Below are positions 1-64,000 of a stretch of 64,000 nucleotides of DNA, one piece after another (within the stretch, counting starts at the first letter, position 1; every line of letters starts with the position of its first letter). The notes under the pieces are model-generated. The model worked only from the letters and a program-made list of their open reading frames with translations, did no database searches and was not told the origin of the DNA. The stretch is from an uncultured Acidobacteriota bacterium (GTDB lineage Bacteria > Acidobacteriota > Vicinamibacteria > Vicinamibacterales > UBA2999): the NCBI GenBank assembly GCA_963815285.1, contig CAWFGB010000005.1, forward strand, positions 423,919 through 487,918, written 5' to 3'. Made by a program: the position numbers and the translations under genes.

Positions 1-2065
1 TGCGGTACTGCGAGACCGACGAAGCAAACATCGTGAACTGCTGATCGCCGAGCACGTCGGTGAACGAGATCTGCGTCCCGCCAAAGAAGTCGCCGCCGCT
101 GGTCACGCCGAGCGCCACCGGCGGACGGCCGTCCAGGAACATCTTCTCGAACTTGCCCTTCTTCTTCTGGTTCTCGCTGACCAGCGTGTGCGTCATCGGC
201 GCCTGGAAGTCGATAACCGGTCCCGGAGCGCCGAAATCAGACGTCGCCGCGGTGGCCACCGGCTCTTTCCGGTCGAGAGTGTGCAGGTGGTAGTCGCCCT
301 TGTAGAACGCGATGAACGCAATGCGCGGGTCCGCCGAGCCGTCGCGCAACACGGCGGGCGAGTAGTTGCCGCCGAGCGCGTCGGTGAACTGGCGGAGCTC
401 GCCGCTTTGCATGTTGAGCGTCCACACGTTATGGATGGCGCCGTTTCTCGCCTCGTCCGGATCGACCGGCTTGGCCGGATCCAGGGCCGTGGACGTGAAG
501 ACCAGCGTGTCGGCGTCGAGGAACTGCGCGGCGCCCTCGTCATGCGTGCCGAAGGTAAGCTGCGTGCTCTTGCCTGACGCGATGTCGAGTTTGAAGAGCT
601 TTTCATTGCCGCTGATGCGCTTGAGATAGACAATCGAGCGGCCGTCCGGCGCAAAGGTCGGCGCGTAGTCCGCAAACTCATCGTTGGTGAGGTTGACGAC
701 TTCCTTGCTCTCGAGGTTCAGGCTGTAGATGTCGTTGATCAACCCGCGCGCGGCCGAAAACGCGATGGTCCGGCCATCCGGCGAGAAATCCGGCGACTCG
801 GGCGCATCCACGGTCACCATCGGCACGCGCGTGTCGATCTTGCGCGTGATGACGTTCTGCACGACCAGCGAGCGGTCCTTTTCAGTGCGGACGAAATACG
901 CGAGCCGATCGCCGGCCGGGGCCCACGACATCCACGGCACCGAGACGAAGCGCATCCCAGGCGTCGGGATCGATTCGAAGCCGAGGCTTTGATCGAATCC
1001 GGGCGTGAGACTGCGAATGACCGCGCCGTCCTTGGTCGATAGCAGCACGATGTCGAGCTCGCGATCACGGTTGTTGCCCGTGGCCGCCGCGATCAGGTCG
1101 CCTGACGGTGAGGGTTCGATCGAGAGCACGTTGGAGTATCGGGTCCGTTCCGGATTGGGCGCGAGGTTGCGACCGTAATCGGCCGGACGCTCCTTGTCGC
1201 GGAACGGCTTGAAGCGGTCCTTGAGATAGCGGTCGAACTGCTGATCCCATTCCTCGGCGTCCATGTCGAACGCTTCTCGAAACGCGTTTTCGCCGCCGCC
1301 GATGACGCTCTTGCGCAGCGAGAAGACGAACTGCCGCACGCCTTCCTTGCCCCAGCGCGCTTCGATGAACTCGAAGGCGGCGTGTCCGAGGTTGTAGATG
1401 GTGCGGGCGTTGCCGAAATTGCCGTAGCCCTGTAGCTCCGACATCTTCGGGACCTGATCCGACACGGCCGCGTCGCGGACGTACATCAAGTCGATCGGGC
1501 GCCACACGCCGGTCATGTAGTCCGACATGCCCTCGAAAACCCACAGCGGCATGTTCTGGCGCACCAAAGAGGTGGGGATGATGTCGTACTGGAACTGGTG
1601 GGTGAGTTCGTGCACCGTGAGGCGGTAGAGCAGGTCGGACGGCTCGTCGAGCGGCATGACGATGCGGTAGCGGCTCGGTTCGGCGAACGCGCCCACGCCC
1701 TCCTGGGCCGCGCCGGGGATGACGTTCTGCTGCCAGAACTCACTCGCCGTCGAGAACAGAATCAGCGGCACCTTGAAGGCCAGGTCGTGCTTGAGCTCGG
1801 AGCTGACGTGCTGGTAGGCGCTTTCGGCGTACCCGGCAATCCTCTCGAGGTGAGGCTCGATCTCCGGGTAGTAGTAGATCTCGAAGTGATCGGTCTCGTA
1901 GATTCGCCAGTCGAAGTTGTCGTAGCGGATCTGGTTCTTGCCGAAATACGGAATGTAATCCGTCTGGGCGGAGGCCGTCGCGGCTGGCCCGGCAATGGCG
2001 CCTAGTGCGAACAGGACGGTCACTAGCCGCCGCAACAACGACCGGCCCGGCATGACGATATTCAT
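1..2065 (-). CDS. Secreted zinc-metallopeptidase-like protein with TolB/PD40-type beta-propeller repeats (the 3' end runs off the window, so the C-terminus is missing)
   Basis: My own translation of the minus strand from ATG 2065-2063 (GGGAG 7 nt upstream) stays open to base 1. It reads MNIVMPGRSLLRRLVTVLFALGAIAGPAATASAQ (signal peptide), then TVHELTHQF (HExxH), then FSPDGRTIAF and FAPDGRSIVY (PD40 repeat signatures). It is missing from the supplied ORF track because it is edge-truncated. The listed ORFs in 60-2005 are out-of-frame or antisense shadows. Confidence 0.8.
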   Translation of the reverse strand, partial: MNIVMPGRSLLRRLVTVLFALGAIAGPAATASAQTDYIPYFGKNQIRYDNFDWRIYETDHFEIYYYPEIEPHLERIAGYAESAYQHVSSELKHDLAFKVPLILFSTASEFWQQNVIPGAAQEGVGAFAEPSRYRIVMPLDEPSDLLYRLTVHELTHQFQYDIIPTSLVRQNMPLWVFEGMSDYMTGVWRPIDLMYVRDAAVSDQVPKMSELQGYGNFGNARTIYNLGHAAFEFIEARWGKEGVRQFVFSLRKSVIGGGENAFREAFDMDAEEWDQQFDRYLKDRFKPFRDKERPADYGRNLAPNPERTRYSNVLSIEPSPSGDLIAAATGNNRDRELDIVLLSTKDGAVIRSLTPGFDQSLGFESIPTPGMRFVSVPWMSWAPAGDRLAYFVRTEKDRSLVVQNVITRKIDTRVPMVTVDAPESPDFSPDGRTIAFSAARGLINDIYSLNLESKEVVNLTNDEFADYAPTFAPDGRSIVYLKRISGNEKLFKLDIASGKSTQLTFGTHDEGAAQFLDADTLVFTSTALDPAKPVDPDEARNGAIHNVWTLNMQSGELRQFTDALGGNYSPAVLRDGSADPRIAFIAFYKGDYHLHTLDRKEPVATAATSDFGAPGPVIDFQAPMTHTLVSENQKKKGKFEKMFLDGRPPVALGVTSGGDFFGGTQISFTDVLGDQQFTMFASSVSQYR

Positions 2066-2329
2066 GGACCTACTCCCTGGCAGGCATCTTATTACTGGTT
2101 GCCCTCGCGCGCTCACGTGCGACTACACCACTCTATAACCACTCGCGGCTCGAGGCGTTGTGGCGCGAGCAAATTCTGGACCGGCACGGTTGTCCTCCCG
2201 ACGGGACGCTGCGGGGCTGCGTAGGACCTGGGCCCATCACAGATGCCCCCTTCGGTGGACGCTGGGTTTCGGAGGTGTGTCCGGCATCTATCCCCAGCGA
2301 AGGCGCCGCGAATAAGGCAAAATAGGGTG

Positions 2330-2944
2330 ATGGACCAGCCAAGCTCGAAGATCCGCCTGGTGGCGATGGCTGCCACCGCCATCGCTCTGCTCGCCATCAG
2401 CGTGCCGTTCATCTTTGAAGGACACCTCGAAGCCGAGCCCACCGCGAATGAGGCGCTGGCCCCGGTCGCCTCGCACGACGCGCCGGCACTGAGCGACGAG
2501 GCTCAGGGCGGTTCGTGCATGGTGGACGCCAAGCCTGCGAGCCTGAATTTCACGATGCCCGATCTGCAAGGCAAGGACGTCGCCCTGTCGTCGTTCAAAG
2601 GCAAGGTCATCCTGCTCAACTTCTGGGCGACATGGTGCGGCCCCTGCAAGGCCGAGATCCCCGGATTCGTCGAACTCCAGGATCAGTACGGCAAGGATGG
2701 GCTCGTGGTCGTCGGCTACTCGGTTGACGACGACGCGCCGAAAGCCAAGGCGTTCGCCGATCAGTTCAAGATGAACTATCCGGTTCTGCTCGGCCTCGGT
2801 CGCGAAGACGTGCAGGACGCGTTTGGCCCCATCTGGGGAATTCCTGCGTCGTTCATCATCAGCCGCGACGGTCGCGTCTGCCAGAAGCATCTCGGTATCG
2901 CGCCGAAGGCGGTCTTCGAGAAGGAAATCAAGGCGCTGCTCTAG
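2330..2944 (+). CDS. TlpA/ResA-family thiol:disulfide oxidoreductase (thioredoxin fold), membrane-anchored
   Basis: LNFWATWCGPCKAEIP contains the WCxxC redox motif. The N-terminal hydrophobic segment is RLVAMAATAIALLAISVPFIF. I prefer the internal ATG at 2330 (MDQPSSK) over the track start at 2243, whose first 29 aa are Arg-rich and non-protein-like. Confidence 0.85.
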   Translation: MDQPSSKIRLVAMAATAIALLAISVPFIFEGHLEAEPTANEALAPVASHDAPALSDEAQGGSCMVDAKPASLNFTMPDLQGKDVALSSFKGKVILLNFWATWCGPCKAEIPGFVELQDQYGKDGLVVVGYSVDDDAPKAKAFADQFKMNYPVLLGLGREDVQDAFGPIWGIPASFIISRDGRVCQKHLGIAPKAVFEKEIKALL

Positions 2945-3217
2945 CGATCGGTCGGCGCCGCGCGCGCGAAGGGCTGTAGTATGATCCAAACAGCCCATGT
3001 TGAAAGGTTTCACACACGCGCGTCTTGCTTGCGGCTGCCGCGTGTCATTTCGCGAAGGCACCACCGGCAGCCCAGTCACGGTCGTGGTCGATCAGCCGGC
3101 GCCGGGCTGCATCAATCCTCTCCACGTAAAGGGTCTTCCGCTCTACGACTACCGCGAAGCGCTGCGTCCCTCGACGCGGCTCGGGCCTGTGCTCGACGCG
3201 GACTTCGAAGAAGAAAA

Positions 3218-3382
3218 CTAGCGGGGTTTTTCGTCGTTCAGGCGGCCCGCTTCCCGAAGCGTGCGGCGGAGGACGAACTCGATCTGCGCGTTCAGGCTGC
3301 GCAAGTCGTCGTCCGCCCACCGCTGCATCGCCTCTAGCAGCTTCGGGTCGATCCGGAGAAGAAACGCCTTCCGATCTGACAT
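3218..3382 (-). CDS. Small Arc/ribbon-helix-helix-type DNA-binding protein (54 aa)
   Basis: My own translation gives MSDRKAFLLRIDPKLLEAMQRWADDDLRSLNAQIEFVLRRTLREAGRLNDEKPR. The beta-strand (FLLRI) followed by two helices is typical of RHH/Arc proteins. The ATG lies 5 nt after the SPFH stop codon, so the two are likely co-transcribed. At under 60 aa it is absent from the ORF track. Confidence 0.6.
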   Translation of the reverse strand: MSDRKAFLLRIDPKLLEAMQRWADDDLRSLNAQIEFVLRRTLREAGRLNDEKPR

Positions 3383-3386
3383 CGGC

Positions 3387-4256
3387 CTACTGATAGATGG
3401 TGCCCGTGTTCAGGATCGGCTGGGCGCCGCGCTCCCCGCAGAGCACCACGAGCAGGTTGCTCACCATCGCGGCCTTGCGCTCGTCGTCGAGTTGCACGAT
3501 CTCCTTCTGCGACAGCATGTCGAGCGCCATTTCGACCATGCCGACGGCTCCCTCGACGATGCGCTGTCGTGCCGCGATGATGGCGCCGGCTTGTTGACGC
3601 TGCAGCATGGCCGCGGCAATTTCGGGCGCGTAGGCGAGATGGCTGATGCGCGCCTCGATGACATCCACGCCCGCCTTGGCAAGGCGCTCCTGAATCTCTC
3701 GCTTGAGATGATCGGCGACCGCGTTAGTGTGGCCGCGCAGCGAGATGAGATGCTCGTCGTGCGCGTCGTAGGGATAGCTCGTCGTCAGATTGCGCAGCGC
3801 CGATTCGGACTGCACGTGCACGTAGTTTTCGTAGTCGTCCACCTCGAACACGGCCTCCGCCGTTTCGACCACTTTCCAGACGACGACGGCGGCGATCTCG
3901 ATGGGGTTGCCGTCGCTGTCGTTGACCTTGAGCCGGCCGCTCTCGAAGTTGCGCACGCGCAATGAGACGGCTTTCTTCATCAGCAGCGGGTTGGCCCAGC
4001 GCAGGCCCTGCACTTTCGCGGTGCCGCTGTAGGCGCCGAACAACTGCAGCACCTTCCCCTGATTCGGGTGGACCATGAAGGCGCCGAACATCAGGAACGT
4101 GATCGCGGTGAGGCCGATCGACGTCAGGATGATGGAGACAGGGTTTCGCGCCTGAATCGCCGTGACGAGGAGCCAGATGAGCGCGCCTTCCGCCACGAGC
4201 AGGGTGAGCAGGACAGGGATACCGGGCAGGCCGTTGTATTCGCGTTCGCGAATCAT
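3387..4256 (-). CDS. SPFH/band-7 (stomatin/prohibitin-like) domain membrane protein
   Basis: 289-aa ORF with two N-terminal TM helices followed by an SPFH-like core ([30 protein letters not shown] ... [27 protein letters not shown]). A perfect SD (AAGGAGGAA) lies 8 nt upstream of the ATG. Confidence 0.9.
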
Positions 4257-4315
4257 GGGGGCGTTCCTCCTTGAGATAGCTAAGTGATATCATTTTGCTA
4301 GCTCGAGAGTCAAAT

Positions 4316-4379
4316 TACGCAGATTCTTGGGGGATTTCGCAGAATCTGGTATCCGCAGATTGCGCAGATTACGCAGATT
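4316..4379. repeat. Array of 5 CGCAGAWT units (left arm of the inverted bracket around the GxxExxY gene)
   Basis: The units tacgcagatt, ttcgcagaat and tccgcagatt-gcgcagatt-acgcagatt are read directly. The reverse complement AATCTGCG occurs 4 times at 5557-5600. Confidence 0.85.
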
Positions 4380-4388
4380 CTCTGCTTC

Positions 4389-4556
4389 CCTCACCTCGCC
4401 TCTTTTCTCCCCATCGCCTCGCCTCACCTCACGCCACATCACCTTGCCCGCATCACCTCGCCTCGCCTCGACCTCACCTCACTCACCTGACTCATCTCAC
4501 TCATCTCATCTCACCTCACCTCACCTCACCTCACCTCGCCCTCGCCTCGTCGCTCC
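4389..4556. repeat. C/T-rich low-complexity microsatellite (TCACC/TCGCC units, including a perfect (TCACC)x5 at 4511-4535)
   Basis: Read directly. It translates to SPHLTSPHLTSP-type strings in track ORFs 4295..4642 and 4327..4953, which I regard as spurious. Confidence 0.85.
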
Positions 4557-4796
4557 TTCTCTGGGCCTTGGCTGTGCTGTGCTTCGCTTCATTTCAGTTC
4601 CAGCCGGCGCCATCTCTAACCTCCAACGGCATGGCAACTTGATTCCCAACGCCTCTCATTGTTCTAGTTCGCAGAAAGTGCCACGACGAGAGGTTCAGTT
4701 CGTCGCAGGAACTGAAATTGTCCGCGAGGCCTGGCCGCGAGATCATCGGAATCGCGCCTGGATAGCGACGGCACGCCGGCTGCACATGGTGGCGCC

Positions 4797-5225
4797 ATGG
4801 AGACCAATCATCGCGATCCACAGACCTACGCGATCATCGGTGCGGCGATGGAGGTGCATCGGGAGTTGGGATGCGGATATCTCGAGCCGGTGTATGTCGA
4901 AGCGCTCGAGATCGAGTTGTATGCGCGCCGCATTCCGTACCGCCGCGAAGTGAACTTGCCCATCACGTACAAAGGGCACCTGCTGAAAAGGTTCTATCGA
5001 GTGGACTTCATCTGTCACGACGAGGTGCTGGTCGAACTCAAAGCACTCCAGTCGCTCGGGCCGATCGAGGAGGCACAGCTAATCAACTACCTCTGCGCCG
5101 CCAGACGCGCCCGCGGTCTGCTGCTCAACTTCGGCACGAGGAGCCTGCAGTATAAACGTCGCGTGTGGCGGTACGAACCGGAGAACCCGGCACCCGGTGA
5201 GGGGCCTGAGGCATCGAGTAGGTGA
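4797..5225 (+). CDS. GxxExxY family protein (PD-(D/E)XK nuclease-like fold)
   Basis: METNHRDPQTYAIIGAAMEVHRELGCGYLEPVYVEALEIELYARRIPYRREVNLPITYKG...RVDFICHDEVLVELKA. The G-YL-E-PV-Y motif and the D...ELK core are characteristic of this family. Confidence 0.85.
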   Translation: METNHRDPQTYAIIGAAMEVHRELGCGYLEPVYVEALEIELYARRIPYRREVNLPITYKGHLLKRFYRVDFICHDEVLVELKALQSLGPIEEAQLINYLCAARRARGLLLNFGTRSLQYKRRVWRYEPENPAPGEGPEASSR

Positions 5226-5252
5226 GCGCGTTTGAGCGATGGGTTATCGAGC

Positions 5253-5392
5253 CGGTCCCTGCGCGACGACGCACGGCCTGTCCCTGCGCGCGACGAAGCA
5301 CGGTCTGTCCTGCGCGACGCTGTCCCTGCGCGAACTGTCTCCGCGCGACGACGCACGGCCTGTCCCTGCGTGACGCACGGCCTGTCCCCGCG
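5253..5392. repeat. About 7 tandem degenerate copies of a CTGTCCCTGCGCG-containing unit of about 20 nt
   Basis: gacgcacggcctgtccctgcg recurs, read directly, immediately 3' of the GxxExxY stop. Confidence 0.8.
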
Positions 5393-5430
5393 TGAATGCG
5401 TGGCGCACCGCCCCTGAGCCGTAATGGATT

Positions 5431-5555
5431 ATTGAGCCGCAGTCGGCCATTGAGTGGCGAGCCACAATCGCATTGAGCGGCGGTCGGTCGGCGATTGAGC
5501 TGCGGTCGGTCGCTAATTGAGCCGCGGTCCTGGCAATTGAGCCGCAGACAAACCG
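5431..5555. repeat. Six tandem copies of an ATTGAGC(N)GC-GGTCGG unit of about 20-22 nt
   Basis: attgagccgcagtcggcc / attgagtggcgagcc.. / attgagcggcggtcggtcggcg / attgagctgcggtcggtcgcta / attgagccgcggtcctggca / attgagccgcagacaaaccgc. Confidence 0.8.
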
Positions 5556-5556
5556 C

Positions 5557-5600
5557 AATCTGCGCAATCTGCGCAATCTGCGGATAATCCTCAATCTGCG
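5557..5600. repeat. Array of 4 AATCTGCG units (right arm, inverted relative to 4316-4379)
   Basis: caatctgcg-caatctgcg-caatctgcg ... tcaatctgcg. It ends 4 nt before the stop codon of the EEP gene. Confidence 0.85.
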
Positions 5601-5603
5601 TAA

Positions 5604-6335
5604 TCAAAACCGAATCCGCAAATCCGCCACCAGCGGGAGATGATCGGACGCGATCTTGGCGAGGCGGTCCCGGGGCAGCCATACCTTGTCGATCTCGACG
5701 CGAGCTCCCTCGTAATAGATGTGATCCAGGTGCACGACGGGGAAGAAGCCAGGGTAGGTTCGCTTGCGTTGGAGGTGCTTGGTGAGGTCGATGCTGTGCA
5801 GCTTCTCCGCGAGCACGTCCGTCGTCAGCCCGCGCGCCCATTCGTTGAAGTCGCCGAGGACAATCTTGGGGCCGACGACGCGACGGTCGTGGACCGAGGT
5901 CGCGAGCTTGCGGGCTTGTTCCCGGCGTTCGTACAACGCGGTCCCCAGATGCACGTTGTAGAAGTGCAGGATGGCGCTCTCGCCGACTTCCAGATCGACG
6001 CGTTGGGCCAGACGCGGTTCGCAGGTCTTCCAGCTCAAGTCGTACTGCTGGTGATGCTTGACCGGAAAGTGCGAGAGCACGACGTTGCCAAAAAGCGCGT
6101 TGCGAAAATGACGCGTGGGTGCCATCACCCAGCCCATGCCCAACGCCGCGCCGATTTCGGCGGCGTGCCCGGGCTTGAGCGGACTGGCGCCAACGACTTC
6201 CTGCAGCGCGATGACGTCCGCGTTGATCGAGGCCAGCACCGCCGCGATGCGCTCCGGTCGGGTGCGACCGTCGAGACCGCGGCAGCGGTGCACGTTATAG
6301 GTGACCACCCGAAGGGTGACTTCTTGCGGCGACAT
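5604..6335 (-). CDS. Endonuclease/exonuclease/phosphatase (EEP) family protein
   Basis: LRVVTYNVHRCRGLDGRTRPERIAAVLASINADVIALQEV ... GDFNEW ... SDHLPLVADL are the canonical EEP motifs. Confidence 0.9.
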   Translation of the reverse strand: MSPQEVTLRVVTYNVHRCRGLDGRTRPERIAAVLASINADVIALQEVVGASPLKPGHAAEIGAALGMGWVMAPTRHFRNALFGNVVLSHFPVKHHQQYDLSWKTCEPRLAQRVDLEVGESAILHFYNVHLGTALYERREQARKLATSVHDRRVVGPKIVLGDFNEWARGLTTDVLAEKLHSIDLTKHLQRKRTYPGFFPVVHLDHIYYEGARVEIDKVWLPRDRLAKIASDHLPLVADLRIRF

Positions 6336-6344
6336 CGAGTCTGG

Positions 6345-6647
6345 TCAGTCGAGGTCGAAACCGCGCAGCGGCTTGGAAATCGGCTCTTTGTTCGCTTCCT
6401 TGAGCGCCTCCTCGAACCGTTTCGACAGTGCGTCCCCGCGGGTCTTGTGGTCCTGGACCGACTGCTCGAAGATGGCATTCCGGCGCGCTTCCTGCTCAGC
6501 CAGGATGCGCTGGGCCTCGCCCAGTTCCGGCCGGTTTGGATTAGGCGGCTCGCGGTGCTCGATGACGCGACCCAGATTCGTGTCCACCACCAGCACGGCA
6601 TTGCAGCATGGGCAGGTGAGTTCGAGTTCGCTTTTCAAGCGGGCCAT
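6345..6647 (-). CDS. Hypothetical protein with a short N-terminal Cys cluster (CPCC) and a charged helical C-terminal half
   Basis: 100-aa ORF with good G/C third-position bias, located 9 nt upstream of the EEP gene on the same strand. I did not recognise a family. Confidence 0.5.
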   Translation of the reverse strand: MARLKSELELTCPCCNAVLVVDTNLGRVIEHREPPNPNRPELGEAQRILAEQEARRNAIFEQSVQDHKTRGDALSKRFEEALKEANKEPISKPLRGFDLD

Positions 6648-6666
6648 GGCAACAGCGTAGCTTATA

Positions 6667-7590
6667 ATGCGCGCTATGAAACGAGCGCTGGTGCTTGGAG
6701 CAGTGGTCGTTGTCGGGGCCCTGTCGGTGGCCGTAGCGGCATCTCAGCAATCCACTGAGAAGCCGAAATTGATCGAGGTCGATAAGCTTCGCCCCAACCT
6801 GTTCGTGCTGCGCGGCGGCGGCGGCAACACCGGCGTGTTCATCACGACCAAGGGGGTGGTGGTGGTGGACTCCAAGAACCCCGGGTGGGGTCAGCCGATC
6901 CTCGACAAGATCAAGGAACTGACGCCGAACCCGATCACCCACCTCATCAATACCCACACGCATGGCGACCACGTCAGCGGCAACGTCGAATTCCCGACGG
7001 CCGTCGAGATCGTCGCCCAGGCCAATACCGCCGCCAACATGAAGGAGATGCGCACGGTCACCGGCTTCAAGCCAGGAGGGCCCAACATCTTCACGGAAAA
7101 CAAGGGCCGCGGGTTACCCAAGCGCACGTTCACCGACCGGCTTACCATCGGCAGCGGCGCCGATCAGGTCGATCTCCACTACTTCGGACGCGGGCATACC
7201 AACGGCGACGCCTGGATCGTCTTCCCGTCCCTCCAGGTCGCTCACGCCGGGGACATCTTCTCGGGCAAAAACCTGCCCTTGCTCGATGCCAACAACGGCG
7301 GCAGCGGGCTCGAGATCGGGGACACGCTGGCCAAAGCCGCCGCCGGCATGCCGAAGGTGGAGACCATCATCACCGGTCACAGCACCCAGATGACGATGGC
7401 GGATCTCAAGGAATATGCGCAGTTCAATCGCGACTTCGCGAACGCCGTGCGGGAAGGGAAAAAGGCCGGGCGGAGCGTCGATGAGATCGCCAAGAGTTGG
7501 ACCATTCCTTCGAGCTATGCGGGATACAGCCAGCCCCAGGCCGAAAGGCTGCGGTCGAACGTCGAGGTTGTCTACAACGAGATCAAGTAG
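6667..7590 (+). CDS. Secreted MBL-fold metallo-hydrolase
   Basis: INTHTHGDHVSGN carries the HxHxDH motif, with a later GHTNGD. The signal peptide is MKRALVLGAVVVVGALSVAVAASQQ. The true start may be the second ATG at 6676, since TATAAT at 6663-6668 overlaps the first ATG. Confidence 0.9.
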   Translation: MRAMKRALVLGAVVVVGALSVAVAASQQSTEKPKLIEVDKLRPNLFVLRGGGGNTGVFITTKGVVVVDSKNPGWGQPILDKIKELTPNPITHLINTHTHGDHVSGNVEFPTAVEIVAQANTAANMKEMRTVTGFKPGGPNIFTENKGRGLPKRTFTDRLTIGSGADQVDLHYFGRGHTNGDAWIVFPSLQVAHAGDIFSGKNLPLLDANNGGSGLEIGDTLAKAAAGMPKVETIITGHSTQMTMADLKEYAQFNRDFANAVREGKKAGRSVDEIAKSWTIPSSYAGYSQPQAERLRSNVEVVYNEIK

Positions 7591-7618
7591 GGAGTCCGGC
7601 CCTCGGCGGCGGGGAAGG

Positions 7619-7648
7619 AGGCCGGATCGGCTGGTCCGGTCTTTTTTT
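7619..7648 (+). terminator. Rho-independent terminator of the MBL hydrolase gene
   Basis: The AGGCCGGA-tcggctgg-TCCGGTCT stem (one G-U pair) is followed by TTTTTT. Confidence 0.7.
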
Positions 7649-7923
7649 GTCCTTCCAGGCACTGAACCCACCGGTTCCAGGCCGTATCAGGTTGGCATCG
7701 GGCACCTTTCTGACGCGAATCATGTTCGTCCCCACATTCGTATATCCAAGCAGTAGGTTTGCTGGTAGGCTATGTCCTTCCATTACGTGTCGCATGTGGC
7801 GCATCAAGTTCTTGACGAGTGTCACGATGTCGCTCTCAAAATGACAACATGGACTTCCATCCGCCAATTCGCCCCGGCGGGATGGTTTCTAATCTTGGTG
7901 GGCTATCGCTGAGGATTCTCCCC

Positions 7924-10900
7924 ATGCAGAAAACCGCCGCTCCTCCACTCGCCTTTGCTTCGGTCGCGCACGTCTGTCACCGCGGCCTCCTTGCTATTGG
8001 GCTCGTCGCTTCAAGTGGTCAGATGGGCGGTCAGACCCCGGCTCCCACAGCGTGCAGTACTCCCGGGGATACTTGATAACCGGTGATTACGTTGTCGAGT
8101 GGCGTGGACCTGCCGGCAGGTGGGGGTCTGGCACCATCAATTTCAACCCACGTTGAATAACACGGTGCCGGCTAACGCCGAGGTGATTGCGGCCTGCGCA
8201 ATTTGGGAAACCATCGAGCCAGTGGCCAACACAACATTTGCCGGCGCGGAGTTCCGCGGTCAACCAATCATGTCGCCAAGGTGTTTCGTGTGACGTCGCT
8301 TCCGGGAACTGGCTCCAGTTGCTGGGGGAGCAGCGGCAATGCCAACAAGTTTCTGACGACCTTCCGCGTCGACCTGCTCCACTGCTGCCGAAGAGTACGA
8401 CGTGGACGGCAAGTGGACCGGCACCTATCTGGTCAACGACGCCGATCTGATCGCTAATGGCCTGCCGGCAGGGCACACCATCAACCTGCCACGATTGGAA
8501 TGGCAACACCACGACGACGGCTGCGGGCGCCACGATCGTGATGGTGTGGCGCAAAGCCGATGAACCGCTGCGAAAGATCGTCATGTACGACGGCGCGGCG
8601 ATACAGGCGCAAGGCGCGATCACGACGCACACGCTCGCCGGGTTCTACAGGGCCGCCTCGGCGTCCCCCGCGAAGCTCACGTACGTCGTCGGCACCGGCG
8701 CCGACAACCCGAACGACCGGGTATTTTTCAATGGCGCGGTCGTCGGGACGAATTCTTTTATCAGGCCCATCGGCGCCGGATCGGATCGCGGCTGGTCCAA
8801 TCCCACTTTCAATATCACTGCGCAGCAGATGGCGAACCTTCCCGTCGACCCCAACTTTGGCCAGGTGGTGACGACGCGGGTGGATCACGGGCAGAACGCG
8901 CAAGCCTCCACGCCGTACCAGTGCATCTCCGTGGCCTCGATCATCTTCAGCACGACGGTCGCGGACGGGGACAACGACGGGTTGCCCGACGGCATCGAAG
9001 AGGCGGCGAACGGGTTGAAAGATCCACCAACCCCCGCGTTCCCGACGGGTGAGCCGCTGCCGAACCTCAACGCCATGGGTGCGCTAATCAACCAGCGAGA
9101 TCTCTTCGTCGAGATCAACGCCACCAAGGCTCCGGCGAACACAACCTATGGAGCCCCGGATGCTCCCTACAATTCGACCATCGTGTCGGTGACCGATACC
9201 CAGGGCCACGATCACATGCCTCCGCATGAGGTCCTGAAGATGGTCGGAGACGCCTACGCGGCCGCCCCCAATGGTGGCATCAAGGCGCATTTCGATGTCG
9301 GCGATCTGGCCGTGTATCGCGGCCTGGGCCCCGACTATGCGTGTCCGGTGGGCGAGCTGGACTGCGACAAGTATTTCGTTCCGACGGCGCACCGCGCGGC
9401 GGGGAACGCATCGAAGAGCGCGCTTGCGAAGACTGCCAGTTCTTCGCCTTCCCGGGAACGATAGGGTGGCCCTCGGCTTCCGCGCGTATCGGGATGCTGT
9501 GGTCGCCGCAGACGGCGCGGAGGTCACCACCCTCGCCGAAGTGCAGGCCGGCGCTCCCGAGGAGGGCGAACTGCGCCGCCGCTTTGATCGCAACCGGCAG
9601 CCGTATATCCACTATCAGATTTTCGCGCACGCGCGCGGCAGGGCGCTGTCGGCCTTCCCGTGTCTCCAGGGCACGGGTCAACAGACCCAGGAAACGGGCT
9701 ACGATCCGGCCAACCCGGGGGTATGCGCCAGCAAAGCAACCCGCGGTTTCATGTGCCGACGAGCACGTCAGGCATCTCAGAACTCCCCGGCGGCAGCCAC
9801 ATGGTGTCGCTCGGCCTGTGGGACACCGACAAGTTCGTCGCCTCGAAGTCCATGCAGGCCTCGACGTTTTTCCACGAGCTCGGGCACGGCCTCAATCTGT
9901 GGCACGGCGGCAAGGCAGCCATTTTCGGCAATGCCACGACACCCACACAGGTGGAACCCAACTGCAAGCCGAACTACCGAGCTCGATGAGCTACCTGTTT
10001 CAGGCCCACGGCTTGGTAAATAACGCGGGCCAGCTCAACATCGATTACTCGGGGACGCTGCACAACCCGCTCGACAAACGTCGCTCAGCAATGGGCTTTC
10101 TCCCGGCCCGAAATATCGCGCGGCGTGGTTTGCACCGCTTGACAGTGCCTTGGCCACGGGCGGGACTGCGGCAAAGCGGTTCTGCAACGGCGCGACCTTC
10201 GATCCGGATCACCACCCGCACCGATGGCTCGCGTGCTGGCAGCAGCACGTCCGCCCTCCTCCACTGGGACGGGGATAGCGTCCACCCGCCTGGGAAGGCC
10301 ACCTCACAAATCTGGACATCAACTTCGACGGCACAGAAACCGAACTGGTGGGGTTCAACGATTGGAACAATGTCCGCCTCAATCAGATCAGTGCCGGCCG
10401 CACGCCGCGCGTGTTTCGGAGTGCCAACGAGTTGCGGCTGGACTACGCGTCCGGCGACCTGCTCGAGTTCGGCACCGGTGATCTGCTCGAGTTCGGTGCC
10501 GGCGACTTACTGGAGTTCGGCGCTGGATCCCACATCGTTCACCTCGGCACGGGCGATTTCTTCAGCTACCTCTCGGGGGACCTGCTCGAGTTCGGTACGG
10601 GTGACCTGCTCGAATTCGGCACCGGTGATCTCCTGGAGTTCGGCACGGGCGTCATGATGCTCGTCCACGCGGACGCAAACGACCCGACAACGGCGATCTG
10701 CTCGAATTCGGCACCGGTGATCTGCTCGAATTCGGCACCGGTGATCTGCTCGAATTCGGCACGGGCGACCTGCTCGAGTTCGGCACGGGCGACCTGCTCG
10801 AGTTCGGCACCGGTGACTTGCTCGAATTCGGCGCGGGAGATTTGCTGGAGTTCGGCACAGCGGCAACCCAGGATATTGACTTGAACACGGCGATCGAGCT

Positions 10901-11605
10901 CGCAATCCCGCGTCCGACCGACCTCGAGGTGTGCGTGCTTGGCGTTGACTGCCCCGCGCCGCAACCGGGGCCGTTCGAGCCGAATTACCACCGTTTCCGG
11001 CTCGATTGGGTTGTGCCGTCGTTCGGAACGATACGCAGGTACGATGTGTATCGGCAGGTCGGAAACGTCGCAGCCCAACTTGTCGGCAGCGTTGCGCGAG
11101 TTGGACTGGAACCGCCGGCCACGACGTTTATCGATTCCGAGGAGCTCCCGAACGGCGTGACGTTCATCTATACCGTCCTTGCCATCCACGAGGACGGCAC
11201 CGTCAACGGCGCTGCGAGCCCACCTTCGGACCCGGAGAGGTCGAGAGTGGCGGTCAATACCCCGCCAGTCGCGCTGCCCGACAGCTATCAGACAACAAAG
11301 AACACGCTGCTGACCGTTCCTGCTCCGGGCGTGCTCACCAATGACATCGCGTCCCCGACGTTCGACGTCGACAGCCCGCCGACCTCCAGCAGGCTGTCCG
11401 CATCTCGAGCCCGCCGTCCAGCGGCACGCTCACCCCGAACGCGAATGGGTCGTTTACCTTCAGGCCGAAAAACGGATTCACCGGCACGGTGACCTTCGCC
11501 TATGTGGCGGACAACGGCCTCTGGCTCGGTGACCCGCGTAACCCCAAAGCGAAACTGAGCGGGGAATCCAACCCGGCAACGGTCACGATCACGGTCGTGC
11601 CCTGA
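7924..11605 (+). pseudogene. Large secreted multidomain metzincin-type zinc metalloprotease, reading frame broken at least 10 times
   Basis: Protein-like sequence hops among all three forward frames. It starts with the signal peptide MQKTAAPPLAFASVAHV (7924), then the track pieces 8099..8293, 8203..8457 and 8457..9464 (DGDNDGLPDGIEE, a TSP3-like Ca-binding motif). Next come GGERIEERACEDCQFFAFPGTIGWP, LGFRAYRDAVV...YIHYQIFAHARG, and 9660..9989 (FFHELGHGLNLWHGG, the HExxH site). These are followed by SSMSYLFQ (a Met-turn-like motif) and 10348..10884 plus 10818..11492 (GDLLEFGT repeats, an FN3-like region, and a cadherin/Ig-like [31 protein letters not shown]). The last piece is a start-less frame ending at TGA 11603-11605 ([33 protein letters not shown]). 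Confidence 0.65.
10453..10859 (+). repeat. 24-nt coding tandem repeat: 13 good copies (3+3+7) of the octapeptide G-D-L-L-E-F-G-T/A, plus 2 degenerate copies
   Basis: ggcgacctgctcgagttcggcacc and close variants occur at 10453-10524, 10576-10647 and 10692-10859. Blocks 1-2 are in frame 1 and block 3 is in frame 0, so there is a one-base frame change at about 10680. Confidence 0.9.
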
Positions 11606-11632
11606 TGTAGGCGGTCTTCGAAATCGGCGGAT

Positions 11633-11662
11633 CCGGCAGGGTGAGTGCGCTCGCCCTGCCGG
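11633..11662 (+). terminator. Strong hairpin downstream of the metalloprotease frame (terminator-like, no U tract)
   Basis: CCGGCAGGG-tgagtgcgctcg-CCCTGCCGG forms a 9-bp perfect stem, extendable by U-G and GAG/CTC inside the loop. Confidence 0.45.
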
Positions 11663-11732
11663 GGCCGAATCCCCTCGCTCCCTTCTGAAATCCTTCACCA
11701 CTGAGTGTCGTGCGGTGGTGTGTCGGTGCCTA

Positions 11733-12751
11733 GAGCGTTTTTCATAACGATGTAGCGACGCGATAGCCGCAGTGGCGCACGTAGTTCGCGCATTCGGTCG
11801 GGCGTGAAGAGGCGCGAGCGCGGCCGCGATCAGCTCGCACACGTGGTCGAAGGTGCGTGGGCGCGCGGCGCGCAGAAACGCTTTCAGCTTGGCAAACGCT
11901 TGTTCGATCGGATTGAAGTCGGGACTGTAGGGCGGCAGGAAGCGGAGCGTGCGCGCCGACCGCGTTCAATCGCGGCGCGGATCTCGGGCTGTTTGTGGAC
12001 CGCGAGATTGTCGAGGACGACGACATCGCCCGGCCGAAGCGTCGGCACCAGGACCTGCTCGACATAGGCGCAGGAACGTCGGCGTTGTCGAGGGGTCCAT
12101 CGAACACGGCCGGGGCGGTGAGCCCGTCGAGGCGCAAGCCCGCGACCACGGTGTGCGTCTGCCAGTGGCTGCACGGCGTGTGGTCCTGCGAGCCGCGTCC
12201 CGCGCGGACTCCGCCCATACCGGCGCAGGAGGTCCGTCGTCACGCCACATTCATCGAGAAAGACGTACTGGCGCACATCGGCAGCGGCTGCCAGTCGCGC
12301 CACCGGCGCCGCGCCGCCGCGACATCAGGCCGGCGTTGTTCGTCGGCGTGTACCGTTTTTTTAACGGTCAACCCCAGTCGATCAATCGCGCGCCACAGCG
12401 TGCTCAGCGCCGGCCGTGGTCGGCAGCGCGTCGCGCAGTTCCGCCAGCGTCGCATCGGGCCGCGCGGTGATCAGGGCGACAGGCGCTCCTCCTGCGCGCG
12501 GTCAACGCGCGGCGAGCGAAACTTCGTTTGCTTCCGCGGCGCAATCGAGCCCGTCTCGCGCCGCCGCTGCATCAACCGATGCACCCACGCCCGACTGACC
12601 TCGTATTTCGCCGCGACGACTGTCGGCGTCCATGCCTGCATCCCAGGCGCGCAACACCCGCGTCCGCAAATCGATCGAGTACGGCCGCCATCGCACCTCC
12701 ATGCCCTGGGAGAAGTACCATGGCGGGTATACGTACAAGAGGAAAACGCTC
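11733..12751 (-). mobile_element. IS630-family insertion sequence remnant (about 1.0 kb) flanked by TA
   Basis: The ends are GAGCGTTTT (11733-) and AAAACGCTC (-12751), short inverted repeats each abutted by TA (11731-32 and 12752-53), the usual IS630 target duplication. The interior encodes IS630-type transposase fragments. Confidence 0.65.
11742..12702 (-). pseudogene. IS630-family DDE transposase, frameshifted into at least 4 pieces
   Basis: The pieces are MEVRWRPYSIDLRTRVLRAWDAGMDA (12502..12738), ALSTLWRAIDRLGLTVKKTVHADEQRRPDVAAARRRW (12240..12455), YVFLDECGVTTDLLRRYGRSPRGTRL...[29 protein letters not shown] (11884..12303) and [17 protein letters not shown] (11742..12218). [13 protein letters not shown] lies in yet another frame. 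Confidence 0.7.
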
Positions 12752-13112
12752 TAACGAGCCGGCTTTAGGCTTCCGTTTCAATCGTTAGCTTCCCTTGGAT
12801 AGAGCCTGTAGCCGTGGTGAGCTAGCCGTCGAGAATGGCCAATCACGACCAGTTTCGGCGTGGTTAGAAGAGCAACCGGTTTGGCAGGCGACACCGAGGC
12901 CGAGGAGATTCCAGGCTCGATCGCTCGACGTTCGGGCGACCACTACTTGGGAACGACGGTCAACGCGGCGACCTCCGCAGGGTCTCGGAATCACTCTGAG
13001 ACATGCGCTACGATTGCCGCGCCAAGGCAATTCGCTGTGACGACGTGAGGCTCCATCAATTCAGGCGACCGCCCGCATTTCGCTCATGGTGTGGCGATTG
13101 ATCTGAGCGGTG

Positions 13113-16100
13113 CTAGCCTCCAGCGCGGCGACGGACTTCGGGGAGCAGCGGATCTTCGGTCGACGCGCTGCGGATTTTCAAGTACTCGCGGTACGACTCG
13201 GCATACCCCGCGGTGCCCAATGCTTCGCGCACGCGGCCCTGGTAGTAGTAGACCACCGGGAAGTGCCCGTAGGTGGGTCCCTCTTCCATGAGCGACAGCG
13301 CCTCTCCACGGCGTGCGATGCAGCGGTCGAACTCGGAATCGGCCTGGGTGAACGCGCCGCCGACTTCGAGGTATGCCCGTCCAAGGGCAAAGCGGCCGAT
13401 CCAGGTGTCGAGCAGCGACGTGGCTTCGGTGAGGATCTTGATCGCGTCACGAGCGTCGCCTTTCTTGAGCGCGATCTCGCCCAGGATGATCTTTCCATGC
13501 GCTTGCGGGGTTGCCGGCAGCTCGGCGGTGAGCGTCGCGGCCACATCCTCCGCCTTGTCAAGCGCGCCCGCTTCGACAAACGCTCGCGCCGCGAGAAACC
13601 GAACCTCCATGCCGGTCGACGTAGCCAGCGCGCGGTCGGCGGCGGCGATCGCGGGTGCGTTCGCGCCCCTCATCAAGTGGGCATGCGCGATCGAGGTGAG
13701 TTTGATCGCTGCTCTCAAGTTGCTCTTGGTCGCAAGGTCCGCCACCGCACCCTTTTCGAGGATCGCGATGGCGTCCCCGAAGCGTCCTTGATAGATCGCG
13801 ACATCGGCCAGGCCCGTCGCGGAAAATGAGGCACCGAGCGGCCCCATCGAGGCCATTTTTTCGTAGGTGGCCGTGGCCTCCGGCAGCAGCCCGCGGCCTA
13901 TCTGGCTGTAGGCGAGCGCCAGCAGCGCGCGGCGGAGTCGGCTGCGGAATCGAATTCACTTCGTTCTCGACCGCCTCGAAATCGCCCGCAAACGCTGGTC
14001 AGCAGCGCCAGGTTGGTCCGATACCCGAATGGTTCGGCAGCATCTGCACGGCTTGGCGGATCTCACTCCACGGCCTCGCGCATCTGCTTCAATTGGACGA
14101 GGCACGACGCCCGCTGAATGTGCGCCACCGTGTCTGCCGGGAAGCGAGCGAGCAACTCGCCATACTCTTTAGCGCACTGCGTGCTGTCACCCATCAACCT
14201 GTAATAGGCACCGCGCGTGAAGAACCGTTCGCGCTCGGTCAGGCCGTCGACATATCGGAACGCTTCTTTGATGTACTTTTTTGCATCCTCTGTCTTACCC
14301 AAGTTCGATGACATCGCGGCCAGTCCCTGGTAGCCAAGGCCAAATTTCGGGTCGAGATCCACCGCTCGCGGATAACTTTGCTGGCGTCCTCGAATGTCCC
14401 TTGGACTGTGCCTCGACTGCCGCGGCGTAGTGGCTCAATACGTCGAGCGAGCTCGTCGAGATCGTCCGCATGGCGAACATCTGGTCAGACTCAGATGTTC
14501 GGTCGCCGAGCGCCCTGCGAACCCTGGCGACGAGCCTCGTCGCAGTATCGAGAATTTGGTCTTTCTCCGACGCGACCGCACTGACGTCAGCGATTGGTTC
14601 CCCCGTGATTGTGTGCGCGGCCTTCACCGATATCTCGAAACCACCGCCTCTAGGCGCGATCCCTCCCGCAACGACAACGCTCAACCCCTGCTTCAGCGCG
14701 AGCTCGCGAGCTGCGACGGCGTCCAGATTTTCCGACGGCCGCACGCCTAACCCAAGCATTCGGGTGCGATCATAAGCGATGATGAAGCTCGCATCTTCCA
14801 AGGCGCGGCGAACAGTTGGTCCGAGCACGTTATCAAGCGTCGGATCGTTCGTGTTGTTCTGAAAATCCGCGATGACCACCGAAATCGGATCGGGTTCGAC
14901 AATCGGTGCGGAGAACCAGCGGGTGAAGTAGAACGTGCTTCCGAGCAGCAACACCACGACGACGCTGGCCGCAATCAACGCGCGCCGCGTGATGCGGCGG
15001 ATGATCGGCAGCGGCTTGCCATCCTCGTCCAGCCGCTCGAATGCCTGCTGAAGGTCGACGGTCGTCTGGAAGCGCTTCGCCGCATCGGGCTCCAGGCAGC
15101 GCCTGATGATCTCGTCAACCGCTTCCGGAATGCTCGGGTCGAGGCTGCGCGGCGGCGGCGGCGCGGTCTGCATGCGCTGCTGAAGCTCCGCGACTGCGCT
15201 CGGCGCCCGCTCCGAGCGCCGCCCGCCGATGACCATGTCGTACATGATCAAGCCGAAGGCGTAGATGTCGGCGCGTTGATCGACATCCTCGCCGCGCGCC
15301 TGCTCCGGCGCCATGTAGGCCACGGTGCCGACGATCGCGCCCGCCATGGTGCTGCTGGCGGCGGCGGCCGCCGTGCGGCTCAAGTCGGACGCGCGAATGG
15401 GTTTGAGCGACGGCGGGGACCCCTGGCCAGGACCACCGGCGGACCGCGCGATGCCGAAATCCATGATGGTCGGCGTGTCGTCCCAGCCGATCATGATGTT
15501 GGCCGGCTTGAGATCGCGATGGATGACGCCGGCCTCGTGAGCTGATACCAGCCCCGACACCGTCCCGCGGGCAATCAGCAGCGCGCGTTGCACATTGAGC
15601 TTTTTGTCCTGCTTGAGGATCGTGGCCAGATCGGAGCCGTCGATGAACGGCATCGTGATGTACTTGATGCCGTCGATATCCCCGAGGTCATGAATGCGGA
15701 TGATGTTGGGGTGCGTGACCTGCCGTGCGAGCAGCAGCTCGCGCTTGAAGCGACGTTCGATCTCGCTCGCTGCCGCGGGGTCGGCCGCTATCTCCGGACG
15801 GATCACCTTGACCGCGACGTCGACGCCGAGCTCGGCATCCCACGCTTGATAGACCGCCCCCATGCCTCCGACGCCCAACACGCGCGTGATCTTGTAGCGC
15901 GGGCCGAACGCTTGCCCAATCGCCAGCGGCCCCGTGTCGCTGTGTTTGCCGGTCGCGGCGCCACCGGTGCCGTGACTTTGATCTGCCGGCGCGCCGGAGG
16001 CCGGCTGCACCACCGGTCGTTGCTGGGTGGCGGGCCGTCGCGCGGGAGCCGGCGGCTGGTGCCGAGTGACATCGTCGTCGGCGGGTTGATACCGAGTGGC

Positions 16101-16438
16101 GTCGTCGTCGGCGGGTTGATACCGAGTGGCGTCGTCGTCGGCCGGTTGGTATCGAGTGACGTCGTCGGCCGGTTGATATCCGAGTCACGTCGTCCGCTGG
16201 CTCAAACCGAGTGACGTCGTCCGCTGGCTCAAATCTCGTGGCGTCGTCCGCCTCCTCGTCTTGAGGCCGCCGCTCTCCCGCAACCGGCAGCGATGGTCAG
16301 GTCAACGTCGCCGAGTGAGGTCAGATTGTCCTCGGACGTGGAGCGGGCGTCAGGACGTGCAGGCCGGTCGTTGAACGCACTGCGCGCATGGTCGTCCGGC
16401 GGTCGAGCATTTCCGGTTGATCGCGGCATGGTCTCCAT
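13113..16438 (-). pseudogene. Ser/Thr protein kinase with an N-terminal decapeptide repeat, a TM segment, an extracytoplasmic region and C-terminal TPR repeats; the frame is broken at least 4 times (the kinase core ORF 14295..16013 is intact)
   Basis: The kinase motifs GPRYKITRVLGVGGMGAVYQAWD, VAVKVIRPE, HRDLKPANIM, DFGIAR and VGTVAYMAPEQ lie in 14295..16013. The TPR continuation is split over 14063..14362 (VDLDPKFGLGYQGLAAMSSNLGKTEDAKKYIKEA) and 13113..13856. The N-terminal region is split between 16229..16543 and the repeat frames. Confidence 0.7.
16066..16260 (-). repeat. About 27-30 nt coding tandem repeat (about 7 units) at the 5' end of the kinase gene, encoding D-D-(D)-A/V-T-R-Y/F-Q/E-P-A
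   Basis: gtggcgtcgtcgtcggcgggttgataccga repeats with drift, read directly. The minus-strand translation upstream of the kinase ORF start gives YQPADDVTRYQPADDDATRYQPADDDATRYQPADDDVTRHQPP. Confidence 0.85.
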
Positions 16439-16851
16439 CTCCCAATGCAACCCGGTGCTCTCATCTGGCCAAAGTCCTGCAGCCACTGCCCAAGGAGTGA
16501 AGATCTTGCCCGGGCGTGGCGCGTCGCCAGGAAGCAGGGACAATTATCGCCGTATTTGCACAAGAAGCGAGTCCTTTCGTCGGTTTATTCGCCTGTGCCG
16601 GCCGGGGGAAGGCTCGAGGCGACAATCGGGCGGTCTCGAGACACCGGCTTTCCCCGCATCAGGGCACTTCACACTCGCGCTATCGCCCGTTTCGGGCAGA
16701 ATCCGACCATCCCACCCCTGACTGCGGCAGGAGGACGGATCGGGCTGGGTCAACTGAGGGAGGAGAGGCCCCGGAGCCCTCGGCTCTGGCCAAATCCGCA
16801 CCAAGCGAGTAATGTCTGCCACGAAGTTCCCGCATCTTCTGGAGGTTCCGA

Positions 16852-18123
16852 GTGCTTTCCCAGGCTGGTCGTCTTGCAATGGTCCTCGCCATCGTCGCGA
16901 CGGGTGTCGCCGTTCCCGTCGCCGAAAACGGACGCGATTTGGCCAAGGCGTCGCCGGAATCGGTTGGCGTATCGGCGGAGCGGCTCAAGCGGCTCGAAGC
17001 TGGACTGCAGCAGTTTGTCCAGGAGAATCGGCTCGCCGGCGTGACTACGCTGCTGGCGCGCCGCGGCAAGACGATTCACTCCTTCACCGTGGGCAGGAAG
17101 GACAGCCGCAAGCCCGATCCCATCACACGCGATTCGATTTTCCGCATCTACTCGATGACCAAGCCGGTAACCGCCGCGGCGATGATGATGCTCTTCGAGG
17201 AAGGGAAGTGGCAGCTCGACGATCCGGTCTCGCGCTACATTCCCGAGTTCGCGAAGCTGCAGGTTCACCTGGGCGATAACCCCGACGGAACGATGAAGCT
17301 GGAACCCGCGCGCCGCTCGATGACGATGAGGGAGTTGATGACGCACTCGGCCGGCCTCGGCTATGTGCTCAACCAGGCCAACGCCGTCGATCGGTTGATC
17401 ATCAAGGAGCAGATCCTCGATCCCAGTGCGCCGCTCCAGACGATGATTGACAAGCTGGCGAAGACGCCGCTCTCGGCACAACCGGGCACGCGCTGGTATT
17501 ACAGCATCGCCATCGACGTCCAGGGACATCTGGTCGAGAAGCTCTCGGGCCAGACGTTCGGCGAGTTCCTGCAAACGCGGCTCTTCGGACCTCTCGGGAT
17601 GAAGGACACCGCGTTCTATGTCCCGAAGGACAAGCTCGGACGTCTCGCCCGCATTCACACGGACGGCAAGGAGGGCGAAATCGCGCCGCCGAGCGACGAT
17701 GCCATGGACGTCACCATCGCGCCAGCGGGACCCTCAGGCGGCGGAGGACTGTTCTCGACTGCCGACGACTACTTGCGGTTTACGCAGATGCTCCTCAACG
17801 GTGGCGAGTTCGGCGGCCGGCGCTACTTGTCGCCGCGCACCGTACAGATGATGCGGACCAATCATCTCCAGGCCGAACCGCTCAAGACCGTGCGCGCCGG
17901 CACGGGATGGGGTTTGGGGTTCCGCACCGTCATCGACGCGGCGGCCGCTGGAGAGCCCGTCGCCGACGGCACCTTCGACTGGTACGGCATCGGCGGCACG
18001 TGGTTCTGGATCGACCCGGTATCGGACTTGACGTTCGTGGGGATGATTCAGCATCGCGGCCGCGCCAATAACGAGATTCGGACGATCTCGCGCAATCTGG
18101 TGTACCAGGCGCTGGTGAACTAG
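16852..18123 (+). CDS. Serine hydrolase of the beta-lactamase/transpeptidase-like family (class C/esterase type), secreted
   Basis: FRIYSMTKPVTAAAMMML carries the SxxK motif and there is a signal-like N-terminus. GGAGG lies upstream of the GTG start. Confidence 0.9.
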   Translation: MLSQAGRLAMVLAIVATGVAVPVAENGRDLAKASPESVGVSAERLKRLEAGLQQFVQENRLAGVTTLLARRGKTIHSFTVGRKDSRKPDPITRDSIFRIYSMTKPVTAAAMMMLFEEGKWQLDDPVSRYIPEFAKLQVHLGDNPDGTMKLEPARRSMTMRELMTHSAGLGYVLNQANAVDRLIIKEQILDPSAPLQTMIDKLAKTPLSAQPGTRWYYSIAIDVQGHLVEKLSGQTFGEFLQTRLFGPLGMKDTAFYVPKDKLGRLARIHTDGKEGEIAPPSDDAMDVTIAPAGPSGGGGLFSTADDYLRFTQMLLNGGEFGGRRYLSPRTVQMMRTNHLQAEPLKTVRAGTGWGLGFRTVIDAAAAGEPVADGTFDWYGIGGTWFWIDPVSDLTFVGMIQHRGRANNEIRTISRNLVYQALVN

Positions 18124-18141
18124 CCGGTCACGAAGGAAACG

Positions 18142-19500
18142 ATGGCTCTTCATTCAGACGCATCTCCCCCCGTGGGTGCCAGAGCGCGAGCCCATCTTGA
18201 CGTGAGCGCCACGCCACCAAGGGTGCTCGGTTTTTGGGCGGCCGTGTCGATCGTGATGGGAAACATGATCGGCTCGGGCGTGTTTCTGCTTCCCGCATCG
18301 CTGGCGGCGTACCGCGGCCTGAGCCTTGCCGGCTGGGCGGTGTCGGCCGGCGGTGCAGTGATGTTGGCGCTGGTATTCGCCCGCCTCGCGCGGCAACTGC
18401 CCGCCACCGGGGGCCTCTACGCGTATACGCGCGCAGCGTTTGGCGACTTCGCCGGTTTCTTCGTCGCCTGGGGTTACTGGTTGTCGACTGTCGGCACGCT
18501 CGCGGCGTTGGCCGTCGCTTTCGTCGGATACCTCGATCCCTTCATCCCGGCCATCGTCCGCGCGCCGGGCGCGGCGGCCGTTCTCGCCATCGCCACCGTC
18601 TGGCTCGTGGTGAGCGTTAACATCGCGGGCGTGGGGCTGGCGGGTCGTGTGCAGATCGTCACCACGGCGCTGAAGCTGCTTCCGCTGGCTGTTGTCGGCA
18701 TCGGGGGCCTGTTCTATTTTCAGGCCGACGCGTTCAGCATGCCGTCCACGGCAACAACGCCGATGGGCACGCAACTTCTCACGGTCGTCACGCTGACCTT
18801 GTGGGCCTTTCTTGGTCTCGAGACGGCGACGATCCCGGCTGGCAGCGTTCGCGATCCGGCCCGGACGATTCCCCTGGCGACGATTGTGGGGACCGTCGTC
18901 ACGGCCACCATCTACATCGTATCCACGATCGGGGTGATGAGTCTGGTCGCACCGGACGCGCTGGCGACGTCCACCGCGCCGTTTGCCGACGCCGCAGGGC
19001 GATTGTTGGGCGGCGCCGGAGGACAGATCGTCGCGGCCGGCGCGGCCATCTCGTGTTTCGGCGCGCTGAACGGCTGGACGTTGATGGCCGGTCAGCTCCC
19101 CATGGCGGCCGCGGCGGACGGGTTGTTCCCGTCGATCTTCGGCCAGCTCTCCGGACGGGGCACGCCAGCGCGCGGGATGATCGTGGCCGGCGTGCTCGCC
19201 ACGGCGCTGGTGGCGATGAATTATTCGCGCGGGCTGGTCGCGCTCTTCACGTTCATCATCCTGCTCTGCACGCTGAGCACGCTCGTGCCCTACGTGTTCT
19301 GCTCGCTGGCGGTGTGGTTGATGCCCGGTCACCCGGCGCCGCGTGGTGCGGCGGCCGTCGTGAGCGTGCTCGCGTTCGTGTACGCGATGTTTGCGATTGG
19401 CGGGGCCGGCGCGGAAACGGTGTTTTACGGATTCCTTCTCCTGCTTGCCGGACTCCCCGTCTATGTCTGGTTGCGCCGCACGGCGATGGCTCCTGGATGA
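18142..19500 (+). CDS. APC-superfamily amino acid permease (basic amino acid/polyamine antiporter-like)
   Basis: 452 aa and about 12 TM helices. The N-terminal motif is VSIVMGNMIGSGVFLLPASLA. Confidence 0.9.
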   Translation: MALHSDASPPVGARARAHLDVSATPPRVLGFWAAVSIVMGNMIGSGVFLLPASLAAYRGLSLAGWAVSAGGAVMLALVFARLARQLPATGGLYAYTRAAFGDFAGFFVAWGYWLSTVGTLAALAVAFVGYLDPFIPAIVRAPGAAAVLAIATVWLVVSVNIAGVGLAGRVQIVTTALKLLPLAVVGIGGLFYFQADAFSMPSTATTPMGTQLLTVVTLTLWAFLGLETATIPAGSVRDPARTIPLATIVGTVVTATIYIVSTIGVMSLVAPDALATSTAPFADAAGRLLGGAGGQIVAAGAAISCFGALNGWTLMAGQLPMAAAADGLFPSIFGQLSGRGTPARGMIVAGVLATALVAMNYSRGLVALFTFIILLCTLSTLVPYVFCSLAVWLMPGHPAPRGAAAVVSVLAFVYAMFAIGGAGAETVFYGFLLLLAGLPVYVWLRRTAMAPG

Positions 19501-20360
19501 CGGCCTGCAACGAGTACGGTCGCTTGTCGCGGGTGTTACTCCGGCCCGCGCACGTGGCCTTTGCCGGAGACCGCATCGAGCAGCAGTGGCGTTCGCTCAA
19601 CTTCGTCGCGCCGCCGGATCTCGGACGGGCACTGGCGGAGTATGCGGCCTTCGAGGCGCTGATTTCGGCAACTGGTGCACAAATAGAGGAGTTGGCGAAC
19701 GAAGACGAACTGACCCTCGACGCCATCTACGTCCGCGACGCGTCGGTCGTCTCACCGCGCGGGATCATCGCCTGCCGGATGGGCAAGCCGCAGCGGACAC
19801 AGGAACCGGCGGCTCAGCGGCGGAGGTTCGAAGCCCTCGGCCTCCCGATTGCCGGGAGCATCGAGCCACCCGGACAGCTCGAGGGCGGGGATGTCGTCTG
19901 GTTCGACGATCGCACGGTGGTGGTCGGACGCGGTTACCGGACAAACGACGCCGGCATCGCACAGTTCCGGGCGCTCGTGGGAGAGCACGTTGACGTTGTG
20001 GTGGTCCCGTTGCCGCATTACCACGGCCCGGATGACGTGTTTCACCTGATGTCGGTGCTGAGCCCGGTCGATCGCGACCTCGCGGTGGTGCATTCGCCGC
20101 TGCTGCCGGTGCCATTTCGGGAATGGCTGATCGACCGTGGCATCCGCTTCGTCGAGGTCCCAGCGCAGGAGTTCGAGGCGATGGGGACGAACGTGCTTGC
20201 GCTTGGCCCGCGACGCTGCGTGATGTTGAACGGCGCCCCGGTCACGCGCAGCCGACTCGAAGCCGCGGGAGCCGAAGTGTGGACGTACGACGGATCGGAG
20301 ATCAGCGTCAAGGGCGGCGGCGGGCCGACCTGTCTGACGCGCCCGCTCACTCGCGAATGA
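19497..20360 (+). CDS. Dimethylarginine dimethylaminohydrolase/amidinotransferase-superfamily enzyme
   Basis: It starts at the ATG in an ATGA overlap with the permease stop. The C-terminal GGGGPTCLTRPL carries the catalytic-Cys signature of guanidino-modifying enzymes. The track ORF 18801..20360 is an upstream out-of-frame extension of this gene. Confidence 0.85.
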   Translation: MTACNEYGRLSRVLLRPAHVAFAGDRIEQQWRSLNFVAPPDLGRALAEYAAFEALISATGAQIEELANEDELTLDAIYVRDASVVSPRGIIACRMGKPQRTQEPAAQRRRFEALGLPIAGSIEPPGQLEGGDVVWFDDRTVVVGRGYRTNDAGIAQFRALVGEHVDVVVVPLPHYHGPDDVFHLMSVLSPVDRDLAVVHSPLLPVPFREWLIDRGIRFVEVPAQEFEAMGTNVLALGPRRCVMLNGAPVTRSRLEAAGAEVWTYDGSEISVKGGGGPTCLTRPLTRE

Positions 20361-20398
20361 AGTCAGCAAACTCCGCAGCTGACGCCCAGGTCCGGGCA

Positions 20399-21067
20399 TC
20401 AGCCCTCGAGAAATTCAGCCGGCAGCGGCAGCCATTTGTCGCGTCCGAGGTAGTGCCGCCATGGCTTAACATCGTGCGCCTTGCGATACGCAACGTAGTA
20501 CCGTTTCAACGAGCGATAGCGGTCCGTCGACGTCCTGATTCTCCGATGCGGCCAATCGATCAGGAGTTGTTCGACCTTCCACACGTTGCGGTTCGAGAAC
20601 CGCCAATCGTAGGTCCTGAGCCCCTCGTCGAGATTGGCCACTCCATACCCGCGCACGCGCCCGGAGTAATCGACATATCCCTCAACGTAGCTGAGGGCCA
20701 CGTCGCGAGGGGACCGAAAGACGGGCTTTCGCCCGTGCAGCCCCGGATCGCGAGAGCGTGCGATGGCGCCCCACTTGCCGCGCGCCTGATACAAGAACAC
20801 GACGTGGTCGAGCCAGTCCTGAGACTCGATGCTCATCACGATTGGCGGATACCCGTGTTGCTCGAGAATCACGGCGGCGGCCAGACACGCCTCCAGGCAA
20901 TGCGCCTGACCGGCGCGCAGCACCCCGCGGAACGTCCGCAGCGTTTCGCCGCGCTCTTCCGTGTTGTACGGCAACGCGTTCAGCCACAGTTGCACCTTGC
21001 GTGGAGTGTTCAGCCTCTGAATGAGCCGCCATTCGGCTCTGGTGAAGGCCTGACGTGGCGGCCTCAT
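20399..21067 (-). CDS. Conserved hypothetical protein, possibly with a transglutaminase/papain-like Cys-His fold
   Basis: 222-aa ORF whose start overlaps the SCO stop (ATGA). AHCLEACLAAAVILE and LDHVVFLY resemble a Cys...His catalytic arrangement, but the function is inferred only. Confidence 0.55.
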   Translation of the reverse strand: MRPPRQAFTRAEWRLIQRLNTPRKVQLWLNALPYNTEERGETLRTFRGVLRAGQAHCLEACLAAAVILEQHGYPPIVMSIESQDWLDHVVFLYQARGKWGAIARSRDPGLHGRKPVFRSPRDVALSYVEGYVDYSGRVRGYGVANLDEGLRTYDWRFSNRNVWKVEQLLIDWPHRRIRTSTDRYRSLKRYYVAYRKAHDVKPWRHYLGRDKWLPLPAEFLEG

Positions 21068-21915
21068 CGCGCGAGGGCGCGCCGCAGATCGTCGGCAATC
21101 TGCGCGGCAGTCCAGTCACTGCCGTCGTGGACGCTGACGACCCGTAGGTCGGGGCCAATCACGGCCGTGCGCATGTTGTGCGTGATCGTCGCGTCTGCCT
21201 CGCGGATGACGCTGAGACCGAACGTCGCGGCGAATCGATCGACGATGTCACGCGGGGCGGTGGCGAAGCGCCAGACTGCCAGGTCGGCGTCCAGCTTCTC
21301 GGCGTGCGCCCGCAGCCGCGCCGGCGTGTCGGCGTCCGGATCAAAGCTCACCGACAGCAAGCGGGCGCGCCCGCGCAGTGCGACGTCATCGGCAATGAGT
21401 CGCTGGACTTCCGCGAATCGTCGATCGAGCAGAGGACAGAACTGTGGCAGCGGGCAGCGCACGTAAATGAACGTGATGGCCACCGCCGAACCTCGCCAGT
21501 CAGCGAGCGACAACGGGCGGCCGGTTTGATCGATCAGGCCGGAGTCGGGCGCGAGATCGCCGGGTTTGAGCGGCGCCACAAAGGACGCCGGTGGAATGGT
21601 CGCGATCTCCTCGAGCGTGGAGGTGCCGGTTTTCACGAGCGACGCAATCCAGGCTTCCGTGTCGGCAACCATCAGCGTTGCTGTGACCAGATCGCCGGGT
21701 CCCCTGTCCTCCAACAGCGCCGCGTCGCGGACTTTGAACGGCATGGTCATGCCGGGCATGAACCCCTTGATGTCGCCGTGTTTGATGAGGATCTCCTGTT
21801 GTTGGGGGCGAATCGCGAGGATCTGTCCTTGCAGTTCATACTGTCGAGGTGCGGAGGGTGGCGGCGAACACGCCTGCAGCAGCAGCGCCAGGGCGAGGGC
21901 AGCCACGACGACCAT
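21064..21915 (-). CDS. SCO1/SenC-family copper chaperone fused to an N-terminal CusF/YtkA-like copper-binding domain; lipoprotein
   Basis: The lipobox is LLLQAC. ILIKHGDIKGFMPGMTMPFKV is a Met-rich CusF-like motif. FIYVRCPLPQFCPLL carries the CxxxC motif of SCO. Confidence 0.85.
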   Translation of the reverse strand: MVVVAALALALLLQACSPPPSAPRQYELQGQILAIRPQQQEILIKHGDIKGFMPGMTMPFKVRDAALLEDRGPGDLVTATLMVADTEAWIASLVKTGTSTLEEIATIPPASFVAPLKPGDLAPDSGLIDQTGRPLSLADWRGSAVAITFIYVRCPLPQFCPLLDRRFAEVQRLIADDVALRGRARLLSVSFDPDADTPARLRAHAEKLDADLAVWRFATAPRDIVDRFAATFGLSVIREADATITHNMRTAVIGPDLRVVSVHDGSDWTAAQIADDLRRALAR

Positions 21916-22146
21916 GACTCGACTCTAGCATGCAGGCCGGACGGCTTTGCTTTATACTCGCCCGTTACAGCGGAACTCGGCTCGCTTCTCGACGGCGGGC
22001 CGGATTCCGACGCCCGCAGGTTACGTGTTTCGGAACCGCAGTGTCCCCGAAGGCCGTCAGTTGCGAGCGCTTCACCGGTGTCCGGTCGCTCGCGCGCCGA
22101 CCGCGTCATCGTCCACGAGAGCAGCGCGCGAGAGGGTCTCGCAGCG

Positions 22147-22488
22147 ATGGGCCGCAGATTGTACGTGGGCAACCTACCTTACAAGTGCACGGACGAAGAG
22201 CTCACCGAGTTGTTCAGCCGTGCGGGAACCGTCGACAACGTTCGCGTAATGCGCGATCAGGCCACGGGCCGCGCGCGGGGGTTCGCGTTTGTCGAGATGG
22301 CATCTGACGACGATGCGCAACGGGCAATCAACGAACTGCACCAGTTCCAGATGGAGGGCCGCGCGCTGGTCGTGAACGAGGCCCGGCCCAAGCCGGCTGG
22401 CGGCGGCGACTTCGGCGGCGGTGGTGGTGGCGGCCGCGGTGGCGGCGGTTACGGCGGCGGCGGCGGACGGCGCGAGCCGCGCTGGTAG
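22147..22488 (+). CDS. RRM-type RNA-binding protein with a glycine-rich tail
   Basis: MGRRLYVGNLPYKCTDEELTELF carries RNP2 and RGFAFVEM carries RNP1. The tail is GGGDFGGGGGGGRGGGGYGGGGG. Only the last 113 codons of track ORF 21178..22488 are credible. Confidence 0.9.
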   Translation: MGRRLYVGNLPYKCTDEELTELFSRAGTVDNVRVMRDQATGRARGFAFVEMASDDDAQRAINELHQFQMEGRALVVNEARPKPAGGGDFGGGGGGGRGGGGYGGGGGRREPRW

Positions 22489-22500
22489 GCCGCTTCACAA

Positions 22501-22565
22501 AGTTCAAAACCGCAACGAACCCTCAGTTCAAAACCCTGAGTTCTAGCGAACCAGAGTTTTGAACT
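22501..22565 (+). repeat. AGTTCAAAAC direct repeat (x2) plus its inverted copy GTTTTGAACT, forming a 10-bp hairpin that may terminate the RRM gene
   Basis: agttcaaaac occurs at 22501 and 22525, and gttttgaact at 22556. Between them lie GAACC-core units (gcaacgaaccctc, tagcgaaccagag). Confidence 0.55.
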
Positions 22566-22572
22566 CGAGTCG

Positions 22573-23319
22573 GTGGCAGTTGGGAAACTGCCGCCGCTCC
22601 TGATAACGTGTCGGCCCGTGGTGTATATCGGCACGTCCGGCTACAACTACCCGGAGTGGAAGGGCAACTTCTACCCTGAAAATCTCCCGGCGTCGAAGAT
22701 GCTGCCGTACTACGGCGAGCGCTTTTCGACCGTGGAGATCAACTACACGTTCTACCGCATGCCGACGGCCAAGCTCGTGACTGGCTGGGCGGCACAGGTT
22801 CCGCCCTCGTTCAGGTTCACCTTGAAGGCCCCGAAGCGCATCACGCACGACCGCAAGTTGCGTGATGTGGCCGACATGGTAAGCGCCTTCTGCGAGGCCG
22901 CCGCGGAACTCGGGCCGCAGTTGGGCGCGCTGTTGTTCCAGCTCGCCCCGTCGTTCAAGAAGGACCTGGGCGTACTCGACGACTTTCTCGCAGTACTGCC
23001 GCCTCGGCTCTGCGCCGCGTTCGAGTTCCGCCACGATTCCTGGCTGGACGACGCGGTGTACGCGCGCCTGCGCGAGCGCAATCTCGCCTTGTGCATCGCC
23101 GACAGCGAAACCCGATCGACCCCCGTGATGACCACGGCGGATTACGCCTACCTGCGCCTGCGCGATGAGGGCTATACCGAGCAGCACATCGGCGAGTGGG
23201 CCGACCGAGTACGCGATCTCGCCTCACAGTGCCGCGACGTCTTCGTGTACTTCAAGCACGAGGATGAGGGCAAAGGACCCGAGTTCGGTCGGATGCTCAA
23301 GGCGCGGCTGGACACTTAG
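22573..23319 (+). CDS. DUF72 family protein
   Basis: VYIGTSGYNYPEWKGNFYPENL and the later FEFRHDSW are typical of DUF72. The true start may be a GTG near 22615. Confidence 0.85.
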   Translation: MAVGKLPPLLITCRPVVYIGTSGYNYPEWKGNFYPENLPASKMLPYYGERFSTVEINYTFYRMPTAKLVTGWAAQVPPSFRFTLKAPKRITHDRKLRDVADMVSAFCEAAAELGPQLGALLFQLAPSFKKDLGVLDDFLAVLPPRLCAAFEFRHDSWLDDAVYARLRERNLALCIADSETRSTPVMTTADYAYLRLRDEGYTEQHIGEWADRVRDLASQCRDVFVYFKHEDEGKGPEFGRMLKARLDT

Positions 23320-23338
23320 GGGCAGGTCTGTCGAGTGT

Positions 23339-24343
23339 CTATGCCCCCACCGGGCAAGTCACGGTGCGGTCGATGAAGTCGACGACCACCCGCTCAGCCC
23401 AGTAGCCATCATCGCTTACCGACTCTCGACCGTCGTCACTGACGAAGCCGCAGTGTCCCCCGTGTGGTGTGATGACGGTGGTGATGTGCGGATTGCCCGT
23501 GACCTTCGGGTCGCGGAAGGGATCCGGCGGCACGAACGGGTCGTCAGCGGCGGTCACAATCAGCGCGGGGATCGCGACTCGATCGATCACGCGCATGGCG
23601 CTCGCCCGATAGTAGTAGTCGCCGGCATCCCTGAAGCCGTGATGCGGGGCGGTGTAGCGGTCGTCAAACTGGCGAATCGACCACACCTTCCAGAGACCGG
23701 CGGTGTCGTAGTGGCCGGGCCACGCTCGTGCCTTGCGACGCATACGCGCCTGCAGATTGCGGCAGAAGTTCCACTCGTAGAGGCGGTTCTCAGGGCGTTC
23801 GATGGCGCGGACGCACGACTCGAGCTCAATCACGGGCGACACCGCCGCGACCGCCGCCAGCTCGCGCGGCGCGTCGGTGCCGAGCTCGCCAGCCAGCTTC
23901 AACGCGAGGTTGCCGCCGAGTGAGTAGCCGGCAAAGGCGAGGCATTTCAGCCCGTCGGCGCTGATGAGCTCGCGGAGCACGTGCAGCGGATCGACCGTTA
24001 GTCCGGAGTGGTAGAGACCGGCGGACAAATGCTCGGTGCCGCCGCAGTTGCGCTGGTTCAGCCGGACGACGTTGAAGCCACGCGCCCACGCTTTCGACGC
24101 GATGCCGCGCATGTAATGCGCATCGCTCGAACCCTCGAGACCGTGCAGGGCAATCATCGTGGGCCGTGCGCGCCGATCCGGATGCCAGTGACAATGCGCA
24201 AGCACGCGGGCGTCGTGAGCGACATCGAAATAGCGCGTCTCGGGATGAGGCAGCTCCGGAAACGCGCGGCGCCTCGCCCACGCGTAGAGGGTCATCTTGT
24301 GGCTGCCAGCCCAGCGTGACAGCGGAACGAACTCGGAGATCAC
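23339..24343 (-). CDS. Alpha/beta-fold hydrolase (YheT/ABHD-like)
   Basis: HGLEGSSDAHYMRG, the nucleophile elbow GYSLGGN, and the C-terminal HGGHCGF. Confidence 0.85.
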   Translation of the reverse strand: MISEFVPLSRWAGSHKMTLYAWARRRAFPELPHPETRYFDVAHDARVLAHCHWHPDRRARPTMIALHGLEGSSDAHYMRGIASKAWARGFNVVRLNQRNCGGTEHLSAGLYHSGLTVDPLHVLRELISADGLKCLAFAGYSLGGNLALKLAGELGTDAPRELAAVAAVSPVIELESCVRAIERPENRLYEWNFCRNLQARMRRKARAWPGHYDTAGLWKVWSIRQFDDRYTAPHHGFRDAGDYYYRASAMRVIDRVAIPALIVTAADDPFVPPDPFRDPKVTGNPHITTVITPHGGHCGFVSDDGRESVSDDGYWAERVVVDFIDRTVTCPVGA

Positions 24344-24428
24344 CTTTAGTAGACTTTAGCAGGCGCCGGACTCCACACGCCAGACACCGCACTTCAGGCG
24401 TGCCGGTCCGGGCCTACGGAGGTTCATC

Positions 24429-26033
24429 ATGTTCGTTCGCGCTCTTTCCGCCCTCCTGGTGGCTCTCTTCCTCGGCCCCAACCTCGTGGCGCAATCTCCT
24501 GATCAGCGCCTCGACGCGCTGAAGAAGGATGCAATCGCGAAAATTGAGGCGCGAGCGAAGCTCGCGCAGGAAATGGTCGATTCGGTCTTCAGCTTCGGCG
24601 AGCTCGGATTCCAGGAAATCGAGACGTCACGTTATCTGACGGAGATTCTCGAAAAGCACGGATTCGCTGTGCAACGAGGCGTGTCGGGGATCCCTACCGC
24701 CTGGTTTGCCCGTTGGGGCTCGGGCAAGCCCGTGATCGCACTGGGCTCTGACATCGATGGCATCCCGCAGGCCTCCCAGAAACCTGGTGTGGCCTATCAC
24801 GATCCCATCATCCCGGGCGCCCCGGGCCACGGCGAAGGCCACAACTCCGGCGTGCCGCTCAACATCGTGGCGGCGATCGCCGTCAAGGAGATCATGGAGC
24901 GCGAGAAGCTTCCGGGCACCCTCGTGCTGTGGCCTGGTGTGGCCGAAGAGCTCGTCGCGTCCAAAGCATGGTTCGTGCGCGATGGTCTGTTCAAGGATGT
25001 GGATGTCTCACTCTTCACGCACGTCGGCAATAACCTGGAAGTGTCCTGGGGCGACGCCAGCGGCACCGGGCTGGTGTCAATCGAATACACGTTCGAAGGC
25101 GAGAGCGCACACAGCGCCGGGGCTCCGTGGCGTGGGCGCTCGGCCCTCGACGCGGTCGAGCTGATGAACGCCGGCTGGAATTACCGCCGGGAGCATCTGC
25201 GCCTGCCCCATCGGTCACACTACGTCATCACCGATGGCGGCGATCAGCCCAACGTCGTCCCACGCATGGCGAGCGTCTGGTACTACTTCCGGGAGATCGA
25301 CTACGCCCACATCAAGGAACTACTCGAGATCGCCAGCAAGATGGCCGACGGCGCTGCGCTCATGACCAACACCAAGTGGAACTCGCGGATCCTCGGCACC
25401 GCCTGGCCCCGGCACTTCAACAAGACCATCGCCGAGGCGACCTTCGAGAACATCAAGCAAGTCGGGCTGCCGACCTGGAGCGACGCCGATCAGCAGCTGG
25501 CGATGGCCCTGCAGAAAGAACTGGGCAACGAGAAGCAGCCCGGGCTCGCCACCAAGATCGACGACCTCGGCAAGCCGGTCCCCGTCGCCGAAAATACCGG
25601 AGGCGGCTCAGACGACATCGGCGACATCTCGTGGACGGTGCCGACGATTACCCTTCGATACCCGTCGAACATCCCGGGACTCCCCGGACACAACTGGTCC
25701 AGCGCCATTGCCATGGCCACCCCGATCGCACACAAAGGCGTTGTTGCCGGGGCGAAGGTGCAGGCGATGACAATCCTCGATCTGGTGACGAAGCCAGAAC
25801 TCGTCAAGCAGGCGTGGGAGTACTTCAACACAGTTCAGACGAAGGAGCAGAAGTACGTGCCCTTCATCGACAAAGCGACGCCGCCACCCACGCACCTGAA
25901 CGAGGCCATCCTCGCCAAGTACCGGCCGGAGATGAAGAAGTACTACTACGACCCGAGCAAGTATCCGACCTACCTGGATCAGCTCGGCATCAAGTACCCG
26001 ACGGTCAGGACGACGCCAACGCAGGAGCCATAA
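24429..26033 (+). CDS. Secreted M20-family amidohydrolase (AbgB/aminobenzoyl-glutamate hydrolase subunit B-like)
   Basis: Signal peptide MFVRALSALLVALFLGPNLVAQ, then FGELGFQEIETS, GSDIDGIPQASQ and PGHGEGHNSG. GGAGG lies 7 nt before the ATG. Confidence 0.85.
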   Translation: MFVRALSALLVALFLGPNLVAQSPDQRLDALKKDAIAKIEARAKLAQEMVDSVFSFGELGFQEIETSRYLTEILEKHGFAVQRGVSGIPTAWFARWGSGKPVIALGSDIDGIPQASQKPGVAYHDPIIPGAPGHGEGHNSGVPLNIVAAIAVKEIMEREKLPGTLVLWPGVAEELVASKAWFVRDGLFKDVDVSLFTHVGNNLEVSWGDASGTGLVSIEYTFEGESAHSAGAPWRGRSALDAVELMNAGWNYRREHLRLPHRSHYVITDGGDQPNVVPRMASVWYYFREIDYAHIKELLEIASKMADGAALMTNTKWNSRILGTAWPRHFNKTIAEATFENIKQVGLPTWSDADQQLAMALQKELGNEKQPGLATKIDDLGKPVPVAENTGGGSDDIGDISWTVPTITLRYPSNIPGLPGHNWSSAIAMATPIAHKGVVAGAKVQAMTILDLVTKPELVKQAWEYFNTVQTKEQKYVPFIDKATPPPTHLNEAILAKYRPEMKKYYYDPSKYPTYLDQLGIKYPTVRTTPTQEP

Positions 26034-26034
26034 C

Positions 26035-26097
26035 CACGAAGGACAGGAAGTGCTTTGTGCCCTTCGTGTTCTTCGTGTTCTTCGTGCTCTGCGTGTT
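26035..26097. repeat. Hairpin CACGAAGG...CCTTCGTG followed by 4 tandem CTTCGTGTT nonamers between convergent genes
   Basis: Read directly. The last unit overlaps the stop codon of the minus-strand aminotransferase gene. Confidence 0.7.
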
Positions 26098-27373
26098 AGA
26101 CGCCGGAGCGGCTGTAGCGCGTGAGCGCGCCGAGCAGCCGGTCGATCTCGGCGGGCGTGTTGTAGAAGTGTGGTGAGACACGGACGCCATTGCGGCCCTG
26201 GCCGCCGCCGGTCGTGACGGCGATCTTGTCGTTCTGGTAGAGCGCCGCGACCAGTTTGCGCCCATCGAGGCTCCCCGGGGCGAAGGTCACGACGGCGCCC
26301 GTCCGGTCGGGCTCGTACGATGTGAACGACTTGAACCCCTCCAGTTTGCGCAGCCCCGCCAGCAACTGCTGGGTGAGCGCCTTACTGCGCTCCTCGATCG
26401 CCTTGCGGCCAATCTTCGTTTGAAACCTAAGCGCCTCGGCAAACGCGATCATCGTGGCCTCGTCGCGCTGGCCGAAGGCTTCCAGGCGGCGGGAGATGCC
26501 GACCGCGCCCGGATACGCGCTGTACGATGTCGGCCAGATGCGATCGTGCACGCGAGCGTTGACGAACAACACCCCGCACTCGCGCGCGCCGCACGGCCAC
26601 TTGTGCGCGCTGCCCGAATAGAAATCCGGATCGATGTCGCGCAAGTTGACGTCGAAGAGCCCAAAAGTCTGGGCGCCATCGACGAGCGTCAGCACGCCTC
26701 GGGCACGAGCGGCGGCGCAGATCTCCTTGGCCGGGAACAGATCGCCGACCGTGTTGGTGAAATGCGTGAAGGCGAGCACCTTGGTCTCGGCGGTCAGCGC
26801 GTTCGTGAAGGCGTCGATGTAGTAGGCGGCGCCCGGATGCGGGTTCTTCTGCTCGACGACGCGCACCGTGTAGCCGAAGCGTTTGGATTTCTCCTGCCAC
26901 GCCTGGTTGTTGCTGGGATGATTGTCGGCGAAGATCACCACCTCATCGCCGGCCTTCAGTTCCAGCCCGTTGGAGACGAGGTTGTTCGATTCGCTGGTGT
27001 TGCGAGTGATGACAATCTCTTCCGGCGTCACGCGCAGAAACTCGGCGAGCACCTTGCGCGTGTCCTCGCGCGCGCCGGAGAGCCGCGCCCGATTCTGCGG
27101 CGAGGGATTGCGATCGATATCGTCGGTTTCGCGCGTCAGCGTGCGTAGCGCGGGCCCGGAGGCCGGACACAGGTTGGCCGCGTTCATGACGGCGAGATCC
27201 GGCGGCATCACGAACTGTGCGCGCACCGCCGTCCAAAAGGCCTCGCCGGCGGCCGGACCCGCGGCGGGCAGCGCCGGCGCTGGCCCCTGCGCCCATGCGG
27301 GATGGGCCAGCAGCGCCGCTGAGCCGCCGGCCATGAAGAGACGGGTGAAGTCGCGGCGAGAGACAAACGACAT
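26096..27373 (-). CDS. Class-V-fold PLP-dependent enzyme (cysteine desulfurase/isopenicillin-N epimerase-like) with a twin-arginine signal
   Basis: MSFVSRRDFTRLFMAGGSAALLAHPAWAQ is a Tat motif (RRDF). FTHFTNTVG, DGAQTFG and SGSAHKW (PLP Lys) match the class V fold. Confidence 0.85.
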   Translation of the reverse strand: MSFVSRRDFTRLFMAGGSAALLAHPAWAQGPAPALPAAGPAAGEAFWTAVRAQFVMPPDLAVMNAANLCPASGPALRTLTRETDDIDRNPSPQNRARLSGAREDTRKVLAEFLRVTPEEIVITRNTSESNNLVSNGLELKAGDEVVIFADNHPSNNQAWQEKSKRFGYTVRVVEQKNPHPGAAYYIDAFTNALTAETKVLAFTHFTNTVGDLFPAKEICAAARARGVLTLVDGAQTFGLFDVNLRDIDPDFYSGSAHKWPCGARECGVLFVNARVHDRIWPTSYSAYPGAVGISRRLEAFGQRDEATMIAFAEALRFQTKIGRKAIEERSKALTQQLLAGLRKLEGFKSFTSYEPDRTGAVVTFAPGSLDGRKLVAALYQNDKIAVTTGGGQGRNGVRVSPHFYNTPAEIDRLLGALTRYSRSGV

Positions 27374-27507
27374 ACGAGCCTCCGGTGGGCGCAGTATACA
27401 GCTTCCCGCTCCCAGGCTTTCCCCGGGTTCTCTCTACTCGGTTCCCGTGAGAGTTCCCATCACGGCGTTCACCGCGTCTGCGCTCTGTGATCCCGCTTGA
27501 CTTCTGA

Positions 27508-27534
27508 TCTACTAAATACTAAATAGTTAGTAGA
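27508..27534 (+). promoter_or_regulatory. Candidate BlaI-type operator: the inverted repeat TCTACTAA-N11-TTAGTAGA abutting the blaI-like start codon
   Basis: 8-bp perfect arms at 27508-27515 and 27527-27534 in an unusually AT-rich island. TTGACT (27497-27502) plus 17 nt plus TAAATA (27520-27525) could be the promoter. Confidence 0.4.
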
Positions 27535-27918
27535 ATGCGCCGCCCGCACCCAACGCTCACGCCCCAGGAACTCGCCATCATGAAGATCGTCTGGCGGCTG
27601 AAGGAGGCGACCGTGCGCGATGTCCACGGTGCGTTGCAGTCCAAGCGACCGGTGGCCTACACCACCGTCATGACGATGATGCGGATCCTCGAGGACAAAG
27701 GCTACCTCAAGAAGACGGTAGCGGAGCGCGCGCATGTCTATCGACCAGCCAAGCCCCGGCACCAGGTGGTTGGCGCCATGGTCAAGGACTTTGTCGATCG
27801 CGTATTCGACGGCGCGTCGGATGCGCTGCTCGTGCACCTGGCCAAGGACAACCGCCTCACCGAGAAACAACGCCGTATCGTCAAGCAGCTGATCGAGAAA
27901 GAGGAAAGTGAGGACTGA
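27535..27918 (+). CDS. BlaI/MecI/CopY-family transcriptional repressor
   Basis: LTPQELAIMKIVWRLKEATVRDVHGAL...YTTVMTMMRILEDKGYL is a winged-helix of the penicillinase-repressor type. Confidence 0.9.
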   Translation: MRRPHPTLTPQELAIMKIVWRLKEATVRDVHGALQSKRPVAYTTVMTMMRILEDKGYLKKTVAERAHVYRPAKPRHQVVGAMVKDFVDRVFDGASDALLVHLAKDNRLTEKQRRIVKQLIEKEESED

Positions 27919-29648
27919 TGGTCGTCGCGTCGCTGCCCAATCTGGTCGCTGTTGCCGCTCAGATCGCCTGCGTCGTGCTCGTCGCCGGCGCGTTCATCTG
28001 GGCGTTGCGTATCACCTCCGCGGGCCTCGGCTACGCGCTCTGGCGCGGCGTGTTCGTCGTCTGCCTGGCGTTACCGTGGATTCAAACGCCGCGCAGTGCG
28101 ACCATCGTGTTCCCCGCCGTGACGGCGTCGGAGTCGACACCTGTAGCCGGCTTGGGCGATGTCACCGAACCGACGCGAAAGGCGGCAGTCGATTGGTCGT
28201 GGCTGCTCGTCATGGCACTCCCGTCTGGCGTGGTCGTTCGTCTCGTCTGGCTCGGCATTGGTGTTGACCGGTTGCGCAGGCTTCGCGGTTCCGGCGAGCG
28301 GGCGCGCGAGGATGAACACGTAGCGCTCCAAACGACGCTTGGCACCCGTGCGGACGTTCGCTATTCCCCTGACGTGCGACAACCGGTGACCTTTGGGCTT
28401 CGTGCTCCAGTGGTGCTGCTGCCGTTGGGCCTACGTGATCATCCCGCCGCCACGCGCGACGCCGTGCTGACCCACGAACTCGTGCATGTCAGGCGGCATG
28501 ACTGGGCCAATGTCATCGTCGAAGAGATCCTGCGCGCATGCCTGTGGTTCCACCCAGTGATGTGGTGGCTCATCTCGCGCGTGCAGCTCGCCCGCGAGGA
28601 AGTCGTCGATGCGACGGCCGTGGCGTTGACTGGGCGCCGCAGCGAATATCTTCGCGCGCTTCTTACGTTCGCCGACGATGTGCCGCTCGCCCCGGCGCCG
28701 GCGTTTGCGCGCCGTCGTCATCTCTTCCGCCGCATCGTGTTGCTTTCCACGGAGGACCTCATGTCTGCACGCCGCATTGTCATCTCCGCTGTCGCGGCAG
28801 GGACCGTTGTCGCAATTGGAACGTGGTCGGTGATCGGCGCGTTCCCGCTGCAAGAAGCGACTTCCCTTGTTCAGACGCAAGCTGGGCCCGTCGAACAGCG
28901 TGCCAGGCAGGCGACGTCAGGCGACCTGCTGCCGCGTCCAATCCTTCGGGACATGCCTCTGTTTCCGCCAGCAGTCGCGGGGGAAGACACCTTGGCCACC
29001 GTGACCTTGCGCACCGTCGTGGACGAAGCCGGCAATATTCCCGAAGTACGCCTGGCGGGTTTTGCATTCCGCTTCGGTGAGCTCCGCGCCACGATGAACG
29101 GTGGCCCCGAGGCCATGTTGCAGTTCGAACAATTCCTGCAACAGGCTTCGTTTCGCGCAAGCTCCGGCGCAAGCGCCGGCGCGGCGACATTGCGTCCGGT
29201 GCTCGAGGCGTTTATCGAATCAGCGGCCTGGGCGGTTCGCCAATCGCGCTACGAGCCGCCAAGCGGAGGTGCGGTCGTGTTCAACACGGTGGTGCAATTC
29301 GCGTCTGGCGCGGAGGTCGTGGTGCGGGACATGCCGATTTCAGAACAGGTTACCGATGATGGCGCTCTGCGAGTTGGCGGCAACATCAAGGCACCGCGCA
29401 AGATTAAGGATGTCAGGGCGGTGTATCCACCAGAGGCCCGTGATGCTGGGGTGCAGGGCGTTGTCATCATCGAGATCCGCGTCGAGACTGACGGCCGGGT
29501 CGGTCGCGCGCGAGTCCTGCGTTCGATCCCGTTGTTGGATCAAGCCGCGATCGACGCGGTGCAGCAGTGGGAGTTCGAGCCCTCGCTGCTCAACGGCGCG
29601 CCGGTGGCCGTCGTCATGACCGTCACCCTTCAGTTCACCTCGCAATAG
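27918..29648 (+). CDS. M56 (BlaR1-like) peptidase sensor fused to a C-terminal TonB domain
   Basis: VLTHELVHVRRHDW carries the M56 HExxH motif. There are several TM helices, and the C-terminal VQGVVIIEIRVETDGRVGRARVLRSIPLLDQAAIDAVQQWEFEP is a TonB_C domain. The start overlaps the blaI-like stop. Confidence 0.9.
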   Translation: MVVASLPNLVAVAAQIACVVLVAGAFIWALRITSAGLGYALWRGVFVVCLALPWIQTPRSATIVFPAVTASESTPVAGLGDVTEPTRKAAVDWSWLLVMALPSGVVVRLVWLGIGVDRLRRLRGSGERAREDEHVALQTTLGTRADVRYSPDVRQPVTFGLRAPVVLLPLGLRDHPAATRDAVLTHELVHVRRHDWANVIVEEILRACLWFHPVMWWLISRVQLAREEVVDATAVALTGRRSEYLRALLTFADDVPLAPAPAFARRRHLFRRIVLLSTEDLMSARRIVISAVAAGTVVAIGTWSVIGAFPLQEATSLVQTQAGPVEQRARQATSGDLLPRPILRDMPLFPPAVAGEDTLATVTLRTVVDEAGNIPEVRLAGFAFRFGELRATMNGGPEAMLQFEQFLQQASFRASSGASAGAATLRPVLEAFIESAAWAVRQSRYEPPSGGAVVFNTVVQFASGAEVVVRDMPISEQVTDDGALRVGGNIKAPRKIKDVRAVYPPEARDAGVQGVVIIEIRVETDGRVGRARVLRSIPLLDQAAIDAVQQWEFEPSLLNGAPVAVVMTVTLQFTSQ

Positions 29649-29662
29649 CACGGAGGATCGAG

Positions 29663-29746
29663 GATCACAGGGTTCCGATCACAGGGTTCCGATCACAGCG
29701 TTCCGGCCACAGCGTTCCGGCCACAGCGTTCCGGCCACAGAGTTCC
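29663..29746. repeat. Six tandem 14-nt units (GATCACAGGGTTCC x2, GATCACAGCGTTCC, GGCCACAGCGTTCC x2, GGCCACAGAGTTCC)
   Basis: Read directly. It begins 15 nt after the BlaR1-TonB stop. Confidence 0.9.
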
Positions 29747-29870
29747 ATTCAAGGTTCACGGGGTTCCCCGACGAGCATTCTCTCGACGGGGTTCGCTTGA
29801 CTTGGTTCACAGAATTCGAGCGCAGTTCCCGTGAGAAGAACTTCGTCGAGGAACACTTCAGTAAACCCAC

Positions 29871-29912
29871 GTGAAAGGAAACCTTGTGAGGGAACCCTGT
29901 GAAGGGAACCCC
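29871..29912. repeat. Three tandem units GTGAARGGAACCY, inverted relative to 29663-29746
   Basis: ggaaccctgtg (29891-29901) is the exact reverse complement of cacagggttcc in the left array. Confidence 0.85.
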
Positions 29913-29937
29913 GGGGTGGTGCCCCGTGGTGCGTCGG

Positions 29938-30438
29938 TTACATCGCCTCGTCAGCTGATGGTCCGTACATTGACGGGACGGGAATGTTCTGGAGACGCAG
30001 GTAGACGCTCATCTGCCCTCGATGATGAATGATGTGGTTCATCACGAAGCCGCGGAGCACCGTCACTTTCGGCATGGTGAACAGCTCCTTGCCCTGGAAT
30101 TTGAGCGTCCACGGCGCCATCAGTTCGGCGTCTGTACGCCGGTTGAGCGCCGCGCGGGCGACGGCCACGTTGGCGTCGAACATCTGCAGCACCGCGGCGC
30201 GCGTGGATGGGGGGACGTATCCCTCGGGCCGGCCGGTGGCCATGTCGATGCCGGCTTCTTCGATCGTCACCCTGGCCCATGTCGGCAGTTCGGCCAGGTG
30301 TTCGGCCAGCCGGCCGAGGGTCATGCTTTTCTCGTGAGGTTTCCAGGCGAACTGGCCATCGGGAATCCGGTCCAACAGGCGCCGCGTGATTCCCATTTCG
30401 CGATCGAATTCCGGCAAAAGCGATTCGACGATGGACAT
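29938..30438 (-). CDS. DinB-family (four-helix-bundle metalloenzyme-like) protein
   Basis: MSIVESLLPEFDREMGITRRLLDRIP...MNHIIHHRGQMSVYLR is typical of DinB/DUF664 proteins. Only the last 166 codons of track ORF 29938..30777 are credible. Confidence 0.85.
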   Translation of the reverse strand: MSIVESLLPEFDREMGITRRLLDRIPDGQFAWKPHEKSMTLGRLAEHLAELPTWARVTIEEAGIDMATGRPEGYVPPSTRAAVLQMFDANVAVARAALNRRTDAELMAPWTLKFQGKELFTMPKVTVLRGFVMNHIIHHRGQMSVYLRLQNIPVPSMYGPSADEAM

Positions 30439-30500
30439 CGGGGGATGATACCGGAGCTTCCTCGGGTCGGCGGATGTCCTGCGCCGACGCGCACAGCTTT

Positions 30501-31916
30501 CTATCGGCCTGGCGGCCGTGGCGCGACATTCGGAGGCATCGGCACGACACTCGGTGCCATCGGCACCGTACCCGGAGGCATCGGCAGTGGCGGCGGCGGT
30601 GCCATCATCGGCGTGGGCGGAATTGGCGCGTGCCATAGAACCGGCGGGTGCGGCACGGGAAGGTGGAAATTGAAGTCGTCGTCGAAGTCGCCCGGCGCTG
30701 GCATCGGCATCGGCATCGGCATCGGCAGCGGCATCGCCATCAGCGTCGGGAGGTCGAACTCCACCGGATGATCCCACTCGAAGTTGAACGCGTGGTCGCC
30801 CTTTGGCGGCTTCGGCGGAGGGGGCGGAGGGGCCGGAAGCGCCTTCGGGGTTTCGCCCCTGCGCTGGCGCCGGAGCTGATCGGCGGTCATGATGGACTTG
30901 CGCGCCAGCGTGATGTCGCCGTTGAATGTCTGCAGCTCTATCCGGGCGCTACCTGACCCGAGCGTGAAGTTGAACCGCTTGCTGCCCTCGCTGGCATTTT
31001 GGCCGTCGGGCAGCACCACCGGGAAGTCGGCCCTGAAATCGCCCTGGAACGTGCGCACGAACACGGTGGCGTTGTTGACACCGCCCAGCCCGAGACGAAG
31101 GTCCCCGCCATGCGTGGTCAGACGATAGGACCCGGCGTCGCGCATCGTGCCGTTGAACGTGACGTCGCCGTTCACCGTCGAGATCTCCAGACTGGACGTC
31201 TGCGCGTTCTGCACTTCGATGTCGCCGTTGGTCGTCTCGGCGTAAACGTCACCAGAGATGTCCGTCAGGCGGATGCCTTCGTTGATGGTCGTGGCGCGGA
31301 CGTTGCCTGACGCCTTGTCCACCGTGATGACGCCCTCCACCGATCGCAAGTTGATGTTGCCGGAGCCGCCCACTACGCGGATGTTGCCGTGCACGGATTC
31401 GACGGTCACTTCAGCGGTCGTGCCTTCGATGGTTGATTCGAGGTAGGTGCCTGACAGATTGACGGCCATCCAGCGTGGCACCGTCAACTGATAGTCGATG
31501 AGCCCCCCGGGCCCGCGCTCGGCGCGCGCGCGGATGCGCACGGTGCTGTCCGCCGACGCGACATCGATCGTCACACGGTCGTTGTGCGTCGCCTGGACGC
31601 GCACCTGCTCGCGATCCCATGAACGCACCACCACTTCACCAGCGTTGTTGCTGAGCACGAGCCTGGTGCCCTTGACGACGTCCACCGTCTGATCGGTGCG
31701 CGGTGAGGTTTCCGGTCCGCCCGGACGTGCCTGGATCGGTGGCTGCTGCTGCGCATCGGTGCCCCGATCCTGCGCCGCCACGGCCGGTCGCACCCAGACG
31801 AGCACCAGCATCGCCATCGCGAACCATCGGAGCGAACCGCCGTAGAACCGCCGTGAAGAATCGGCGTAGGAACGGCCGTGAAGAACCCTCGTGAAGAACC
31901 CTCGTGAAGCACCCAT
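30501..31916 (-). CDS. DUF4097-type beta-strand-repeat protein (putative adhesin fold) with a long Pro/Met-rich C-terminal tail
   Basis: GNIRVVGGSGNINLRSVEGVITVDKASGNVRATTINEGIRLTDISGDVYAETTNGDIEV are DUF4097-like repeats. The tail is PPPPPPKPPKG...MAMPLPMPMPMPMPAPG...PMMAPPPPLPMPPGTVPMAPSVVPMPP. The real start may be ATG 31817 or 31811, because the first 33 codons lie in a tandem-repeat array. Confidence 0.8.
   Translation of the reverse strand: MGASRGFFTRVLHGRSYADSSRRFYGGSLRWFAMAMLVLVWVRPAVAAQDRGTDAQQQPPIQARPGGPETSPRTDQTVDVVKGTRLVLSNNAGEVVVRSWDREQVRVQATHNDRVTIDVASADSTVRIRARAERGPGGLIDYQLTVPRWMAVNLSGTYLESTIEGTTAEVTVESVHGNIRVVGGSGNINLRSVEGVITVDKASGNVRATTINEGIRLTDISGDVYAETTNGDIEVQNAQTSSLEISTVNGDVTFNGTMRDAGSYRLTTHGGDLRLGLGGVNNATVFVRTFQGDFRADFPVVLPDGQNASEGSKRFNFTLGSGSARIELQTFNGDITLARKSIMTADQLRRQRRGETPKALPAPPPPPPKPPKGDHAFNFEWDHPVEFDLPTLMAMPLPMPMPMPMPAPGDFDDDFNFHLPVPHPPVLWHAPIPPTPMMAPPPPLPMPPGTVPMAPSVVPMPPNVAPRPPGR
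31821..31916. repeat. About 8 degenerate tandem 12-13 nt units with a GAACC core (GTGAAGAACCCTC x2 perfect)
   Basis: gcgaaccatcg, gagcgaaccgcc, gtagaaccgcc, gtgaagaatcggc, gtaggaacggcc, gtgaagaaccctc (x2) and gtgaagcacccatc. This is the same family as 29871-29912. Confidence 0.75.
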
Positions 31917-31920
31917 CGAA

Positions 31921-32697
31921 CTAGTCTCCTGATATGGAGTGAATCATCGTCGCGCGCCGCAGCAAATCGAGCTTCTTGCGCCGGGCATCCGCGAGATGAG
32001 AGTTGAGGAACGTGTTGGCCGGGTCGGCATCGAGCGCCGCCCGTGCTTCGCGAATCGCCTGGTCTATCGAGGCCAGATTGCGCTCGATGATCATGACGGT
32101 CTGCGGATTGAGCTCGTCGCGCAGGTCGGCGAGGATCTTCTCGAGATCCGCGACCGCCTCGTCATACTGCGCGTCGGCAAAGTTCGCCCGCTCCACGTCC
32201 GCCAATGGGGCCATGACTGGTTCGGCAAACGCGTGAACCACAACCTCGGGCACGCCCGGTTGCGACAACGCGCGCCCGGCCGCCAGATAGGCAACGGCTG
32301 CGGACACGGCGATCAAAAGGGAAGCGGCGAGTGCCAGTTGGGGAAGGGTGAAGACAAATTGTCGTGATGGTGTTGCCGGCGTCGAAGCGCGGTCCCGCCT
32401 GGTGGTGAACTCCAGTGGAGCGCGGCCGGGGTCCTGGGGGAGAGCGTGAGCGGCCGCGCTCGAGGCGCCGGCTTCAGCCGGCGCAATCTGTTGCAGAATG
32501 GCTGGCCACAAATCGATCTGCGGATCCTGATCGGCATCGGCACGCGCCGTCGTGATGACCAGCCGCAGTTCGGCGAGGATCTCCCGACATGCGCCACACG
32601 CGCTCAAGTGCGCGTCGCACTCCGCTCGCTCGGGCGCGCTCATCTCGCCGTCGAGATAATCCGAGAGTCGGTCCGTCCAGTGAGTCGTCACGGTCAT
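31921..32697 (-). CDS. Anti-sigma factor (zf-HC2 type), single-pass membrane protein
   Basis: HWTDRLSDYLDGEMSAPERAECDAHLSACGACREILAEL carries the H-x3-C-x2-C motif. A central TM segment (LALAASLLIAVSAAVAYLAA) follows. It sits directly downstream of the ECF sigma gene. Confidence 0.8.
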   Translation of the reverse strand: MTVTTHWTDRLSDYLDGEMSAPERAECDAHLSACGACREILAELRLVITTARADADQDPQIDLWPAILQQIAPAEAGASSAAAHALPQDPGRAPLEFTTRRDRASTPATPSRQFVFTLPQLALAASLLIAVSAAVAYLAAGRALSQPGVPEVVVHAFAEPVMAPLADVERANFADAQYDEAVADLEKILADLRDELNPQTVMIIERNLASIDQAIREARAALDADPANTFLNSHLADARRKKLDLLRRATMIHSISGD

Positions 32698-32730
32698 TCT
32701 CCTGCGGCCTGCCTTCGCATCTCCGGGACG

Positions 32731-33264
32731 TCAGACCCGTTCCGGGGCCTGATTGAGCTGCGTGCGCAGCGTCATGCGCGCGCGGTGAAGCTGCGATTTC
32801 GATGTGCCCACCGAAACACCCAGCAACGTCCCGATCTCGTCGTGCCGGTAGCCCTCGATGTCGTGCAGCACGAACACCGCTCGCGCGCCCGGGGGCAGCC
32901 GCTTCATCGCCTGGTCCAAATCCATCCGCGTATCGTGCCGTCCGGTTGACGCAGCCGGCATCCGTTCGAGCACCGGCGCACCATCTGCGAGAAACCGCTC
33001 GCGAGCCGTGCCCAAAGTCCTGAAGCGCTCGATGATCACGTTCACCGCCAACCGGTGCAGCCAGGTCGTAAACGACGCCTCCCCGCGAAACGTGCCCAGC
33101 TTCTGCCAGACGCGGACGAACACGTCCTGCGTCAGCTCGTCGGCAGCCTCCGGACCAGCCATTCGCCTGGCCAGGTTGTGCACCCGGCTCAGATGGGCGT
33201 AGTAAATGCGCTCAAAGGCGCCCGTATCCCCTTGAGCCGCAAGGGCGACGTCGTCCACCGGCAT
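32731..33264 (-). CDS. ECF (sigma-70 group 4) RNA polymerase sigma factor
   Basis: Region 2 is AFERIYYAHLSRVHNLARRM...ELTQDVFVRVWQKL and region 4 is VFVLHDIEGYRHDEIGTLLGVSVGTSKSQLHRAR. I prefer the start MPVDDV (33264) to the track start at 33339. Confidence 0.9.
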   Translation of the reverse strand: MPVDDVALAAQGDTGAFERIYYAHLSRVHNLARRMAGPEAADELTQDVFVRVWQKLGTFRGEASFTTWLHRLAVNVIIERFRTLGTARERFLADGAPVLERMPAASTGRHDTRMDLDQAMKRLPPGARAVFVLHDIEGYRHDEIGTLLGVSVGTSKSQLHRARMTLRTQLNQAPERV

Positions 33265-33392
33265 CAGATTGGATGATCTAGCACAAGGAAAGGTTGGATT
33301 GGCGGGACCCGACTCGTCGGCAGGCAGACCCTGAGCCACCGGACGGGCCCCGTGCCAGCAGGAGTGGGAGAGCAGACGCGTTGAGGCGCCGT

Positions 33393-33971
33393 CTAAGACG
33401 GCGGGCGGCTGAAGTCCACCTTCGGGACGACCTTGGCCGACTCGGGCACCTCGAAGAGCGGGTATTCGTCGAAGCTGAAAATCGCCGCGGTGATGTTGCT
33501 CGGGAACTGGCGCCGTGACGTGTTGTACTGCTGCACCCGTTCGTTGTAGCGCATGCGTTCGACCGCAATACGGTTCTCCGTGCCAGCCAGTTCGTCCATC
33601 AGCCGGCCAAACGTCTCATTCGACTTGAGCACCGGGTAGTTCTCGACGACCACGAGCAGGCGGGCGAGCGCCGAGGACTGTTCGTTGGCCGCCTCGATTT
33701 TCTGGTCGGTGGTCGTCGCGCCGGCGAGCTTTGCACGCGAGTCGGCGATGGCCTGGAACACGTCACGTTCCTGCCCAGCAAATCCCTTGGTCGTCTCGAC
33801 CAGGTTCGGGATGAGGTCGTTGCGGCGCTGCAGCTGATTTTCCACCTGCGCCCACTGAGCCTTCACTGCCTCCTCTTCGGAGACAAAGCGGTTGTACGAG
33901 CAGCCGGATGAGGCGCCTGCCGCGACAACCATCAACATCGCCAGCGTCGTTCGACGGAGGTAGGTGGTCAT
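33393..33971 (-). CDS. LemA family protein
   Basis: AQWAQVENQLQRRNDLIPNLVETTKGFAGQERDVF...ENRIAVERMRYNERVQQYNT is canonical LemA. Only the last 192 codons of track ORF 33393..34166 are credible. Confidence 0.9.
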   Translation of the reverse strand: MTTYLRRTTLAMLMVVAAGASSGCSYNRFVSEEEAVKAQWAQVENQLQRRNDLIPNLVETTKGFAGQERDVFQAIADSRAKLAGATTTDQKIEAANEQSSALARLLVVVENYPVLKSNETFGRLMDELAGTENRIAVERMRYNERVQQYNTSRRQFPSNITAAIFSFDEYPLFEVPESAKVVPKVDFSRPPS

Positions 33972-33981
33972 ATCCGTATTA

Positions 33982-34806
33982 TCACCAAGAAGCGCCGCCG
34001 CCGCCGCCCCCGCTACTGCCGCCCCCGAACCCGCCAAAGCCGCCGCCGAAACCGCCTCCGCCGCTCCAGCCGCCACCGCCGCCCATATGCCAGCCGCCGT
34101 ATCCCGCGCCGAACGGACCGACCGTGCTCCCCCAGCGGCCTCTCCGGCGCCGCCCTCGTCGGCCACCCGTCAGCACGTTCATGATGCCGCGGACGACGTT
34201 GATGATCACAATGAGGAGGATCAAGAGGAATACCGGCGGGAACCCACCGCCGGAGGGCGGCGCTGCCGGCTGCTCGGCCGGCAGTCCTTCGAGCGTCACG
34301 CCCCGAGCGGCCGCGATGCGTTCAGCGAACACCCTCACGCCCGCGAGGAGCCCGCCCCCGTAGTCGCCTTGCTTGAAAAACGGCACCATCGTCTGCCGGC
34401 TGGTTTGTCCGGCAAAGCCGTCCGTGATGATCGACTCGAGGTCGTAGCCGACCTCAGCCCATACTTCGCGATCGTCCACGGCGAGCAGGACGAGCATGCC
34501 GTTGTCGCGAGCCTTCCGGCCGATGCCCTTGCCCTTGTTCTCGAACATCTCGTTGGCGTAGACGCGAATGTCCGCCGCGGGCTGGAAGGTCTTGACTGTG
34601 GCCACCACGATGACGTCGCCGCTGGCAGCCTGGAGCTTCCTGATGATGTCTTCGAGCGCGGCAGTGGCACTCGAGTCGACGACCCCGGCGAAATCACTCA
34701 CCGGCCCGGTCAACTCCGGGGGCTGTTGCGCCTGGGCCGGCGCCGATAGCAAGAGCACCGTGAGGCAGAGGCCAGCTGCGCGAGCGCGGGTCATGCCCCG
34801 GGCCAA
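33982..34806 (-). CDS. TPM-domain (YgcG-like) protein with a TM segment and a Gly-rich tail
   Basis: A signal peptide is followed by VSDFAGVVDSSATAALEDIIRKLQAASGDVIVVATV (TPM_phosphatase-like), then a TM segment, then GGGGGWSGGGGFGGGFGGFGGG. LemA-TPM is a common gene pair. Confidence 0.85.
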   Translation of the reverse strand: MARGMTRARAAGLCLTVLLLSAPAQAQQPPELTGPVSDFAGVVDSSATAALEDIIRKLQAASGDVIVVATVKTFQPAADIRVYANEMFENKGKGIGRKARDNGMLVLLAVDDREVWAEVGYDLESIITDGFAGQTSRQTMVPFFKQGDYGGGLLAGVRVFAERIAAARGVTLEGLPAEQPAAPPSGGGFPPVFLLILLIVIINVVRGIMNVLTGGRRGRRRRGRWGSTVGPFGAGYGGWHMGGGGGWSGGGGFGGGFGGFGGGSSGGGGGGASW

Positions 34807-35486
34807 CGATCGACGAAATCTGCCAGCCGTTCCATCGTGTCGAGATACGCAGGGAAGAGCTTCACCGCATCAACTGAAGGTGGTCCCGTGTTTTCGGCCA
34901 ACGTGAGGAGATCGCCCACCGTGTGTGGGTCCAGCCGCAGCCGCTGGGCATAGTGGACGAGGTCGCCTGGGCTGGTGCTCGCCTGATCATCGAGGCGGGC
35001 GAGAAGGCGCAGGAGCGCCTCGAATCCCGGCGCGGATTCGCGGACCAGGGCGTTGATATCGGCATAGTGCCCACCGCTTTCGAGGTAGTCTTCCCGCAGG
35101 TGCAGCAGGTGACTTTTGACCTGCACTTCGCAGGCGCGCCGCAGGTCGTCGCGCCTGATCGTCAGATCCTCGAACGGATCGACGCCGAACACCACCTCGT
35201 GGCGCTGGATGATCTCGCCGTATTCGATGGGAAACGCATCAAGGGAACGCGCGAATTCCGCCCGTGTCAGCATCAGCGGCGTCGCGGCGCCGGCGCGGCG
35301 CCACACCCCTGTGCGAGCGGCGCAGGCGTTGAGATCCTCCATCGACAGCGAACGCACGAGTGCCAGCGTCGGCACTGGACCATTGGCCCGCCAGCCATAG
35401 ACCACAAGGGCCTCGAGCCGGTCGCCAAACACGCGCTGCAGGTCGTCGAGGACCGGTTTCACGGTTGACGCATGCGCCGTCGCCAT
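34791..35486 (-). CDS. Hypothetical protein, nucleotidyltransferase-like (minimal NTase plus helical domain)
   Basis: MATAHASTVKPVLDDLQRVFGDRLEALVVYGW...PLMLTRAEFARSLDAFPIEYGEIIQRHEVVFG. It overlaps the TPM start by 16 nt. The upstream 327 codons of track ORF 34791..36467 are antisense to the yvcK-like gene and are rejected. Confidence 0.6.
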   Translation of the reverse strand: MATAHASTVKPVLDDLQRVFGDRLEALVVYGWRANGPVPTLALVRSLSMEDLNACAARTGVWRRAGAATPLMLTRAEFARSLDAFPIEYGEIIQRHEVVFGVDPFEDLTIRRDDLRRACEVQVKSHLLHLREDYLESGGHYADINALVRESAPGFEALLRLLARLDDQASTSPGDLVHYAQRLRLDPHTVGDLLTLAENTGPPSVDAVKLFPAYLDTMERLADFVDRWPGA

Positions 35487-35561
35487 ATAAGAGAACGTTA
35501 CCAGTTTCTGAAGCGGTTGTTCACGGCCGGCCACGTGTGTGGTTGATACAATTCGAGCCGG

Positions 35562-36527
35562 ATGCGTCTGCGCGAGGTCAGGGTTGGGTGTTTCGGCGGC
35601 GGTACAGGTCTGCCGAGTCTGCTGGGAGGTCTCAAGCGCAACCCCTGGATCTCGCCAAACGCGGTCGTGACCATGTTCGATAGCGGCGGCAGCTCGGGCC
35701 AACTGCGCGACGAGCTGGGAGTTCTGCCGCCCGGCGATATCCTGCGCTGCGCGCTCGCGCTGGCTCGAAACGAAGGCGAAGCACGGCGCGTGCTGCTCGC
35801 GCGGTTGCCGATGCTCGAACATCAGCGGCTCGGCGGCCACACGGGCGGTAACCTGCTGTTGTCGATGATGCAGCAGTACAGCGGGGATTTTCTGGCGGCG
35901 ATTGGTGGCCTGCGCGCGCTGCTCGGCTGTCAGGGCTACGTATGGCCGATCAGCGTCGAGCAGGCGATGCTCTGCGCCGAGTATGCCGACGGCGCGATTC
36001 ATAGCGGTGAGGTGGAGGTCGATCGCGGGCACGAGCGGGGGCACGAGGTGCGCGATCTCTGGCTCGAGCCCGACGCGCACATCCTGCCGGCGGTGCGCGA
36101 GGCTATCCACGGGTTCGACGCGGTGGTCATCGGGCCGGGCAGCTTCTTCACCAGCCTGATGCCGACGCTGCTCGTCGACGGCGTCAAGGACGCGCTGGCG
36201 CGCGTGAAAGGACCGATCATCCTCGTCGCCAACCTTCTGACTGAAGGCCGCGGCATGCACGACTTCACGGCCGCGACCGCGGTCGATTGGGTGACGCGGA
36301 CCATCGATCGCCCAGTCGATGTCGTGGTTTTCAACACCCGGCTGCCTGATGCCGAAGCGCTGGGACGCTACGAACGGGAGCACAAGCGACCGCTGCAACT
36401 GGGCCGGCTCCCCGATGGCACGGAGCTGGTCGAGGGTGGTTTCTGGTGCACGGATATCGCACGACACGATCGACGCAGGCTTTCGTATGCGGTCTGGTCG
36501 GTTTTAAGCCAACGGCTTCTCACATGA
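35562..36527 (+). CDS. YvcK/CofD-family (UPF0052, gluconeogenesis factor-like) protein
   Basis: VGCFGGGTGLPSLLGGLK, MFDSGGSSGQLRDELGVLPPGD and AVVIGPGSFFTSLMPTLLV. Confidence 0.85.
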   Translation: MRLREVRVGCFGGGTGLPSLLGGLKRNPWISPNAVVTMFDSGGSSGQLRDELGVLPPGDILRCALALARNEGEARRVLLARLPMLEHQRLGGHTGGNLLLSMMQQYSGDFLAAIGGLRALLGCQGYVWPISVEQAMLCAEYADGAIHSGEVEVDRGHERGHEVRDLWLEPDAHILPAVREAIHGFDAVVIGPGSFFTSLMPTLLVDGVKDALARVKGPIILVANLLTEGRGMHDFTAATAVDWVTRTIDRPVDVVVFNTRLPDAEALGRYEREHKRPLQLGRLPDGTELVEGGFWCTDIARHDRRRLSYAVWSVLSQRLLT

Positions 36528-37960
36528 TGCGACTTCTTTTCGCCCTTGCCTCGAGCGTCGTTCTGTCTGCCATCCTCGCTGCGCAGGTTGGCGACACGCG
36601 TTCGGTGCTTGCCTCAATCGATGCCAAGGCCGCCACTTACACCGACATCGCGATGAAGATCTGGTCGTTTGCGGAGGTCGGCTATCAGGAGACGCGCAGC
36701 AGCGCGCTCTTGCAGGAGCAACTCAAGGGCGCAGGCTTTGCGGTCACGGCCGGCGTGGCGGAGATCCCGACCGCGTTTGTCGCGACGTGGGGCAGCGGCA
36801 AACCGGTGATCGGCATCGTCGGCGAATTCGACGCGTTACCTGGTTTGTCGCAAGCGGCCAGCCCTGACCGCAAGCCACTTGTCGAGAACGGCCCTGGCCA
36901 CGGCTGCGGGCATCACTTGTTCGGAACCGCGTCAACCGCGGCGGCGATTGCCGTCAAGGAATGGATGACGGCCAACAAGCGTGGTGGCACGGTCAAGTTT
37001 TTCGGCACCCCGGCGGAGGAAGGCGGCTCGGGCAAGGTCTACATGATCCGCGCGGGCCTGCTCGACGATGTGGATGCCGTGGTTGCCTGGCATCCAGGGG
37101 ACCGCAATGCGGTGAGCGCATCGAGCACGCTGGCGAACGTCACAGCAAAGGTGCGCTTCCGCGGCGTGTCGGCGCACGCGTCGAGCGCTCCGCACCGCGG
37201 CCGCTCGGCGCTCGACGGCGTCGAAGCGATGAATACCATGGTGAACCTGATGCGCGAGCACATTCCATCCGATGCACGCATCCACTACGTGATCACCAAC
37301 GGCGGGCAGGCGCCCAACGTCGTTCCCGATTTCGCCGAGGTGTATTACTACGCGCGCCACAACGATATGCGCGTGCTCGACAGCCTCTGGGAGCGCATCT
37401 CAAACGCGGCACGCGGCGCCGCGCTCGGCACCGATACCAAGGTGGAGATCGACATCACCGGGTCGGTGTGGAATGTCCTGCCCAACGAGCATCTTGCCCG
37501 CCTCATGCACGAGCATCTTGAAGCAGTCGGCGGATTCGAATACACGCCCGCCGAGCGGGCATTCGCCGAGGGGATCCGCAAGACGCTGGACGGCACCTTG
37601 CCGGCAATCGACACGACCAATCAGATTATGGCGCCGCAAGGCGGGATTGGGACGGCATCGACCGACATGGGCGACGTGAGTTGGCGTGTGCCGACAGTGC
37701 AGATGACGGCCGCCACCTGGGTCCCCGGGACGCCGGCTCACAGCTGGCAAGCGGTTGCGGCCGGCGGCATGTCGATCGGCGCCAAGGGCATGATGGTCGC
37801 CGCCAAGACCATGGCCCTGACGGTCATCGACCTGATGACCGACCCGTCGCACCTCGAGCGCGCGCGTGTGGAATTCGACAAGGCACGTGGGCCAGATTTC
37901 ACGTACCGGACCCGTCTCGCCGATCGCAAGCCGGCGCTCGACTATCGCAAGAACCCTTAG
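36524..37960 (+). CDS. Secreted M20-family amidohydrolase (AbgB-like), paralogue of 24429..26033
   Basis: Signal peptide MMRLLFALASSVVLSAILAAQ, then FAEVGYQETRSS, GEFDALPGLSQ and PGHGCGHHLFG. The ATG at 36524 overlaps the yvcK-like stop. Confidence 0.85.
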   Translation: MMRLLFALASSVVLSAILAAQVGDTRSVLASIDAKAATYTDIAMKIWSFAEVGYQETRSSALLQEQLKGAGFAVTAGVAEIPTAFVATWGSGKPVIGIVGEFDALPGLSQAASPDRKPLVENGPGHGCGHHLFGTASTAAAIAVKEWMTANKRGGTVKFFGTPAEEGGSGKVYMIRAGLLDDVDAVVAWHPGDRNAVSASSTLANVTAKVRFRGVSAHASSAPHRGRSALDGVEAMNTMVNLMREHIPSDARIHYVITNGGQAPNVVPDFAEVYYYARHNDMRVLDSLWERISNAARGAALGTDTKVEIDITGSVWNVLPNEHLARLMHEHLEAVGGFEYTPAERAFAEGIRKTLDGTLPAIDTTNQIMAPQGGIGTASTDMGDVSWRVPTVQMTAATWVPGTPAHSWQAVAAGGMSIGAKGMMVAAKTMALTVIDLMTDPSHLERARVEFDKARGPDFTYRTRLADRKPALDYRKNP

Positions 37961-38760
37961 CGGGAGCCCTTGGCAGCCTTCTTGGGTGCCTTCGCTACCT
38001 TCGGTGCCTTCGACGCGCCGGCGGGAGATCCAGTCTTACCCTTCGTCTTCTTCGTGTCCTTCGCGCCCTTCGTGTTCTCGTCGCGTATCTCGAGCGCGCG
38101 CCCGATAATGCGCCGAAACATCGTGCCGGTGTCGCCGGTCTTCGCGGGCGCATTGCTGTGCCAGATGTCCGGGTTGTCAGCAGCGAGGATGTCCGCCAGG
38201 TCGGCGTCAGGCGTCTTGACGCTGAGCGGCGCAAAGGTCGTGATGTCGATCGGGCCCGCCCAGTCGTCGCGATGCTTGATGAGCAGCCAGCTGCGATCCG
38301 GTGGACCTGAACGCCCGGCGTAGCGTCCGCCGGTGCGCACGAGCACCCACGATCCCTTCAGTTTGAAGCCGTCGAGGGTGAACTTCAGATCGCCCTTACG
38401 CAACGCTGCGTCCACGTCGTCGGTCTCCGGCGTCCACGTGCCGCGGTCCCAGAGCATCACGATGCCTGCGCCGTAGCCCTCCGGGATGACGCCCTCGAAC
38501 GTGCCGTAGTCGAACGGATGGTCCTCGGTCTGCATGGCGAGGCGTTTGTCGGCGGGATTGAGGGACGGCCCTTTCGGAACGGCCCACGACAACAACACTC
38601 CGTTCCATTCAAGGCGGAAGTCGTAGTGGAGCTGTGACGCGAGATGTTTCTGGACGCAGAAGAACAGCTCGCTCGCGTCCTTCTTCTTGGGGCGCCCGTC
38701 GCCGGAGGGCTCCGGCGTTTTCGAGAAATTCCGCTTCCGCTTGTATTCGTCCAAACCCAT
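37957..38760 (-). CDS. Stand-alone DNA ligase D 3'-phosphoesterase (PE) domain protein with a Lys/Ala-rich tail
   Basis: LDEYKRKRNFSKTPEP...FCVQKHLASQLHYDFRLEWNGVLLSWAVPKGPSLNPADKRLAMQTEDHPFDYGTFEGVIPEGYGAG is the LigD PE signature. The tail is TKGAKDTKKTKGKTGSPAGASKAPKVAKAPKKAAKG. The start is at MGLDEY (38760). Confidence 0.85.
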   Translation of the reverse strand: MGLDEYKRKRNFSKTPEPSGDGRPKKKDASELFFCVQKHLASQLHYDFRLEWNGVLLSWAVPKGPSLNPADKRLAMQTEDHPFDYGTFEGVIPEGYGAGIVMLWDRGTWTPETDDVDAALRKGDLKFTLDGFKLKGSWVLVRTGGRYAGRSGPPDRSWLLIKHRDDWAGPIDITTFAPLSVKTPDADLADILAADNPDIWHSNAPAKTGDTGTMFRRIIGRALEIRDENTKGAKDTKKTKGKTGSPAGASKAPKVAKAPKKAAKGSR

Positions 38761-38776
38761 AGCGCGAGGATACCCT

Positions 38777-38830
38777 GCCTGGGGCCTGACGCCTGACGCC
38801 TGACGCCTGGGGCCTGGGGCCTGGGGCCTG
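38777..38830. repeat. Heptamer tandem repeat: GCCTGGG, (GCCTGAC)x3, (GCCTGGG)x3, GCCTG
   Basis: Read directly. It lies in the divergent intergenic region between the LigD-PE gene and the symporter gene. Confidence 0.9.
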
Positions 38831-38842
38831 TTTCGCACTAGA

Positions 38843-40261
38843 GTGTGGCGCATGTATTTGTACGCCATCCTCGCTTACTTAGGCGTTCTGGTGATTCTCG
38901 GGCTCTACAAGTCCAGAGATCTCAAGACCGGCGACGACTTCCTGGTCGCGGGCCGCACGCTGCCAGCACGGGTGCTCGTCTTCACGCTGCTTGCGACCTG
39001 GATTGGCTCGGGGAGCCTCTTCGGTGGGGCCGGCCTGGGGTATCGCGCTGGCTTCCCGGCGCTATGGCAGTCTGCAGGAGCCTGGGTAGGCATCGCCCTG
39101 GTGTTCTTTCTGGCGCACCGCGTGCGGCGGCTGGCGAAGTACACCATGCCTGATGTGCTCGAACTGCGCTACGGTCCCGTCGCGCGCGTGCTCGGCACTG
39201 TCGTGGTGGTGATCGCCTATACCACCATTGCCGCGTATCAGTTCCGCGGTGGCGGCCGCCTGCTCAACCTCGTGGCCGGCATGGACGTGACACAAGGCGC
39301 GCTCATCACCATGGTGTTCTGTGTGGTCTACACGGCACTGGCGGGCATGCTGTCTGTCGCCTATCTCGATGTCGGCAACGGCATCGCCATGCTCGTCGGC
39401 GTGGCTCTCGCCGTGGTCTACCTCATTGTTCATGCGGGCGGCCTGGGCCCGGCATTTGACGGGCTGCGGCCCGACCAGCTTGCGCTGTTCGGCACGCTCG
39501 ATCCGATCGCCGACGCTGGTGCGCTGTTTCTGCCCACGATGCTGTTGCTCATGGGCGAGGCCAACATGTACCAGAAGTTCTTCTCGGCCAAGAGCGAAGG
39601 CGCCGCACGGCGCGCGGTCGGGGCCTGGATCATCGGCACCATCGTCATCGAAACGCTGATCGTGTCGGTGGGCGTGTTCGGCAGCGTGGCAATCCCTGGC
39701 CTGTCCACGGGAGATTCGGAAGGTATTGTGATCAGCGTGGCCAGCGAAATCCTGCCTCCGATCCTGGCCATTCTGCTGTTGTGCGGCGCCGCCGCGATCA
39801 TCGTGTCCACGGCCAACAGCTTCCTGTTGACGCCGGCGAGCGCGTTGATGCGCGATGTCTACCAGAAGAGCATCAACCCCGAGGCCAGCGACAAGCAAAT
39901 CCTCTTCTACACGAGGTTTATGGTGTTGCTGCTCGGCGCCGCCGGTTTTGTCGCCTTGCGATTCTTCGAGACCATCCTGGAGATGGCGTTGTGGGCGTAC
40001 ACGATGTATGGGGCAGCGATTACCCCAGCCCTGCTGGCGGTTTTCCTGTGGCCTCGCGTGACGCGCGCAGGAGGAGTGTCGTCTATTGCAGCGGGGATGG
40101 TCACCACCGTCGCCTGGGAGATTTATGCGCGTGGAGCCGGTGGCTACCCCTACGGGCTGGCGACGGTCTACCCGGCCCTGGCGCTTTCGCTGATTGCCCT
40201 GGTCGGCGTCAGCCTGGCAACCCCGAAGCCTACAGCTGAGGAGATTGCGGCTGTTTCGTGA
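38843..40261 (+). CDS. Sodium:solute symporter (SSF) family transporter
   Basis: 472 aa and about 13 TM helices. DFLVAGRTLPARVLVFTLLATWIGSGSLFGGAGLGY is typical of the SSF N-terminus. Confidence 0.9.
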   Translation: MWRMYLYAILAYLGVLVILGLYKSRDLKTGDDFLVAGRTLPARVLVFTLLATWIGSGSLFGGAGLGYRAGFPALWQSAGAWVGIALVFFLAHRVRRLAKYTMPDVLELRYGPVARVLGTVVVVIAYTTIAAYQFRGGGRLLNLVAGMDVTQGALITMVFCVVYTALAGMLSVAYLDVGNGIAMLVGVALAVVYLIVHAGGLGPAFDGLRPDQLALFGTLDPIADAGALFLPTMLLLMGEANMYQKFFSAKSEGAARRAVGAWIIGTIVIETLIVSVGVFGSVAIPGLSTGDSEGIVISVASEILPPILAILLLCGAAAIIVSTANSFLLTPASALMRDVYQKSINPEASDKQILFYTRFMVLLLGAAGFVALRFFETILEMALWAYTMYGAAITPALLAVFLWPRVTRAGGVSSIAAGMVTTVAWEIYARGAGGYPYGLATVYPALALSLIALVGVSLATPKPTAEEIAAVS

Positions 40262-40343
40262 CTTCTGGCCCAGGAATCCGGTAAACTGATCACCCGACGT
40301 GGGTGGTCGTGTCCCGCCCCGGCGACAACTAAAGGGGATAGCG

Positions 40344-41699
40344 ATGGCGCAGGAAGCGTTCCGTGGCCTGGTTCGGTGGGGAGCAGCGGCGGGTGCCGTG
40401 CTCGTGTTTCCTGTCGCAGCGGCGGCCCAGTCCTCAAGTCCAGCTCCGACGTTCACCAAGGACGTAGCCCGAATCTTCCAGGAAAAGTGTGAGTCGTGTC
40501 ACCGGCCCGACTCGATTGCGCCGATGTCTCTCGTGACCTACGAAGAGACGCGGCCTTGGGCGCGGTCGATCAAGAACCGGGTTGCCTCACGCCAGATGCC
40601 GCCGTGGCACGTCGATCGCACCCTCGGTATCCAGCATTACCAAAACGATCGTTCGCTGTCCGATGATCAGGTCGACACCATCGTCCGCTGGGTCGACGCC
40701 GGTTCGCCGAAGGGCGACCCCAAGGACATGCCGCCGCCCGTGAAGTGGGCGGACGAAAACGTCTGGAACTTTGCACCAATCTTCGGCGGACCGCCCGACC
40801 TCACCATCAAGTCCCCGGTCTACACCCAAAAGGCGATGGCGCAGGATGCATGGTTCAAGCCGGTCGTGCCGACGGGCCTCACGGAACCGCGGTGGGTGCG
40901 TGCCATCGAGATTCGCCCCGGCACCGTCAAGGGCCGCAAGATCACCCACCACGCGCTCGCTCGTCTGCAGCAGACCGAACCGGGCGAGCCCGCGGTCCGT
41001 CAGGCCGACGACCCTGGGGGTGGTCTGTTCATGGAGTGGGCGGTTGGCAAGCAGGGAGAGATCATGCGCCCGGGTTCGGGCAAGCTGATGCTCCCGGATT
41101 CCAAGATCGTGTGGGATATCCACTACTCAGCGGCCGGCGAAGACATCACCGACTACGTCGAGCTGGGCATTTACTTCTATCCCAAGGGACAGGAACCCAA
41201 GTACCGTCAGACGCTCTCCCTCTTCAGCGGCATCACTGGCGGTAACCGGGCGCTCGACATCGCTCCCAACTCCATCTACGTGGGCACCAACTTCCACGTG
41301 ATGCGCAAGGCCGGCCGCGTCGAGAACTTCCAGCCGCACATGCACCTGCGCGGCAAGGCCATGTCGCTCGAAGCCATCCTGCCCACCGGCCAGACCCAGA
41401 TGCTGTCGATGGTGAGCAACTTCAGCTTCAACTGGCACAACAATTACGTGTTCGCCGATGACGCGGCGCCGCTACTGCCCAAGGGCACCATTCTCAAGGT
41501 CACCTCCTGGCACGACAACACCGCGCAGAACCCGAACAACCCGGACCCGAATCAGTGGGTCGGCTGGGGTGATCGCACCGTCGACGAAATGGCCCATGCG
41601 TGGGTGAACGTCACCTACATGGAGGACGAGGATTTCAAGGTGGAGTTGGAGAAGCGCAAGCAGCGCACCTCTACCACCACGGACCGACAGCAGCAGTAA
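40344..41699 (+). CDS. Secreted c-type cytochrome-domain protein (one CxxCH) with a large beta-rich C-terminal domain, possibly copper-monooxygenase-like
   Basis: FTKDVARIFQEKCESCHRPDSIAPMSL carries the CxxCH heme motif and MPPWH follows. The later FQPHMHLRGKAM resembles the His/Met copper site of type II Cu monooxygenases, but this is inference. The start at MAQEAF has AAAGGGGA upstream. Confidence 0.7.
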   Translation: MAQEAFRGLVRWGAAAGAVLVFPVAAAAQSSSPAPTFTKDVARIFQEKCESCHRPDSIAPMSLVTYEETRPWARSIKNRVASRQMPPWHVDRTLGIQHYQNDRSLSDDQVDTIVRWVDAGSPKGDPKDMPPPVKWADENVWNFAPIFGGPPDLTIKSPVYTQKAMAQDAWFKPVVPTGLTEPRWVRAIEIRPGTVKGRKITHHALARLQQTEPGEPAVRQADDPGGGLFMEWAVGKQGEIMRPGSGKLMLPDSKIVWDIHYSAAGEDITDYVELGIYFYPKGQEPKYRQTLSLFSGITGGNRALDIAPNSIYVGTNFHVMRKAGRVENFQPHMHLRGKAMSLEAILPTGQTQMLSMVSNFSFNWHNNYVFADDAAPLLPKGTILKVTSWHDNTAQNPNNPDPNQWVGWGDRTVDEMAHAWVNVTYMEDEDFKVELEKRKQRTSTTTDRQQQ

Positions 41700-41710
41700 A
41701 AACGAATTGA

Positions 41711-41744
41711 AAGGGCGCCGCGCGCAAACGCGGCGCCTTTTTTT
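41711..41744 (+). terminator. Rho-independent terminator
   Basis: AAGGGCGCCGCG-cgcaaa-CGCGGCGCCTTT forms a 12-bp stem with one G-U pair and runs into TTTTTTT. Confidence 0.85.
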
Positions 41745-41761
41745 GTGTACGGGAGCCATTG

Positions 41762-42604
41762 ATGCATCGATCGCGTCGTCTTCTCGCTTCGTGTGCCGTT
41801 GCCCTCTTCGCGTTCGGATCCACTGCGTTCGCCCAGTTGCCGTTGCAGCCGGCCCGCGATGCCGGGCAGGGTGTCACGCCCGCCTTCGAAGGCTGGTACG
41901 AGAACGGCGACGGCTCGTTCAGCCTGCTCGTCGGCTACTTCAATCGCAATTTGAAAGAGACGCTCGACATCCCGGTCGGCCCGAACAATCGCATCGAGCC
42001 AGGCGGTCCCGATCAGGGGCAGCCCACGCACTTCTTGCCACGCCGCGGATGGGGCGTCTTCACCATCAAGGTGCCCAAGGACTTCGGCGACAAGCGCCTG
42101 ACGTGGACCATCACCGCCAACGGACAAACCAACTCGATACCGGTCGGCCTCATCAAGGGCTATCAAGTCGAGCCCTTCAAGGAGGCTGCGCAAGGAAACG
42201 AGCCGCCGCGGCTGCAGGTCGATACGAAGGGGCAGGCATTGTTCGGGCCTCCCACGGGTATCGCGGCCACGCTGAACGCCACCGTTGGCCAACCGCTCAC
42301 CATCAGCGGCATCGCCACCGACGGACAAGCCAACGATCCGGATCTGACCCCGGCCCAGTTGAAGCAGCCCCCACTGACGCTCTTCCTGAGCAAGCACCGC
42401 GGCCCCGGCGTCATCACGTTCGACAACGACCGTCCTCGCCCCGATGCCGATGGCAAGTTCGCCGCGACTGCGACCTTCGCGGCGCCGGGCGAGCACATCG
42501 TTCGGGTGCAGGCCAACGATCGATCGGGCGACGGCGGCGGCGGCTTCCAGTGCTGCTGGACCAACGTGTATGTGAAAGTGAATGTGACTGGCGGGACGAA
42601 GTAG
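41762..42604 (+). CDS. Secreted hypothetical protein
   Basis: Signal peptide MHRSRRLLASCAVALFAFGSTAFAQ, with GGGAG 6 nt before the ATG and good codon bias. The C-terminal GDGGGGFQCCWTNVYVKVNV was not recognised. Confidence 0.7.
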   Translation: MHRSRRLLASCAVALFAFGSTAFAQLPLQPARDAGQGVTPAFEGWYENGDGSFSLLVGYFNRNLKETLDIPVGPNNRIEPGGPDQGQPTHFLPRRGWGVFTIKVPKDFGDKRLTWTITANGQTNSIPVGLIKGYQVEPFKEAAQGNEPPRLQVDTKGQALFGPPTGIAATLNATVGQPLTISGIATDGQANDPDLTPAQLKQPPLTLFLSKHRGPGVITFDNDRPRPDADGKFAATATFAAPGEHIVRVQANDRSGDGGGGFQCCWTNVYVKVNVTGGTK

Positions 42605-42644
42605 GCGGGTCGGCCAGGTAGCCGGGTAGGGCTGGTTAGCCGGG

Positions 42645-42681
42645 TAGGGCTGGTTGGGGCGGGCCAGCCCAACCAGCCCTA
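42645..42681 (+). terminator. 14-bp perfect hairpin (TAGGGCTGGTTGGG / CCCAACCAGCCCTA), terminator-like without a U tract, preceded by a 17-nt direct repeat
   Basis: The arms are at 42645-42658 and 42668-42681 with a 9-nt loop. GCCGGGTAGGGCTGGTT is duplicated at 42621 and 42639. Confidence 0.6.
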
Positions 42682-42712
42682 TCAACCCACCCGCCCCTGT
42701 ACAATCCATTAG

Positions 42713-44110
42713 TTGAGCGTTCTTCTTATTTCCACGTACGATCTTGGCCGCCAGCCATTCGGGCTCGCGTCGCCAGCGGCGTGGCTGAAGCGTGCAGGAC
42801 ACCAGGTCCTCACGCGCGACCTCTCACGCGACAAGCTGCAGGAAAACGACGTCACCGGCGCCTCGCTGGTCGCTTTCTATCTGCCCATGCACACGGCGAC
42901 TCGCCTGGCTTTGCCCGTAATCGAGCACGTCCAGCAAATCAACCCTTCCGCACACATCGCGGCCTACGGGTTATACGCTCCTCTCAGCGAGCCGCTGTTG
43001 CGCGCGCACGGGGTGGGCACCGTGCTCGGTCCGGAAGCCGAGAACGACTTGGTGGAACTGGCCATGTCGCTTGGGCGCGAGGCGCCGGAGTCTGTCGAGT
43101 GGCGCGTCGCCGAATCAAGCCCCGCTCGAGCGCCACATCTTCCGCGGCTCCCGTTCATCATCCCTGAGCGCAGCGGATTACCCGGGGCGAGTCACTATGC
43201 GCGCCTGCACATGCCGGACGGTTCGCGACGGGTAGTCGGCGCCACGGATGCGACACGCGGCTGCAAGCACCGGTGCCGGCATTGCCCTATCGTTCCCATC
43301 TACGACGGTCAATTTCGTGTGGTCCCCATCGACGTCGTGCTCGCCGATATCGACCAGCAGCTTGCCGCCGGCGTGGAGCACATCACCTTTGGCGATCCCG
43401 ATTTCTTCAACGGTCCCACTCATGCGCGACGGATCGTCGAAGCCTTGCCTCAACGCCATCCGGCGCTGACCTACGACGTCACGGTCAAGGTCGAGCATCT
43501 CCTGAAGCACCGCGATCTCTTGCCGGTGCTGGCGCGCACTGGATGCCTGTTCGTCACCAGCGCCGTCGAGTCGTTCGACGACGACGTTCTCGCGAAGCTC
43601 GAGAAAGGCCATACCCGCGCGGACTTCCTGGACGCGCTGCGCCATTGTCGTGAGGCGGACATCAATCTGGTGCCGACGTTCGTGGCTTTCACTCCTTGGA
43701 CTACTCTCGCGACCTATCGCGATCTGCTCGCGACCGTCGATGCCTTAGGTTTGGTCGAACACGTCTCGCCTGTGCAGTGGGGGCTGCGCCTGCTGGTGAC
43801 TGAAGGCTCGCGGTTGCTCGAACTTGCCGACATCCGGCAGCGGGTGGCCGCGTTCGATTCTCGGACCCTGACGTACCCATGGCGCCACGACGACCCGCGC
43901 GTCGATGCGCTGCAGGCCGTCATCATGCGGGCGGTCGGCGTGCGCGCGGTTGGCTCGCGCGCGGAAGTGTTTGCCGCGGTGTGTGAGTTGGCCGGACTGA
44001 CCGATCGGGTGACGCAATCGGACGTGCCGGACCGCGCCACGATTCCCTACTTGGAGGAACCTTGGTACTGTTGAGTGGAGCCCAGTGCAGAGCAGGTGGC
44101 TCTGATTTAG
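42713..44110 (+). CDS. B12-binding-domain-like radical SAM protein, probably a selenoprotein (UGA 44072-44074 read as Sec, giving a C-U-V-E-P tail; the conventional end would be 44074)
   Basis: GCKHRCRHCPIV carries the CxxxCxxC radical SAM cluster. The N-terminal MSVLLISTYDLGRQPFGLASPAAWL resembles the B12-binding-like domain. The ORF ends ...EEPWYC-TGA-VEPSAEQVALI-TAG, with a hairpin 13 nt after the TGA. The start is TTG. Confidence 0.75.
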
Positions 44111-45381
44111 GAACCAAGCGTGTCCTCCTGCTTGCCACGACGACCGGTTACCAAACCCGCGTCTTTGGTGAGGCGGCCGAACGTCTTGGCGTCAAACTCG
44201 TCTTTGCGACGGATCGATGCGACCAGCTCGAAGACCCCTGGTGGGACGGGGCTATCCCGGTCCGTTTTCACCAGGAGGCCACGACGGTCGAAGCCATCAT
44301 CACCGAGGCGGAACGGTCACAGATCGACGGCCTGCTCGCCGTCGGTGATCGGCCAACCGTTGCCGCAGCCTATGCGGCACGATTGCTTGGACTGGCAGGC
44401 AACCCGCCCGACGCGGTCAAGGCGGCCCGCGACAAGCGCCTGACGCGCGAGCGGTTACGCGAGGCTGGCCTCCACGTTCCGACCGTGACCGTGCTGTCAC
44501 GGGTGGACGATCCAGGCACGGTTGCCCCACGACTGACGTATCCCGTCGTTCTGAAGCCCAGTGTGCTGTCGGGGAGCCGCGGCGTCATCCGCGCGGATGA
44601 TCCTCAGCAGTTCATCGCCGCGTGCACGCGATTACAGCGGCTACTGGAGGCCGGAGACGTGCGCGCGATGAAAGATCCCGCCGCCGACACCATCCTCGTC
44701 GAATCGTTCATTCCCGGCCGGGAGTTCGCGCTCGAAGGGCTGTTGGAGCAGGGGACGCTCCAAACCCTGGCGATCTTCGAGAAGCCCGATCCGCTCGACG
44801 GTCCGTATTTCGAGGAGACGATCTACATCACGCCGCCCCGCATCAGCGCCGGCGTGCCGGAGCTGATTCATCAGGCGATTGCCGAGGCGACTGCGGCCCT
44901 CGGTCTTCATCATGGCCCGATCCACGCCGAGTGCCGGGTGAACGATCACGGCGTTTTCGTTCTGGAGGTGGCCGCCCGACCGATCGGCGGCTTGTGCGCG
45001 CAGGCCCTGACATTCGCCAACAACAAGGGCGAGAACGCTGGCCTCGAGGAACTGCTCCTGCGTCACGCGCTCGGAGAATCGGCGACGCCATGGCACCTCG
45101 CCGGCGGCGCGACCGGCGTGATGATGATTCCCATTCCCGAGGGCGGTGTGTATCGGCGCGTCGAAGGTACCGAGCGCGCTCGGCAGGTCCCGCACGTCTG
45201 GGACCTCCGCATTACGGCCAAGCCAGACCAAATTCTCGTGCCGTTGCCGGAAGGCGCCAGCTATCTGGGATTTATCTTTGCGCGGGCAGAGTCGGCCGAC
45301 GTGGTCGAACGGTCACTACGGGACGCCCATGCCGCGTTGACCTTCGTGATCGACCGCGCCCTCCCGCTGGCGGGCCGCTAG
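44071..45381 (+). CDS. ATP-grasp domain ligase
   Basis: KRVLLLATTTGYQTRVF is a pre-ATP-grasp region, followed by YPVVLKPSVLSGSRGVIRADD, VESFIPGREFALEG and HAECRVNDHGVFVLEVAARPIGG. The only in-frame start candidates are TTG 44062 and TTG 44071, both inside the tail of the radical SAM gene. Confidence 0.8.
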   Translation: MSGAQCRAGGSDLGTKRVLLLATTTGYQTRVFGEAAERLGVKLVFATDRCDQLEDPWWDGAIPVRFHQEATTVEAIITEAERSQIDGLLAVGDRPTVAAAYAARLLGLAGNPPDAVKAARDKRLTRERLREAGLHVPTVTVLSRVDDPGTVAPRLTYPVVLKPSVLSGSRGVIRADDPQQFIAACTRLQRLLEAGDVRAMKDPAADTILVESFIPGREFALEGLLEQGTLQTLAIFEKPDPLDGPYFEETIYITPPRISAGVPELIHQAIAEATAALGLHHGPIHAECRVNDHGVFVLEVAARPIGGLCAQALTFANNKGENAGLEELLLRHALGESATPWHLAGGATGVMMIPIPEGGVYRRVEGTERARQVPHVWDLRITAKPDQILVPLPEGASYLGFIFARAESADVVERSLRDAHAALTFVIDRALPLAGR

Positions 45382-45710
45382 CTTTTGGATTGTTGCGGTA
45401 CGTAGCCGGGAGGGAGCGCGGCGCCTTCGCCGAAGAAGAAGTCCTCCATGTGTTTGAGGATCAACTCCTGGGCCTCTTTCTGCCACGGCATAAGGCGGTA
45501 TTCGTTGAGGATCATCTTCTGACGCTCCTCCCAGAGCTGCCAGGCCTGAGCGGAGACGTTCTCGAAAATACGCTGACCGACCTCCCCGGGCCAGGGGGCA
45601 GCGTCCAGGCCGGGAAGTTCCTGTTGGAATTTGACGCAAAACACCTTGCGCCCGCTGTGATTGCCGATCGGCTTTTCCGAAGGGCCGGTGGGACCGCCGC
45701 ACATGCTCAT
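45378..45710 (-). CDS. yggX: YggX-type Fe(2+)-trafficking/oxidative-damage protection protein
   Basis: VFCVKFQQELPGLDAAPWPGEVGQRIFENVSAQAWQLWEERQKMILNEYRL parallels the E. coli YggX core. The start is uncertain and could be the internal GTG just before FCVKF. Confidence 0.75.
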   Translation of the reverse strand: MSMCGGPTGPSEKPIGNHSGRKVFCVKFQQELPGLDAAPWPGEVGQRIFENVSAQAWQLWEERQKMILNEYRLMPWQKEAQELILKHMEDFFFGEGAALPPGYVPQQSKS

Positions 45711-45973
45711 GCCTGCATTCTACTTCCGCAGCCGAATCGAGCCGGCCGACCGCTGACGGTAAGCGGGACCCACTTCTCGCCCGTCCGATACCACGTCGTA
45801 TAGAAATGCGCCACCCACAACCTCTACTGTAGTGAAACCCTGCACGCCCTGAAAACTAGCCCTTACCGCTCAGATAGGCGTAACTCCTTTGCTCCCCGTC
45901 GTTTATGGAACAGGTTGGAAGGAAGAGGTAGCGGCACGTCCCTTGCGTTTGAGATGCGCGAAGGGAGTGCACC

Positions 45974-46234
45974 GTGAACGAAACGCGCAAAGAACGTCGA
46001 GGATTCGCATCCATGTCACCGGAAAAGCAGCGTGAGATCGCCAGCAAGGGTGGTCGCGCCGCGCACCAGAAGGGTACCGCCCACGAGTGGTCGTCCGACG
46101 AAGCCCGGGACGCTGGCCGCAAGGGCGGAATGGCGAGTCGCGGTGGCCGTGGCAAGTTGCCGACGTCTGGCAACTCGGACGCCAGCACGGTTGACACCAG
46201 CGTCGACGATTCCACGCCAGAGCCTGCAGCCTAG
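45974..46234 (+). CDS. KGG-repeat general stress protein
   Basis: GFASMSPEKQREIASKGGRAAHQKG...ARDAGRKGG contains KGG motifs. The GTG start has GAAGGGAG upstream. Confidence 0.8.
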   Translation: MNETRKERRGFASMSPEKQREIASKGGRAAHQKGTAHEWSSDEARDAGRKGGMASRGGRGKLPTSGNSDASTVDTSVDDSTPEPAA

Positions 46235-46239
46235 CGGAA

Positions 46240-46273
46240 CCCCGCCGCGTGGGATCCCCGAAGCGCGGTGGGG
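46240..46273 (+). terminator. Hairpin after the KGG gene (10-bp stem, no U tract)
   Basis: CCCCGCCGCG-14 nt-CGCGGTGGGG with one G-U pair. Confidence 0.4.
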
Positions 46274-46390
46274 GCTCCAGGTCACCCTGGGGCACACGCA
46301 CGCGGATTGAGATAGAGGCGATTGGTGTTGACGGAGGATTCGCGCTTCAGGCGCCATCTTCCATCGCTACTTACGAATCCATAGGTAACG

Positions 46391-48412
46391 CTACATCGTC
46401 ACTTTCTCAATCTGCACGCGTGCGTCGTTGAAGCAGGCGCCGCCACCCAGGTCGGTTAACGCGTCGGGCACCAACGTATTCGACGTGAATCCGTTGGCGA
46501 TGTGACGCCGCCAGACCCCTTTCGGCATTGAGACCGTGCCCTGCTTCACGAGCGGGGTGACACGCACGGGCAGCCGTACTTCGCCCAGCCCGTTGAACAT
46601 CCTCACAACCTCGTTGTTCTGAATATCGCGTGCCGCGGCATCCTCTGGGTGGACGTCGAGGACCACGGTGGGTCGCGGCAGCTCCCCGAGCGTCGAACTC
46701 ACGGTCCGTTCGCTGGCTGGTGAAATCAGCGCGAGGGGGTACTGATCCGTTCCGGGATCGGGCTGAAATCCATACAGACCGAGCGGCGCTTGGCGATCTA
46801 ATTCCGCCGGAAAGAGGTGGACCTTCTGATCTGGCGTCTGCGGCATCACATCCACGAACTGCACCGGCCGGCCATCGAAGGGCGCCGTGGCTTTCGTGTG
46901 CTGCCGGATTTCGTCGCCGTGCGGCTCAGGGAGTCGTCCAAGCACGTCGAGCATCATCTCGACATCGCCGCTCGGGTCGCCCTCGCGTTCGAGGTCCAAC
47001 CGCCGAATCAACTCGGCAAACAGTTCAACGTTGGGCCGTGATTCTGCCACCTGCTCGATCACGGGACGCGCCAGCTGCATGGTGATTGGCCCGTACGACT
47101 TGACGAGATCGTAGTGTTCCAGAAAGGTGGTCGCCGGAAGCACGACGTCCGCATACAGGGCGGTATCGGTCAACACCTGATCGTGGACGACGGTGAAAAG
47201 GTCGTCTCGTTCCAGTCCCTTGAGCACACGCCCCTGATCGGGCATCGTGACCGCAGGATTGCAGTTGTACACGAACAGCAGTTTGACCGGCGCCGCATCG
47301 TCGAGCAGCGCGCGCCCGAGATGGTTCATGTTGATGGCGCGAGTGTTGGCTTCAGGGTCGCGAATCCACGATCGAGTGATGTTCCACGAGGCGGAGTTGC
47401 TCATCGAATAACCGCCGCCCCGGACGCCGAACTTGCCGGCGACAGCGGGCAGCGCGAGCACAGCGGCCGCGGCGCTGCCGCCATTGCGGTTGCGCTCGAG
47501 GCCCCAGCCGCACTTGACCAGCGCAGGCGAGGTCGTGGCGTACATCTCCGCGAAACGCTCCAGCTGCTCGACCGGAACCGCGCTTTCTTGCGCGGCGCGT
47601 TCGAACGTCCACGGCGCGGCCTTGTCGCGGAGCTGCTCGGCACCGGTCGTGTGATCCTTCAGAAACGCTTCGTCTGCACGCCCTGTCTCGAAGAGGTGAT
47701 GGTGGACGGCGAGCGCCACGGCCAGGTCTGTACCCGGACGAATTTGAAGGAACAGATCCGCCTGCCTGGCGATGGCGGTCGCGCGCGGATCGATGACGAT
47801 CACCTTGGTACCCCGTTCCCGAGCCTGCTTCAGGAACGGCATGATGTGGATACCCGAATGCCCGGGATTGACACCCCAGACGACGATCAGTCTGGCCTCG
47901 GGATAATCCTGGTAGCTGACCGACGCCATCTTCCCGTAGAGACCCTGATTGGCGGCACCGGTCGGTGCGGCACACACCGTACGCAGCAGCCGCGATGCCC
48001 CGAGACGTCGAAAGAACGTCGCATCGGTCGTGTCCTGCGTCAGCAGGCCATTCGATCCGCCGTAGGAGACCGGAAGAATTGCCTCAGCCCCGAATGCGGC
48101 GCTGATGTCGCGCATCCTCGCGGCCACGAGTTCCAGCGCTTCGTCCCAGCTGACGCGGTGGAAGCGCCCGGTCCCCTTCGGGCCAGTGCGCACGGCCGGG
48201 TGCAGGATGCGGTCATCACCGTACACGCGTTGATCGAAATGCCTGACCTTGGCGCAGATGTAACCGTTGGTGATCTCGTTCTTCGGCGACCCGTCGATGC
48301 GATGGACGCGGCCGCCGCGCAGCGTCACGACCAGCGTGCAGGCATCTGGGCAGTCGAGCGGACAGGCGGTCTCGACGTGGGATTCAGGAGGCGCAGGAGC
48401 TGGGCGCGGCAT
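46391..48412 (-). CDS. Molybdopterin (bis-MGD) oxidoreductase, catalytic subunit
   Basis: The N-terminal TACPLDCPDACTLVV carries the Cys cluster of the 4Fe-4S Mo/W domain. 673 aa with a C-terminal molybdopterin dinucleotide-binding region. Confidence 0.9.
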   Translation of the reverse strand: MPRPAPAPPESHVETACPLDCPDACTLVVTLRGGRVHRIDGSPKNEITNGYICAKVRHFDQRVYGDDRILHPAVRTGPKGTGRFHRVSWDEALELVAARMRDISAAFGAEAILPVSYGGSNGLLTQDTTDATFFRRLGASRLLRTVCAAPTGAANQGLYGKMASVSYQDYPEARLIVVWGVNPGHSGIHIMPFLKQARERGTKVIVIDPRATAIARQADLFLQIRPGTDLAVALAVHHHLFETGRADEAFLKDHTTGAEQLRDKAAPWTFERAAQESAVPVEQLERFAEMYATTSPALVKCGWGLERNRNGGSAAAAVLALPAVAGKFGVRGGGYSMSNSASWNITRSWIRDPEANTRAINMNHLGRALLDDAAPVKLLFVYNCNPAVTMPDQGRVLKGLERDDLFTVVHDQVLTDTALYADVVLPATTFLEHYDLVKSYGPITMQLARPVIEQVAESRPNVELFAELIRRLDLEREGDPSGDVEMMLDVLGRLPEPHGDEIRQHTKATAPFDGRPVQFVDVMPQTPDQKVHLFPAELDRQAPLGLYGFQPDPGTDQYPLALISPASERTVSSTLGELPRPTVVLDVHPEDAAARDIQNNEVVRMFNGLGEVRLPVRVTPLVKQGTVSMPKGVWRRHIANGFTSNTLVPDALTDLGGGACFNDARVQIEKVTM

Positions 48413-48503
48413 AAGTGAATTCTACCGACTCTGGCGTGCAGGCGCTTGAATCAACGGTACGCCACCCGGCCGCGGGCTCGTAAGATATGTTCTCATCGTC
48501 GTC

Positions 48504-49748
48504 ATGAGCGCTCGTCCGCACGTGGTCATTGTTGGAGGTGGGTTTGCGGGGCTCGATGCCGCTCGCGCCCTGCGGCGTGCGGACGTGAACATCACGGTGG
48601 TCGATCGCCACAACCACCACGTCTTTCAGCCGCTGCTTTATCAGGTCGCCACCGCTGCCTTGTCCCCCGGCGATATTGCTTCGCCCATTCGATGGATCCT
48701 TCGCCGGCAGCCAAACGTCCGCGTGCTGCTCGCGACCGTCTCGGCGGTAGATGCCGCCGGTAAAGCCGTGCTGTTCGACGATGGCACGCGGTTGCCGTTT
48801 GATTATTTGATTCTGGCGCCGGGGGCGGCGCATTCCTATTTCGGAAAGGACGACTGGGCCGAGCACGCCCCCGGGTTGAAGACACTCGACGACGCCCTCG
48901 CGATGCGGCGCCGGATGCTGCTCGCGTTCGAGGAAGCGGAGCGCGAGGACAACCCCGATCGTCGGCGGCACCTGCTGACCTTCGCAATCGTCGGCGGAGG
49001 CCCCACCGGCGTCGAGCTGGCCGGCGCCCTGGCCGAGATTGCCCGTCACACGCTACGCGAGGAGTTCGACACCATCGACCCCGAGTCTGCGCGCATCGTT
49101 CTGATCGAAGCCGGGCCGAGCATCCTGCCGAGCTTTCCTGATTCGCTCCGCGCCGCGGCGCGCCGCGCGCTGCGCAAGCTCGGTGTCGAGGTGTGGGAGC
49201 AGGCCAAGGTGACCGCGATCGAAAGCGAAAGCGTCACCGTCGGCGACGCCCGTGTAGCGGCACACACCGTCATCTGGGCGGCGGGGGTGGCAGCTTCGCC
49301 GCTCGGCGCGTCACTCGGAGGAGCCCTCGACCGTGTCGGGCGAGTGATCGTGGACGAGGATTTGTCGGTCCCGGGCCATCCCGCGATTTTCGTGGCCGGC
49401 GATCTTGCCGGCTTCACGCACCAGGGCGGCCAGCAATTGCCCGGTGTCGCGCAGGTTGCCAAGCAGCAGGGGGCGCATGCCGCGCGGAATGTGCTGCGCC
49501 GAATCGGACAGCAGCCGACGCCGGCCTTCCACTATCGCGATCCCGGCAACATGGCGACCATTGGGCGCGCCCATGCGATTGCCGATTTCGGGTGGGCGCG
49601 CTTCTCTGGATTCGTTGGCTGGCTGCTGTGGCTCTTCGTCCACATCCTGTTTCTCATCGGATTCCGGAATCGGCTGTCGGTGTTGCTGCAGTGGGGCGCG
49701 TCGTACCTGACGTATCAGCGCAGTGTCCGATTGATTACCGGCAGGTAG
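48504..49748 (+). CDS. Type II NADH:quinone oxidoreductase (NDH-2)-like FAD/NAD(P) oxidoreductase
   Basis: HVVIVGGGFAGLDAA and FAIVGGGPTGVELAG form two Rossmann dinucleotide motifs. There is a C-terminal membrane-anchoring segment. Confidence 0.9.
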   Translation: MSARPHVVIVGGGFAGLDAARALRRADVNITVVDRHNHHVFQPLLYQVATAALSPGDIASPIRWILRRQPNVRVLLATVSAVDAAGKAVLFDDGTRLPFDYLILAPGAAHSYFGKDDWAEHAPGLKTLDDALAMRRRMLLAFEEAEREDNPDRRRHLLTFAIVGGGPTGVELAGALAEIARHTLREEFDTIDPESARIVLIEAGPSILPSFPDSLRAAARRALRKLGVEVWEQAKVTAIESESVTVGDARVAAHTVIWAAGVAASPLGASLGGALDRVGRVIVDEDLSVPGHPAIFVAGDLAGFTHQGGQQLPGVAQVAKQQGAHAARNVLRRIGQQPTPAFHYRDPGNMATIGRAHAIADFGWARFSGFVGWLLWLFVHILFLIGFRNRLSVLLQWGASYLTYQRSVRLITGR

Positions 49749-49761
49749 GCGTCAGTCACAC

Positions 49762-51366
49762 TTAATGGCGGTCGGGAGTCAGCACACGCCCCGGCAACGC
49801 GTCAGTGAATGTCCCACCCTCCCGCACAAGAACGCCGTTGACGACGATGTGCGTCATTCCTTGGGCGAGCTGGTGCGGCTCCTGATAGGTGGCTGCGTCG
49901 TGCACTTTGGCCGGATCGAAGAGCACAAGATCAGCGATGGCGCCGGCGCGAATCTGTCCGCGATCCGTCATCCTGAAGACCTGTGCGGGCAGGCTGGTCA
50001 TCGAGCGAATGGCGAAGGGCAGATCGATGACGCCTCGTTCGCGGGCATAGAGGCGTAGCTTGCGTGGGAACGCGCCATAGGCGCGCGGGTGCGGCTTGCC
50101 CTGACCCATCGGTACGAGGTCGCCATCGGTGCTCGTCATCGTCCAGGTCTGGCGCATCAGCAGTTCGATATCGCGTTCGGACATGTTGAACGAGACGAGG
50201 CCCGCCTCGCCTTTCTGCAGCAGATCGAGCGCGTGCTGTTCCGGTGTCGTGCCGGCGGCCTTGGCCAGTTCCGCCAGAGTCTTGCCCTCCAATGTAGGGT
50301 CGACGGAATAGCGGCTGATAACCAGCGTCTCGGCGCCGCCGCGTCTGGCGATGTTGCCACGGACTTCGTCGAGGATCTTCCTGCTTTCGTCACCGCGAAT
50401 ACGGCGGAGCAGGGCGTCGCGTCCAGCAACCTGCGCCCAGCGCGGAATCAGCGCGCCGGTGATGCCGGTCCCGCTCGCGTTGTAGGGATACTGATCGGTG
50501 TAGACCTGCACGCCCCTCGCACGCGCACCTTCGATGCGCTCGACAATCGACATCGAGAGGCCGTGGCTCGCCGGCCCGAGCGCCTTGACATGGCTGACGA
50601 TGCCGATGAGGCCCGCCTGTTCGGCGATGTCGATGACTTCTTGCACGGCGGCCATCAGCCCTACCGAGTAGTCGCTTTCGTCCCGGATGTGGCTGCTGTA
50701 GACGCCGGCCGATTCCGCGACGGCTCGCGCCATCGCGATGACTTCGGCGGTCTTCGAATACGATCCCGGGGCGTAATACAAACCGCTCGACAAGCCGAAC
50801 GCCCCCGCGCGCATGCCCTCACGTGTGAGTTCGACCATGCGCGCCAACTCCTGCGCCGTCGGATCGCGGTCCGTCATGGCCATAACCTCGCGGCGAATCG
50901 AGCCGTGCGGGACCATCAGCGCGACGTTCGGTCCGATGCCCTGCTTCGTGTAGGTGGCGCGTTGCGTGACCAGGTCAATCGGCCCGCCGCCGTCGGGGTT
51001 GACGACCACCGTGGTGATGCCCTGTGCCAGCACCGGCTGGCCGTGTTTGAGCGCCTCCGTCCCGAGCCCGCCGCCAGCGTGCGAGTGGACGTCGATGAAC
51101 CCCGGCGCGAGCGCGAGTCCGCTGGCGTCGATCGACCTGGTCGCTTTGGCGTTGGTGAGCCGACCGACAGTGTGAATCCGCCCTTCGTGCACGCCCACGT
51201 CGGCGCGGATCCAGGGGTTGCCCATCCCGTCGTAGATCTGGGCGTTTCGAATCAGCAGGTCGAAGACGGGAACGGTCGGCGTCGCTTGCTCGGCTGTCGG
51301 AGTCGAAACGAAACAAATGCTTGAGAGAAAGATGATGCAAAACACCCTGAGAGTCATGCGGGGCAT
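49762..51366 (-). CDS. Secreted N-acyl-D-amino-acid deacylase (D-aminoacylase) family amidohydrolase
   Basis: A signal peptide, then FDLLIRNAQIYDG and PGFIDVHSHAGGG, the amidohydrolase metal site. Confidence 0.85.
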   Translation of the reverse strand: MPRMTLRVFCIIFLSSICFVSTPTAEQATPTVPVFDLLIRNAQIYDGMGNPWIRADVGVHEGRIHTVGRLTNAKATRSIDASGLALAPGFIDVHSHAGGGLGTEALKHGQPVLAQGITTVVVNPDGGGPIDLVTQRATYTKQGIGPNVALMVPHGSIRREVMAMTDRDPTAQELARMVELTREGMRAGAFGLSSGLYYAPGSYSKTAEVIAMARAVAESAGVYSSHIRDESDYSVGLMAAVQEVIDIAEQAGLIGIVSHVKALGPASHGLSMSIVERIEGARARGVQVYTDQYPYNASGTGITGALIPRWAQVAGRDALLRRIRGDESRKILDEVRGNIARRGGAETLVISRYSVDPTLEGKTLAELAKAAGTTPEQHALDLLQKGEAGLVSFNMSERDIELLMRQTWTMTSTDGDLVPMGQGKPHPRAYGAFPRKLRLYARERGVIDLPFAIRSMTSLPAQVFRMTDRGQIRAGAIADLVLFDPAKVHDAATYQEPHQLAQGMTHIVVNGVLVREGGTFTDALPGRVLTPDRH

Positions 51367-51376
51367 TTTAGGCGGT

Positions 51377-51859
51377 TTAAAGCAGTTTGATCATCCTGCG
51401 CATCTCGGTCCTGTAGCCAACGCGCTCGTAAAGCGCCTGGGCCCGGCGGTTGCCTTCGAACACGCTCAGCGTGATGTTCGTGTGGCCACGGGCCCGCGCC
51501 CAGGATTCGGCGTGTGCCATCAGAGCGCGGCCGACGCCGGCACCCTCGGCGTCCTTGGTCACGGCGATGACCGAGACGTGGGCGTGCCAGCGCTGTGAGA
51601 AGTAATCCTCGAGCGTCCACATCAGCAGGCAGCCCGCGCCCTTGCCATCGAGTTCGGCGATGAACAACTCCGTGCCCTGCTGCGGGTGGTCGAGCGCATC
51701 GAACAGCGCGCGACGGTCGCCGTCGGCGATGTCGCCGTGCGACCGCCAGGCGGGCCGATCGAAGTCGGCCAACCGATTGGCGATCTCGGCGAGAAACTCG
51801 CGATCAGCCGGCGTGGCCGACCGGATCGCGACGCGCGTATTTGCGTTCGACGTAGTCAT
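51377..51859 (-). CDS. GNAT-family N-acetyltransferase
   Basis: IRSATPADREFLAEI...VSVIAVTKDAEGAGVGRALMAHAESWARARGHTNITLSVFEGNRRAQALYERVGY. Only the last 160 codons of track ORF 51377..52222 are credible. Confidence 0.85.
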   Translation of the reverse strand: MTTSNANTRVAIRSATPADREFLAEIANRLADFDRPAWRSHGDIADGDRRALFDALDHPQQGTELFIAELDGKGAGCLLMWTLEDYFSQRWHAHVSVIAVTKDAEGAGVGRALMAHAESWARARGHTNITLSVFEGNRRAQALYERVGYRTEMRRMIKLL

Positions 51860-53054
51860 CGAGCAACTGATGGAAAGCGATGGCGAGCTCGTCCGGCGTG
51901 CCACGCAGCGTCGTCGCATGCTCGCCATCGATGTAGACAGGACAGTTCGGTGCCTCACCCGTGCCCGGCAGCGAGATCCCGATGTTGGCGGCCTTTGACT
52001 CACCCGGCCCGTTGACGACGCAGCCCATGACCGCAAGGGTGAGCTCTTCGACGCCCTGGTATTCCTGCTTCCAGCGCGGCATGCTGTCGCGGATGTAGGC
52101 CTGCACCTGTTCGGCGAGTTCTTGAAAAGTGGTGGACGTAGTCCGGCCGCAGCCGGGACACGCCGTGACACTGGGCGCAAAGGACCGCAGGCCCAAGGCC
52201 TGCAGTAATTCACACGCCGCATAGACCTCGTCGCGGCGATCGCCGCCTGGCCGCGGTGTCAGCGAGACGCGGATGGTATCGCCGATGCCTTCACCGAGCA
52301 GTGTCCCCATCGCGGCGGCCGACCAGACGAGTCCCTTGGCGCCCATGCCCGCCTCGGTCAAGCCGAGATGCAGCGGCTGCTCGGTCTGCCTGGCGAGTGC
52401 GCGGTAGATCTCGATGAGGTGCACCGGCCGCGAGGTCTTGCACGAGATGATGATCTGGTTCTTGCCGAGACCAGATTCGAGCGCCAGTTCAGTTGACTGC
52501 ACGGCCGACAACACCATGCATTCGTTGTAGACATCGTCGGAACTGCGGCCCAGGTTGCGCTCGGTGTTTTCCTGCATCTTGGCCATGACGAGCTCCTGAT
52601 TGAGCGAGCCGCCATTGACACCGATGCGCACTGGCCGCCCATGTTCGACGGCCACCCTGCAGATCGTGGAGAACTGCTCATCACGTCGCCGGCCGGTGCC
52701 GACGTTTCCGGGGTTGATGCGGTACTTGTCGAGTGCCCTGGCACAGTCGGGATAGCGCGTGAGCAGCAAGTGACCGTTGTAGTGGAAGTCGCCGACGAGC
52801 GGCGCCGTGCAGCCGGCGTCGAGCATGCGCTGCTTGATCTCCGGGACGGCCACCGCCGCCTCGGGGACGTTAACGGTGACGCGGACCATCTCGGATCCGG
52901 CCTCCCACAATTCAATGCATTGCCGGGCAGTAGCTGCGGCATCCGCCGTGTCGGTCATAGTCATCGACTGGACGACCACGGGCGCATCGCCCCCAACGGT
53001 GACGTTGCCGACGCGGACCGGGACAGTACGGTGACGCTTACGTAGTTGAATCAT
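51804..53054 (-). CDS. ispG: 4-hydroxy-3-methylbut-2-en-1-yl diphosphate synthase (IspG/GcpE), long form
   Basis: VRVGNVTVGGDAPVVVQSMTMTDTADAAATARQCIELWEAGSEMVRVTV, then ACPGCGRT and NGPGESK, which supply the Fe-S ligands. Confidence 0.92.
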   Translation of the reverse strand: MIQLRKRHRTVPVRVGNVTVGGDAPVVVQSMTMTDTADAAATARQCIELWEAGSEMVRVTVNVPEAAVAVPEIKQRMLDAGCTAPLVGDFHYNGHLLLTRYPDCARALDKYRINPGNVGTGRRRDEQFSTICRVAVEHGRPVRIGVNGGSLNQELVMAKMQENTERNLGRSSDDVYNECMVLSAVQSTELALESGLGKNQIIISCKTSRPVHLIEIYRALARQTEQPLHLGLTEAGMGAKGLVWSAAAMGTLLGEGIGDTIRVSLTPRPGGDRRDEVYAACELLQALGLRSFAPSVTACPGCGRTTSTTFQELAEQVQAYIRDSMPRWKQEYQGVEELTLAVMGCVVNGPGESKAANIGISLPGTGEAPNCPVYIDGEHATTLRGTPDELAIAFHQLLDDYVERKYARRDPVGHAG

Positions 53055-53124
53055 CTAGCCTTTGGCGAGCAAAGCCCGCGCCCCCACCGACGATGGCCCT
53101 CCAGAGAGCATCGCCGTCCCTAGA

Positions 53125-54108
53125 TCATATCGTCACAGCTCGTCGGGAGCGCGCCGATGTCTGAAGTGCCGCCAGCGTTGCGGCATTGCCGCGACTTTCG
53201 CCGAGCGACACCGCCGGTGCACGCCCGTCGAGCGCCGCCGCCACGAAGTCTTCAATCTGCCTCACGAACAACAGTGACGACCCTTCGACCGTCTCGCGCC
53301 GTTCTTCCTCGCCGCGACGGATCTCGATGACCTCTGACGGCCCGGGTTTGAATGGGTTGGCAACTGAGAGCACGCCCTCGGTGCCGACCACCTCGAGCCA
53401 CGCTCGATAGGGCGTACGGAAGCTGCTGTGCACGGTGCCAACGGCCCCGCCGGCAAACTGCAGTAGCCCGCTGAACGACTCATCCACACCGGCCTCCGTC
53501 ATGGCGGCGAAGCCGAATGCCGCGCACGGCTCGGCGCCCGCGATCAGCCGAACGGCGCTCACGGCGTAGCATCCCACATCCCAGAGGCTCCCGCCTCCAA
53601 GCGAGGCATCCAGCCTCACATCCGGCGCGCGGCTCTGCAGGTAGGTGAATCCCGCATTTAACCGTTCTAATTCGCCGATTTCACCGTCACGGACAAGGGC
53701 TACGACGCGGGCAATCAATGGCTCGTGGCGATACATGAAGGCCTCGGTCACGACGAGCGGACCGGCCCGCGCCACCGCCTCGATCCGTTGGACGTCGTCA
53801 GGGGCCAACGCCAGCGGCTTCTCACACAGGACATGCTTTCCTGCATCGAGCGCACGGAGTGTCCATTCGACGTGCAGCGCGTTCGGCAACGGGATGTACA
53901 CCGCATCGACACCGCGATCGCGCAGCAGCGCGTCGTAACTGCCATGCGCGACCGGGATATTCCAGTGACGTGCGTACTCCTCCGCCCGCGACGGCAGCCG
54001 GCTGGCGACTGCCGCCAGCATCGAGCGGCGCGCCGATCGCATGGCCGGAATCACGCGCCGGTTGATGTGGGCGGTGCCCAGCAGGCCCCAACGCAGCGGC
54101 CGGCTCAC
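53125..54108 (-). CDS. Gfo/Idh/MocA-family NAD(P)-dependent oxidoreductase
   Basis: LRWGLLGTAHINRRVIPAM forms the Rossmann motif and KHVLCEKPLAL is the family signature. Confidence 0.9.
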   Translation of the reverse strand: MSRPLRWGLLGTAHINRRVIPAMRSARRSMLAAVASRLPSRAEEYARHWNIPVAHGSYDALLRDRGVDAVYIPLPNALHVEWTLRALDAGKHVLCEKPLALAPDDVQRIEAVARAGPLVVTEAFMYRHEPLIARVVALVRDGEIGELERLNAGFTYLQSRAPDVRLDASLGGGSLWDVGCYAVSAVRLIAGAEPCAAFGFAAMTEAGVDESFSGLLQFAGGAVGTVHSSFRTPYRAWLEVVGTEGVLSVANPFKPGPSEVIEIRRGEEERRETVEGSSLLFVRQIEDFVAAALDGRAPAVSLGESRGNAATLAALQTSARSRRAVTI

Positions 54109-54641
54109 CGGCGCGCACGCTGCTCAGCCAACATCCGCTGGTTCATTTCTTCCGACTTGCCGCGCGGAATCGAGAGCGACTTCCACTCCGGGCCCTTCAG
54201 GTGCTTGCCGAGTGCCAGAATCTGGTAGGCGTGGCCGGCGTAGTGCACGATCTGCCGCACGATAGCCCTGTAGATCGTGTGCGGCTCCTCTCGAATGTAG
54301 ATCGTGTCCTGTAGCTCGGCGTCGGTGAGCGACGACATCGCGTCGAACACACACTGCCATCCGCTTTCCCATTCCGCCAGGAGCGCGCTCCGGGTGAGGG
54401 CGATGTCCTCGAATTCCTGGTCGCGATGGCGATTGGGCTTCTCTCCGTCAGTCGTTCTGAAGTCGGTCCACCGCGATCGCATGTTGCCAGCCATGTGACG
54501 CATCACGACGGCCACGCTGTTCGATTCCGGATCGATCCGCGCCCACAACTGCTCGTCGTCGAGCTGTGCGATGGCCTGGTCGGCCAGCCGCTTCACCTTG
54601 CGCAACTCAGAGAAAGTCGTTTCGACGATTGGAGAGCTCAT
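54105..54641 (-). CDS. DUF1572/DinB-like family protein
   Basis: MSSPIVETTFSELRKVKRLADQAIAQLDDEQLW...MRHMAGNMRSRWTDF...IVHYAGHAYQI. It has ATGA overlaps with both neighbours. Confidence 0.8.
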   Translation of the reverse strand: MSSPIVETTFSELRKVKRLADQAIAQLDDEQLWARIDPESNSVAVVMRHMAGNMRSRWTDFRTTDGEKPNRHRDQEFEDIALTRSALLAEWESGWQCVFDAMSSLTDAELQDTIYIREEPHTIYRAIVRQIVHYAGHAYQILALGKHLKGPEWKSLSIPRGKSEEMNQRMLAEQRARR

Positions 54642-55936
54642 TGCGTGTGCTCCAGAAAAAGCAAGGCCACTGAAACCAGCGCCAGCGCGACCAGCGTGCG
54701 GGACAGCTCCCGCCCCCGCCCGGCGATGGCAAACAGCGCCACGTGAAGGATAAACCCCCACAGGATGCCCTGGGTAATCGAAAAGCTGAGCGGAATCAGA
54801 ATCAACGTCGCAAAGGCCGGCACCGCCACCTCGAGCTGCTCGAAGTCCACCTCGGTCACCACTTGAAACATCGACACCCCGACGACGATGAGTACAGCGG
54901 CAGTGGCGTACGGCGGCACAGCAGCGGCCACCGGGGCGATGAACAGGCAGGGCACAAAGCACAGCGCCGTCACGACCGCGGTGCGACCCGTGCGGCCGCC
55001 GGCGCGAATGCCGGCGAGGCTCTCGACGTACGCCGTGCCAGGTGAACTGCCGAAGAGCGCTGCGCCGAGTGTCGCAAACGAATCAACGATGAGCCCTTTC
55101 CGCAGGTTGCGCGGGCGTCCGTCCTCGTCGAGCAGCCGGGAAGCATGCGCCACGCCAATGAACGTTGAAAGCGAGTCGAGGAGGTCGGTCATCATCAGCG
55201 TGACGATCGCCGGCAGCAGCGCCAGCTGCAGTGCGCCCATCACGTCGAGCTGCAGGAAGACCGATGCGAAATCGGGCCGGCTGAACCAGTCCGTCGGTGG
55301 CGTCACCCAACCCGCCATCCAGGCAATGCTCGTGACGACAAAAATGGCCGCGAGATAGGCGAACGGGCTACCGTTTCGTGCCAGCGCGACGATGATCCCG
55401 ATTCCAAGCAGCGTCAATAGCGTGCGGTGGTCGAGAGGGCCGACGCCTACGAGCGTCGCCGGATTGGCGGCGACGAAGCCTGAGTTCTGCAGACCGATGA
55501 AGGTCAGGAGCAGGCCGATGCCCGCCGCCGTCGCACGCCGCAGCGACTGCGGGATGGCCAGGGCGATTGCCTCACGCAGCGGCGTCGCTGATGCCAACAA
55601 GAAAAGCACCCCCGCCCAGAACACCATCCCGAGTGCGACCGGCCATGGCACGGCCCCCTGCAGGACGACCGTGAACGTGAAAAATGCGTTGAGCCCCATC
55701 CCCGGCGCGACCCCGAAGGGCAGGTCGGCGTACACACCCATCAGCAACGTGCTCGCCACACAGACCAGCACCGTCGCCGTCAGGACGCCGGCAAACGGCA
55801 TCCCGGTTCCCTCAGTCGAAAGGATCGTCGGGTTCACGATGACGATGTAGGCCATCGTGAAAAACGTGGTGATGCCGGCGATGATCTCTGTTCTAAGTGG
55901 GGGTGTGGAGTGCAGCGACCCCGCCGAGGCGCTCAT
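54638..55936 (-). CDS. NCS2-family purine permease (AzgA-like adenine/guanine/hypoxanthine transporter)
   Basis: RTEIIAGITTFFTMAYIVIVNPTIL and SPGTAYVESLAGIRAGGRTG are typical of this family. Confidence 0.9.
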   Translation of the reverse strand: MSASAGSLHSTPPLRTEIIAGITTFFTMAYIVIVNPTILSTEGTGMPFAGVLTATVLVCVASTLLMGVYADLPFGVAPGMGLNAFFTFTVVLQGAVPWPVALGMVFWAGVLFLLASATPLREAIALAIPQSLRRATAAGIGLLLTFIGLQNSGFVAANPATLVGVGPLDHRTLLTLLGIGIIVALARNGSPFAYLAAIFVVTSIAWMAGWVTPPTDWFSRPDFASVFLQLDVMGALQLALLPAIVTLMMTDLLDSLSTFIGVAHASRLLDEDGRPRNLRKGLIVDSFATLGAALFGSSPGTAYVESLAGIRAGGRTGRTAVVTALCFVPCLFIAPVAAAVPPYATAAVLIVVGVSMFQVVTEVDFEQLEVAVPAFATLILIPLSFSITQGILWGFILHVALFAIAGRGRELSRTLVALALVSVALLFLEHTQ

Positions 55937-55973
55937 GCCGCCGGATGATATCCGCTTCAGCCGCAGTTCCGGC

Positions 55974-56891
55974 TCAGCGCGCGATCTTCGCCGGCAGCGC
56001 CTGGCGTGACAGCAGCGTCACGAACTCGCGCTGCCACTTCGGCTCGACACGGTCGCGCAGCGTGACTGCGGCCCAGGATCGGTAGACGCCGCGTTTGCCG
56101 ATCCTGACGGCCTTCACCGCGCCGGTCTTCAGCGCGGGCTCAATGGCCCACCTTGCCATCACGCTCACGCCGAGCCCGGCTTTGACCAGTTCCAGAATCG
56201 CCTCGGTCAGCGGCACCTGCGACACGCGTGCCGGCTCGACTCCCGCTGGCGCCAGGATGCGTGTGAACGTGTAGCTGTCGTGTCGATCGGCCGTGTAGAT
56301 AATCAGGTGTTCCTCGGCGAAGTCTATCGGTTCGATCCACGTCCGCTTCGCGAACGGATGCGTCGGCGCCACCACCGCCACCAGTTCGTCTTCGAAGAGC
56401 CGCACCGACTGCAAGCGCTTGTCGTCCACCTCGCTCGTGACGACCGCAAGATCAATCTGACCGTCGAGCAGGGCCTCGATCGGACGCTCCGTGGCGTTGA
56501 CCATGATCTGCACGTCCACGCCGGGATACTTTCGATGGAAGGCCTGCAAGAGCGGCGGCAGCCAGTGATAGCCGGTGTTGCACTGGGTGCACAGGCGCAG
56601 CACGCCCTTGCCGTTCTGCGACATCAGCTTGAGGTCTTCCTCGGCGCGGCCGATCTCGTCGAGGACCCGCTTGGCGGCGCCGAGCACGCGCTCGCCGGGC
56701 GGCGTCAGCACCATGCGCTTGCCAAGGCGGAGGAACAACTGGGTGCCGAGACGTGATTCGATATCACGGAGCTGGTGCGACAACGCGGACTGGGTGAGGT
56801 GTAACCGTTCGGCCGCGCGTGTCACGCTGCCGGTCGAGGCGATCTCGCTGACCAGCGAGAGGTGGCGAACTTCGAGGGTGGGCGAGGGCAC
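55974..56891 (-). CDS. LysR-family transcriptional regulator
   Basis: The N-terminal HTH is LSLVSEIASTGSVTRAAERLHLTQSALSHQLRDIE, followed by a LysR substrate-binding domain. Confidence 0.9.
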   Translation of the reverse strand: MPSPTLEVRHLSLVSEIASTGSVTRAAERLHLTQSALSHQLRDIESRLGTQLFLRLGKRMVLTPPGERVLGAAKRVLDEIGRAEEDLKLMSQNGKGVLRLCTQCNTGYHWLPPLLQAFHRKYPGVDVQIMVNATERPIEALLDGQIDLAVVTSEVDDKRLQSVRLFEDELVAVVAPTHPFAKRTWIEPIDFAEEHLIIYTADRHDSYTFTRILAPAGVEPARVSQVPLTEAILELVKAGLGVSVMARWAIEPALKTGAVKAVRIGKRGVYRSWAAVTLRDRVEPKWQREFVTLLSRQALPAKIAR

Positions 56892-56898
56892 GGCCCCG

Positions 56899-57666
56899 TT
56901 ACTCTTCGTCTTTGTCGTCGTCCGGTATTTCGTCGAATTCCGGCGTCGCGTCCTTCTCGTCGTCGGGCAGGTCGGTTTCCGGCTTCATGAACTCCGGAAT
57001 TTCGTCCGTTGCGTCCTCGGGCGTATCGACCTCGTCGAGGTCGTACATGCGACCGGTGAACTTGGTCGGGATGGGACCTTTCGGTCCGCGCTCCTTCTGC
57101 TGGAAGTTACCCTTGCCCTTCTTGCCTTTGGGCGGTGCCGGAGGACCGAAATTCCGTTCGCGTCCGGTACTAGCCCCGCCGGGACCAGGGCCAGGCCCGC
57201 CAAAGCCGCCGCCTGGGCGCGGCCCGCCAAACCCGCCGCCAGGGCGTGGCCCGCCGAAGCCGCCACCGGGACGCGCCCCAAACCCACCGCCCGGGCGAGG
57301 TCCGCCGGGACCCGCTGGCCCAGTGGGCCGAGGTCCGCCGTAGCCAGCCGGCCCAGTGGGCCGAGGTCCGCCAAACCCGCCACCGGGTCGAGGTGGCCCG
57401 GCCGGCCCGCGATCTTCTCGTGCGCGGGCTTCGCTTACGGCCAGCGGACGACCCATGAAAAGCTGACCGTCGAACTGCTGAATCGCTGCTTCGGCTTGCG
57501 AGCGCTCCGCGTATTCGACGAAGGCAAAGCCTCGGGCGCGGCCGGTCTCGCGGTCGAGTGGGCGCACAATCTGTGTCGGCTCGCCGACTTGCGCGAAGTG
57601 CTGGCGCAAATCGTCTTCTGTGGCCTGATACGGGAGGTTACCAATGAACAAGCGGACTGGTGGCAC
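56899..57666 (-). CDS. RRM-type RNA-binding protein with a Gly/Pro/Arg repeat region and an acidic C-terminal tail
   Basis: RLFIGNLPYQATEDDL carries RNP2 and RGFAFVEY carries RNP1. These are followed by (GGFGGPRPGG)n repeats and the tail DLDEVDTPEDATDEIPEFMKPETDLPDDEKDATPEFDEIPDDDKDEE. Confidence 0.85.
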   Translation of the reverse strand: MPPVRLFIGNLPYQATEDDLRQHFAQVGEPTQIVRPLDRETGRARGFAFVEYAERSQAEAAIQQFDGQLFMGRPLAVSEARAREDRGPAGPPRPGGGFGGPRPTGPAGYGGPRPTGPAGPGGPRPGGGFGARPGGGFGGPRPGGGFGGPRPGGGFGGPGPGPGGASTGRERNFGPPAPPKGKKGKGNFQQKERGPKGPIPTKFTGRMYDLDEVDTPEDATDEIPEFMKPETDLPDDEKDATPEFDEIPDDDKDEE

Positions 57667-57767
57667 GGGTCTGGTCGGGAGGCGGGGAGATTAGAAGCTG
57701 TTCGGTGACACCGGCGTTCCCGCCACCTGGAAGTTGCGTGCCGGGTCAAGAGAGAATAGCAAAAACA

Positions 57768-58004
57768 CTACAGCGTGCCAAGTTCGGCCTGCAGAGCTTC
57801 GAGCTTGAGCCGCAGCATGTCTCGATGCGCAGCATGACACGCAGCCTGCAATTCAGCCTGCGTGCGGGCCAACGCCAGCTCCAAAGTGCGTCGGCGCTCG
57901 AGCCGCGCGCGCTCTTCGGGCGACAGGGCTGGCCCCGCCGACTTACCCCGCTGTGCTTCGTCCTGCTGCGATTCCACGAACTTGCTGTCGAACCCACGTG
58001 CCAT
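57768..58004 (-). CDS. Small hypothetical coiled-coil protein (78 aa)
   Basis: MARGFDSKFVESQQDEAQRGKSAGPALSPEERARLERRRTLELALARTQAELQ... has reasonable codon bias. No family was recognised, and the upstream part of track ORF 57768..58148 looks non-coding. Confidence 0.4.
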   Translation of the reverse strand: MARGFDSKFVESQQDEAQRGKSAGPALSPEERARLERRRTLELALARTQAELQAACHAAHRDMLRLKLEALQAELGTL

Positions 58005-58134
58005 CGACCAACCGTAACACAGAGCCGGGACGGTAAATCCCAGTTCCGGACACATCCGCACGCGAATCAGATTTCCAACCTCGTGAGTTCTAGGTTCTGC
58101 CCCTGGCAACGACCTTGCCTTAGCGTGTTTCCAC

Positions 58135-60561
58135 ATGGACCGTTTCACACAGGACCTCCGTCACGCCGTACGAGTTTTGCGCAAGGCACCCGCATTCACG
58201 CTCGTCGTCATCTTCACGTTAGCCATCGGCATTGGCGCCAACACCGCGATGTTCAGCGTCGTCAACGCGGTGCTGCTGGAGGATTTGCCGTTTCGCGACG
58301 CGGCGCGCGTCGTGGACATCAACGAGTACGTCGCGGAGCAGCCCACGGCGATTGCTCCGGCCAACTTCCTGGACTGGCGCCGGCAGGCCCGAAGCTTCGA
58401 GTCGATGGCGCTCTATCGTCCGCGCGTGTTCAACATCACCACAGGCACGGGCGAGCCCGAGCGTGTGTCAGGGGTGCAGGCGTCGTCGACCTTCTTCGAC
58501 GTGCTCGGTGCCTCTCCGATTCTCGGCCATCAGTTCACACGCGACGATGCCGAGCCGGGGCGAGCAACGGTCGTCTTGAGCTTCGGACTTTGGCAACGGC
58601 GGTTCGGCGGCGGCGACGTCGTGGGCAGGACACTGAGGCTCAACGGCGAGCCGTACACCATTGCCGGTGTCATGCCGGCAGGCTTCCGCTTCCCGCAAGA
58701 GGCCGAATTCTGGACCGCGTCCGCGTATGACGTGCCTGCGGGAGCCGGGCCAGGGGACCCGCGTGAAAACCGTGGCGCGCACTACCTGCGTGGAATCGCA
58801 CGCCTGGCGGCTGGCGTGTCGCTGGAGCAGGCAAATGCCGAACTGGCCACGATCACCGACCAGCTCAAGGCGCAATATCCCGATACGAATACAAACTTCA
58901 CGACTCGTGCGTTATCCCTGCAGGACCGGTTGACCGGTGACGCACGAACGCCGCTGCTGATTCTGCTCGGAGCCGTCGGATGTGTGTTGCTCATTGTGAT
59001 CGCGAATGTCGCGAACCTGTTGATGGCCCGCGCCACCATACGCGCGCGCGAGCTGGCCATTCGTGCCGCCGTCGGCGCCAATCGGCGCACGCTGATTCGC
59101 CAGCTGATGACCGAGAGCCTCGTCATAGCCGTGGTCGGCGGTGGTCTCGGCGTGTTGTTCGCGTTCTGGGGCGTCGATCTGATCTTGTCGTTGGAACCGG
59201 GAGAGGTGCCGCGGGTCGCTGAGATCAGCGTTGACGCCACGGCGCTGTTGTTCGCATTGGGCCTGTCCGTGCTCACCGGGATGCTCTTCGGCGTGGGTCC
59301 GGCCTGGCAGGCCTCACGACCCGAGCTGCAGTCGACGCTCAAGGATGCGACGCGCGGTACCACGGGCGAGGGGACTCGTCAACTCGCACGAACGGGTCTT
59401 GTTCTCGCCGAGGTCGCGCTCTCGCTGGTGCTGCTGGTAGGTGCTGGCCTGCTGTTCCGCAGCCTCCTGACACTTCTGGACGTCCCGCTCGGGTTCACGA
59501 GCTCAGGGGTGATGACGATGCAGGTCACCCCGACCGGTGAAGGCTATCGCACGCCGGGTCATTTCATGGCTTACTGGAGCCGCGTGCTCGACGATGTTCG
59601 CAGCGTGCCGGGTGTAAAGGCCGCGGCGCTCACGGCCAGCGCCCCAATGACTCCGGGCATGAGCGTGCTCGGGTTTGGCGTCAGCGGCCGCCCTGAACTG
59701 CCGTTGCATCAGTCACCGACATCACACTTTCTCGAGGTGTCACCTGGCTACTTCTCTGCGCTGGGCATCCCGGTGCTGAACGGCCGCGAGTTCACCGGTC
59801 ACGACGCGATCGAAGAACCGCGCGTGCTCGTCATCAACGAGGCGCTGGCCCGTCGCGAGTTTCCGGATCAGGACCCGATCGGGCAGCGGATGTCGTTCGG
59901 CCGGGGCCCCGACGGTGAGCAGCGATGGCTGGATATCGTCGGTGTCGTCGGCAACGTGCGCCAGTACCGCGCGGACGAAGCGCCGGTGCCGATGACCTAC
60001 GCGGTTCACACATTGAATCCGCAGCGCGGGTATTCACTCATCGTCCGGGCGGATGATGCCATGGCGCTGGCCTCGTCGGTCCGCGCGCGGCTGCAGGCGA
60101 TCGACCCGACACTCCCGATCACTCGTGCCCGTACGCTCGAGGAGGTCATCGGCGCGTCGCTGACGCAGCGCCGCTTCAACATGACGTTGTTGATCGTGTT
60201 TGCGTCGATCGCGCTCATCCTGGCCATCGCGGGCATCTACGGGACCGTCGCCTACGCGGTCGCACAGCGGACGCCGGAGATCGGAATCCGCATGGCGCTT
60301 GGCGCCACGGCCGGGGAAGTGCTGCGGCTGGTGCTCTTCGACGCGCTCAAGCCAGTGGGCGCCGGGCTCGTGCTGGGGATGGTGGCGGCATTCGGATTGG
60401 CCCGCGCCCTCGATCGGCTGGTGTACGGCATCAGCACGACCGACACGCTCACGTTCGTCAGCCTGCCATTGCTGCTCGGCCTGGTCGCGATGCTCGCGAG
60501 CTGCCTCCCTGCGTTCAGGGCGACGCGGGTCAACCCGATGATTGCGCTGCGCGCAGATTGA
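58135..60561 (+). CDS. ADOP-family duplicated FtsX/MacB-like permease
   Basis: MDRFTQDLRHAVRVLRKAPAFTLVVIFTLAIGIGANTAMFSVVNAVLL is the signature N-terminus. The 808 aa contain two MacB_PCD plus FtsX halves. Confidence 0.9.
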   Translation: MDRFTQDLRHAVRVLRKAPAFTLVVIFTLAIGIGANTAMFSVVNAVLLEDLPFRDAARVVDINEYVAEQPTAIAPANFLDWRRQARSFESMALYRPRVFNITTGTGEPERVSGVQASSTFFDVLGASPILGHQFTRDDAEPGRATVVLSFGLWQRRFGGGDVVGRTLRLNGEPYTIAGVMPAGFRFPQEAEFWTASAYDVPAGAGPGDPRENRGAHYLRGIARLAAGVSLEQANAELATITDQLKAQYPDTNTNFTTRALSLQDRLTGDARTPLLILLGAVGCVLLIVIANVANLLMARATIRARELAIRAAVGANRRTLIRQLMTESLVIAVVGGGLGVLFAFWGVDLILSLEPGEVPRVAEISVDATALLFALGLSVLTGMLFGVGPAWQASRPELQSTLKDATRGTTGEGTRQLARTGLVLAEVALSLVLLVGAGLLFRSLLTLLDVPLGFTSSGVMTMQVTPTGEGYRTPGHFMAYWSRVLDDVRSVPGVKAAALTASAPMTPGMSVLGFGVSGRPELPLHQSPTSHFLEVSPGYFSALGIPVLNGREFTGHDAIEEPRVLVINEALARREFPDQDPIGQRMSFGRGPDGEQRWLDIVGVVGNVRQYRADEAPVPMTYAVHTLNPQRGYSLIVRADDAMALASSVRARLQAIDPTLPITRARTLEEVIGASLTQRRFNMTLLIVFASIALILAIAGIYGTVAYAVAQRTPEIGIRMALGATAGEVLRLVLFDALKPVGAGLVLGMVAAFGLARALDRLVYGISTTDTLTFVSLPLLLGLVAMLASCLPAFRATRVNPMIALRAD

Positions 60562-60752
60562 ACCGCGTTCGGCGATAGAGCTTGCAGCCCATTCTTGCTC
60601 GGCCGAGGGCCGGTGAGGCTGACCGCTGGGAGCTGATGCTGCGGTATCATGAAGCGTTCCTCGCGGGGTCCATCCTCAAGGAGCCCCTACCGGCCGTTCA
60701 CGTCCGCAGAGCGGTTGATGGAGGTGACGCGGGCATACACCAGAGGTGTGTC

Positions 60753-61160
60753 ATGACCACGTTTACTTCCGTCACTCCCAACCTGCTCGTCCAGAACATC
60801 GATCGCAGCACCACGTTCTATTGTAAAGTCCTCGGCTTCATCATCAAGCAGACCGTGCCTGACGAGGCACCCTTCGTGTTCGTGTGGCTCGAGCGCGACG
60901 GTGTCGGCGTGTTTCTCAACGATCCCATGGCCGCCGATCAGGATTACCCGGAGGCCAGTCGCCGCCCCTCAGGCGGCACGGCGACGATGTTCTTCATCGT
61001 GGTAAACGTGGACGCGTTCCATGCCGCCGTGGCGCCGCACGCCAAGGTGCTCATGCCGCTCAAGACGCAGTTTTACGGCATGCGCGAGTTCGCGATCGAG
61101 GACCCGGATGGCCACATCCTGACGTTTGCGGAACGCGTTGTTGACGAGAAGCTCGGGTGA
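60753..61160 (+). CDS. VOC (glyoxalase/bleomycin-resistance) family protein
   Basis: MTTFTSVTPNLLVQNIDRSTTFYCKVLGF...QFYGMREFAIEDPDGHILTFAE. Confidence 0.85.
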   Translation: MTTFTSVTPNLLVQNIDRSTTFYCKVLGFIIKQTVPDEAPFVFVWLERDGVGVFLNDPMAADQDYPEASRRPSGGTATMFFIVVNVDAFHAAVAPHAKVLMPLKTQFYGMREFAIEDPDGHILTFAERVVDEKLG

Positions 61161-61672
61161 AACCGGCCGCGTGGCTCGTCGAGAACCTCGATGTGCTTCC
61201 GCGGGGTGGGGTGGTGCTCGATGTCGCGTGCGGCAGTGGGCGCCATGCCCTTTTTCTGGCGGAGCGAGGATGGCGGGTACACGCGGTCGATCGCGATGCC
61301 GACGCTCTCGCCAAGTTGGGGCGGGTAGCGCGGGTGGGGCCCGTGGGGGAGATCTCCACAGAGTGTATTGATCTCGAGAGCGCCGGCAATCCGTCGCTGG
61401 GCGATGGACTGTACGACGCGGTGATCGTGTTCAACTACCTTCATCGTCCGCTCATGCCGGCCATCGTGAACGCGATTCGGCCCGGCGGCGTGTTGGTTTA
61501 CGAAACCTTCACCGTCGGCCAAGCCCACCGCGGCCGCCCGTGCAATCCGGACTTTCTGCTGCGGGATGGCGAACTGCCGACACTCGTCGCCCCTTTGCGA
61601 CCGCTCCGCGCCCGAGAGGGCGACTACGACGGGAAGCTCGTGGCCTCGATCGTGGCAGTGCGCGACGAGTAG
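61157..61672 (+). CDS. Class I SAM-dependent methyltransferase
   Basis: VLDVACGSGRHALFLAERGWRVHAVD is motif I. The start overlaps the VOC stop. Confidence 0.85.
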   Translation: MKPAAWLVENLDVLPRGGVVLDVACGSGRHALFLAERGWRVHAVDRDADALAKLGRVARVGPVGEISTECIDLESAGNPSLGDGLYDAVIVFNYLHRPLMPAIVNAIRPGGVLVYETFTVGQAHRGRPCNPDFLLRDGELPTLVAPLRPLRAREGDYDGKLVASIVAVRDE

Positions 61673-61757
61673 CAACCTAGCGGCGCCGGGCTTTGAACTG
61701 TCAGTCTTGGCGGTTTTGAACTCTCCGCGAAGCGGGGTGCTACCATTTCCCCATCGC

Positions 61758-62396
61758 ATGGCACGAGCGCTCTCTCTAGTGTTATTCCTGGTGCTCGGCT
61801 CTTCGGTTGCCCTCCACGGTCAGCAGCCCGCGACGTCCGAGCCCCCGCCGTCGAACGAAAGCGCGTTGGAGCCGCTCTTTATCGTCGGAGCCTCGGAGTG
61901 GATGATCATCGCCGGGCCTGGGCTAGGCGACTCGCTTTTTCATTCCGCACCCGACCATCAATATCTCGTGCCGTCACTCTCGTGGGGACGCGTGCTCAGC
62001 GGTCCGGTCGGACCCGCCGCGGTCAGGGGACGGTTCGAGTGGGCACTGGAAGTGGTGCCCCTCTTCAAGCAGTTCAACCCGCTGACAACATACGGCTTTG
62101 GCGTGACGCCGCTGGTCTGGCGATGGAACTTCGATCCGCGGGGGAAGCTTGCGCCCTTCGCGGAATTAGCGGGCGGCGCACTCTGGACGCGCGATCCGAT
62201 TCCCGCGCAGACCACGACCGCGAACTTCACCGCGCACGCGGCCTACGGCGTGCGCTACTTCTTTCGTCCGCGTGAGGCGATGGTGGTCAGCTACCGGTTC
62301 CACCATATCTCGAACGGCAATCGCCTCGACCGCAATCCGGGTGTCAACGCCCACGTGATACTGGTCGGGTTCAGCATGATGCGCCGGCGCTGGTGA
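61758..62396 (+). CDS. Acyloxyacyl hydrolase / PagL-like lipid A deacylase family outer-membrane protein
   Basis: A signal peptide MARALSLVLFLVLGSSVALHGQ, beta-barrel-like alternation, and YRFHHISNGN (the HxSN catalytic motif). Confidence 0.75.
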   Translation: MARALSLVLFLVLGSSVALHGQQPATSEPPPSNESALEPLFIVGASEWMIIAGPGLGDSLFHSAPDHQYLVPSLSWGRVLSGPVGPAAVRGRFEWALEVVPLFKQFNPLTTYGFGVTPLVWRWNFDPRGKLAPFAELAGGALWTRDPIPAQTTTANFTAHAAYGVRYFFRPREAMVVSYRFHHISNGNRLDRNPGVNAHVILVGFSMMRRRW

Positions 62397-62483
62397 CGGA
62401 CACGCCATGAACCCGATCACCCTGCACTTCCTCGGCGGAAACATCGCGGATGGCCAATCGAGGTTTCGGTGGCGTGTCCGTGA

Positions 62484-63986
62484 TCACCGCTCGTAGGACT
62501 CGCGCCGGCTCGCGCCGGAGAGTTTGATCAGGAAGCGGGACGGGTCTTTCCAGAACAGCTCTTTGATCTCCGAGAGGCTGTTGGCCCCGCTATAGCTGAT
62601 CGACGAGCAGAGATGGCGCTGGATGTCCTGGATGATGGGACGCACCGAGCCGCGCGCCGGCACGCTCACCTCGGTGCCCTCCGCGCCAAGGGCCTCGACG
62701 TCGGCGTTGTCGGCGTCCTCCACGTCGAGCCGATCGCGGATGGCTTGAATCGAGGCCATCCCGCGAAGCACCTTGAACGGTACTTTGACGGTACGCTGTG
62801 CGTCGGGGAGCACCACGGATTTCTGGACGATCTCGCCCGGCGTTTCTTCGGTCCCGGCAAACATGCTGCCGAGCATCACGGTATCGCCGCCGAAGAGGAG
62901 CGCCTCGAAGATCGCGCCGTGTCGCTTCACCCCGCCATCGGCGATGATCGGCACTGCGCGCAGGCCGCCAGCCGCCATTCGGGAATCGACCAGCGCTTCA
63001 ATCTGCGGCACCCCGAAACTGGTGGTGATGCGGGTGGTGCATCCGCCGCCGGGTCCGATTCCTACTTTCACCGCGTTCACACCACGTTCCACGAGGAATC
63101 GCACGCCTTCGGGCGTGGCGACGTTGCCCGCAACCAGCTCAAAATCGCCGAAGCGTGCTCGGAACGCCTCGATGGCCCTCGCCATCACGACACTGTGGCC
63201 GTGCGCGATGTCAACGACAATGACGTCCACGCCAGCCCCGATGAGTTCGTGTGCCCGCTCGAGATAGTCGCCTTTGGCCCCGATCGCCGCGCCGACACGC
63301 AGGCGGCCGAACTCGTCGCGGGTGGCAAACGGCAGGCGCTCCTGCCGCATGATGTCCTTGGCGGTAATGAGGCCGAGCAAGACCCCGCCTCGATCGACGA
63401 GCGGGAGCTTCTTGATCTTGCGCTCGACCATCAGCCGTTCGGCCGCATCCAGCGTCAATTCGCCTTCGCCGACCACGAGCGCGTCACGCGGTGTCATCCG
63501 CGAGGCGACCGTCTCGTCGGGAGCGCTGACGAAGCGGACATCGCGCGCGGTCAGCACTCCTTTGAGCCGCCGCCCCTCGTCCACCACCACCAGCGTGCCG
63601 ACGCGGCGCTTGCGCATGAGGGCCATCGCCTCGGACAGGGGGGTGGTCGGCGACACCGCATAAGGATCGCGAATGATGATGTGCTGGGTCCGCTTCACTT
63701 TCTCGACTTCGCGGACTTGCGGTGAGATGTCGCCGCTCCTGAACCCGCGATCGATGATGCCCAGCCCGCCCTCCTCGGCCTGCACGATGGCCATGGGGGC
63801 GCGCGTCACCGTGTCCATATTCGCCGACACGATCGGCCGCTTCAGCGTGATGCGCTGCGAGAAAGGCGAGGACAGGTCGATGGTGGCCGGATCCCGCCGC
63901 TCGAGCACGCTGTATTGCGGGCGCAGGAGGAAGTCGTCGAACGTACAGCCGCGCACCAGGTCAAGGAGAGTTCTGTCCGTCGCCAT
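62484..63986 (-). CDS. guaB: IMP dehydrogenase
   Basis: FDDFLLRPQYS, PIVSANMDTVT, a CBS pair, VKVGIGPGGGCTTR (catalytic Cys loop) and GMASIQA. Confidence 0.95.
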   Translation of the reverse strand: MATDRTLLDLVRGCTFDDFLLRPQYSVLERRDPATIDLSSPFSQRITLKRPIVSANMDTVTRAPMAIVQAEEGGLGIIDRGFRSGDISPQVREVEKVKRTQHIIIRDPYAVSPTTPLSEAMALMRKRRVGTLVVVDEGRRLKGVLTARDVRFVSAPDETVASRMTPRDALVVGEGELTLDAAERLMVERKIKKLPLVDRGGVLLGLITAKDIMRQERLPFATRDEFGRLRVGAAIGAKGDYLERAHELIGAGVDVIVVDIAHGHSVVMARAIEAFRARFGDFELVAGNVATPEGVRFLVERGVNAVKVGIGPGGGCTTRITTSFGVPQIEALVDSRMAAGGLRAVPIIADGGVKRHGAIFEALLFGGDTVMLGSMFAGTEETPGEIVQKSVVLPDAQRTVKVPFKVLRGMASIQAIRDRLDVEDADNADVEALGAEGTEVSVPARGSVRPIIQDIQRHLCSSISYSGANSLSEIKELFWKDPSRFLIKLSGASRRESYER

Positions 63987-64000
63987 GGGTTGTTCCGTTT

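Follow-up and report, generated by a model that had tools for sequence, protein, structure and literature searches.

The E. coli fdhF gene is the reference for bacterial SECIS comparison, and mammalian thioredoxin reductase has a C-terminal Gly-Cys-Sec-Gly redox centre. The radical SAM enzyme ArsL (arsinothricin biosynthesis, NF040542) makes the C-As bond of arsinothricin. It moves a 3-amino-3-carboxypropyl group to As(III) held by three tail cysteines, and without an acceptor the 3-amino-3-carboxypropyl radical is quenched to 2-aminobutyrate. The rare vicinal Cys-Sec (CU) motif is concentrated among proteins that carry out organometallic chemistry, which include HgcA, the SAO locus, and MerT (Haft & Gwadz, bioRxiv 10.1101/2022.07.06.499078). 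The same authors noted a CUAEP/CCAEP-tail radical SAM family as uncharacterised. It is listed in NCBIfam as NF040546, “CUAEP/CCAEP-tail radical SAM (seleno)protein”, and the curated tail is part of the HMM. Some Acidobacteria are described in the literature as possessing selenoproteins. Here we describe a radical SAM gene with an in-frame UGA in a 64-kb stretch of DNA from an uncultured Acidobacteriota bacterium. The whole stretch is referred to as the window, and all positions are counted from its first letter.

Gene structure and family assignment

The radical SAM gene and its 3' end comprise the following features.

42713-44110, + strand: radical SAM coding sequence, predicted selenoprotein of 465 residues, Sec454 among them; starts with TTG and ends at the true stop TAG
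43262-43285, + strand: CxxxCxxC motif, C184-KHR-C188-RH-C191, expected ligands of the SAM-cleaving [4Fe-4S] cluster
43544-43546, + strand: codon of Cys278, an extra, family-specific invariant Cys
44069-44071, + strand: TGT codon of Cys453, first residue of the C-U pair
44072-44074, + strand: in-frame UGA, predicted to be read as Sec454; the orthologous column holds TGA or TGC only
44075-44083, + strand: V-E-P, conserved segment of the tail; reads A-E-P in every other locus except that of a 97%-identical relative (see below)
44088-44104, + strand: SECIS-type hairpin, stem 44088-44093 with 44099-44104, loop AGGUG at 44094-44098
44108-44110, + strand: TAG, true stop of the predicted selenoprotein and end of the extended frame

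The annotated ORF (42713-44074) closes with EEPWYC-TGA. Past the TGA, the frame continues as GTG GAG CCC AGT GCA GAG CAG GTG GCT CTG ATT, which translates to VEPSAEQVALI. Searched with the NF040546 profile, the read-through protein scores 599.5 bits (E = 3.9e-180, cutoff 500). Its residues 3-463 align to profile positions 1-467 of 468, and coverage up to position 467 is reached only when the post-UGA tail is included. As the extended protein exceeds the cutoff, 42713-44110 is a new member of an already known, functionally uncharacterised selenoprotein family. An earlier note on this DNA had placed the protein in the CUAEP/CCAEP-tail family as a one-residue tail variant and had suggested an HMM search of the extended protein; this search, with its near-full-length match above the curated cutoff, bears the assignment out. 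NCBI already curates this family and names it for the feature in question, and close homologues of the window protein carry the family name in databases. The recoding is hence not a discovery. The family is large, with at least 568 confirmed matches in species-representative genomes, and its members are found chiefly in soil Acidobacteriota and Thermomicrobiales.

The second-best family for the window protein is ArsL NF040542, with 269.6 bits, which is under the cutoff of 450. The Pfam domain PF04055 spans residues 181-319. In an alignment of 18 homologues, the N-terminus MSVLLISTYDLGRQPFG agrees with the NF040546 family consensus, and the CxxxCxxC motif is present in 18 of 18, as well as in Thermomicrobium roseum and ArsL. 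Cys278 is invariant in the same alignment and kept in T. roseum, while the Alicyclobacillus ArsL has a Val at this position. It may act as a third ligand. The equivalent of Cys453 is found in all of the 240 homologues listed, and in 239 of them it is the last called residue, which confirms the earlier note's expectation that standard gene callers would cut this protein short. In annotation, the 453-residue product should be lengthened to 465 residues, residue 454 being Sec.

The UGA codon and the tail across orthologues

The 73 orthologous loci are, with few exceptions, labelled Acidobacteriota. Directly past the Cys they have TGA in 61 cases, TGC in 12, and TAA or TAG in none. This column, holding either Cys or UGA, and the conserved xEP tail sustain the proposal made in the earlier note that the UGA is recoded to selenocysteine; the positions given there for the TGA, the TAG, and the hairpin were all correct. 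The TGA-type loci keep an in-frame A-E-P tail, and in 62 of 64 the extension has the same length, Sec and 11 further codons. At 60 loci, the first and second positions of the A-E-P codons are invariant while the third positions vary, and codon-periodic conservation persists downstream of the UGA. The 12 TGC orthologues read on into A-E-P directly past the codon. Their tails are either short and unrelated (AEPMESF) or decayed copies of the Sec-type tail. In at least 11 loci, the true stop overlaps the ATG or GTG of the following gene.

The window protein retains the C, U, E, and P of the C-(U/C)-A-E-P tail and has a conservative Ala-to-Val replacement. The Val after Sec occurs in the window and in a 97%-identical relative only, and all 76 other loci examined have Ala. 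This relative comes from an independent assembly and has the identical TGA and tail. The Ala-to-Val change leaves the NF040546 HMM assignment unaffected.

The downstream hairpin

The hairpin is a perfect 6-bp helix of CAGAGC (44088-44093) and GCTCTG (44099-44104) enclosing AGGTG (44094-44098). It begins 13 nt past the UGA, and the GGU of its loop lies 23-25 nt from the U of the UGA. Taken alone, the window hairpin is weak evidence, as it is statistically indistinguishable from chance. The 60-nt fold in the window sequence is no better than shuffles (z = -0.16), and 3.1% of all TGA triplets in the window have a perfect hairpin, 6 bp or longer, that starts 8-20 nt further on. Rfam gave no match, to the hairpin or to any other sequence, whether 43500-44700 was scanned permissively or the whole window at gathering thresholds.

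The comparison with relatives, not the single hairpin, exceeds chance, and for this reason the recoding is accepted. Over the 60 TGA-type loci, 90.7% of the stem cells are paired, with 31 double-change cells and compensatory changes at three stem pairs; none of 500 shuffles scored as high, and controls with the stem register slid gave 38-51% pairing. RNAalifold recovers the identical stem. Every one of the 60 loci has G at loop position 44095 and U at 44097. The mean MFE of the 42 nt past the codon is -14.6 kcal/mol for the TGA forms vs -8.6 kcal/mol for the TGC forms, in which the hairpin is weaker or missing. Four members from the Thermomicrobiales clade show the same arrangement of UGA, AEP, and hairpin with other stem sequences. 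Their hairpins are in the same register, with stems such as GGACC/GGUCC and CGAGCC/GGCUCG, and the loop is AGUCU or AGUUU in three of the four and GUC in T. roseum. The hairpin had been named in the earlier note as a SECIS whose lack of conservation at orthologous loci would speak against the proposal; it is conserved and covarying in the 60 TGA-type loci and in the four Thermomicrobiales-clade members. An alternative pairing of 44077-44082 with 44098-44103, also put forward there, did not hold up, with a covariation score no better than that of the slid controls. We rejected this pairing, which is paired only at the conserved A-E-P codons and has two pairs broken in 17-19 of 60 sequences.

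At the level of sequence comparison, the orthologues thus show a signature of recoding and of selection on RNA structure. The functional tail is probably C-U-(A/V)-E-P only, and the later residues, xxEQ[VL]AL[ILV], would be dictated by the hairpin and not by the protein.

Selenocysteine machinery

Neither the 64-kb window nor about 1 Mb of flanking DNA from related loci contains selA, selB, selD, or tRNA-Sec. ARAGORN detected no tRNA-Sec in the window and 85 loci, NCBIfam scans of the 46 window ORFs returned no selA, selB, or selD, and tblastn queries with the E. coli proteins SelA, SelB, and SelD gave zero matches in the window and all loci. Such an absence would be expected for unlinked genes. 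Nor did a search of the window for further ORFs broken by an in-frame TGA turn up a second convincing selenoprotein. In all 33 loci, the column presumed to supply the metal ligand in the neighbouring molybdopterin oxidoreductase is Cys rather than UGA, and the ResA-like protein at 2243-2944 has CGPC, not UGPC.

The ATP-grasp partner and locus context

Downstream of the radical SAM gene lie the following features.

44071-45381, + strand: L-amino-acid-ligase-type ATP-grasp gene, overlapping the radical SAM gene at the latter's 3' end; start TTG at 44071 or 44062, uncertain
45366-45382, + strand: terminator-like hairpin with T-run at the end of the ATP-grasp ORF, from a consensus scan only
45378-45710, - strand: convergent YggX-type oxidative-damage-protection (iron-trafficking) gene (NF003817, 118.6 bits, cutoff 74)

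The ATP-grasp protein contains the Pfam domains ATP-grasp_4, LAL_C2, and ATPgrasp_N. Its best solved relative is 3VOT (BL00235), matched over nearly the full length with E = 2.6e-36. BL00235 is a Met-X dipeptide ligase with the products Met-Gly and Met-Met. The ATP-grasp gene is present in 69 of 80 loci, and in about 67 of these it follows the radical SAM gene immediately, on the same strand; in two loci it is more than 1 kb away, in one of these on the opposite strand. The radical SAM and ATP-grasp genes form a two-gene operon in Acidobacteriota, and 45366-45382 is its probable end. The Thermomicrobiales-clade members are solitary genes in variable surroundings, without an ATP-grasp partner. 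The YggX-type gene is found in 64 of 80 loci; its relevance is uncertain, and its presence may reflect shared ancestry of the loci alone. Neighbourhood ORF clustering was noisy, with downstream genes conserved and upstream ones not.

Proposed and rival readings of the UGA

Four readings of the UGA were weighed. The best explanation, which we consider very probable, is that the NF040546 member is extended by decoding UGA 44072-44074 as Sec through a SECIS at 44088-44104 and SelB. The hairpin, through its loop A-G-G-U-G, would recruit SelB with Sec-tRNA(Sec) to the UGA right after Cys453, and translation would then add 11 codons (VEPSAEQVALI) and halt at the UAG. The UGA could instead be a real stop, with the protein ending at Cys453 and the conserved sequence and hairpin downstream serving to regulate the ATP-grasp gene or to couple its translation. 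All gene callers do end the protein there, TGA is the most frequent of the ordinary stops in the window (22 of 45 genes), and a TTG start of the ATP-grasp ORF overlaps the UGA. A real stop, however, is at odds with the 12 orthologues that have TGC followed by A-E-P and with the lack of TAA or TAG at any locus, with the codon-periodic conservation past the UGA and a curated HMM that includes the tail, and with the Thermomicrobiales-clade members, which keep UGA, AEP, and hairpin although no ATP-grasp gene follows. We regard this explanation as highly improbable.

A different residue might be inserted at the UGA, either Cys, recruited by the hairpin and SelB through a selC*-type tRNA(Sec)-like tRNA(Cys), or another residue by partial readthrough. 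Cys-charged tRNA(Sec)-like tRNAs have been described in bacteria and allo-tRNAs in Acidobacteria (PMC7609411), and the Cys-form orthologues imply that Cys is functionally tolerated at the position. Such systems are rare, however, and with TGC only one mutation away, retention of UGA plus a SECIS by 61 of 73 species, and by members of another phylum, would be a strange route to Cys; NCBI curators, moreover, handle the family as selenoprotein. This too appears very unlikely. The last reading takes the TGA as a sequencing error, or as a recent inactivating mutation of TGC, from which it is one base away, and the gene as a pseudogene or as truncated. The identical TGA and tail in the independent assembly and the TGA in 60 other species effectively refute it, and its probability is close to nil. 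We infer both the dependence on SelB and the nature of the residue that is inserted; UGA 44072-44074 almost certainly encodes selenocysteine.

Possible enzyme function

By homology to ArsL, C184, C188, and C191 would bind a [4Fe-4S] cluster at which SAM is cleaved, and transfer of a 3-amino-3-carboxypropyl group in the manner of ArsL is possible. The flexible Cys-Sec tail, perhaps together with Cys278, might hold a soft acceptor atom or serve as the nucleophile, paralleling the As(III)-holding RCCLKC tail of ArsL. In Acidobacteriota, the ATP-grasp ligase may then couple the methionine-like amino acid so formed to a second one. We propose an ArsL-type function of the window protein only tentatively and think it rather less probable than not. 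In its favour are ArsL as the second-best family, the family-specific Cys278, the adjoining ligase gene with its Met-dipeptide-forming solved relative, and the ATP-grasp gene that ArsL clusters carry as well. Against it stand the absence of arsenic genes from the window, the solitary genes of the Thermomicrobiales clade, the low identity between the two ATP-grasp proteins, and a tail with two chalcogen residues where ArsL has three cysteines. The fuller scheme is more doubtful still: the CU-tail enzymes would be ArsL-like transferases in which Cys278, Cys453, and Sec454 form a site that holds a soft element other than the substrate of ArsL or acts as the nucleophile towards it, a C-Se or C-metalloid bond would be formed, and the product would be ligated into a dipeptide. 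If true, the product would be a methionine or phosphinothricin analogue, ligated into a dipeptide in soil Acidobacteriota, and the family would represent a widespread, undescribed organo-element amino acid pathway.

The functional half of this proposal, and not the recoding, is rivalled by a role of the Cys-Sec pair as a redox-active selenenylsulfide arm that supplies electrons or an H atom to the active site. A vicinal C-U at the C-terminus is the layout of thioredoxin reductase, the tail has two chalcogen residues vs three Cys in ArsL, and a selenol could efficiently quench a radical, as happens in acceptor-free ArsL on the way to 2-aminobutyrate. No metalloid genes occur nearby: neither arsM, arsR, nor ACR3 or other arsenic transport genes are among the 46 window ORFs scanned, unlike in the ArsL plasmid clusters. 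Against such an arm, the CU motif clusters with organometallic proteins (Haft & Gwadz), and the nearest characterised homologue binds its substrate through a Cys-rich tail. We think the redox arm, too, rather less probable than not. A cultured organism, T. roseum DSM 5159, has a UGA-type member (TRD_RS12835), and both the recoding and the chemistry are therefore directly testable there.

Comparison with known systems

The putative SECIS resembles the fdhF type of E. coli in being an in-frame hairpin soon after the UGA, with a stem kept by covariation and a conserved apical-loop G and U roughly 23-26 nt from the UGA. It differs in that the stem is a short perfect 6-bp helix without a conserved bulged U and ends 3 nt (one codon) ahead of the stop codon. 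The ATP-grasp protein shares ATP-grasp_4 and LAL_C2 with the L-amino acid ligases BL00235 (3VOT), BacD, and DdaF. It scores under every NCBIfam equivalog cutoff, and Acidobacteriota are the only group in which its pairing with the radical SAM gene was observed. An ATP-grasp gene also occurs in the ArsL clusters of Alicyclobacillus and B. cereus plasmids, with a product only 25% identical to that of the window.

HgcA, the SAO-locus protein, and MerT share with the window protein a vicinal Cys-Sec at or near the C-terminus. Their folds and chemistry are unrelated, as are those of thioredoxin reductase, whereas the pair described here sits on a radical SAM enzyme. With the other members of NF040546, the window protein has in common the CxxxCxxC motif, the C-terminal C-U pair, and the E-P after the pair, and it differs by the tail C-U-V-E-P instead of C-U-A-E-P. 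ArsL is the nearest characterised homologue, with about 33% identity over about 400 residues. Both proteins have a common N-terminal domain, the radical SAM core, and a short Cys-rich C-terminal tail, which is essential in ArsL. The tail is R-C-C-L-K-C in ArsL and WYC-U-VEP in the window protein, which has in addition about 45 extra residues before the tail and the extra Cys278. NF040546 is the sister family to that of ArsL, the one radical SAM enzyme of canonical fold for which transfer of a 3-amino-3-carboxypropyl group is known, and it bears a rare Cys-Sec motif of the kind linked to organometallic biochemistry.

Evidence for recoding of the UGA codon in the radical SAM gene

The radical SAM ORF (42713–44074, forward strand) has 453 codons with a TTG start and terminates as ...IPYLEEPWYC before TGA 44072–44074. 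Past this codon, the frame reads GTG GAG CCC AGT GCA GAG CAG GTG GCT CTG ATT and then TAG 44108–44110, and the re-read sequence agrees with the in-frame VEP tail claimed in the earlier note. TGA is the most frequent ordinary stop in the window (22 of 45 genes), so the codon is not generally reassigned. With Cys substituted for Sec, the read-through protein matches NF040546, the NCBIfam family of CUAEP/CCAEP-tail radical SAM (seleno)proteins, at 599.5 bits versus a curated cutoff of 500, and the alignment reaches profile position 467 of 468. The next-best family is ArsL (NF040542), at 269.6 bits under its cutoff of 450, while Pfam finds the radical SAM domain only. This UGA/Sec tail is what already defines NF040546 in its curated form; the window locus joins the family as a new member whose tail differs by one residue, as had been proposed. 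The family was listed among the few CU-motif selenoproteins and termed uncharacterised by Haft and Gwadz (bioRxiv 10.1101/2022.07.06.499078).

All 120 top homologues of the window protein terminate exactly at ...W[YF]C; for the Thermomicrobium roseum member, the figure is 119 of the top 120. This reflects a systematic truncation of the family by gene callers, which the note had foreseen: 239 of the 240 homologues listed stop at the Cys. The sole read-through entry, an ENA protein (P0121) 99% identical to T. roseum TRD_RS12835, reads ...SWFCCAEPLEDPSGPVASQVRMVDQPLR, which points to a Cys-variant strain or to a Sec entered as Cys by the source. We fetched 80 orthologous loci from species-representative genomes, labelled almost all as Acidobacteriota (Vicinamibacterales, Bryobacterales, and others) except two Acidimicrobiia and three Bifidobacteriaceae. 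The codon after the Cys, readable in 73, is TGA in 61, TGC in 12, and TAA or TAG in none. Ala-Glu-Pro follows the TGA in frame in all 60 fully alignable loci; the first two positions of its codons are invariant and the third varies, a pattern that marks translated sequence. Of 64 TGA-type loci, 62 share an extension of Sec and 11 further codons. The next gene's ATG or GTG overlaps the extended-frame stop (ATGA/GTGA) in at least 11 loci, the usual arrangement of translational coupling, which implies that ribosomes get to this stop. Eight TGC-type genes end in a short tail of unrelated sequence (AEPME and two variable residues), and a few others have an 11-residue tail resembling a decayed Sec-type tail; these differences indicate several independent Sec/Cys switches. 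The check on homologues thus returned Cys or UGA at this column with the xEP tail kept, and the claim of Sec recoding is supported. Val after Sec occurs in 2 of 78 loci, namely the window and a 97%-identical relative (ENA ERZ25039531 contig_40188, 650 kb), hence the variant is real and lineage-specific.

Searches of the 64-kb window and of ca. 1 Mb of fetched flanking sequence gave no selA, selB, selD, or tRNA-Sec, nor did a second selenoprotein candidate turn up in the neighbourhood. Selenoproteins are known in some Acidobacteria (PMC1794560). SelB-dependent insertion of Cys at the UGA via a tRNA(Sec)-like tRNA (PMC7609411) is a possible, though unlikely, alternative to Sec. Two window genes have weak selenium-related likenesses: a pyridine-nucleotide-disulfide oxidoreductase (48504–49748, forward strand) to TIGR03169 "Nterm_to_SelD" (104 bits, cutoff 310), and a LysR regulator (55974–56891, reverse strand) to the selenium-metabolism-associated NF040786 (155 bits, cutoff 250). 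As both are under cutoff, they were rejected as evidence of selenium metabolism.

A covarying hairpin downstream of the UGA

The perfect 6-bp hairpin CAGAGC-AGGTG-GCTCTG lies at 44088–44104, starting 13 nt past the UGA, exactly as noted earlier. This one sequence is weak evidence by itself: its 60-nt region has no advantage in folding over dinucleotide shuffles (z = -0.16, single sequence), 3.1% of all TGA triplets in the window have a perfect hairpin of 6 bp or more at a comparable distance downstream, and Rfam has no match to it. We then tested the stem (44088–44093 with 44099–44104) in an ungapped alignment of 60 TGA-type sites. Paired cells amount to 90.7%, versus 38–51% when the 3' arm is slid by 1–3 columns. 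Two-sided changes occupy 31 cells at four pairs, three of these pairs being inside the 6-bp stem; for example, GAGC/GCUC is replaced by GGGC/GCCC, GCGC/GCGC, or GGCC/GGCC. The covariation score was equalled by none of 500 shuffles, and RNAalifold predicts the identical stem. The stem changes are non-synonymous (E replaced by G, A, or D; L by P or G), so the constraint acts on RNA, not peptide; the residues past A-E-P would be dictated by the RNA, and the evidence for this is new here. Every one of the 60 sites keeps loop G (44095) and U (44097); the final base of the loop falls at a third codon position and varies freely. Over the 42 nt past the codon, the mean folding energy is -14.6 kcal/mol for TGA forms versus -8.6 for TGC forms. 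These data support the view that the hairpin is a bacterial SECIS conserved in orthologues. The alternative pairing of GGAGCC (44077–44082) with GGCUCU (44098–44103), also put forward in the note, was unsupported in the pairing test and is dropped.

Four homologues of the Thermomicrobiales clade also carry ...SWFC-TGA-AEP...: TRD_RS12835 on megaplasmid NC_011961 of T. roseum DSM 5159 and three others, of which one bears the label Sphaerobacter and one Thermomicrobiales. Each has a hairpin in this same register, with stems of other sequence (GGACC/GGUCC, GCGGACC/GGUCCGC, CGAGCC/GGCUCG) and a loop that is AGUCU or AGUUU in three and GUC in T. roseum. The UGA, the AEP, and the hairpin are thus independently confirmed in a second phylum, and the putative, covariation-supported SECIS consensus common to two phyla is new here. 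In one of these homologues (locus L090), the UGA-type radical SAM gene is followed after ca. 1 kb by a seryl-tRNA synthetase gene (9517–10797), probably by coincidence.

An L-amino-acid-ligase-type partner gene

The genes downstream of the radical SAM gene are as follows.

Genes following the radical SAM gene in the window
44071 or 44062 to 45381, forward strand: ATP-grasp gene (Pfam ATP-grasp_4, LAL_C2, ATPgrasp_N)
45378–45710, reverse strand: YggX-type iron-trafficking protein, downstream of the operon in 64 of 80 loci
45974–46234, forward strand: KGG stress protein, downstream in 53 of 80 loci
46391–48412, reverse strand: cytoplasmic molybdopterin oxidoreductase, downstream in 35 of 80 loci

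The ATP-grasp protein aligns over nearly its whole length with the solved L-amino acid ligase BL00235 (3VOT, E = 2.6e-36), whose products are Met-Gly and Met-Met (PMC6920838). Its gene is present in 69 of 80 loci, on the same strand and directly downstream in about 67 of the 69, and ends at a terminator-like site. The Thermomicrobiales-clade radical SAM genes are solitary with variable contexts, hence the pairing is lineage-specific. This predicted Acidobacteriota-specific operon and the coupling of the extended stop to the next gene are new here. TTG 44062 and TTG 44071 are the only in-frame ATP-grasp starts upstream of the conserved KRVLLLATTTGY in the window. TTG 44071 overlaps the UGA (U-UUG-A), so that this start would overlap the recoding site; in many relatives, the start overlaps the extended-frame stop instead. 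The YggX, KGG, and molybdopterin oxidoreductase neighbours reflect either functional linkage or inherited gene order. Acidobacterial in appearance, the window has 64% G+C and encodes an ADOP-family permease.

Of 75 related loci (L001–L085, first ca. 100 nt), 33 have short tandem repeats that begin within a few nucleotides past the true radical SAM stop. They are mostly 7-nt units differing in sequence in each species; the TRF background over all fetched loci is ca. 0.2 such calls per 250 nt. Intergenic tandem repeats also abound in the window (42601–42655, 4417–4537, 38777–38830, 29663–29746), one of them just upstream of the radical SAM start. Inside ORF 10348–10884, which has no NCBIfam match, a 24-nt array (72-nt super-unit, ca. 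17 copies; 10451–10858, forward strand) encodes an 8-residue repeat.

Comparison with ArsL

The interest of the locus lies in enzyme chemistry rather than recoding. Judged by sequence, the closest characterised homologue is ArsL, the RCCLKC-tail enzyme of arsinothricin biosynthesis, which splits the Cγ–S bond of SAM and donates the 3-amino-3-carboxypropyl group to As(III) bound by the three cysteines of its tail (10.1101/2024.02.01.577332; 10.64898/2026.04.29.721666). The CUAEP family has an additional invariant Cys, Cys278, which is Val in ArsL; this family-specific residue is new here. From the ArsL homology, Cys278, and the ATP-grasp context, we tentatively infer an ArsL-like 3-amino-3-carboxypropyl transfer to an atom held or supplied by the set of Cys278, Cys453, and Sec454; in Acidobacteriota, a methionine-like product would then be ligated. 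We regard this sequence of steps as rather doubtful. Its main functional rival is a thioredoxin-reductase-like redox role of the Cys-Sec pair. No arsenic genes were found in the window. ArsL clusters from Bacillota plasmids (Alicyclobacillus and Bacillus cereus) likewise include an ATP-grasp gene, though with only 25% identity to that of the window. In both (pAACI01, L082, 2118–7272; pBFR_2, L088, 2139–8275), it forms a conserved pair with a carboxymuconolactone-decarboxylase-family gene, and arsM or arsR adjoins the pair, as do genes for a transporter and a GNAT acetyltransferase. The arrangement suggests peptide-forming steps in some arsinothricin-type clusters.

Follow-up and report, generated by a model that had tools for sequence, protein, structure and literature searches.

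A predicted radical SAM selenoprotein and an ATP-grasp ligase of the predicted L-amino-acid type form a conserved gene pair

L-amino acid ligases typically act on an unusual amino acid, which they cap as a dipeptide, as in bacilysin, dapdiamide and tabtoxin. BL00235, BacD, DdaF, TabS and RizA have a three-domain ATP-grasp architecture with a LAL_C2 domain, and the solved structure PDB 3VOT is that of BL00235. The products of BL00235 are Met-Gly and Met-Met (PMC6920838). In diphthamide formation, the Fe-S enzyme Dph2 provides SAM's 3-amino-3-carboxypropyl (ACP) moiety and an ATP-dependent amide-forming step follows. Transfer of this group from SAM is also carried out by the radical SAM enzyme ArsL, encoded with the methyltransferase ArsM in the arsinothricin genes arsQML, whose Cys-rich tail binds the acceptor (10.1101/2024.02.01.577332); an Fe-C(gamma) species of ArsL is the proposed target of nucleophile attack (10.64898/2026.04.29.721666). 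A further radical SAM family, NCBIfam NF040546, ends in a CUAEP or CCAEP tail and was presented in a 2022 preprint by Haft as uncharacterised, its CU motif being rare (10.1101/2022.07.06.499078). This family, with its rare Cys-Sec tail, spans hundreds of representative clusters from soil and marine bacteria; one member carries a fused MerB (C-Hg lyase) domain and has no ligase within 8 kb.

The locus studied here lies in a window of 64,000 nucleotides, the whole stretch of DNA that was analysed, from an uncultured Acidobacteriota bacterium. Its radical SAM gene (42713..44110, plus strand; 465 residues) starts at TTG 42713, immediately behind an in-frame TAG (42710-42712), a placement that sets it apart from other NF040546 members. 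The CX3CX2C motif (C184/C188/C191) is invariant in the alignment of homologues, and PF04055 is matched with E = 1.7e-15. Against the NF040546 profile (curated cut-off 500 bits; 468 positions, matched up to position 467), the truncated ORF scores 582.2 bits and the ORF with its UGA read through 592.9 bits. The read-through tail is PWYC-U-VEPSAEQVALI with selenocysteine (Sec) at residue 454, and carries the family signature, C-[U/C]-A-E-P after PW[YF], with V replacing A (CUVEP here versus CUAEP in homologues). Judged by the score, the PW[YF]C-[U/C]-x-E-P tail and the CX3CX2C motif, the predicted protein belongs to the CUAEP/CCAEP-tail radical SAM (seleno)protein family NF040546.

The second-best family is ArsL (NF040542), matched at 269.7 bits over residues 3-401; the ArsL cut-off of 450 bits is not reached, and the RCCLKC tail of ArsL is absent from the C-terminus, WYCUVEPSAEQVALI. 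The two proteins resemble each other in homology over about 400 residues, in the canonical radical SAM motif and in a C-terminal tail that is short, flexible and rich in soft ligands and that, in the case of ArsL, binds the acceptor As(III). They differ in that the tail here carries a Cys-Sec pair rather than three Cys and the partner is a ligase rather than ArsM. Moreover, arsenic genes were not seen near the cassette, the neighbourhood genes of which give no clue to arsenic or any other acceptor.

The internal UGA (44072-44074, plus strand) has a Cys codon (TGC/TGT) as its aligned counterpart in 24 homologues. Beyond it the frame continues as U-V-E-P-S-A-E-Q-V-A-L-I to TAG 44108-44110, and the gene therefore ends at 44110, not at 44074. 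Sixteen nucleotides after the first base of the UGA begins a putative SECIS hairpin, CAGAGC-AGGUG-GCUCUG (44088..44104, plus strand), which has a 6-bp stem, encodes the tail residues E-Q-V-A-L and lies within the 5' end of the ligase ORF. Folded as a single sequence it does not exceed shuffled sequence in stability (z = -0.16). Across 61 homologues, on the other hand, its pairing is found in 96.2% of cells (39-50% in slid controls), and double-change cells number 36 as against 11.2 +/- 2.3 in shuffles. In 85 of 92 Sec forms, 11 residues follow U, whereas in Cys forms the tail is often shortened and lacks the hairpin. Since the hairpin covaries and the genome codes for SelA, SelB and SelD as well as tRNA-Sec, the proposal of Sec decoding made in an earlier sequence-only reading of this DNA is upheld: UGA 44072-44074 is predicted to encode selenocysteine, and the radical SAM protein to be a true selenoprotein. 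We discarded a -1 frameshift fusion at this codon, because a slippery sequence is absent (UAC UGU UGA). A search of positions 42000-46500 returned no Rfam family.

The partner ORF (44062..45381, plus strand) opens at TTG 44062, with a second TTG at 44071. Three Pfam domains exceed their gathering scores, namely PF13535 (ATP-grasp_4; 116.5 bits), PF18603 (LAL_C2; 53.5 bits) and PF18130 (ATPgrasp_N; 29.9 bits), and the top solved-structure match is 3VOT (E = 2.6e-36; residues 17-406, nearly full length). This agrees with the earlier assignment as an ATP-grasp ligase and identifies the partner, as predicted from domains and structure match, as an L-amino-acid ligase with the three-domain architecture described above, its best match in that group being the Met-specific BL00235. 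It differs from the described ligases in that no NCBIfam model is matched over its cut-off and in having housekeeping surroundings instead of an antibiotic cluster. Against a close relative, the ligase has a dN/dS of 0.18 over its whole length and of 0.07 over the first 110 codons, indicating purifying selection. Two further candidates were discarded. In-frame TGA/TAG flags in ATP-grasp homologues had hinted at a second selenoprotein; of six loci checked, one had a stop, which was the terminal stop at the alignment end. Long open frames in one genome (G375) had hinted at a natural radical SAM-ligase fusion; the genes there occupy different frames and are separated by a stop.

Whether the pairing is a conserved system could not be said from the window, and a neighbourhood and co-occurrence analysis had been proposed. 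That analysis answers in the affirmative. Among 401 genomes of the phylum, 68 carry both genes, 3 only the radical SAM gene, 14 only the ligase gene and 316 neither, counts that are inflated by shared ancestry. The two genes lie within 300 nt of each other in half of the 68 genomes (34), in three arrangements and orientations; they are unlinked in at least 7 and on different contigs in 21. They are also adjacent in distant lineages (L176, L177, L178 and L180-182) at 31-39% identity and GC contents of 29%, 44%, 68% and 70%. In some genomes NifU is inserted between the pair, adjacency being otherwise kept. The adjacency could nonetheless be inherited synteny that joins enzymes of unrelated processes, given that the whole neighbourhood (LigD_N, transporter, radical SAM, ligase, yggX, molybdopterin oxidoreductase) is syntenic within the window's own order and that the genes are unlinked or on separate contigs in the genomes just mentioned. 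We regard this as extremely improbable, as the adjacency outlasts three orientations and the NifU insertion, recurs at such low identity and across so wide a range of GC content, and is accompanied by strongly matched presence and absence. The pairing is a conserved system, kept across deep divergence and changes of order. MAGs labelled Acidimicrobiia or Bifidobacteriaceae, with ligases 57-60% identical, were unusable as evidence from other phyla, their kinship not being reported. In a full-text literature search for CUAEP and RCCLKC, no paper turned up that describes the ligase and NifU as conserved partners.

In 38 of 45 genomes, NifU is found no more than 1.6 kb from at least one of the two genes; in most other lineages a NifU/Nfu-type Fe-S carrier is the third member of the module. 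The genome studied here lacks a NifU gene; instead, yggX (45378..45710, minus strand; Fe(2+)-trafficking/oxidative-damage protection) adjoins the ligase in convergent orientation, as it does in 63 of 80 related loci.

By analogy with ArsL and BL00235, we tentatively favour, with a confidence somewhat short of even, a two-enzyme amino-acid module in which ACP transfer precedes ligation of a methionine-like product. The radical SAM enzyme would cleave SAM at the C-gamma-S bond, as ArsL does, and the ACP group would be transferred at the Cys-Sec tail to a nucleophile that is either held by this flexible C-terminal pair or is the pair itself. The outcome would be a methionine-like amino acid, the carboxylate of which the ATP-grasp enzyme would activate and couple to another amine, yielding a dipeptide-type product. 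The [4Fe-4S] cluster would be served by NifU elsewhere and possibly by YggX here. The ACP role is extended to the family by analogy, and counting against it are the ArsL score (270 versus 450 bits), the missing RCCLKC tail and a neighbourhood that points to no acceptor. The genomes that have only one of the two genes also weigh against the module. Once found, the acceptor and product would define a new selenium-dependent chemistry and possibly reveal a metabolite that is both new and widespread, for example an analogue of methionine, a compound that binds metals, or a thiol or selenol of low molecular weight. As only two genes are involved, the system is directly testable by co-expression.

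The order of the two steps may also be the reverse, although we consider this unlikely. The ATP-grasp enzyme would first make a dipeptide or amide, which the radical SAM enzyme would then modify via a 5'-deoxyadenosyl radical, with the Cys-Sec tail serving as a redox or hydrogen-atom-donating arm comparable to the C-terminal Cys-Sec of thioredoxin reductase. Such chemistry fits the canonical CX3CX2C motif and PF04055 core; yet ArsL, the closest characterised relative, has the same motif and cleaves SAM to ACP species. Among distant lineages there are cases in which the ATP-grasp gene precedes the radical SAM gene with a 4-nt overlap, which would suit a ligase-first pathway. The ligase-only genomes would likewise be expected if the radical SAM step were optional tailoring. 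Eight of these 14 are at least 92% complete, 4 belong to one family and 8 have NifU beside the ligase, and the ligase is thus not strictly dependent on the radical SAM enzyme. Against the reversed order stands the ligase's best structural relative, which takes methionine (ACP-S-CH3) as its N-terminal substrate.

The surroundings of the cassette bear on a third possibility, that its target is a protein: ACP would be placed on a side chain, be it in a translation factor, in an Fe-S carrier or the Sec of the enzyme itself, and an ATP-dependent ligation would follow. NifU-type carriers or YggX adjoin the genes in most lineages, and the cassette is single-copy and sits amid housekeeping genes, outside any biosynthetic island. 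Dph2, whose fold is different and whose sequence is unrelated, offers a precedent for ACP transfer onto a protein. The ligase, however, carries LAL_C2 and resembles free-amino-acid ligases over its full length rather than RimK- or TTL-type protein ligases; the 3 to more than 30 variable residues that follow C-[U/C]-A-E-P imply that the protein's own C-terminus holds no conserved ligation site; and this genome keeps the pair without a NifU gene. A protein target therefore appears decidedly unlikely. All-against-all clustering of neighbouring ORFs (at least 80-90 aa) in 101 loci detected, beyond lineage synteny, no conserved precursor-like ORF, transporter or regulator with the pair, and outside own-order synteny only NifU and yggX recur as extra neighbours. 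As judged from ORFs of this size, the unit is not a RiPP cluster, in keeping with what had been read from the window. Other neighbours that came up were citrate synthase, an ABC ATPase, a protease and a POT-family permease.

At the 5' side of the cassette, a perfect 14-bp inverted repeat, TAGGGCTGGTTGGG / CCCAACCAGCCCTA, is present at 42645-42681, as had been noted. It sits in a short tandem-repeat array and lacks a T-run; it may serve as the insulator that had been proposed, or as a terminator of the preceding gene. The -10-like hexamer TACAAT is likewise where it had been seen (42700..42705, plus strand), 7 nt before TTG 42713; a consensus scan for sigma-70-type promoters found no complete one and no -35 element to match TACAAT. 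At the 3' side, the palindromic CTAG (45378-45381) is common to the ligase stop (TAG 45379-45381) and the minus-strand stop of yggX (45378-45380), the coordinates agreeing with the shared stop described previously. A terminator-like hairpin followed by TTTTGG (45366..45382, plus strand) lies at this convergent junction.

The ligase ORF begins inside the 3' end of the selenoprotein gene. Its conserved protein starts at T/K 44113-44118, the position of Met in homologues. From the in-frame stop upstream as far as the conserved KRVLLLATTTGY, the frame contains no ATG, GTG or TTG codons other than TTG 44062 and TTG 44071, exactly as the sequence-only reading had it, and the sole near-cognate candidate is CTG 44068. 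TTG 44071 overlaps UGA 44072-44074 as UUGA. A Shine-Dalgarno-like GGAGGA (44053..44058, plus strand), within the radical SAM codons L-E-E, stands 3-4 nt before TTG 44062 and 12-13 nt before TTG 44071, at which distances both starts are weak. Among 105 distinct homologous junctions, a full GGAGG occurs at this site in this lineage only. The ligase would begin at one of the two TTG codons behind the pre-existing GGAGGA, just upstream of the SECIS.

The same reading had gone on to suggest that ligase initiation is coupled to, or competes with, Sec decoding. As a designed feature this is not supported, since 83 of 90 loci of the same gene order have the conserved ligase N-terminus with an ordinary ATG, GTG or TTG; 15 of the 90, all among these 83, show a 4-nt overlap of the ligase start with the true stop of the radical SAM gene. 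In the nearest relative, whose radical SAM protein is 96% identical, an 84-nt spacer sets both TTG codons out of frame. Taken together, the ordinary starts and this spacer make the arrangement here, which misses about 80 nt of spacer and the normal start codon, look like a derived state left by a recent deletion, and the overlapping start is probably an accident local to this lineage. We think it very unlikely that the UUGA is a selenium-responsive translational switch setting the ratio of the two enzymes. In such a switch, ribosomes that stop at the UGA for lack of selenium or SelB would re-initiate on the overlapping UUG; Sec-inserting ribosomes would run on to TAG 44108, where there is no start, and new initiation would be prevented by SelB on the SECIS. 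Because the ligase of the close relative has no canonical start whatever, a near-cognate codon may also be in use, or ligase expression may have been lost recently. GTG 44120, with AGGA 8 nt upstream, was rejected as a ligase start, being out of frame and opening an ORF of only 107 codons. Both genes are prone to misannotation: calls of the radical SAM gene routinely miss 12 codons, and calls of this lineage's ligase, for want of an ordinary start, miss about 110 codons (the close relative's is called with 332 aa).

Three genes occupy the region according to its open reading frames: a radical SAM gene (42713-44074, forward strand, 453 codons, ending ...EEPWYC-TGA), an ATP-grasp ligase gene (44062-45381, forward strand, 439 codons) and a convergent gene for YggX (45378-45710, reverse strand, 110 codons). 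Beyond the TGA, the radical SAM frame continues as U-V-E-P-S-A-E-Q-V-A-L-I to a TAG stop at 44108-44110. Its product is assigned to NCBIfam NF040546, "CUAEP/CCAEP-tail radical SAM (seleno)protein" (582 bits, cut-off 500), and a six-frame genome search carries the match past the TGA, as far as profile position 467 of 468 (593 bits). The gene is an ordinary member of this catalogued but uncharacterised family. The second-best family is the arsenic-carbon bond-forming enzyme ArsL (NF040542), which matches residues 3-401 with 270 bits, below its cut-off. The ligase carries the Pfam domains ATP-grasp_4, LAL_C2 and ATPgrasp_N, and its best solved relative over nearly the full length is the L-amino-acid ligase BL00235 (PDB 3VOT, E = 2.6e-36), the products of which include Met-Gly and Met-Met (PMC6920838).

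The start codon of the radical SAM gene is likewise a TTG (42713), directly behind an in-frame TAG; as it has no Shine-Dalgarno sequence and TACAAT lies 7 nt upstream, its transcript may be leaderless. Another contig of the same genome (G000:C8:629469-634466) carries four tandem paralogous radical SAM genes, head to tail, with weak NF040546 matches (40-60 bits) and open frames of 460-600 codons.

The sequence-only reading had left undecided whether the two genes form a conserved system; comparison with other genomes establishes that they do. In a sample of 401 genomes from the phylum, the radical SAM family is present in 71 (60 with the in-frame TGA) and a ligase homologue (E ≤ 1e-40) in 82. 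Both genes are found in 68 genomes, the radical SAM gene only in 3, the ligase only in 14 and neither in 316, an association that is overstated because relatives in the sample are not independent. Gene arrangements are therefore more telling. Among the 68 two-gene genomes, the genes lie at most 300 nt apart in the order radical SAM-ligase in 30, in the reverse order in 2 and convergently in 2; a further 6 have them within 5 kb, 7 far apart on one contig and 21 on different contigs.

The pairing extends to distant homologues. Among 1.84 billion representative proteins searched, 552 radical SAM clusters matched (E ≤ 1e-30); distant members of full length end in ...W[FY]CCAEP..., and others break off at ...WFC with UGA next. 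The ligase adjoins the radical SAM gene in four of seven distant members with recoverable context: upstream in L176 (GC 70%, 39% radical SAM identity), convergent in L177 (GC 29%, 32%), and behind a NifU gene in the order ligase-radical SAM in L178 (GC 44%, 31%) and, with a 4-nt overlap, in L180-182 (GC 68%, 37%). Two of the remaining three lie on 2-3 kb contigs without a ligase. The third, P0128 (JGI metagenome 3300047160, 8.3-kb contig), is a CCAEP-tail radical SAM protein fused to a C-terminal MerB (alkylmercury lyase) domain (PF03243, 54.7 bits). Another MerB gene, a stand-alone one, follows 4 kb downstream; the contig has no ATP-grasp gene, and no ligase lies within 8 kb of the fusion.

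Elsewhere, the cassette usually has a third member, a NifU-type protein. Neighbour clustering placed one (Nfu_N plus NifU domains) near 15 of 21 diverse loci. In the phylum sample outside the window's order, 45 genomes encode a NifU-type protein plus at least one of the two cassette genes, and in 38 of them it lies at most 1.6 kb from the ligase only (22), the radical SAM gene only (11) or both (5). No Nfu-type protein (E ≤ 1e-25) was matched in any sampled genome of the window's order, and the window's own genome, 98% complete, has no NifU-domain (PF01106) gene. A literature search found no paper describing the association of NF040546 with the ligase and NifU. Convergent yggX adjoins the ligase in the window and in 63 of 80 related loci, and stays beside it in both genomes examined that have the radical SAM gene at another place (G279, G367). 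This adjacency is suggestive but not diagnostic, since YggX occurs in 166 of the 401 genomes, including cassette-less ones. What is new in the window is a genome wholly without NifU, where yggX takes that position next to the ligase. In 45 of 80 related loci (L087-L166), a POT/PTR2-type di/tripeptide permease gene lies directly upstream of the radical SAM gene, divergent in the locus inspected; the window has there instead the genes for a secreted, mono-haem cytochrome c-like protein (40299-41699) and for another secreted protein, of 281 aa and without a Pfam match (41759-42604).

For ArsL, an Fe-C(gamma) organometallic species has been reported and nucleophilic attack on it proposed (10.64898/2026.04.29.721666, preprint). 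Given the homology to ArsL and the flexible soft-ligand tail at an equivalent position in both enzymes, we infer that the window's CUVEP enzyme most likely would deliver SAM's 3-amino-3-carboxypropyl (ACP) moiety to a soft nucleophile bound by, or consisting of, the Cys-Sec pair. The product would be a methionine-like amino acid, which the ligase would activate and join to a second amine; the closest solved relative of the ligase, BL00235, is specific for Met. An acceptor that is a soft metal(loid) or a chalcogen would fit both the MerB fusion and a remark by Haft that CU motifs go along with metal-carbon chemistry (10.1101/2022.07.06.499078). Against this mechanism stand the genomes that have the ligase alone, a similarity to ArsL below the cut-off and a cassette neighbourhood that offers no clue to the acceptor.

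The window's genome encodes tRNA-Sec, SelB, SelA and SelD; the SelD (selenophosphate synthetase) gene (G000:C8:399224-400144) contains an in-frame TGA, so SelD is probably a selenoprotein itself. In 126 homologous tails from fetched loci, the Sec position is TGA in 102 and a Cys codon in 24. Exactly 11 residues of the type AEPxxEQ[VL]AL[VLI] follow U in 85 of 92 distinct Sec forms, and many Cys forms have a 7-residue tail (AEPMExx) without hairpin. The putative SECIS, CAGAGC-AGGUG-GCUCUG (44088-44104, forward strand), is formed by the codons for E-Q-V-A-L. Its stability as a single sequence is not unusual (z = -0.16); across 61 distinct sequences 96.2% of cells are paired, falling to 39-50% when partner columns are slid, and three of six pairs show compensatory changes. 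Double-change cells number 36 against 11.2 ± 2.3 in shuffles (0/500 as high), a signal that codon constraints could partly supply, the hairpin being inside coding sequence. That Cys forms have lost this segment speaks for recoding as its purpose.

The ligase start was surveyed in 90 loci ordered radical SAM-ligase. In 83 the start codon (ATG 49, GTG 24, TTG 10) belongs to the conserved N-terminal sequence M-[KP]-R-V-L-L, and 15 of these starts form a 4-nt overlap with the true stop of the radical SAM gene, as ATGA, GTGA or TTGA, which is the layout classically seen in translational coupling. Four further loci start slightly more upstream, at or after that stop; this leaves three exceptions, among them the window. 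Its codon aligned with the ligase Met is ACC (44113). The earlier claims that TTG 44062 and TTG 44071 are the only canonical in-frame starts, and that the ligase start overlaps the UGA and SECIS, hold. The two codons are 46 and 37 nt upstream of the stop of the radical SAM gene, and TTG 44071 consists of the final base of a Cys codon (TGT) and the TG of TGA. GGAGGA (44053-44058) lies upstream of both. Among 105 distinct homologous junctions, the full GGAGG occurs there only in the window and its nearest relative, L086, because they encode L-E-E where others have L-[NDTS]-E.

The radical SAM protein of L086 is 96% identical to the window's, and the junctions are identical as far as TTTAGG, after which L086 has 84 nt of short repeats (L086:7400-7483) and the window AACC (44112-44115). 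The block comprises GGCTGATAGT(G)TTCCATCTG twice and GTAATCTGT twice; other short tandem arrays, e.g. GGCGGGTAGG, GTGGAAAAA and GGGCATAGGGCA, directly follow the radical SAM stop in many related loci. L083, from the same genus, also has a repeat spacer, about 89 nt long, ahead of a ligase with a normal ATG. In the simplest history, the repeat spacer would be ancestral and the window would have lost both it and the start position, a deletion that would have fused the ligase frame to TTG codons within the selenoprotein's 3' end; the overlap is thus lineage-specific. The derived overlapping TTG start is new in the window.

In L086, neither TTG codon shares the frame of the ligase, which comes after an in-frame stop and was shortened to 332 residues by the gene caller. 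Between the window genome and L086 the ligase is nonetheless under purifying selection, with a dN/dS of 0.18 overall and 0.07 over the first 110 codons, where there are only six differences. CTG stands at the usual ligase Met codon in two unrelated loci, L086 (L086:7481) and L154, in the latter overlapping the radical SAM stop as CTGA, which hints at CUG initiation in such bacteria.
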